Shown in pieces: positions 1 to 12,781 of a stretch of DNA of 12,781 bases. This DNA comes from Candidatus Eiseniibacteriota bacterium. Lineage in GTDB: Bacteria; ARS69. The DNA is taken from NCBI GenBank assembly GCA_052390515.1, contig JBQTGV010000098.1, positions 1 to 12,781 of the forward strand. Reading direction: 5' to 3'. Each line of letters begins with the position of its first letter. The stretch's first letter is position 1. Made by a program: the position numbers and the translations under genes. The notes beneath the pieces were generated by a model. It saw nothing but the letters and a program-made list of their open reading frames with translations. It was not told where the DNA came from and made no database searches.

Positions 1-2
1 GG

Positions 3-10
3 CACCTCCT
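3..10 (-). promoter_or_regulatory. Shine-Dalgarno for the next gene, which starts beyond the left edge
   Basis: The minus strand reads AGGAGGTG shortly after the cca stop codon, so the operon probably continues out of the window. Confidence 0.5.
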
Positions 11-22
11 GGCTGCGCGTGA

Positions 23-1402
23 TCAGCCTCGCTCATCCTTCGTGGTTGAAAGCAGCGAGCGCGCGAACATCAGCCCGCCATCGAGATCGGTGAAGACGTC
101 GTCGAGCTGCGCCTCGTACGTACGACGGAGGAGCGCCCCCATCGCGGGACCTGGGGACATCCCGTGGGTGATCAGATGGCGTCCTTGCACGAGCGGGGCA
201 GGGGCCGAGGCCTCCAGCTGGAAGGCGCGCACCCGATCTTCGAACCAGATCGCTGCGCTCGCGTCCCGCGCCGGCGCACCTCGACCGAGCATGTCCGCGT
301 GCGCCAGAGAAGCGAGATCGAGCAGGTTCACCTCCTGCGCCAGCCGCCGGAACGCGCCGATCCCGACCGTGTCCCGAACCTTGTAGAGCGTCGCCGGGGC
401 GAGGTGCCGACGGACGAGACCTGTCACGCGCTGGATCGTCGCCCGATCGATCGCGAGTCGAGTCAGGAACGTCTGCGTCGGATCGACGCCTGCCTCCTCG
501 TGACCGTGCGCGATCCACCGGCCGGCTCGAAGTCCCTCGGTCGCCAGCCGCGTGACGAGCGGCTTGCCAAGGTCGTGACAGAGGGCGGCGAGGAGGAGGC
601 CGAGGTCGTCCGTCCTGGCACGCATGGCCTCCACGGTGTAGCGCGTGTGGGTCCAGACGTCGGCCTCCGGGTGGAAGACCGGGTCCTGGAGCGTGAACAG
701 GAGCGCGAACAGTTCAGGGAACCACGCCCCGCGCCACATCGCATGAAGTGCCCGCAGGCCGGCGCCGACATGCGGTGCCTGAAGCAGCCCGCACAGCTCG
801 TAGCCGATGCGCTCTCCAGAGAGCGAAGACACCGGCTGGCGATGACACAGGGCGAGAGTGTGGACCTCGACCTGGAAGCCAAGCTTCGCGGCGAACCGGC
901 AGGCCCTGAGGGCCCGCAGAGGATCATCACCGAACAGCGGTGGATGCACCGCACGGAGCACGCGGTGCTCGAGGTCCTTGAGCCCGCCGACGAGATCGTG
1001 AATCGCGCCGGTGGCTGGATCCTGCAGGAGCGCGTTGACCGTGAAGTCGCGCCGGAGCACCGCCTCGGCCATCGGCATCGCGGGGTCGGCGGAGATCGAG
1101 AAGTCTCGATGGCCGACGCCGAGCTTCGAGTCGCGACGGGGGAGGCTGACGTCTACGGTCTCCCCGTCCACGGTGACCCTGAGGACGGAGAACGACGCGC
1201 CGACCTCGTCGATCGTCCCGACACGCGCGCAGGCCGCACGCACGCCCGAAGCATCCAGCCCGTACACCTCAACGTCGTCGTCCTTCGGGCTAAGGCCGAG
1301 CAGACGATCGCGCACGCCGCCACCCACGAGGTACGGACGGCCGCCGGCCTCACGCAGGGCGCACACGACAGCGAGGACCGACGGGGACAGCGTGGGGATC
1401 AT
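23..1402 (-). CDS. cca: Class II tRNA nucleotidyltransferase (CCA-adding enzyme / poly(A) polymerase family) with HD domain, 459 aa
   Basis: Motifs LVGGGVRDRLLG..KDDDVEV (motif A), RRDFTVNAL (motif B), DDPLRALRACRFAAKLGF (motif D) and ERIGYEL. HD region QDPVFHPEADVWTHT..ALCHDLGKP..GHEEAG..ADMLGRG. C-terminal PLVQGRHLITHGMSPGPAMG. SD AAAAGGAGG precedes the ATG. Confidence 0.9.
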   Translation of the reverse strand: MIPTLSPSVLAVVCALREAGGRPYLVGGGVRDRLLGLSPKDDDVEVYGLDASGVRAACARVGTIDEVGASFSVLRVTVDGETVDVSLPRRDSKLGVGHRDFSISADPAMPMAEAVLRRDFTVNALLQDPATGAIHDLVGGLKDLEHRVLRAVHPPLFGDDPLRALRACRFAAKLGFQVEVHTLALCHRQPVSSLSGERIGYELCGLLQAPHVGAGLRALHAMWRGAWFPELFALLFTLQDPVFHPEADVWTHTRYTVEAMRARTDDLGLLLAALCHDLGKPLVTRLATEGLRAGRWIAHGHEEAGVDPTQTFLTRLAIDRATIQRVTGLVRRHLAPATLYKVRDTVGIGAFRRLAQEVNLLDLASLAHADMLGRGAPARDASAAIWFEDRVRAFQLEASAPAPLVQGRHLITHGMSPGPAMGALLRRTYEAQLDDVFTDLDGGLMFARSLLSTTKDERG

Positions 1403-1748
1403 CGGCGCCTCCTTTTTTCTTGATGGTGTTGTGTTCGATTCACTTCTCCTTCCCTGAAGAAGAAACAGGGCAGGCCGCCGACGGAGAGATCGCGGCTGAC
1501 GGGGTGCAGGACCACACGACCCAGGGGCGTGATCTCAGCCCCGAACCGAAGGCCCACGACCGCCTTGACGCTCGCCGTTCCTTCCTCCGGGTCGACCACC
1601 CGTCGCGCGTGTCGAGGACGGCGACGTGACGACCGATCCAGAGGCGGAGGCACGCCGACCGGAAGCGACCCGAGATGTGTACCCCAGGGCGCCGATGTTC
1701 CACCCCGTCGAGATCGCCGTTGCCGATACCGACTTCGACGTACTCCAA
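1399..1748 (-). pseudogene. DUF3977-like small protein, apparently frameshifted near 1569 (the uncorrected frame ends at 1440)
   Basis: Strong SD AGGAGGTGAGG with a TTG start at 1748. EYVEVGIGN..LRLWIGRHVAVLDTRDGW..RKERRA matches my recollection of DUF3977 (YIExGIGN..YLRxWIGxxVxILDSxEG..KxRxAFKxxxG). The expected ending (KAVVGLRF) is in another frame, which stops at 1399 with an ATGA overlap onto cca. Confidence 0.5.
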
Positions 1749-2514
1749 GCACCTCACCTCCTTTTGACGCGAACATGTCGAGTCACACCCTTTCAGACCA
1801 GGGATCGGAGCGGCCGCCAGCGGTGACGTCCGGAAGGAGCGGCTGAAGCCTAAGAGGAGCGAGCGGGTCGCGCATGTGGCGAGGGCAGAGGACGAAAGGG
1901 GAGCGCGGGGCGTCCTGATCGCCCAGCGGCGCAGCGCTTAGAGCACGGCCGTTGCGTCGGAGCCAGGGAGGGCTCTCAATCCACTCATCCCCTCACAAGA
2001 AAAAAACAGCGCCAGCCGCAAGACCGCCGCCGACGATGGAGAAACCGCCGCGCACCAGTCGAAGGGCTCCACGCCGCGTGGAATGGCCGCGGCGCGATGG
2101 GCGCGCGCCACCACGAGCGCGACGTGACGCGGCGAAGATGCGAAGACTGTGCACGCCGTCACCGCGGCGGCGGGAGCGCAAGGCGCGGTCTACTCCTCCT
2201 GCTACCGACGAGTGCGGGCCCCACGCCGCCGACACGCACGGGAAGCATCGTGCGGGCGAGAGGACCGAGGTAGGCGCGACTCCGCCGCGCCGCAGCAGTC
2301 GCCGTCGACGCGAGCGCGCGCCGACGAACGCCCGCCATGGCCGCCGCGAGGCGTCCGCGACACCGTGCGCCTCACAAGCCCGCCTATATATTCATTAGGA
2401 TTCTCTACAAATGGAGCGACGGGGGAATGCTCTGTAAGACTGCGGCGGGGTGAGAGAAAGGCGCCGTAGCGTCGTCGAAACGGGCACAGTGACACTCGAA
2501 CGAGTTCTGGTGAC

Positions 2515-2919
2515 CTATCGGACCCACGGACCACGCATCAGACGGTCGAGCTTGTCCTCCATCGTTGCCACCGGAGCTTCCTCGGCGCCCTCCTCAAGCA
2601 ATGACGCTGCATGCTCCACCGGGGTGATCGCGGTGCTTCGTGAGACGGGTGCAGGCCCTCCAATGGGCGGCGGCGTCGCCCGTCGGCGCCGCGGCGCCGA
2701 CGCGGCCTGCTGGGCAAGGACCCCACGAAGCTCCGCCTCGGAGAGGACCGCGTCGCCGAGTTCAGGCGCGAGGCAGGTCAGCAGCGCTTCCTTGATGGCT
2801 CGGTTCCGTCGCCGCCGAGGGATGGCGAAGAGCCGCCGGAGAATCGCGACGTCTGCGGCGTTGTCGAGGCTGAAGTAGAGCGTCCGGTAGTGCCGGTCGG
2901 TGGCCTTCGAGGAGTCCAT
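2515..2919 (-). CDS. ParR/StbB-like partition adaptor (putative ribbon-helix-helix), 134 aa
   Basis: Directly downstream of the ParM gene. N-terminal strand-helix-helix pattern RTLYFSLDNAADVAILRRLFAIPRRRRNRAIKEAL, a Pro/Ala linker, and a short amphipathic C-terminal helix MEDKLDRLM. Confidence 0.65.
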   Translation of the reverse strand: MDSSKATDRHYRTLYFSLDNAADVAILRRLFAIPRRRRNRAIKEALLTCLAPELGDAVLSEAELRGVLAQQAASAPRRRRATPPPIGGPAPVSRSTAITPVEHAASLLEEGAEEAPVATMEDKLDRLMRGPWVR

Positions 2920-2942
2920 CGTGGGGCCTCGTCGGGGCGGCC

Positions 2943-2975
2943 GTCTAACAGACGTCTATCAGAAATCTGTGAGAC
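2943..2975. repeat. Three tandem 11-bp imperfect palindromes; candidate parC or ParR operator
   Basis: GTCTAACAGAC (2943-2953), GTCTATCAGAA (2954-2964), ATCTGTGAGAC (2965-2975). AT-richer than the surroundings and located between parM and parR. Confidence 0.55.
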
Positions 2976-2997
2976 GGCGGCCGTCGCGCGGTGCTCC

Positions 2998-3999
2998 TCA
3001 TGAGCGGGAAGGTTGCCGGGAGAGCCGGCACCCGAAGCGGTAGTACCCCAGGGCGTTCTGGATCCGGGAGTTCGCCACGAGCTTCGCGTGCGGGGCGATC
3101 TGCTGTAGGCGAGCCCCGAGGAGTTGAGCGCCCCCGCCGGTGAGCCAGAGGACCTCCAGACTACGCGCCTGGTCGCCCCACAGCATCCGGGCGTGCGCGG
3201 CGATGGCGTCGGCGTGGCGGTCCAGAAGGGAGTCGACGGTCGCACTGATGTCGACCTGCGTGTCGGCGATCTTCACCGTGCGCCGGAGTACGGAATCGTT
3301 CATGGCGTGCGGGTCGATCTCGACACCGTAGCGCTTGCCGATCTCGCGGCTGACGTCGAGCATCAGTTCTGCCATCCCACTGTTGCGCGTGAGGCACTCG
3401 CCAGGGATGACCTCGAATCCCTGGAGGGTGAAGTAGTCGGACGTCCGGAACCCGATGTCGAGGACCCCGAGGCGTGCATCCGCGAGCGAGGCATCGGTGA
3501 TGACGCCGGTGTCGTCCATCACCTGCGAGAACACGGTCCCGAGCGGCTGGGGCAGGACGCGAACCTCCTGGATCGTGATTTCCCATGGCGTCCCTTCCGG
3601 CAGGACCTCCACCTTGTGCGTCCCTTCGAGCTGCCGTTTCACGGTCGCCGCATGGGCCGCAAGGTCGTCCACCGGGAGGCCCGTGATGACCGTGGCGAAC
3701 CCCCCCGATTCGCGCACGCGCCGCCGGATGGCCTGCAGCGCGAGCAGCTGGTACGGCACCGTCGTGAGCCATTCGCGATTGAGTCCGACGAGCGGGCGCT
3801 TGCTGACCTTGAGAGCCCGCACGCCGATGACGTACTGGCGTCCCTGGTACATGAGCGCATCGAGATCCTTGCGGTCGAACCCACCGCCGATGGTCACTTC
3901 GTTCGGCGTCCAGTCCGCAACAACGGACTGGAACGCGTCCGAGCCGAACTTGCAGACGCTCTTCGTGAACCCGAATCCGAGGTCGAGCCCGAACAGCAT
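2998..3999 (-). CDS. parM: ParM/StbA-family actin-like plasmid segregation ATPase, 333 aa
   Basis: Phosphate-1 GLDLGFGFTK, ITGLPV, VLPQPLG, phosphate-2 VLDIGFRTSD and adenosine motif LWLTGGGA. SD AAGGAGGAG. Confidence 0.9.
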   Translation of the reverse strand: MLFGLDLGFGFTKSVCKFGSDAFQSVVADWTPNEVTIGGGFDRKDLDALMYQGRQYVIGVRALKVSKRPLVGLNREWLTTVPYQLLALQAIRRRVRESGGFATVITGLPVDDLAAHAATVKRQLEGTHKVEVLPEGTPWEITIQEVRVLPQPLGTVFSQVMDDTGVITDASLADARLGVLDIGFRTSDYFTLQGFEVIPGECLTRNSGMAELMLDVSREIGKRYGVEIDPHAMNDSVLRRTVKIADTQVDISATVDSLLDRHADAIAAHARMLWGDQARSLEVLWLTGGGAQLLGARLQQIAPHAKLVANSRIQNALGYYRFGCRLSRQPSRS

Positions 4000-4014
4000 T
4001 GCGCTCCTCCTTGG

Positions 4015-4109
4015 CGATCATCAGTTGAGCGCGGTATCGCGCATGGGTCCCGGAGGACCGTTGGCGCGGGGAGTCCGGTACTCCCCCTCGTCGCCTTCAA
4101 CTGTGATCG
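4015..4109 (-). promoter_or_regulatory. Predicted four-way-junction structure in the parM leader
   Basis: Outer stem 4015-4028/4097-4109 (one bulge) encloses three hairpins: 4029-4042, 4046-4059 and 4068-4086. Confidence 0.4.
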
Positions 4110-4169
4110 TCCCGGGTGAGCAATCGATAAGGGCTTGTGGGATCAGATCTGCCCCCGACTCTGAACGAT

Positions 4170-6137
4170 TCAGTCGTGCAGACCGTCGCCGTCCTGGTCG
4201 AGCATGTCGTCCATCACGTTCGCCTCAAGGGCGTCGCCGTCGTCCGCGGCAGCCTCACCCGGCTGGCGTACCGACGGCGGGCTCACGGGCGCGATCGTAA
4301 TGGGTCGCGTCGATGGCGCTGGCGGCCGTGCCGCGGGCGGCGCGGCCGGCGTGACGGGGGGCGGTGTGACGGGCGCAGCCGGCGCGCCGGTTGACGGCCC
4401 TCCCGGGGCACCGGGACGGACGTAGCTGATGAGCGTCGTCGGCTGGGGCTGTCCGCGCCGTCGACGCATCGCACCAGAGGTGCTCGTCGAGGCGGGTGTC
4501 GTCCCGGGCTGGGGAGCGGCCCCGCCGGGACCGTCCGCTCGACGAGGAGACGGCGCCGTCGGAGCCGCGGCGCCGTTGCCGCCGGCGGTGCGGTTCCGCC
4601 CCGCGCCGTTCGCGCCGGCCTCCGCCTGTTCGCTCCGCCGGATATTCACCAGTCGGACGTAGCGACCGAGATCGAGGGGCGGCGGCGGCTCGCGGTCCCA
4701 CCGTGCGCAGTGGCTCGCGTAGTCCCATCCCGTCGGCGCAGCGTTCGTTTGCGCCCAGAGGCTCCACAGCGTGAACGGCATCGTCCGGGCGCCCTTGGGG
4801 CTGAGCCACATCATGTGGCCGCGCGACGCCAGCTCGTGGGTGAGTTGCCGGCTCTCCATCACGAGGTCCTTCTGGATGCGGTACCCCGCGAAGGACGCGC
4901 GCCCGTCGGTACGGTTCGTCCATCCCATCCAGCTCGAGAGCGCCAGCGGCGACCAGGTGCGACCTCGACTCTCCGTCTCGCTCACCTGGATGACCGTGCG
5001 GTCCGCCTTGCCGGTGAAGCGCGCGAGATATTCGGCGCCTTCGCCGGGCCCCAAGCGGAAGGACGTGATGTGCGCGCAGTTGCCAAGCACGCGGTCCCGA
5101 AAGCCCTCCGACAGCCCCGACGCACGATCGCTCAGGCCGCTGACCGTCTGCGAGCCGAGGATGATCCCGATGCCCGTGGAGCGGGCCTGCTCGAACACGC
5201 GCGCGAACTGTGGCAACGCGTAGCTCGGAAACTCGTCGAGGAAGATGACGAAGGGCGCGTGCACCAACTCGCCCTCCGTCCGCTGGATCTCGTCGATCGC
5301 CATGGTGAGGTCGGTGATGAAGAGTCGCCCCAATTGGCCCCCATCGGCGTCAAGTCCCGGCGGGAGGCCCATGTAGGTCCACAGGCCGCGCCGTGCGCCC
5401 TGCAGCAGATCGACGTCGCTGAAGGGTTGGTTGAGGAGACCGGCCCACTTGCCCACATCGAGGCCTTGTAGGACCGAGGTCAGTCCCGACAGCGCCTCCT
5501 GGGCCTGGTGCGCTTGGAACTCCCCGCGCCGGTAGTAGCGCCGGAAGAACGCGTCGAGATCTGCCATACGGTCTTTCTTGCCGAGCGCCGTGAGTCGCCT
5601 CCGGAGCCTTGGCGCGGCGATCTCGTAGTTCCGGGCAAGCTGGAGGATGTCGTCCGGGACGTGACGCAGCTCGGCTGCCATCAACGCGCTGCAGGCCAGC
5701 AGGAGAAACTCGAACTGGATATCGTGGTAGTGCTTGGCTTCGGACGTGGGCTCGATCGGCGGCAACTGCGAAAAGTAGAGGTTCGCGAGAGCGATCGGGT
5801 TCGTCGTCACTGCCGGGTTGTAGGCGTGGACCGGGCGTGTGGGATCGAAGATCCGCATCCGCCAGAGCTGTTGGCGCTGCATCGCCGCCCACGCGAGCGC
5901 GCGCGGCATCATCGGGTCGTGCTTGGTGGTGCAGAAGAGGAATCCCCGCCCGCGGTCCATCAGCTGGAGCATCAGCGCGAGGAACAGCGAGGTCTTTCCC
6001 GTCCCGGTCGTCCCGAACACAGCGAGGTGGCGGACGAGCTCATCGGCCGCGATGTCGATCGGTGTGCCCGACTCTGCCTCGTAGCCGAACACAAGCGGGG
6101 CAAACGGAATGCGGAGTTCCCTGCCGAGGGTGCTCAT
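4170..6137 (-). CDS. Type IV coupling protein (TraD/VirD4/TrbC/DotL-like ATPase), 655 aa
   Basis: Walker A RHLAVFGTTGTGKT (~5991-6014), Walker B FVIFLDEFPSY, then FEQARSTGIGIILGSQTVSGL and VLGNCAHITSFR, typical of the TraG/TraD C-terminal domain. Start placed at 6137 (MSTLGREL) because of the ATGA overlap with the upstream stop. Confidence 0.88.
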   Translation of the reverse strand: MSTLGRELRIPFAPLVFGYEAESGTPIDIAADELVRHLAVFGTTGTGKTSLFLALMLQLMDRGRGFLFCTTKHDPMMPRALAWAAMQRQQLWRMRIFDPTRPVHAYNPAVTTNPIALANLYFSQLPPIEPTSEAKHYHDIQFEFLLLACSALMAAELRHVPDDILQLARNYEIAAPRLRRRLTALGKKDRMADLDAFFRRYYRRGEFQAHQAQEALSGLTSVLQGLDVGKWAGLLNQPFSDVDLLQGARRGLWTYMGLPPGLDADGGQLGRLFITDLTMAIDEIQRTEGELVHAPFVIFLDEFPSYALPQFARVFEQARSTGIGIILGSQTVSGLSDRASGLSEGFRDRVLGNCAHITSFRLGPGEGAEYLARFTGKADRTVIQVSETESRGRTWSPLALSSWMGWTNRTDGRASFAGYRIQKDLVMESRQLTHELASRGHMMWLSPKGARTMPFTLWSLWAQTNAAPTGWDYASHCARWDREPPPPLDLGRYVRLVNIRRSEQAEAGANGAGRNRTAGGNGAAAPTAPSPRRADGPGGAAPQPGTTPASTSTSGAMRRRRGQPQPTTLISYVRPGAPGGPSTGAPAAPVTPPPVTPAAPPAARPPAPSTRPITIAPVSPPSVRQPGEAAADDGDALEANVMDDMLDQDGDGLHD

Positions 6138-6412
6138 CGCCCAGGCTTCACCGTGGCCAGAATCCAGATCCTGATCCGCCGGCACAGCCGGTAGGTGGTC
6201 CAAGCCCAGACCGCCGTCAAGGCCACCATCGCGGCCGCCTCGGGCGCGAAGGTCGGCATGCACCCCAGCAGGGTCGACACCAGCACCACGAAGGCGAGGA
6301 ATCCGACGATGGTCAGTGCAACGCTGGTCGTCGTCTCGACCAGCGTTGCCTTCGGGACCGGCGCGCTCGGCGCGGTAAGGCCCGTAGGACGGAGCGAACT
6401 GTCGTGGCTCAT
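6134..6412 (-). CDS. Small membrane protein with two predicted TM helices, 92 aa
   Basis: Hydrophobic segments VALTIVGFLAFVVLVSTLLG and AAAMVALTAVWAWTTY, with a basic C-terminus. ATGA overlaps at both ends. Confidence 0.7.
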   Translation of the reverse strand: MSHDSSLRPTGLTAPSAPVPKATLVETTTSVALTIVGFLAFVVLVSTLLGCMPTFAPEAAAMVALTAVWAWTTYRLCRRIRIWILATVKPGR

Positions 6413-6654
6413 GCGCTGGCGATCATCACGGCCGGGACCGATGTCGGCCTCTGGGCGAGCGCCCTCGGCGTCCGCGTCCGGAGCATGGCGACGATGAGAA
6501 ACGCCAGCACCCCGCCAAGCGCGCTCGTGAGCGTCGCTTCCGCCCAGAGCGCGGGCAGGCAGGCGCGAAGTTGTCCGGTCACCGCCTCGAGGAGGTCGAG
6601 GTGTTCGAGGACCAGACCGGTAGAGAGCGACAGTCCGGCAAAACGGTTAAGCAT
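6409..6654 (-). CDS. Small membrane protein, 81 aa
   Basis: ATG at 6654 preceded by GGAGGA and overlapping the upstream stop. TM-like segment TLTSALGGVLAFLIVAML. ATGA overlap with the next gene. Confidence 0.6.
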   Translation of the reverse strand: MLNRFAGLSLSTGLVLEHLDLLEAVTGQLRACLPALWAEATLTSALGGVLAFLIVAMLRTRTPRALAQRPTSVPAVMIASA

Positions 6655-7957
6655 TGTGGAGTTCCTCCTCTGCGACCTCAGCGGTCCCGGAGGTCGGGGC
6701 AGACGCGACAGGACGTCCGGCGACTTCGGCGTCTGCCTGTTTGAGCCATGCCAGGAGCTGACGGACACGCGGACGACAGTTGGCAGGGACGAGATCCGGC
6801 GCATGCTCGGTGTGCAGCGCGAGGAGCACGTCTTCGATCTCTGGTGCCGAGAACACGTCCCGCAGGCTGGGGCTGAGCGCGAGCACCTGTGCGCCAAGGC
6901 TGTCGTGCGGGACGGCCGAGTGCGATGTCCATGTGCCGTAGTCGTCCTCGTGGTAGCTGAGGATCTTGCCGAGGTCGTGGCTGGCGGCCAGCGTGGCGGC
7001 AAGCGCGCGGTCGCGTGGCAGCGCGTCGGCGGCCAGGCGGTTGATGGCGCGCACCACGGCGAGGGTGTGAGTCGCGAGGCCGGCCTCCACGCGATCGTGC
7101 CCCTTCAGACTGCCGGGCATCTGCCGGGCGCGGAACAGCCACGCGCTGATGTCCTGGGCCAGTCGTGCCGGGACACCTTCCGCCATCAACGCGGCGGCGA
7201 GCGCTGTGTTCGCGGGCCCCCGCACGAGCCGCACGGGGCGATGTCGTGGCGCGAGGGGCATCGCCGTCGGCGGCTTCGCCGGGGGCGCCAGGCGATGGAC
7301 TGCGACAGCCGTAGTCAGGAGGGTCGTGAGGGCAAGGCTCGCGAGGGACCACGAGACGAGCGTCCAGAACAGCGTGCGCAACAACAGGTGTCGAACGCGA
7401 ATGTGCGCGTCTGCCGCGGCCGCGTGCGCCGCCGTCAGCCTGCCGACCAACCGCTCGGCCGCCTGCTCGGGGGACAGCGCGCCCGACTTATCGGGAACGG
7501 GCTGCAGTTCGAGCGTCTCCCGCGTCGTGTCGGCCATCGCGCCCACCACGCTGCGGATCAGCCGCGACATGCGGTTGGAGACGACCTGGGTGTCGGACAG
7601 TGGCCGCGCGCCGCGCGGCACGAATGTCGAGACGCGCTGCGCCTCGCTCCAGGACGTCTGTACGGTCGCCTGAGCGGGACCGAGGATCATCACGGCTTGC
7701 GTGTACGGATCGCTCGGAAACCTCGTCACGGTGCGCATCCACCGCGCGCCGAAGCGATCGAGCGCGATCGCCGCCTCAGCGGCGGAGGCGGTGGCCACGA
7801 GTTGCTCGTTGATCGACGTCTCGGCGGTGCGCATGACGTGATCGACGTTGCCGTCGACGGCGGCGGTGTTGAGCGCGCCCCAGAACGCGCAGGCCGTGGA
7901 CGACATGCCGAAGAAGGACAGGAGGCTCCAGAGGAGCGCTTCAAGGACCGCCGTCAT
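6647..7957 (-). CDS. Membrane-anchored HD-domain phosphohydrolase, 436 aa (TraI_2/MOBH- or YhaM-like motifs)
   Basis: N-terminal hydrophobic segment VLEALLWSLLSFFG and a second TM LFWTLVSWSLASLALTTLLTTAVAV. C-terminal GHDRVEAGLATHTLAV..AASHDLGKIL..HDSLGA..LHTEH..LKQADAE gives the H..HD..H..H..D metal-ligand set. Start placed at MTAV, after GAGGA. Confidence 0.75.
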   Translation of the reverse strand: MTAVLEALLWSLLSFFGMSSTACAFWGALNTAAVDGNVDHVMRTAETSINEQLVATASAAEAAIALDRFGARWMRTVTRFPSDPYTQAVMILGPAQATVQTSWSEAQRVSTFVPRGARPLSDTQVVSNRMSRLIRSVVGAMADTTRETLELQPVPDKSGALSPEQAAERLVGRLTAAHAAAADAHIRVRHLLLRTLFWTLVSWSLASLALTTLLTTAVAVHRLAPPAKPPTAMPLAPRHRPVRLVRGPANTALAAALMAEGVPARLAQDISAWLFRARQMPGSLKGHDRVEAGLATHTLAVVRAINRLAADALPRDRALAATLAASHDLGKILSYHEDDYGTWTSHSAVPHDSLGAQVLALSPSLRDVFSAPEIEDVLLALHTEHAPDLVPANCRPRVRQLLAWLKQADAEVAGRPVASAPTSGTAEVAEEELHNA

Positions 7958-7970
7958 CGCGCGCGCGTCC

Positions 7971-9152
7971 TCATCGCACCCGCGCCTCACCCCACGTGAA
8001 CCGTGAGTCGCCGCGGCCCCCTTGCGGCCCCTTCCGCCGGGCCTCGATCATGGCCCGCCGGGGCCCGATCACGACCGGCCACGGCGTCCAGCGCCACGGT
8101 GCCGTCATTGCGCGCATCAGGCGCACGGCCGTCGCGTGCGCGGCCCTGAATACCACGCGGTGACTCGCGCCCATGTCGCGTGCCACGAGACCGAGTGGGG
8201 TGCGCACGAGCACCGTTGCGAGCGGGGGGATCGCCGGCGGCTGCGCCCACTGCGCCGTCACCGGCGCCTGAAGCGAGAGCACCGACTCGGCGGCGATCTG
8301 CTCAAGCGCGTGCCGCAGGTCGCTCCGAAGCACTTCCAGGTTCTCCGCGATGGCCTGCGTGCGCAGTGCCTCCCGCGCTTGGCGGTAGAGCAGACGGGGG
8401 CTGCCGACGATGCGCGCCACCTCGGGAGGGAGCACGTGGCGATCCACGACGCTCAACCGTGCCAGTTCCTTGCTCTTAAACCACACCCGCCATACGTGGT
8501 ACGCGGTGCGGCCGCATGCCAGCGTGCGGCGACGGGGCCAGCCGTAGCGTGCCGCCATACGTCGAGTGCCGGCGATCAGGAACAACTGGCGCCGCTCGCG
8601 ACCGACGAAGGTCACGCCGTCGGCGTTCCACGAAGAGTCGAGGATCTCGATGAGCTGCCACGTCGCCGGGTCCCAGACCGGCTTGGCGGTCGGCACGTAG
8701 AAGCGCGAAGCGCCCGCAAGCGCGGGCGAGAGGGCGCGGCGCCAAAAGAGGGGAAGGCGACGCTGCCGGCGCACGCCGTCGCACATGCCCTCGGCAAGGA
8801 TCATGTGACACGTGGCGACGATCGCTCCACGGTGCGCGGGATGCGAGGCACTGAGCCGGCCGAGCGGTGAACGTTCGAGGAGCCGGAGCAGCGCGAGCCG
8901 AAACAGCGCGTCGTTCGAGTCCGCCTGGAGGAGCCGATCGAGGCGGGTTGACGCGAAAGCGGCCTCCGTCGACGGGTCGTGGTGCGCGGCCGCGAGGAGT
9001 TCGCGCGCGCGCGTCACGAGCACCTGATTCGCCACGTCCTGGGGCGCGAGGACCCAGTGACCGCCGAGGTTCAGACGCCACGACAGGCATAGCAGCGGAT
9101 ACGGCCAGCAGGCAGCAGCACTCTGCGGGTCGGGTTGCACGGCATATTGCAC
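7971..9152 (-). CDS. Hypothetical protein, 393 aa; first gene of the coupling-protein block
   Basis: GTG start with SD GGAGGTGAGG, protein-like composition, and a stop 13 nt from the next start. No family recognised. Confidence 0.65.
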   Translation of the reverse strand: MQYAVQPDPQSAAACWPYPLLCLSWRLNLGGHWVLAPQDVANQVLVTRARELLAAAHHDPSTEAAFASTRLDRLLQADSNDALFRLALLRLLERSPLGRLSASHPAHRGAIVATCHMILAEGMCDGVRRQRRLPLFWRRALSPALAGASRFYVPTAKPVWDPATWQLIEILDSSWNADGVTFVGRERRQLFLIAGTRRMAARYGWPRRRTLACGRTAYHVWRVWFKSKELARLSVVDRHVLPPEVARIVGSPRLLYRQAREALRTQAIAENLEVLRSDLRHALEQIAAESVLSLQAPVTAQWAQPPAIPPLATVLVRTPLGLVARDMGASHRVVFRAAHATAVRLMRAMTAPWRWTPWPVVIGPRRAMIEARRKGPQGGRGDSRFTWGEARVR

Positions 9153-9256
9153 GCCTCACCTCCGCTCGGCCAGCGACTGCGTCCTGCCTCGTGGCGGTCG
9201 CTGGATGTCTTGTCGAAGTCGGTGCGAGGCCCCGGAGTTCCCGGGGCGCTCGACGG

Positions 9257-9285
9257 AAAAAGCCGCGGCCCGAGGGGGCCGCGGC
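9257..9285 (-). terminator. Intrinsic terminator after the 265-aa gene
   Basis: Minus strand GCCGCGGCCC-CCTC-GGGCCGCGGC followed by TTTTT. Confidence 0.75.
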
Positions 9286-9333
9286 AGATGGTGGGGGTGG
9301 GGAAGGGCCAAGCTGATCCCCCACGTGTAGCTG

Positions 9334-10131
9334 TTAGGCCGTAACCGCCGGGCGAAGACGCCCGGTGTCGATGGCGCGGCCACGCTGAAGATCCTGCTTC
9401 CAGCGGGGCTGCTCTCTGAACGTCCTGCGGTCGAACTGCGTGTCTGCGTCCCGCCACGGATGCCCGATGCCGATCTGGTACTTCTCGCAGATCTGGGCGC
9501 CGAACATCGGACAGTACTGCTCACATCCGGGTTGGTCGCTCAGACACTGAATCCCGCCGTCCTGCGGCGCGTTGTAGCCAGGCGCCACCGCGACGTTCAT
9601 CCGGTGCCCGTTGCAGAACACCAGCCGGAGCCTCGTGTCGAGACTCTCGGCGAACTCCTGGTCGGCCATCCTCAGCTCAGCGAGCGGCCAGTCCGTCAGC
9701 TCCTCGCCGACGTGCGGTCCCTCGAGAACCTCGATGGTCGCCTTGCGCCCCTCGGCCCAGCGAACGAGCTGAACCACCGTGGACTCAGCCACGTCCATGC
9801 TGGCCGGGAGAAAGGGCGGCTTCGGGAGCACGTAGGGCGGAAGCCCCGCGCTCTCGACCACCCGCTTCCGCGCCCCGAAGATCTGCGATCGCAAGGCTTC
9901 GAGCCCGCCGTGCTCCTGCACGACCTGCTCGCCCTCTCTGACCGAGCCCCCGAGGCTCAGAAGGTCTCGCCGCAACGACTCCGTTGACCGGTACCCGTTG
10001 CCGACGATGTCGCCGACACAGATGCCGTACAGGAGCACGCTCGCCGCCCGCCGGATGTCCTCGACGACGCGACTGGGTGCCTTCAGCACCCCAGCGAGAA
10101 TCGCCCACACATCGATGAATGCGTCCCACAT
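9334..10131 (-). CDS. Hypothetical protein with a C-terminal Cys cluster, 265 aa
   Basis: SD AAGGAGGGG before the ATG. CLSDQPGCEQYCPMFGAQIC gives C-x6-C-x3-C-x7-C. Confidence 0.8.
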   Translation of the reverse strand: MWDAFIDVWAILAGVLKAPSRVVEDIRRAASVLLYGICVGDIVGNGYRSTESLRRDLLSLGGSVREGEQVVQEHGGLEALRSQIFGARKRVVESAGLPPYVLPKPPFLPASMDVAESTVVQLVRWAEGRKATIEVLEGPHVGEELTDWPLAELRMADQEFAESLDTRLRLVFCNGHRMNVAVAPGYNAPQDGGIQCLSDQPGCEQYCPMFGAQICEKYQIGIGHPWRDADTQFDRRTFREQPRWKQDLQRGRAIDTGRLRPAVTA

Positions 10132-10280
10132 GGCCCCTCCTTCTCGGCCCTCCCCACACTGCTACCTGCCAGCCCAAGTGGGGAGGCGAGCCGGAGGGGT
10201 TGGGCCGCGATGCCCCGAAGGGCACGACGTCCTTCCCCACCTCCCCGGTCGAGCCTCAACGGCCGCTCGACCGGTTCCTG

Positions 10281-10298
10281 ATCCGATTGTCAAAGAAC
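10281..10298 (-). promoter_or_regulatory. boxA-like Nus antitermination element (unit 3)
   Basis: Minus strand GTTCTTTGACAATCGGAT resembles rrn boxA (GYTCTTTRAMAA). Confidence 0.65.
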
Positions 10299-10375
10299 TG
10301 TGGCGGCGCGACGACCGCGCCGCCGAAAAGGGGAGGCAGAGGGGCCTAGGTTCTACCTCTCCCGCCTGCGCGCAC

Positions 10376-11374
10376 CTACCGCGCTGACGACGCCTTGCTC
10401 GGGCCTGCGCCCATGACAAGACGGCGCGCCACCTCAAGGGTGGCCTGCAACTGCGAGACCTCGAGACCGAAACGCTGCGCTTCCGTCTCGGCCAACCGCC
10501 GAGCCTGCCACCGATCGACCGCGACCGGCCGATCACCCTCCAGTCGCACGACGTCCGCGCGAATGGGGGGCGTGAGGTAACCGACGATCGTGAGCCACGC
10601 GAGGGCGGCCCACGGCTCGTCCGGCGCTCGACTCGGGAACCGCTGATCCCGAACGAGCCCCTCGAGCAGGTCGAGCATGCGGCGCTTCACCGCCGCACGC
10701 CGGGCGATGGTCGGCGAGTAGTCACCCAAGAGCTTGCGGGCGACGTCCTCACTGACCTCGAGACCCTTGATCTCGTACCGCAAGGTGTCCGGATCCCCGT
10801 CCAGCGCCTGCCGCTTCACCGACGCCATCAGGATGATCCGCGCCAGGCCGCGAGCGGCCTGGAAGCCACGCTCAAGGCCTTCCGCGTTGGGGAGGTACTT
10901 CGCCTCCTTACCGAAGAGACGCTTGAGCTGCCGGTCGGAGAGCTGCGCCGCGAAGGCGAGCTCGCCGCGCCCGACCTCACTGGGCTCGACATCGAGCCCG
11001 GCGAGGGCCCGCAACGCCTTCGCTCCTGCGACCGTGTCCTTGGCCGCGACTGCGACCTTGAGCCCGATCGCCGACTGCTGGAGCCTGGACGCTGCGGAGA
11101 TGAGCTGGTCCTTTCGCTTCTCGCGACGCTCACGTTCCCACGCACGAAGCACGTACTCCGCTTCGGGCGGCAGGTTGAGCATGGGCGCCACGCTCCCGTG
11201 CGCGGACGCTGGGGCTTCGATCCCCAGACGATCGCAGACCCGGAGGAATGCACGACGCACACGGCGCGTCGGCCTCCGAATCCCGAGCTCACGGGCGAGC
11301 TGCTGAACTCGCTGCAACGGGTCGCCCCCTTCCGGGAGCGCCTGCATCAACTGCTCTGCGAGCGCGTTGATCAT
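10376..11374 (-). CDS. Hypothetical, likely alpha-helical protein, 332 aa
   Basis: Start placed at MINALAEQL after GAGGGGGG. Ala/Leu/Arg/Glu-rich composition. No family recognised. Confidence 0.8.
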   Translation of the reverse strand: MINALAEQLMQALPEGGDPLQRVQQLARELGIRRPTRRVRRAFLRVCDRLGIEAPASAHGSVAPMLNLPPEAEYVLRAWERERREKRKDQLISAASRLQQSAIGLKVAVAAKDTVAGAKALRALAGLDVEPSEVGRGELAFAAQLSDRQLKRLFGKEAKYLPNAEGLERGFQAARGLARIILMASVKRQALDGDPDTLRYEIKGLEVSEDVARKLLGDYSPTIARRAAVKRRMLDLLEGLVRDQRFPSRAPDEPWAALAWLTIVGYLTPPIRADVVRLEGDRPVAVDRWQARRLAETEAQRFGLEVSQLQATLEVARRLVMGAGPSKASSAR

Positions 11375-11543
11375 GATGCTGTTCCCCCCTCGTGTTCGGC
11401 CCCCCCCCCCACCGGCCATGAGGACGTGCGCAATGGCGTACGACGGCGAAGAAAAAGAGGGCGAGGGCCGAACACGAGGGGACCCTGATCACACACAGGG
11501 AACCCCTCTGCCAGATCGGCGTTCTTGCGGAACGCCGATTCCT

Positions 11544-11561
11544 ATCCAGTTATCAAAGAGC
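11544..11561 (-). promoter_or_regulatory. boxA-like element (unit 2)
   Basis: Minus strand GCTCTTTGATAACTGGAT, preceded by a small hairpin GACGC-TGCAG-GCGTC (11564-11578). Confidence 0.65.
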
Positions 11562-11751
11562 CCGACGCCTGCAGCGTCCTGTCCTACCGTACGCGATCGC
11601 GATGCGGGGTGAGCGCGTCTCTGGGATCACTCCCCATCGCGTTCGTGAGCCCGATGCTGCGGCCCCATGGCGGTGTGATCCGCCACGGGGCCGTCGAGTG
11701 GTGGGGCAGAAGGGGCCGATCAAGGTTCTGCCCACCGGGTGCGACTTCGTA

Positions 11752-12018
11752 TCACTGGGCCGAGAGCAGCTGCTTGAGACGCTGGACGGCCACGTACTTC
11801 GCGGCCGCGGCGTCCCGTCGCGCCTGCTGCTCGGCGGTGTCCTCGACGAGCGGCTCGTCGAGCGTGAACCGCTCGGCGAGGAACGTCCCGCCGATGCAGT
11901 CCACCGAGTCGAGTGCCCACTGGCGATGTCCGACGTGCGTGAGCAGCAGCGTCTCTCCGGTCGGCTGAAGGACGGCACGAAAGCCGCCCTGAACTTCGTG
12001 GAACTCCACCGTCTGCAT
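11752..12018 (-). CDS. Hypothetical protein, 88 aa
   Basis: MQTVEFHEVQGG..KQLLSAQ, with SD GGGGGAGGA just upstream of the ATG at 12018. Confidence 0.75.
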   Translation of the reverse strand: MQTVEFHEVQGGFRAVLQPTGETLLLTHVGHRQWALDSVDCIGGTFLAERFTLDEPLVEDTAEQQARRDAAAAKYVAVQRLKQLLSAQ

Positions 12019-12171
12019 GTTCCTCCCCCTTCCCGGCCCCAATCGCAACGGCAGAGTCCTCCAGACGATGCAGTAGGCCGACAATCGAACGTGTGGGGGC
12101 CGGGAGAGCGGAAGGCCCCTGGAAGTACTCACAGGGTGTCCCCTTCTGCCCAGTCGGCGCCGATGGCGCCG

Positions 12172-12188
12172 ACGACTTATCAAAGAGC
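12172..12188 (-). promoter_or_regulatory. boxA-like element (unit 1)
   Basis: Minus strand GCTCTTTGATAAGTCGT. Confidence 0.6.
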
Positions 12189-12262
12189 GAGAGCAACCTT
12201 CGACAGACAGCATACGGATGTCCGCCACCATGAGGACGGACCCTGGACTCCGCGGAGGGTCC

Positions 12263-12781
12263 TCATGGCGTGCGCCCGGCCTGGGCCGAGGCGACAGGCG
12301 CCGTATGCGCTCGCTGGGCCTGGAGTGCGAGGTAGGCCCGCGCGACCTTGTGGGCGTACCCGAGCTTCCGATGCGGGGTCGCGGAGTGGTAGCGGCCCAC
12401 GCCACCCCAGCCCGACTCGAGCTCCATCGTGGAGCGAAGGATCAGCGCCGCAACCACAAGGTTTGTCCACGGGTCGAGGAGATCGGCCTTCCGGAGGCCG
12501 AAGACCTGGCCCCAGTGGCGGTAGGAGATCTGTCCGTAGCCGATGTCGACGTCCTGGCTGACCCTCGCCAGCAGCTGCTCCGCTTCCTGCCGCGTGCGTG
12601 GGTAGTAGCCCACGCCGCCGACGTTGAGGGCCCATGGCCAGCCCTGGCTCTCGACCCAGACGACGGAGGCTAAGACGTCGGGATGGACGCCCGCGTGTTG
12701 CGCGGCGGCGGCGATGAGCACGCCGAGATACTCGCGATCGACGCCGGCGCTCGTCGCGGCCGCCTGGCTTGGGCCATAGAC
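12263..12781 (-). CDS. Lytic transglycosylase (SLT, VirB1/PilT-like), 5' end outside the window
   Basis: Catalytic VVWVES, PWALNVGG, VDIGYGQIS, LLDPWTNL and VGRYHS motifs. The frame stays open to the window edge. Confidence 0.9.
   Translation of the reverse strand, partial: VYGPSQAAATSAGVDREYLGVLIAAAAQHAGVHPDVLASVVWVESQGWPWALNVGGVGYYPRTRQEAEQLLARVSQDVDIGYGQISYRHWGQVFGLRKADLLDPWTNLVVAALILRSTMELESGWGGVGRYHSATPHRKLGYAHKVARAYLALQAQRAHTAPVASAQAGRTP

What the first reader, a model, noticed from the sequence alone, without database searches (positions are those of the whole stretch)
9257..12188. Three unrelated genes share one structured cassette: boxA - H1 - arm - H2 - SD-covering stem - ORF - anti-arm - hairpin
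Seen in sequence, same order in all three units on the minus strand. Unit 1 (88 aa): boxA 12172-12188, H1 12153-12173, arm 12140-12151, H2 12117-12136, H3 12031-12040/12096-12105, anti-arm 11704-11715, hairpin 11660-11693. Unit 2 (332 aa): boxA 11544-11561, H1 11515-11539, arm 11503-11512, H2 11483-11500, H3 11386-11402/11465-11481, anti-arm 10335-10344, hairpin 10302-10324. Unit 3 (265 aa): boxA 10281-10298, H1 10245-10274, arm 10231-10241, H2 10211-10224, H3 10134-10199, anti-arm 9296-9306, hairpin 9262-9285. Stem sequences mostly differ while topology and spacing are kept, which is what selection on structure would produce. Inference: a modular expression or processing system in which cargo genes of a conjugative element are interchangeable units. 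I know of no described element with this layout.
Basis: partly seen in the sequence, partly recalled or inferred. Interest (0 to 1): 0.9.

Follow-up and report, generated by a model that had tools for sequence, protein, structure and literature searches.

The report
rRNA-style leaders on three plasmid genes
Three neighbouring genes of a conjugative element from uncultured soil and groundwater bacteria each sit inside the same conserved folded-RNA frame, which starts with the signal that ribosomal RNA operons use to keep RNA polymerase going; such a frame has not been described for plasmid genes.

Summary
Three consecutive minus-strand genes (88, 332 and 265 aa) each carry boxA, hairpin H1, a purine arm, hairpin H2, a long helix covering the Shine-Dalgarno site, the ORF, and a trailer hairpin whose 3' strand complements the arm.

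- **Rarity:** the boxA word occurs 4 times in the 4.27-Mb genome, 3 of them here.
- **Conservation:** the layout is kept in 13 related metagenomic loci. The spacers are as conserved as the coding DNA.
- **Structure:** H1, H2 and H3 show compensatory changes.
- **Arm and anti-arm:** they match only within a unit, at 12, 10 and 11 nt against 7-8 nt across units. This is rare against genome background.
- **boxA identity:** the boxA with its preceding hairpin closely resembles rrn leaders of the same bacterial family.

Most likely these are cis-acting RNA modules. They would combine Nus-factor loading, translational masking and a leader-trailer pairing like that of pre-rRNA.

"Interchangeable cargo" is only weakly supported. 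Gene order is fixed, only unit 1 is present or absent, and no further copies were found. The mechanism is untested.

The parts
12177..12188 (-). Unit 1 boxA-like word (GCTCTTTGATAA)
   Evidence: same core in L015 and L016
12153..12173 (-). Unit 1 hairpin H1 (9 bp, 3-nt loop)
   Evidence: U-A to C-G compensatory change in L015 and L016 (columns 20/38)
12140..12151 (-). Unit 1 purine arm, complementary to 11704-11715
   Evidence: 12 nt exact; 0 of 200 shuffles reach it; duplex -27.5 kcal/mol
12117..12136 (-). Unit 1 hairpin H2
12022..12115 (-). Unit 1 long helix H3; its 3' strand (12022-12040) includes the Shine-Dalgarno site
   Evidence: A-U to C-G compensatory change, columns 91/161
11752..12018 (-). 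Unit 1 ORF, 88 aa, no known family
   Evidence: 37-38% identical homolog in L015 and L016
11700..11736 (-). Unit 1 trailer hairpin; the anti-arm (11704-11715) overlaps its 3' strand
   Evidence: one RNA-library contig ends at 11706
11661..11692 (-). Hairpin after unit 1 (13 bp)
   Evidence: a hairpin of different sequence lies at the same place in relatives
11564..11578 (-). Hairpin directly before boxA of unit 2 (boxB-like position)
   Evidence: kept in relatives with another loop
11550..11561 (-). Unit 2 boxA-like word
   Evidence: in relatives the GCTCTTT core is kept while positions 8-10 vary
11515..11539 (-). Unit 2 hairpin H1 (10 bp)
11503..11512 (-). Unit 2 purine arm, complementary to 10335-10344
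   Evidence: 10 nt; 3 of 200 shuffles reach it; -25.6 kcal/mol
11483..11500 (-). Unit 2 hairpin H2
11384..11481 (-). Unit 2 helix H3 (17 bp perfect); its 3' strand runs into the Shine-Dalgarno site
   Evidence: compensatory changes at columns 95/180 and 104/171
10376..11374 (-). Unit 2 ORF, 332 aa, no known family or fold match
10330..10362 (-). Unit 2 trailer hairpin (anti-arm 10335-10344), followed by a T-run
10302..10324 (-). Hairpin directly before boxA of unit 3 (terminator-like or boxB-like)
10287..10298 (-). Unit 3 boxA-like word (GTTCTTTGACAA), invariant in 8 relatives
10245..10274 (-). Unit 3 hairpin H1 (10 bp, 10-nt loop)
   Evidence: A-U to C-G at columns 32/49; U-G and U-A at 29/52
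10231..10241 (-). Unit 3 purine arm, complementary to 9296-9306
   Evidence: 11 nt; 3 of 200 shuffles reach it; -32.3 kcal/mol
10206..10229 (-). Unit 3 hairpin H2
   Evidence: U-A, C-G and G-C at columns 80/87
10134..10199 (-). Unit 3 helix H3 covering the Shine-Dalgarno site
9334..10131 (-). Unit 3 ORF, 265 aa, no known family
9296..9324 (-). Unit 3 trailer hairpin with the anti-arm (9296-9306)
   Evidence: RNA-library contigs of two studies end at 9298 and 9301
9257..9285 (-). Intrinsic-terminator-like hairpin with a T5 run after unit 3

Best explanation
The three spacers are paralogous cis-acting RNA modules in the transcript or transcripts of a conjugative-element gene cluster.

**Proposed steps.**
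1. Each module opens with an rrn-type boxA, preceded by a hairpin in units 2 and 3. This boxA loads host NusB/S10 and the other Nus factors onto RNA polymerase. The enzyme can then cross 244-377 nt of untranslated, hairpin-rich RNA without Rho-dependent or hairpin-dependent termination. Binding is inferred.
2. Helix H3 hides the Shine-Dalgarno site, so each cistron is translationally masked until H3 is opened or cut. The pairing is predicted and supported by compensatory changes; the effect is inferred.
3. The purine arm just after boxA-H1 is the best partner of the trailer's pyrimidine strand. That strand otherwise closes a local 3' hairpin. Held near the polymerase by the boxA-Nus tether, the arm could pair with the trailer as it emerges, as in the pre-rRNA leader-trailer helix. 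This would link completion of the cistron to 3'-end formation, processing or translational switching. This step is inferred.
For: **boxA.**
- The core positions T3 C4 T5 T6 T7 and A11 are invariant in all 15 leaders aligned, while positions 8-10 vary. This fits the published consensus GYTCTTTAANA (section read).
- The rrn leaders of 4 genomes of the window's own family show promoter, hairpin, 3-nt spacer, then (G/A)TCTTT(G/C)AAAA. Two of them (G001, G004) continue with TCGAGAG.
- Unit 3 has hairpin, 4-nt spacer, then GTTCTTTGACAATCGA. The words GTTCTTTGACAA and GCTCTTTGACAA occur as 16S-23S spacer boxA candidates in two other genomes.
- The genome holds only 4 matches to the motif, 3 of them here. 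NusB is encoded.

**RNA structure on the sense strand.**
- Compensatory pairs are seen in H1, H2 and H3.
- One-sided changes keep G-U wobbles. Examples are U-G 6 and U-A 2 at columns 29/52, and C-G 6 and U-G 4 at columns 101/174. These would be A-C mismatches on the other strand.
- The spacers are as conserved as the coding DNA: 72-75% against 72-74% nucleotide identity, window versus relatives.

**Arm and anti-arm.**
- The match is cognate-specific and rare in the genome.
- Arm:anti-arm duplexes (-27.5, -25.6, -32.3 kcal/mol) beat the local trailer pairing (-19.3, -19.7, -15.6).
- In all three units the arm, the trailer 5' strand and the anti-arm changed together.

**Weak hint of defined RNA ends.** RNA-library contigs from 4 soil studies match the three ORFs at 99-100% identity.
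- They stop at 12026 and 12023 (unit 1 ATG at 12018).
- They stop at 11384 and 11374 (unit 2 ATG at 11374).
- They stop at 9298 and 9301 (unit 3 trailer hairpin ends at 9297).

**Precedent.** boxA in mRNA leaders regulates translation and Rho termination, as in suhB and lambda N about 200 nt from nutL (passages). The 16S leader-trailer helix works together with boxA (abstract).
Against: - No binding, termination or processing data exist.
- boxA is short. In units 2 and 3 it could simply be the T-run of a terminator-like hairpin; the scan calls 10302-10324 plus its tail a terminator.
- In relatives of unit 2, positions 8-9 of boxA depart from rrn types (TC or CA).
- The leader-trailer helix is only 10-13 bp, or about 14-16 bp with mismatches. 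That is too short for a classical RNase III site.
- Among the 6 loci where both the arm and the anti-arm of unit 2 are readable, 3 have an extra A in the arm with no compensation in the anti-arm.
- Orthologs of unit 3 show no informative variation, and L011 has one uncompensated change.
- Arms and anti-arms are G-rich and C-rich tracts that resemble the Shine-Dalgarno strand and its partner in H3. Part of the match may therefore follow from shared pairing with H3 (the anti-arm pairs about as well with the Shine-Dalgarno strand).
- The contig may be mis-binned, so the family rrn comparison may not concern the true host.
- Contig ends in RNA libraries may reflect GC-rich hairpins rather than RNA ends.
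Confidence: 0.5

Rival explanations
1. The leaders are translational and stability control elements only. An element-encoded RNA-binding protein, an antisense RNA, or the alternative pairings themselves open or close H3. The boxA look-alike would be incidental, a pyrimidine tract that pairs weakly with the arm, and Nus factors would play no part.
For: SD-sequestering helices with compensatory changes. RNAalifold pairs CUCUUU of boxA with the arm in units 1 and 2. The arm can also pair with the 5' strand of H3 (-16.6, -22.3, -27.9 kcal/mol), which gives a plausible ON/OFF toggle without Nus factors.
Against: The invariant positions are exactly the boxA core, not the positions needed for arm pairing, which relies on G-U pairs and reaches only -8 to -11.5 kcal/mol. 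The hairpin-spacer-boxA arrangement copies the family's rrn leader. No RNA-binding protein was identified in the window.
Confidence: 0.2
2. Ordinary punctuation. Each gene has its own promoter (TTGAYA as the -35 box) and terminator hairpins. The arm/anti-arm matches are by-products of G-rich and C-rich spacers.
For: TTGACA or TTGATA lies inside the motif in the window. Two of the hairpins score as terminator-like.
Against: No -10 element lies at 16-18 nt; there are 0 promoter-like sites in the window. The family's rrn promoters are of the TTGACT-17-TAGATT type. TTGAYA is lost in 9 of 9 unit-2 leaders of relatives while the GCTCTTT core is kept. Cognate-only complementarity is rare in shuffles and in the genome.
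Confidence: 0.12
3. The structures act in single-stranded DNA during conjugative transfer. They would be ssDNA promoters or priming sites in the leading region, like Frpo/ssi of F and ColIb (recalled, not from a call), giving early expression of three establishment genes.
For: The context is a conjugative element with T4CP, SLT and ParM-like genes. Three repeated structured elements precede small genes of unknown function. A -35-like hexamer is present.
Against: The -35-like word is not in a stem and has no -10 partner. The stems are short (5-17 bp). The design is centred on the Shine-Dalgarno site and on trailer pairing, which only matter in RNA. G-U-type one-sided changes are tolerated. The transferred strand and oriT are unknown.
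Confidence: 0.1
4. Mobile gene cassettes. The arm and anti-arm would be recombination sites (integron-attC-like or inverted repeats) that let ORF modules be inserted or excised.
For: Unit 1 as a whole, from about 35 nt before boxA to just after the trailer hairpin, is present in 3 elements and absent in 4. Three different upstream architectures break near one place, about 110 nt before boxA of unit 2.
Against: No recombinase appeared among the 10 ORFs scanned. Units 2 and 3 are fixed in order. The arms lie inside the module, not at the indel boundaries. Inverted repeats would invert rather than excise. No other copies exist in the genome.
Confidence: 0.06

Closest known systems
rrn operon leader (boxB hairpin, boxA, boxC; Nus-factor antitermination complex) with the 16S leader-trailer helix
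   Same: Both have a hairpin followed after 2-4 nt by a boxA word nearly identical to the family's rrn boxA. In both, a strand soon after boxA is complementary to a strand just after the enclosed product. The known cooperation of boxA and the leader-trailer helix comes from the Warner et al. 2023 abstract.
   Different: Here the frame encloses protein-coding ORFs with a masked Shine-Dalgarno site. The helix is 10-13 bp rather than a long RNase III stem. The trailer strand has a competing local hairpin. No boxC was recognised.
Lambda nutL-N leader and the suhB 5' UTR (boxA-dependent translational repression and Rho control of an mRNA)
   Same: In both, boxA in an mRNA leader is followed by a hairpin, and the Shine-Dalgarno site lies 100-200 nt downstream behind a structured region. 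Nus-mediated looping is proposed to control translation, and RNase III modulates it in lambda (Baniulyte et al. 2017, passages and reference titles).
   Different: The H1 stems and loops differ between the three units. A single boxB-binding N-like protein is therefore unlikely, and no N-like gene was seen. The host is not an enterobacterium, and there are three tandem copies.
ssDNA promoters (Frpo/ssi) repeated before leading-region genes of F and IncI plasmids (recalled from general knowledge, no call)
   Same: Both show repeated structured elements before several unrelated small genes of a conjugative element.
   Different: No -10/-35 pair lies in a long stem here. The features concern Shine-Dalgarno masking and the trailer, that is, RNA.
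IncI-alpha/IncB repZ leader (RBS-sequestering helix released by a distal pairing; recalled, no call)
   Same: Both have a Shine-Dalgarno-covering helix plus a distal complementary segment that could switch it.
   Different: The pairing partner here lies beyond the ORF. A boxA is present. No leader peptide was shown.
Earlier notes of this scan on phage early regions with rrn-type boxA at the start of helices that bracket gene cassettes (e1-194972, e1-449359)
   Same: The concept is the same: boxA followed by one arm of a long-range helix that encloses small genes of a mobile element.
   Different: Those are phages of E. coli, and the notes are unchecked AI notes not tested here. The element here is a conjugative element of uncultured bacteria.

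Membership tests
boxA (NusB/S10-binding antitermination signal) | Match to the boxA consensus, with the conserved GYTCTTT core | tested here: met
   All 3 window sites and all 15 aligned leaders keep T3-T7 and A11. The published consensus is GYTCTTTAANA. rrn leaders and spacers read carry G at position 8, as here. Relatives of unit 2 deviate at positions 8-9.
boxA (NusB/S10-binding antitermination signal) | Lies on the sense strand in untranslated transcribed RNA, in the arrangement seen in the host's rrn leader (hairpin, short spacer, boxA) | tested here: inconclusive
   The sense-strand and intergenic position, and hairpin plus 2-4 nt plus boxA, are met for units 2 and 3. No clear hairpin precedes boxA of unit 1 in the window. 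Transcription of the leaders themselves was not shown.
boxA (NusB/S10-binding antitermination signal) | Host encodes the binding partner NusB | tested here: met
   Pfam NusB match in the own genome, E 3.4e-33
boxA (NusB/S10-binding antitermination signal) | Binds NusB/S10 and changes termination or translation | not testable with these tools
   Needs EMSA or ChIP and reporter assays
rRNA-type leader-trailer helix | Complementary strands flank the enclosed product | tested here: met
   12, 10 and 11 nt exact, cognate only; rare in the genome background
rRNA-type leader-trailer helix | Helix long enough (about two turns) for RNase III processing | tested here: not met
   10-13 bp contiguous in the window and relatives; extensions are interrupted by mismatches
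rRNA-type leader-trailer helix | Covariation of the two strands | tested here: inconclusive
   The strands co-vary between the three paralogous units. Within orthologs there is no compensation: 3 of 6 unit-2 loci have a bulged A, and unit 3 is invariant.
Lambda-type nut site | The same boxB hairpin and loop at every site, recognised by one N-like protein | tested here: not met
   H1 stems and loops (3-10 nt) differ between units. No N-like gene appeared among the scanned ORFs.
Sigma-70 promoter plus intrinsic terminator punctuation | A -35 and a -10 hexamer at 16-18 nt spacing | tested here: not met
   0 promoter-like sites in the window. TTGAYA is not kept in the unit-2 relatives.
Integron gene cassette / attC | Integrase nearby, cassettes variable in content and order, recombination site at the cassette end | tested here: not met
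   No integrase among the 10 ORFs scanned. Order is fixed. Only unit 1 is variable.
Any Rfam family | Score at or above the gathering threshold | tested here: not met
   Best hits reach 23-32 bits against thresholds of 65-100, all miRNA-precursor models on the long hairpins

The most novel reading that the evidence does not exclude
Protein-coding cistrons of a conjugative element are expressed like miniature rRNA precursors. Each cistron has its own boxA that builds a Nus-modified polymerase. That polymerase tethers the leader arm and delivers it to the trailer. The trailer then switches from a local 3' hairpin to a leader-trailer helix. In this way antitermination, excision of the spacer and unmasking of the Shine-Dalgarno site would be coupled, cistron by cistron. 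Together with similar unchecked notes from phages, this would point to a general 'rRNA-operon mimicry' strategy of mobile elements.
Probability: 0.25. Interest if true: 0.85.

Novelty: new variant of a known kind. Interest (0 to 1): 0.66.

Why it matters
Nus-factor and boxA control is textbook for rRNA operons and lambdoid phages, and only a handful of cellular mRNAs are known targets. If this reading is right, three tandem boxA-headed frames that also bracket their ORFs with leader-trailer complementarity would show that a conjugative element of uncultured bacteria has adopted the logic of the rRNA operon for protein genes.

It would also give a compact natural system for testing how boxA tethering promotes long-range RNA pairing, which is an open point in ribosome biogenesis. 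The system offers three paralogous copies, each with matched arms.

Near-identical DNA holding at least half of the sampled words was found in 9 runs from 6 studies; the labelled ones are groundwater, estuary and soil metagenomes, and one run may be the window's source. RNA-library contigs match all three ORFs. The element is therefore common enough to study.

Tried and rejected
- **RNAduplex on whole leaders against trailers.** One run timed out with no output. The other was uninformative, because huge interior loops let shuffles score as well as the real pairs. I replaced it with the longest-exact-complement test.
- **Protein identity of the three ORFs.** Nothing was found in Pfam or PHROGs. 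The ESM Atlas gave no usable hit for the 265-aa protein. The AlphaFold model of the 332-aa protein (pLDDT 75.8) had no Foldseek PDB match at E <= 0.001.
- **Relatives in sequenced plasmids.** tblastn with units 2 and 3 gave no match. A 31-nt unit-3 leader pattern had 0 matches in viral contigs.
- **More copies in the long relatives' contigs.** The records behind L008 and L013 are not held. A degenerate boxA pattern in G031 matched no more often than its reversed control (65 against 65).
- **Protein search in the window's phylum.** Only 12 genomes are held, and 1 of 12 (the own genome) has unit 2.
- **Covariance-model search of 151 genomes of G031's phylum.** Three genomes hit at E <= 0.01. One is the known locus. 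The other two lie inside coding repeats or a coding gene and are false.
- **rut-like C-rich tracts.** C minus G reaches 13-18 per 50 nt, about the 99th percentile, but G is not depleted. I judged this too weak to use.
- **RNA coverage of the leaders.** None of the listed RNA-library contigs covers any leader or spacer. The depth is low, these are contigs, and the regions are GC-rich hairpins. This absence is therefore not used as evidence.
- **Promoter upstream of unit 2.** A conserved TACNNT hexamer about 30 nt before boxA has no -35 partner. I left it open.
- **Paper on RNase III and N translation.** PMC126142 is not held. Supplements of Baniulyte et al., which list the boxA hits, were not seen.
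- **Claim of 'not in print'.** This rests on searches only.

Full report
**What is in the window.** The window is a whole 12.8-kb contig of a 70%-GC metagenome-assembled genome. All the main genes lie on the minus strand. In order they are:
- a lytic transglycosylase (SLT);
- three ORFs with no family match, of 88, 332 and 265 aa, here called units 1-3;
- a 393-aa ORF;
- an HD-domain protein;
- a VirD4/TraG-type coupling protein;
- a ParM-like actin;
- a small ORF;
- a CCA-adding/poly(A)-polymerase-like gene.

This is part of a conjugative element.

Each of the three units has, in the same order:
1. a boxA-like word;
2. hairpin H1;
3. a purine-rich arm, 1-4 nt after H1;
4. hairpin H2;
5. a long helix H3 whose 3' strand runs into the Shine-Dalgarno site;
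6. the ORF;
7. a pyrimidine-rich anti-arm 28-37 nt after the stop codon;
8. a further hairpin.

I add three points.
- In units 2 and 3 another hairpin sits 2-4 nt before boxA.
- Each anti-arm is also the 3' strand of a local trailer hairpin, whose 5' strand resembles the arm.
- Units 1 and 2 share sequence in boxA, arm and H2, with 79% mean column identity. They are paralogs, not only structural look-alikes.

**It is more than chance.**
- The 10-nt motif occurs 3 times in the window against 0.2 expected.
- The 11-nt boxA pattern occurs 4 times in the 4.27-Mb genome, 3 of them here.
- A scan of the genome for boxA-like word, hairpin of at least 8 bp, and purine tract finds the full combination only at these sites. 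There are 79 loose motifs, 11 of them followed by such a hairpin. The three window sites have 9-10 purines in the next 11 nt; one other site also reaches 9 but has a poor motif.
- The arm/anti-arm complement is 12, 10 and 11 nt for cognate pairs and 7-8 nt for all six non-cognate pairs. Shuffles reach it in 0, 3 and 3 of 200.
- Among 1191 real ORFs of this genome, 5.8% reach 10 nt, 1.7% reach 11 nt and 0.6% reach 12 nt.

**Relatives.** The 332-aa protein has 65-69% identical homologs in soil and other metagenomes. Two carry the label Candidatus Rokuibacteriota. Thirteen loci were fetched.
- *Synteny.* The order SLT-(u1)-u2-u3-p393-HD is kept wherever the contigs reach.
- *Conservation.* The leaders and trailers are conserved. 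Window against relatives, the spacers are 69-75% identical and the coding DNA 72-74%. The next spacer, before p393, lacks the frame and is 62-63% identical.
- *Predicted helices.* RNAalifold predicts H1, H2 and H3 in all three units. Pairs with changes on both sides number 3 of 58, 5 of 52 and 5 of 52.
- *Covariance model.* A model built from units 1 and 2 alone detects all 9 of 9 intact unit-3 leaders held, over its full length.
- *Pair counts.* On the resulting alignment, 8 of 14 H1/H2 pairs change on both sides, and the covariation score exceeds all 500 shuffles and all slid controls. The alignment is fitted to the model, so this leans towards the structure.
- *Folded strand.* One-sided changes keep G-U wobbles on the sense strand. 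This points to sense-strand RNA as the folded molecule.

**Is it boxA?**
- In the 15 leaders aligned, positions 3-7 (TCTTT) and 11 (A) are invariant, while positions 8-10 vary. This is the pattern of the published consensus GYTCTTTAANA.
- The MAG has no assembled rRNA operon. Four genomes of its family do. Their rrn leaders read promoter (TTGACT-17-TAGATT type), hairpin, 3-nt spacer, (G/A)TCTTT(G/C)AAAA. Two of them (G001, G004) continue with TCGAGAG.
- Unit 3 reads hairpin, 4-nt spacer, GTTCTTTGACAATCGA. The same 12-mer, or one differing by C/T at position 2, stands at the 16S-23S spacer boxA position in two unrelated genomes.
- The TTGAYA hexamer inside the motif is not a -35 box. No -10 follows it, and it is lost in all 9 unit-2 leaders of relatives, where the GCTCTTT core remains.
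- NusB is encoded in the genome.

I therefore accept boxA as the best reading. It is unproven, and it could double as the T-run of the preceding hairpin.

**Arm and anti-arm.** The pairing is statistically real and unit-specific.
- Arm:anti-arm duplexes (-27.5, -25.6, -32.3 kcal/mol) are stronger than the local trailer hairpin pairing (-19.3, -19.7, -15.6). They are also stronger than the arm's pairing with the 5' strand of H3 (-16.6, -22.3, -27.9).
- In each unit three segments have changed together: the arm, the trailer 5' strand and the anti-arm. This suggests two alternative helices that share the anti-arm.

Several points count against a strict helix.
- It is only 10-13 bp long.
- Three of the 6 loci where both unit-2 strands are readable carry an uncompensated extra A in the arm.
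- Orthologs of unit 3 give no information, and L011 has one uncompensated change.
- The segments resemble the Shine-Dalgarno strand and its partner, so some of the complementarity may be inherited from H3.

**Modularity.**
- Unit 1 as a block, from about 35 nt before its boxA to just after its trailer hairpin, is present in the window, L015 and L016. It is absent in L005, L006, L008 and L013.
- L007 and L012 have unrelated DNA upstream. All three architectures join the common sequence near one place, about 110 nt before boxA of unit 2.
- That is the only sign of cassette behaviour.
- No further copies exist in the held flanks or in the own genome.
- The 151 sampled genomes gave 3 hits: one true hit that was already known, and two false hits inside coding DNA.

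**Expression.**
- Near-identical DNA, holding at least half of the sampled words, is present in 9 runs of 6 studies. One of these runs may be the source.
- Contigs from four soil RNA libraries match the three ORFs at 99-100% identity.
- Their ends coincide at 12026/12023, 11384/11374 and 9298/9301. These places are just upstream of two start codons and at the end of the unit-3 trailer hairpin. In each case the two contigs come from different studies, and no loose end is listed there.
- This is only a weak hint of defined mRNA ends. These are low-depth contigs at GC-rich hairpins, and no DNA run was laid beside them.

**Mechanism proposed.** The mechanism is as stated under Best explanation: Nus loading at boxA to carry the polymerase through long structured spacers, Shine-Dalgarno masking by H3, and an rRNA-like leader-trailer pairing that competes with the trailer hairpin.
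- *Shown:* the motifs, their conservation, the covariation of the local helices, and the cognate complementarity.
- *Inferred:* Nus binding, antitermination, processing and switching.

**Literature.**
- boxA-dependent control of mRNAs (suhB, lambda N) and its looping model: Baniulyte et al. 2017, passages and one section read.
- The leader-trailer helix with boxA in 16S biogenesis: Warner et al. 2023, abstract.
- A 2025 review of Rho termination lists rrn, lambda, hisG and suhB as the boxA cases in the passages I read.
- Three full-text searches found no description of boxA-headed frames around plasmid genes. This is not exhaustive, and supplements were not seen.
- Earlier unchecked notes of this scan describe boxA followed by an arm of a gene-bracketing helix in E. 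coli phages. They are leads, not support.

**Claims resting on an unpublished genome.** L006 and L033 belong to G031, which is flagged unpublished. It supplies one of the 10 unit-2 leaders and one of the 4 unit-1-less loci. No conclusion depends on it alone.

**Verdict.** This is a real, conserved RNA architecture that is confined to one lineage of elements. It is best seen as a new variant of boxA/Nus-type leader control combined with an rRNA-like leader-trailer design. The 'interchangeable cargo' reading is mostly unsupported.

Noticed in passing
G000:C103:22424-22434 (L004 about 1499-1540): This is the only other boxA-pattern match in the genome. It is GATCTTTGACA, the family's rrn type, and is followed at once by a 7-bp hairpin. 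It lies about 150 nt upstream of an XRE-type HTH regulator gene and may be another boxA leader.
   Followed up: no
L017 about 470-520: One relative lacks about 25 nt, which removes boxA and the spacer before H1 of unit 3. The deletion lies between short direct repeats (AACGG/AACCGG). It could be a natural boxA-less variant or an assembly variant.
   Followed up: no
window 11372-11419; relatives, e.g. L005 3969-4003: An ATG inside the 3' half of the unit-2 H3 loop is conserved. In relatives it opens an 11-codon frame whose stop overlaps the unit-2 start (ATGA). In the window it is in frame with unit 2. No Shine-Dalgarno site precedes it.
   Followed up: partly
window about 11583-11588; L005 3762-3767 and the same column in all 9 rows: A TACNNT hexamer about 30 nt before boxA of unit 2 is conserved while its middle varies, as in a -10 element. 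There is no recognisable -35. It lies in a 150-nt stretch common to all architectures.
   Followed up: partly
window 23-1402 (-) and 6647-7990 (-): The element encodes a PolyA_pol-head plus HD protein (of the CCA-adding or poly(A) polymerase type) and a second HD-domain protein. RNA 3'-end enzymes on an element whose genes end in conserved 3' hairpins may be connected.
   Followed up: no
window 2515-2919 (-): The 134-aa ORF after the ParM-like gene has an N-terminal strand-helix pattern and arginine runs. From its position and composition alone it looks like a ParR-type adaptor. It has no Pfam or PHROGs hit.
   Followed up: no
window 11403-11413: A run of 11 G lies in the 3' part of the unit-2 H3 loop. 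It is present only in the window lineage. It may cause sequencing or assembly drop-outs in RNA libraries.
   Followed up: no
window 9153-9256: The spacer before the 393-aa ORF has hairpins and a degenerate TTCGACAA word but no boxA core, arm or anti-arm. In relatives it holds a 15-bp hairpin instead. The frame stops after unit 3.
   Followed up: partly

What the first reader, a model, noticed from the sequence alone, without database searches (positions are those of the whole stretch)
9296..12151. Each ORF is closed by its own long-range 5'-3' complementary arm pair
Seen: GGGCAGAAGGGG (11704-11715) / CCCCTTCTGCCC (12140-12151) enclose the 88-aa ORF. GGCAGAGGGG (10335-10344) / CCCCTCTGCC (11503-11512) enclose the 332-aa ORF. 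GGTGGGGAAGG (9296-9306) / CCTTCCCCACC (10231-10241) enclose the 265-aa ORF. The one-base indel between units 1 and 2 is mirrored on both arms. Anti-arms lie 27-36 nt after the stop and 10 nt before a strong hairpin; arms lie 1-3 nt from H1. Known parallels are RNase III processing stems around 16S/23S rRNA and the 5'-3' fold-back of hok and aapA toxin mRNAs. Inference: the units could be cut out as stable monocistronic RNAs, held silent until processed, or fold as ssDNA loops during transfer.
Basis: partly seen in the sequence, partly recalled or inferred. Interest (0 to 1): 0.85.

Follow-up and report, generated by a model that had tools for sequence, protein, structure and literature searches.

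The report
Leader-trailer pairing around three plasmid genes
Three neighbouring genes of an uncultured environmental plasmid each carry a short G-rich stretch ahead of the gene and its exact complement just behind it, kept unchanged in related plasmids, which most likely lets each messenger RNA fold back on itself to set its processing or lifetime: a known kind of device, used here in an unusually modular way.

Summary
They are more than chance: 3, 38 and 36 of 2000 shuffles reach them, and 0.3-5% of 1500 control genes do. The genes lie on the minus strand of a conjugative-plasmid-like contig. Each has the same frame: A/T-rich box, hairpin H1, G-arm, hairpin H3, a long helix burying the Shine-Dalgarno, the ORF, a 3' hairpin H0 that contains the C-arm, 10 nt, then GC hairpin H2. 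Related loci have ORFs about 66% identical in protein. There the arms and the H0 5' strand are among the few identical intergenic blocks, whereas H1, H2 and H3 change by compensation. New here: each C-arm has two exclusive partners, H0 nearby and the G-arm far away. I read this as mRNA leader-trailer pairing that governs processing or stability (confidence 0.5). Against it: the "mirrored indel" fails in 3 of 6 loci, and one substitution is uncompensated. A 3-kb polycistron fold loses all three helices. 10% of control genes also close 5'-3' in silico. DNA inversion, integron-like cassettes and ssDNA promoters are not supported. Verdict: new variant of a known kind (icaR, hbs, hok/aapA, rRNA processing stems). 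Interest 0.55.

The parts
12177..12188 (-). A/T-rich box of the 88-aa unit (mRNA sense GCTCTTTGATAA)
   Evidence: TCTTTGAYAA occurs 4 times in the 4.27-Mb genome, 3 of them in this contig. It is an identical block between the window and L012.
12153..12173 (-). hairpin H1 of the 88-aa unit
   Evidence: The stem sequence differs in L012 and L013 but still pairs.
12140..12151 (-). G-arm of the 88-aa unit (GGGCAGAAGGGG in mRNA sense)
12024..12112 (-). leader helix that buries the Shine-Dalgarno of the 88-aa gene (arms 12024-12040 and 12096-12112)
   Evidence: (I13)
11752..12018 (-). 88-aa ORF, no known family
   Evidence: Relatives at 37-38% identity in L012 and L013. Covered by RNA-library contigs.
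11726..11736 (-). 5' strand of local 3' hairpin H0 (GGTGGGCAGAA), a near copy of the G-arm
   Evidence: Lies in an identical block with L012.
11704..11715 (-). C-arm of the 88-aa unit (CCCCTTCTGCCC). It forms the loop end and 3' strand of H0.
   Evidence: One RNA-library contig ends at 11706.
11660..11693 (-). GC hairpin H2, 10 nt after the C-arm
11550..11561 (-). A/T-rich box of the 332-aa unit
11516..11538 (-). hairpin H1 of the 332-aa unit
11503..11512 (-). G-arm of the 332-aa unit (GGCAGAGGGG)
   Evidence: Homologues have this form or a form with one more A.
11386..11481 (-). leader helix that buries the Shine-Dalgarno of the 332-aa gene (23-nt arms, 91% complementary). It holds an 11-base homopolymer run at 11400-11410.
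   Evidence: (I1). Both arms differ in homologues and still pair.
10376..11374 (-). 332-aa ORF, no known family, mostly helical model
10352..10363 (-). 5' strand of H0 of the 332-aa unit (GGGAGAGGTAGA)
10335..10344 (-). C-arm of the 332-aa unit (CCCCTCTGCC)
   Evidence: Invariant in 9 of 9 homologous loci that show it. Lies in an identical block.
10302..10324 (-). GC hairpin H2, followed by a T-rich tail that runs into the next box (terminator-like)
10287..10298 (-). A/T-rich box of the 265-aa unit (GTTCTTTGACAA)
   Evidence: Invariant in all 9 rows of alignment A4.
10245..10274 (-). hairpin H1 of the 265-aa unit
   Evidence: One pair changed on both sides and G-U/A-U switches in homologues.
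10231..10241 (-). G-arm of the 265-aa unit (GGTGGGGAAGG)
10134..10199 (-). leader helix that buries the Shine-Dalgarno of the 265-aa gene
9334..10131 (-). 265-aa ORF, no known family
   Evidence: Covered by contigs of four RNA libraries.
9317..9324 (-). 5' strand of H0 of the 265-aa unit (GTGGGGGA)
   Evidence: Lies in an identical block with L005.
9296..9306 (-). C-arm of the 265-aa unit (CCTTCCCCACC)
   Evidence: RNA-library contigs of two runs end at 9298 and 9301.
9262..9285 (-). GC hairpin H2 with a T-run (intrinsic-terminator-like)

Best explanation
The arms are parts of an mRNA-level device repeated in three consecutive genes of a conjugative-plasmid-like element. In mRNA sense each gene has this frame: A/T-rich box, hairpin H1, G-arm, hairpin H3, a long helix that buries the Shine-Dalgarno, the ORF, a 3' hairpin H0, 10 nt, then GC hairpin H2. 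The C-arm is the last loop bases plus the 3' strand of H0. The G-arm is a near copy of the H0 5' strand, extended into that loop. The C-arm therefore has two mutually exclusive partners: H0 nearby, or the G-arm 0.4-1.2 kb upstream. Pairing with the G-arm (10-14 bp, about -25 to -31 kcal/mol) joins leader and trailer and closes the cistron into a loop. The conserved loop bases could serve as a toehold for this exchange. I infer that the closure sets how each cistron is cut out of the transcript and how long it lasts (end definition and protection from RNases). I do not think it unmasks the ribosome site. Shown: the anatomy, its excess over chance, its conservation, the sense-strand bias of the structure, and the presence of the ORFs in RNA libraries. 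Inferred: that the arms pair in the cell, and what the pairing does.
For: (1) Perfect own-partner complementarity of 12, 10 and 11 nt, against 7-8 nt for cross-unit combinations. It is rare in shuffles (3, 38 and 36 of 2000). It is rare in 1500 control genes (>=10 nt in 81, >=11 in 21, >=12 in 5). (2) Fixed geometry in all three units: G-arm 1-3 nt after H1, and C-arm exactly 10 nt before H2. (3) Conservation. Between the window and the homologue lineage the spacers are 60-71% identical and the ORFs 59-73% in nucleotides. The identical blocks of >=9 nt are the boxes, the G-arms, the C-arms with their tails, the H0 5' strands and the Shine-Dalgarno stems. By contrast H1, H2 and H3 differ in sequence and keep pairing: 8 of 86 predicted pairs changed on both sides. 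A three-way constraint (G-arm, H0 5' strand, C-arm) would explain why these blocks are frozen while two-partner hairpins drift. The conserved CCCC or CC in the H0 loop has no partner within H0 but pairs with the G-arm. (4) Unit-length RNAs fold with the arm helix in the minimum-energy structure, at pair probability 0.85-1.0 in 3 of 3 window units, and in 8 of 11 homologue units. In the leader alone the G-arm is 31-70% unpaired, so it is available. (5) The structure is strand-specific. The mRNA sense of spacers A and C is 6-20 kcal/mol more stable than the antisense in 7 of 7 cases, with more G-U pairs. That favours RNA over the template strand. (6) In the 88-aa unit the G-arm differs at both ends between the window and L012/L013, yet the helix stays 12 bp by shifting one register. 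(7) Contigs of four RNA libraries cover parts of all three ORFs at 99-100% identity. The three contigs that enter a trailer stop inside a C-arm (9298, 9301, 11706). This is only a weak hint. (8) Known precedent for 5'/3'-UTR helices of this size: hbs, 14 bp (abstract, PMC5737220) and icaR (abstract, PMC3868564).
Against: No compensatory change supports the long-range helix among orthologues. The G-arm of the 332-aa unit is polymorphic (one or two A) while its C-arm never changes, so 3 of 6 loci with both arms have a bulge. L008 has an uncompensated C-arm substitution, 1 of 8 loci for the 265-aa unit. In L012 and L013 the G-arm of the 332-aa unit matches the C-arm of the previous unit better than its own (14 against 9 perfect nt). 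Folded as one 3013-nt polycistron, none of the three arm helices appears in the minimum-energy structure. 5'-3' closing helices are common in silico: 9 of 90 control genes show >=10 uninterrupted bp between their flanks, and 23 of 90 show >=8. The untranslated regions are rich in G-runs and C-runs. Duplex energies of own and foreign leader-trailer pairs are therefore similar, and the C-arm regions pair about as well with Shine-Dalgarno regions. No promoter was found for any unit (0 sites), so the transcript ends are unknown. The contig stops at the C-arms lie at G-rich runs, where short-read cover often drops, so they may be technical.
Confidence: 0.5

Rival explanations
1. The arms are conserved for separate, local reasons, and their long-range complementarity is a by-product. 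The C-arm is kept because it is the 3' strand of the 3' hairpin H0. The G-arm is kept as a purine-rich leader element, for example a Shine-Dalgarno-like standby or protein-binding site. G-rich and C-rich motifs are simply reused in these untranslated regions.
For: Each C-arm lies in a conserved local hairpin. The G-arms resemble the genes' own Shine-Dalgarno regions, and the C-arm regions pair with those regions at similar energy. There are uncompensated differences in homologues. 10% of control genes close 5'-3' in silico. The polycistron fold drops the helices.
Against: It does not explain why the G-arm extends its match into conserved loop bases that have no partner in H0. It does not explain why two unrelated arm sequences (the GGCAGAGGGG type and GGTGGGGAAGG) each find their exact complement at the same place, 10 nt before H2. 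It does not explain why H0 is frozen in sequence while H1, H2 and H3 drift by compensation.
Confidence: 0.2
2. The pairing is at RNA level but with other partners. Either the C-arm of one unit pairs with the G-arm region of the next, closing the spacer (H2, box, H1) into a compact domain that RNases cut out. Or the C-arm acts like the icaR 3'-UTR motif and pairs with a Shine-Dalgarno region.
For: L012 and L013: the C-arm of the 88-aa unit and the G-arm of the 332-aa unit match over 14 nt. The consensus fold of spacer C closes it with an 11-pair helix that overlaps the next G-arm, with two pairs changed on both sides. In the polycistron fold the C-arm of the 332-aa unit pairs with the Shine-Dalgarno of the 265-aa gene. 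Energies are similar. Pyrimidine-rich anti-SD-like sequences act on ribosome sites over hundreds of nt (abstract, PMC12697547).
Against: In the window and in 5 of 6 unit comparisons the own-ORF pairing is the longer perfect match. The window's spacer-closing helices are only 7 bp or bulged. The alignment around the G-arm is shifted by one base for the window, so the 'compensation' there is doubtful. The Shine-Dalgarno regions are already held in 17-23-bp helices.
Confidence: 0.15
3. The arms act at DNA level. They could be inverted repeats for inversion or excision of gene cassettes, or folds of the single strand that enters a recipient during conjugation (ssDNA promoter or priming site).
For: The 88-aa unit is present in 3 loci (window, L012, L013). 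It is absent as a block in 4 of the 7 loci that span the SLT-to-332-aa interval. The gap runs from just after the box to about 8 nt past the C-arm. L004 and L009 have yet another left neighbour, joined near the same place. The context is plasmid-like: coupling protein, ParM-like actin, SLT, HD protein. Repeated structured leaders precede establishment operons in pLS20 plasmids (sections 3.2, 3.3 and 4.1 of PMC8708921).
Against: No unit is inverted in any of the 14 related loci. No recombinase family was found among the 10 ORFs scanned. Gene order is fixed. The arms are 10-12 nt and differ between units. No -35/-10 pair was found in any stem. Spacers A and C are more stable in mRNA sense than in template sense. 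The helices that bury the ribosome sites make sense only in RNA.
Confidence: 0.1
4. Chance complementarity in G+C-rich untranslated regions.
For: Single matches of 10-11 nt occur in 1.4-5.4% of control genes.
Against: Three consecutive genes have it, at the same geometry. Taking the control rates as independent (0.0033, 0.054 and 0.014), the product is about 2.5e-6. All arms are identical in a lineage whose spacers are only 60-71% identical.
Confidence: 0.03

Closest known systems
hbs mRNA of Bacillus subtilis: 14-bp interaction between 5' and 3' UTR that modulates RNase Y cleavage (abstract of PMC5737220)
   Same: A short long-range helix (10-14 bp here) between the leader and trailer of one mRNA. 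The leader is highly structured. The proposed effect is on RNase access and mRNA life.
   Different: Here the device is repeated in three tandem plasmid genes, each with its own arm sequence. The 3' arm is shared with a competing local hairpin. No cleavage site is mapped here.
icaR mRNA of Staphylococcus aureus: the 3'-UTR UCCCCUG motif pairs with the Shine-Dalgarno region and makes an RNase III substrate (abstract of PMC3868564)
   Same: A C-rich 3'-UTR motif pairs with a G-rich 5' segment of the same mRNA. The C-arm regions here can also pair with the ribosome-site regions.
   Different: The best complement here is a dedicated G-arm about 110-130 nt upstream of the ribosome site, not the site itself. 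That site is already buried by a separate leader helix.
hok/Sok and aapA/IsoA type I toxin mRNAs: 5'-3' fold-back keeps the full-length mRNA inert until the 3' end is processed (abstract of PMC5416894; the hok fbi/tac names are recalled)
   Same: End-to-end pairing, alternative partners for one element, and a buried ribosome site.
   Different: The ORFs are 88-332 aa conserved proteins, not 30-50-aa toxins. No antisense RNA gene was seen. Here the 3' element, not the 5' element, has two partners. Sequestering the G-arm does not change ribosome-site exposure in silico.
RNase III processing stems that flank 16S and 23S rRNA (abstract of PMC6582327) and intra-operon RNase III duplexes such as yabJ-spoVG (search listing)
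   Same: Sequences on either side of a gene pair and could define a cut that releases it from a polycistron. RNA-library contigs stop inside the C-arms.
   Different: The arm helices are 10-14 bp, shorter than the large rRNA stems. They would need stacking on H1 or H2 to make a two-turn substrate.
EGeRS1 leaders of pLS20-family plasmids and Frpo ssDNA promoters of F-like plasmids (sections 3.2, 3.3 and 4.1 of PMC8708921; search listing)
   Same: Repeated, heavily structured leaders in front of several genes of a conjugative element, with no ordinary promoter visible.
   Different: No sequence relation. The leaders here are about 165-185 nt, not 400-750 bp. No stem holds -35/-10 boxes. A matching 3' partner is not described for those elements in the parts I read.

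Membership tests
5'/3'-UTR long-range interaction of a bacterial mRNA (hbs/icaR kind) | Complementary segments in the leader and trailer of the same cistron, more than chance | tested here: met
   12, 10 and 11 perfect nt. Shuffles reach this in 3, 38 and 36 of 2000. Control genes: 5, 81 and 21 of 1500.
5'/3'-UTR long-range interaction of a bacterial mRNA (hbs/icaR kind) | Both segments lie on one transcript and pair in the cell | not testable with these tools
   Transcript ends are unknown. Only assembled contigs of RNA libraries were available. Folding gives the helix in unit-length RNAs but not in a 3-kb polycistron.
5'/3'-UTR long-range interaction of a bacterial mRNA (hbs/icaR kind) | Complementarity kept in relatives | tested here: inconclusive
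   The arms are nearly invariant, so there is no covariation. 3 of 6 loci carry a bulge (332-aa unit) and 1 of 8 a mismatch (265-aa unit). The helix is kept in 8 of 11 folded homologue units.
icaR-type 3'-UTR / Shine-Dalgarno pairing | The 3'-UTR motif pairs with the ribosome binding site itself | tested here: inconclusive
   The longest perfect match is to the G-arm, not the ribosome site. Duplex energies with the ribosome-site regions are similar for two units and weaker for one.
hok/aapA type I toxin mRNA fold-back | Small toxic peptide ORF with an antisense RNA | tested here: not met
   The ORFs are 88, 332 and 265 aa, with conserved full-length relatives. No promoter-like site on either strand. 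No Rfam family.
hok/aapA type I toxin mRNA fold-back | Release of the 5' element exposes the ribosome site | tested here: not met
   Mean unpaired probability of the Shine-Dalgarno-to-AUG stretch with the G-arm free and blocked, in 7 leaders: 0.27/0.36, 0.51/0.36, 0.32/0.32, 0.17/0.12, 0.37/0.38, 0.28/0.29, 0.33/0.33. In silico only.
RNase III processing stem (rRNA-operon kind) | Long double-stranded stem (about two helical turns) made by the flanks | tested here: not met
   The helices are 10-14 bp. The two-turn requirement is recalled, not from a call. Stacking on H1 is conceivable but untested.
ssDNA promoter (Frpo kind) | Hairpin whose stem carries -35 and -10 boxes on the transferred template strand | tested here: not met
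   0 promoter-like sites in 8900-12781. Spacers A and C fold better in mRNA sense than in template sense.
Integron gene cassettes (attC) | attC sites with conserved core and inverse-core, an integrase nearby, and a variable cassette order | tested here: not met
   No integrase or recombinase family in the 10 ORFs scanned. The order SLT-(88)-332-265-393-HD is the same in all loci that span it. The attC core motifs are recalled; I saw none when reading the spacers by eye, and no motif scan was run.
Invertible DNA segment (inverton) | Both orientations occur; a recombinase is adjacent | tested here: not met
   0 of 14 related loci have a unit in the other orientation.

The most novel reading that the evidence does not exclude
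Each gene is a self-contained 'closable' mRNA cassette with a translation sensor. H0 begins only 10-17 nt after the stop codon, so a terminating ribosome would open it. The freed C-arm is then captured by the leader G-arm through the conserved loop toehold. The closed mRNA is marked for cutting or silencing. Each transcript would thus give a short, self-limited burst of protein, as a newly arrived plasmid would need. Because the device travels with the gene (the 88-aa unit is gained or lost as a block), any gene could be plugged into the array with its own private arm sequence.
Probability: 0.1. Interest if true: 0.85.

Novelty: new variant of a known kind. Interest (0 to 1): 0.55.

Why it matters
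Few 5'/3'-UTR interactions are characterised in bacterial mRNAs; the ones I read about are single genes (hbs, icaR, aapA1). Here the same architecture is built three times in a row, with two unrelated arm sequences and a built-in competing hairpin. It sits on a mobile element of uncultured bacteria and is conserved across lineages that differ by a third of their protein residues. If the pairing is real, it is a compact natural design for giving each gene of an operon its own RNA ends, lifetime or expression window. It is also a ready test bed, with three independent arm pairs, for how long-range mRNA folding is used rather than avoided. It also marks three unknown, expressed plasmid proteins as a co-regulated set beside the transfer genes.

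Tried and rejected
1. RNA cover of the spacers. In the four RNA libraries laid (contigs only), no contig covers the leaders, G-arms, H1, boxes or H2. 154 of 2349 laid bases fall in spacers, which make up 34% of the region. Random placement gives this few in 1201 of 100,000 trials. A part without cover proves nothing, and GC hairpins and G-runs are poorly sequenced, so this is not used as evidence.

2. hok-like switch: no effect of the G-arm on ribosome-site exposure in silico.

3. Promoters: 0 consensus sites. By eye, TTGACA or TTGATA in the box has no -10 partner at any usual spacing, and sigma-54, sigma-28 and ECF-like readings did not hold across units.

4. Rfam: only sub-threshold microRNA-model noise on the long leader hairpin.

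5. Function of the proteins:
- No hit in Pfam, also at E<=5, in NCBIfam, in PHROGs or in PADLOC.
- No usable hit in the ESM Atlas.
- AlphaFold models have pLDDT 73 and 67.5, and Foldseek against PDB gives nothing at E<=0.001.

6. Relatives elsewhere:
- None in 60 related or sampled genomes by DNA, only two short chance-level hits.
- None in the other 11 genomes of the phylum by protein profile.
- None in PLSDB by DNA or protein.
- None in IMG/VR by protein.

7. A G-arm/H3 pattern scan of IMG/VR gave 46 loci, all unrelated, mostly a coding motif.

8. Box pattern in the two genomes that hold L016 and L017: counts equal the reversed-pattern control, and the 5 exact hits are unrelated.

9. Other genomic copies of the arm words in the own genome (14 and 6) have no H1/H3 context.

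10. Duplex energies of whole leaders against trailers do not separate own from foreign partners.

11. A paralogue-wide alignment of the 5' modules was too poorly aligned for a structure model, so no covariance model was built.

12. L015 was set aside. It matches in two frames and, by my reading, has many one-base gaps, so it looks error-ridden.

Full report
**1. The observation**

All six arm sequences stand at the coordinates given. Every sizeable ORF in this half of the window is on the minus strand. In mRNA sense each G-rich arm therefore precedes its ORF and the C-rich arm follows it. The three ORFs are:
- 88 aa (11752-12018);
- 332 aa (10376-11374; this start is supported by relatives of 331-333 aa);
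- 265 aa (9334-10131).

The C-arms begin 36, 31 and 27 nt after the stop and end exactly 10 nt before a GC hairpin (H2). The G-arms lie 1, 3 and 3 nt after a hairpin (H1).

**2. Is it more than chance?**

- Dinucleotide shuffles of each unit's own leader and 80-nt trailer reach the observed perfect match in 3, 38 and 36 of 2000 trials.
- In 1500 putative genes of the same 70%-GC genome, the longest perfect complement between 170 nt upstream and 80 nt downstream is >=10 nt in 81, >=11 in 21 and >=12 in 5.
- Cross-unit combinations give 7-8 nt.
- Three adjacent genes with the same geometry cannot be put down to chance.

A needed caution follows. 5'-3' closing helices are common in predicted folds. 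9 of 90 control genes folded with their flanks have >=10 uninterrupted pairs between the flanks, and 23 of 90 have >=8.

**3. Context**

The window is a whole 12.8-kb contig of a 4.27-Mb, 223-contig assembly. It carries:
- a TraG/TrwB-like coupling protein (4170-6263);
- a ParM/Alp-like actin (2998-3999);
- an SLT transglycosylase (12263-12781, cut by the contig end);
- a 447-aa HD-domain protein;
- a nucleotidyltransferase with an HD domain.

It therefore looks like part of a conjugative plasmid or similar element. The three genes with arms have no family in any library tried and no fold match. Earlier notes of this scan call the host genome Candidatus Eiseniibacteriota (not checked by me). 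Related contigs are filed by their depositors under other phyla, so the host is uncertain.

**4. Anatomy of a unit (mRNA sense)**

1. An A/T-rich box, TCTTTGAYAA. It occurs 4 times in the genome, 3 of them here.
2. Hairpin H1, whose sequence differs between units.
3. The G-arm.
4. Hairpin H3.
5. A long helix (17-23-nt arms) whose 3' strand contains the Shine-Dalgarno (I1 and I13).
6. The ORF.
7. A local hairpin H0, starting 10-17 nt after the stop.
8. A 10-nt spacer.
9. GC hairpin H2, terminator-like in two units.

The C-arm is the 3' end of the H0 loop plus the H0 3' strand, and the G-arm is a near copy of the H0 5' strand. The C-arm therefore has two mutually exclusive partners. The arm duplexes are worth about -25 to -31 kcal/mol.

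**5. Relatives**

Protein searches found relatives only in metagenomes and MAGs. Fourteen loci were fetched. L016 and L017 lie in genomes flagged unpublished. Two claims rest partly on them: two of the four loci without the 88-aa unit, and two of the four GGCAGAGGGG variants. Both claims also stand on L005 and L010. In every locus that spans it, the gene order is SLT-(88 aa)-332-265-393-HD, all on one strand.

Conservation:
- Between the window and this lineage the ORFs are 59-73% identical in nucleotides and the spacers 60-71%.
- The identical spacer blocks of >=9 nt are the boxes, the G-arms, the C-arms with their tails, the H0 5' strands and the Shine-Dalgarno stems.
- H1, H2 and H3 differ in sequence but keep pairing. 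8 of 86 predicted pairs changed on both sides, and there are several G-U/A-U switches.

So the arms are selected. But because they hardly vary, orthologues offer no covariation for the long-range helix.

What variation exists argues against strict pairing:
- The G-arm of the 332-aa unit has two A in L004, L008, L009, L012 and L013, and one A in L005, L010, L016 and L017.
- Its C-arm is CCCCTCTGCC in all 9 loci that show it. So 3 of the 6 loci with both arms have a bulged A.
- L008 has one uncompensated change in the C-arm of the 265-aa unit, 1 of 8 loci.
- The 'mirrored indel' of the window is therefore not a rule.

A small point in favour: in the 88-aa unit the G-arm differs at both edges between the window and L012/L013, yet the helix stays 12 bp in a shifted register.

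**6. Folding**

- Unit-length RNAs (box to H2) put the arm helix in the minimum-energy structure, with pair probabilities of 0.85-1.0 in all three window units, and in 8 of 11 homologue units.
- The three exceptions are a shifted register in L005, the bulged L004 unit and the mismatched L008 unit.
- Folded as a single 3013-nt RNA, none of the three helices appears. Local H0 hairpins and other G/C-rich pairings win.
- Duplex energies of whole leaders with own or foreign trailers are similar. The C-arm regions pair about as well with the ribosome-site regions.
- The prediction therefore depends on where the transcripts begin and end, which is unknown. No sigma-70-like promoter was found.
- Spacers A and C are 6-20 kcal/mol more stable in mRNA sense than in antisense in 7 of 7 cases, with more G-U pairs. 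Spacer B is equal, and spacer D is the reverse. This favours structure in the transcript over structure in the template strand.

**7. RNA data**

The 3.1-kb stretch has near-identical words in 20 public runs of 16 studies; six of the runs are on record as RNA. Contigs of four soil metatranscriptome runs were laid. They cover:
- parts of the 265-aa ORF (9298-9705, 9917-10147, 9629-9779, 9301-9483, 9859-10055, 9407-9640);
- parts of the 332-aa ORF (11223-11384, 11111-11374);
- parts of the 88-aa ORF (11810-12023, 11706-11856, 11873-12026).

Nine of these 11 pieces match with 0-1 differing letters; the two others have 3 and 5. The three contigs that reach a trailer stop inside a C-arm (9298 and 9301 from two runs, and 11706). 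That is a weak hint of a 3' end at H0 or the C-arm. These places are also G-rich runs, where short-read cover tends to fail. Contigs cannot show strand, level or true ends.

**8. Reading**

The best account is an mRNA device. Leader and trailer of each cistron can pair, in competition with H0, and so close the cistron. The conserved loop bases, which are unpaired in H0 and paired in the long-range helix, look like a toehold for the exchange.

The function is inferred. I favour end definition and RNase protection or processing of each cistron, as in hbs (14-bp 5'/3'-UTR helix that modulates RNase Y; abstract of PMC5737220). The A/T-rich box between two strong hairpins is a likely single-strand cleavage site in a 70%-GC RNA. 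That last point rests on general knowledge of RNase E/Y preferences, not on a call.

A hok/aapA-type activation switch is not supported: sequestering the G-arm does not change predicted ribosome-site exposure in 7 leaders. An icaR-like action of the C-arm on the ribosome site (abstract of PMC3868564) and the long-range anti-SD effects reported in B. subtilis (abstract of PMC12697547) remain possible variants.

**9. DNA-level readings**

- The 88-aa unit is present in the window, L012 and L013.
- It is missing as a block in L005, L010, L016 and L017. The gap runs from just after a box remnant to about 8 nt past the C-arm.
- L004 and L009 have another left neighbour, joined near the same place.
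- So the unit behaves as a module in evolution.
- But no unit is inverted in any locus. No recombinase was found among the ORFs scanned. The order is fixed. No stem carries promoter boxes.
- The parallel with the repeated structured EGeRS1 leaders of pLS20-family establishment operons (sections 3.2, 3.3 and 4.1 of PMC8708921) is one of situation, not of sequence.

**10. Verdict**

The feature is a new variant of a known kind (5'/3'-UTR pairing). It is notable for being modular, triple, conserved and coupled to a competing 3' hairpin. The pairing in the cell and its effect remain untested.

Noticed in passing
window 12024-12112, 11386-11481, 10134-10199: Each of the three leaders holds a 17-23-nt-arm helix whose 3' strand contains the Shine-Dalgarno. 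Both strands differ between the window and the homologues yet still pair. All three genes therefore look translationally masked.
   Followed up: partly
window 11400-11410: An 11-base homopolymer run (C on the + strand, G in the mRNA) sits inside the leader helix of the 332-aa gene. Homologues have an interrupted G-rich stretch there. It is a possible slippage site.
   Followed up: no
window 11640-12262 compared with L005, L010, L016, L017, L012, L013: The whole 88-aa unit (H1 to about 8 nt past its C-arm) is present in 3 loci and absent in 4. L004 and L009 have a different, family-less left neighbour joined near the same spot, just 5' of the H2-like region.
   Followed up: partly
window 9153-9333 and L005 6044-6207: The spacer between the 265-aa gene and the 393-aa gene folds about 13 kcal/mol better in antisense (window + strand) than in mRNA sense, in both the window and L005. 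This is the opposite of spacers A and C. It could hold a + strand element such as an origin of transfer next to the putative relaxosome genes.
   Followed up: no
window 6647-7990 and 7971-9152: A 447-aa protein with an HD domain (weak Cas3-HD-like hits) and a 393-aa protein of no family lie between the arm-bearing genes and the coupling protein. They are conserved in the same order in relatives. They may be an HD-type relaxase with an accessory protein.
   Followed up: no
L005 63-1376 (minus strand): A C-5 cytosine DNA methylase gene lies upstream of SLT on the opposite strand in a related 86-kb contig. This fits an establishment or anti-restriction neighbourhood.
   Followed up: no
window 9153-12262: Nine public runs hold half or more of the sampled 31-letter words of this stretch. 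Their labels include groundwater, estuary and soil metagenomes. The element or close kin seems widespread.
   Followed up: no
L012 640-660: A 19-nt tandem duplication lies directly after the SLT stop codon in L012.
   Followed up: no
genome contig C103, about 22426: This is the only other exact copy of the box in the genome. It is also followed at once by a GC hairpin, but with no G-arm.
   Followed up: partly
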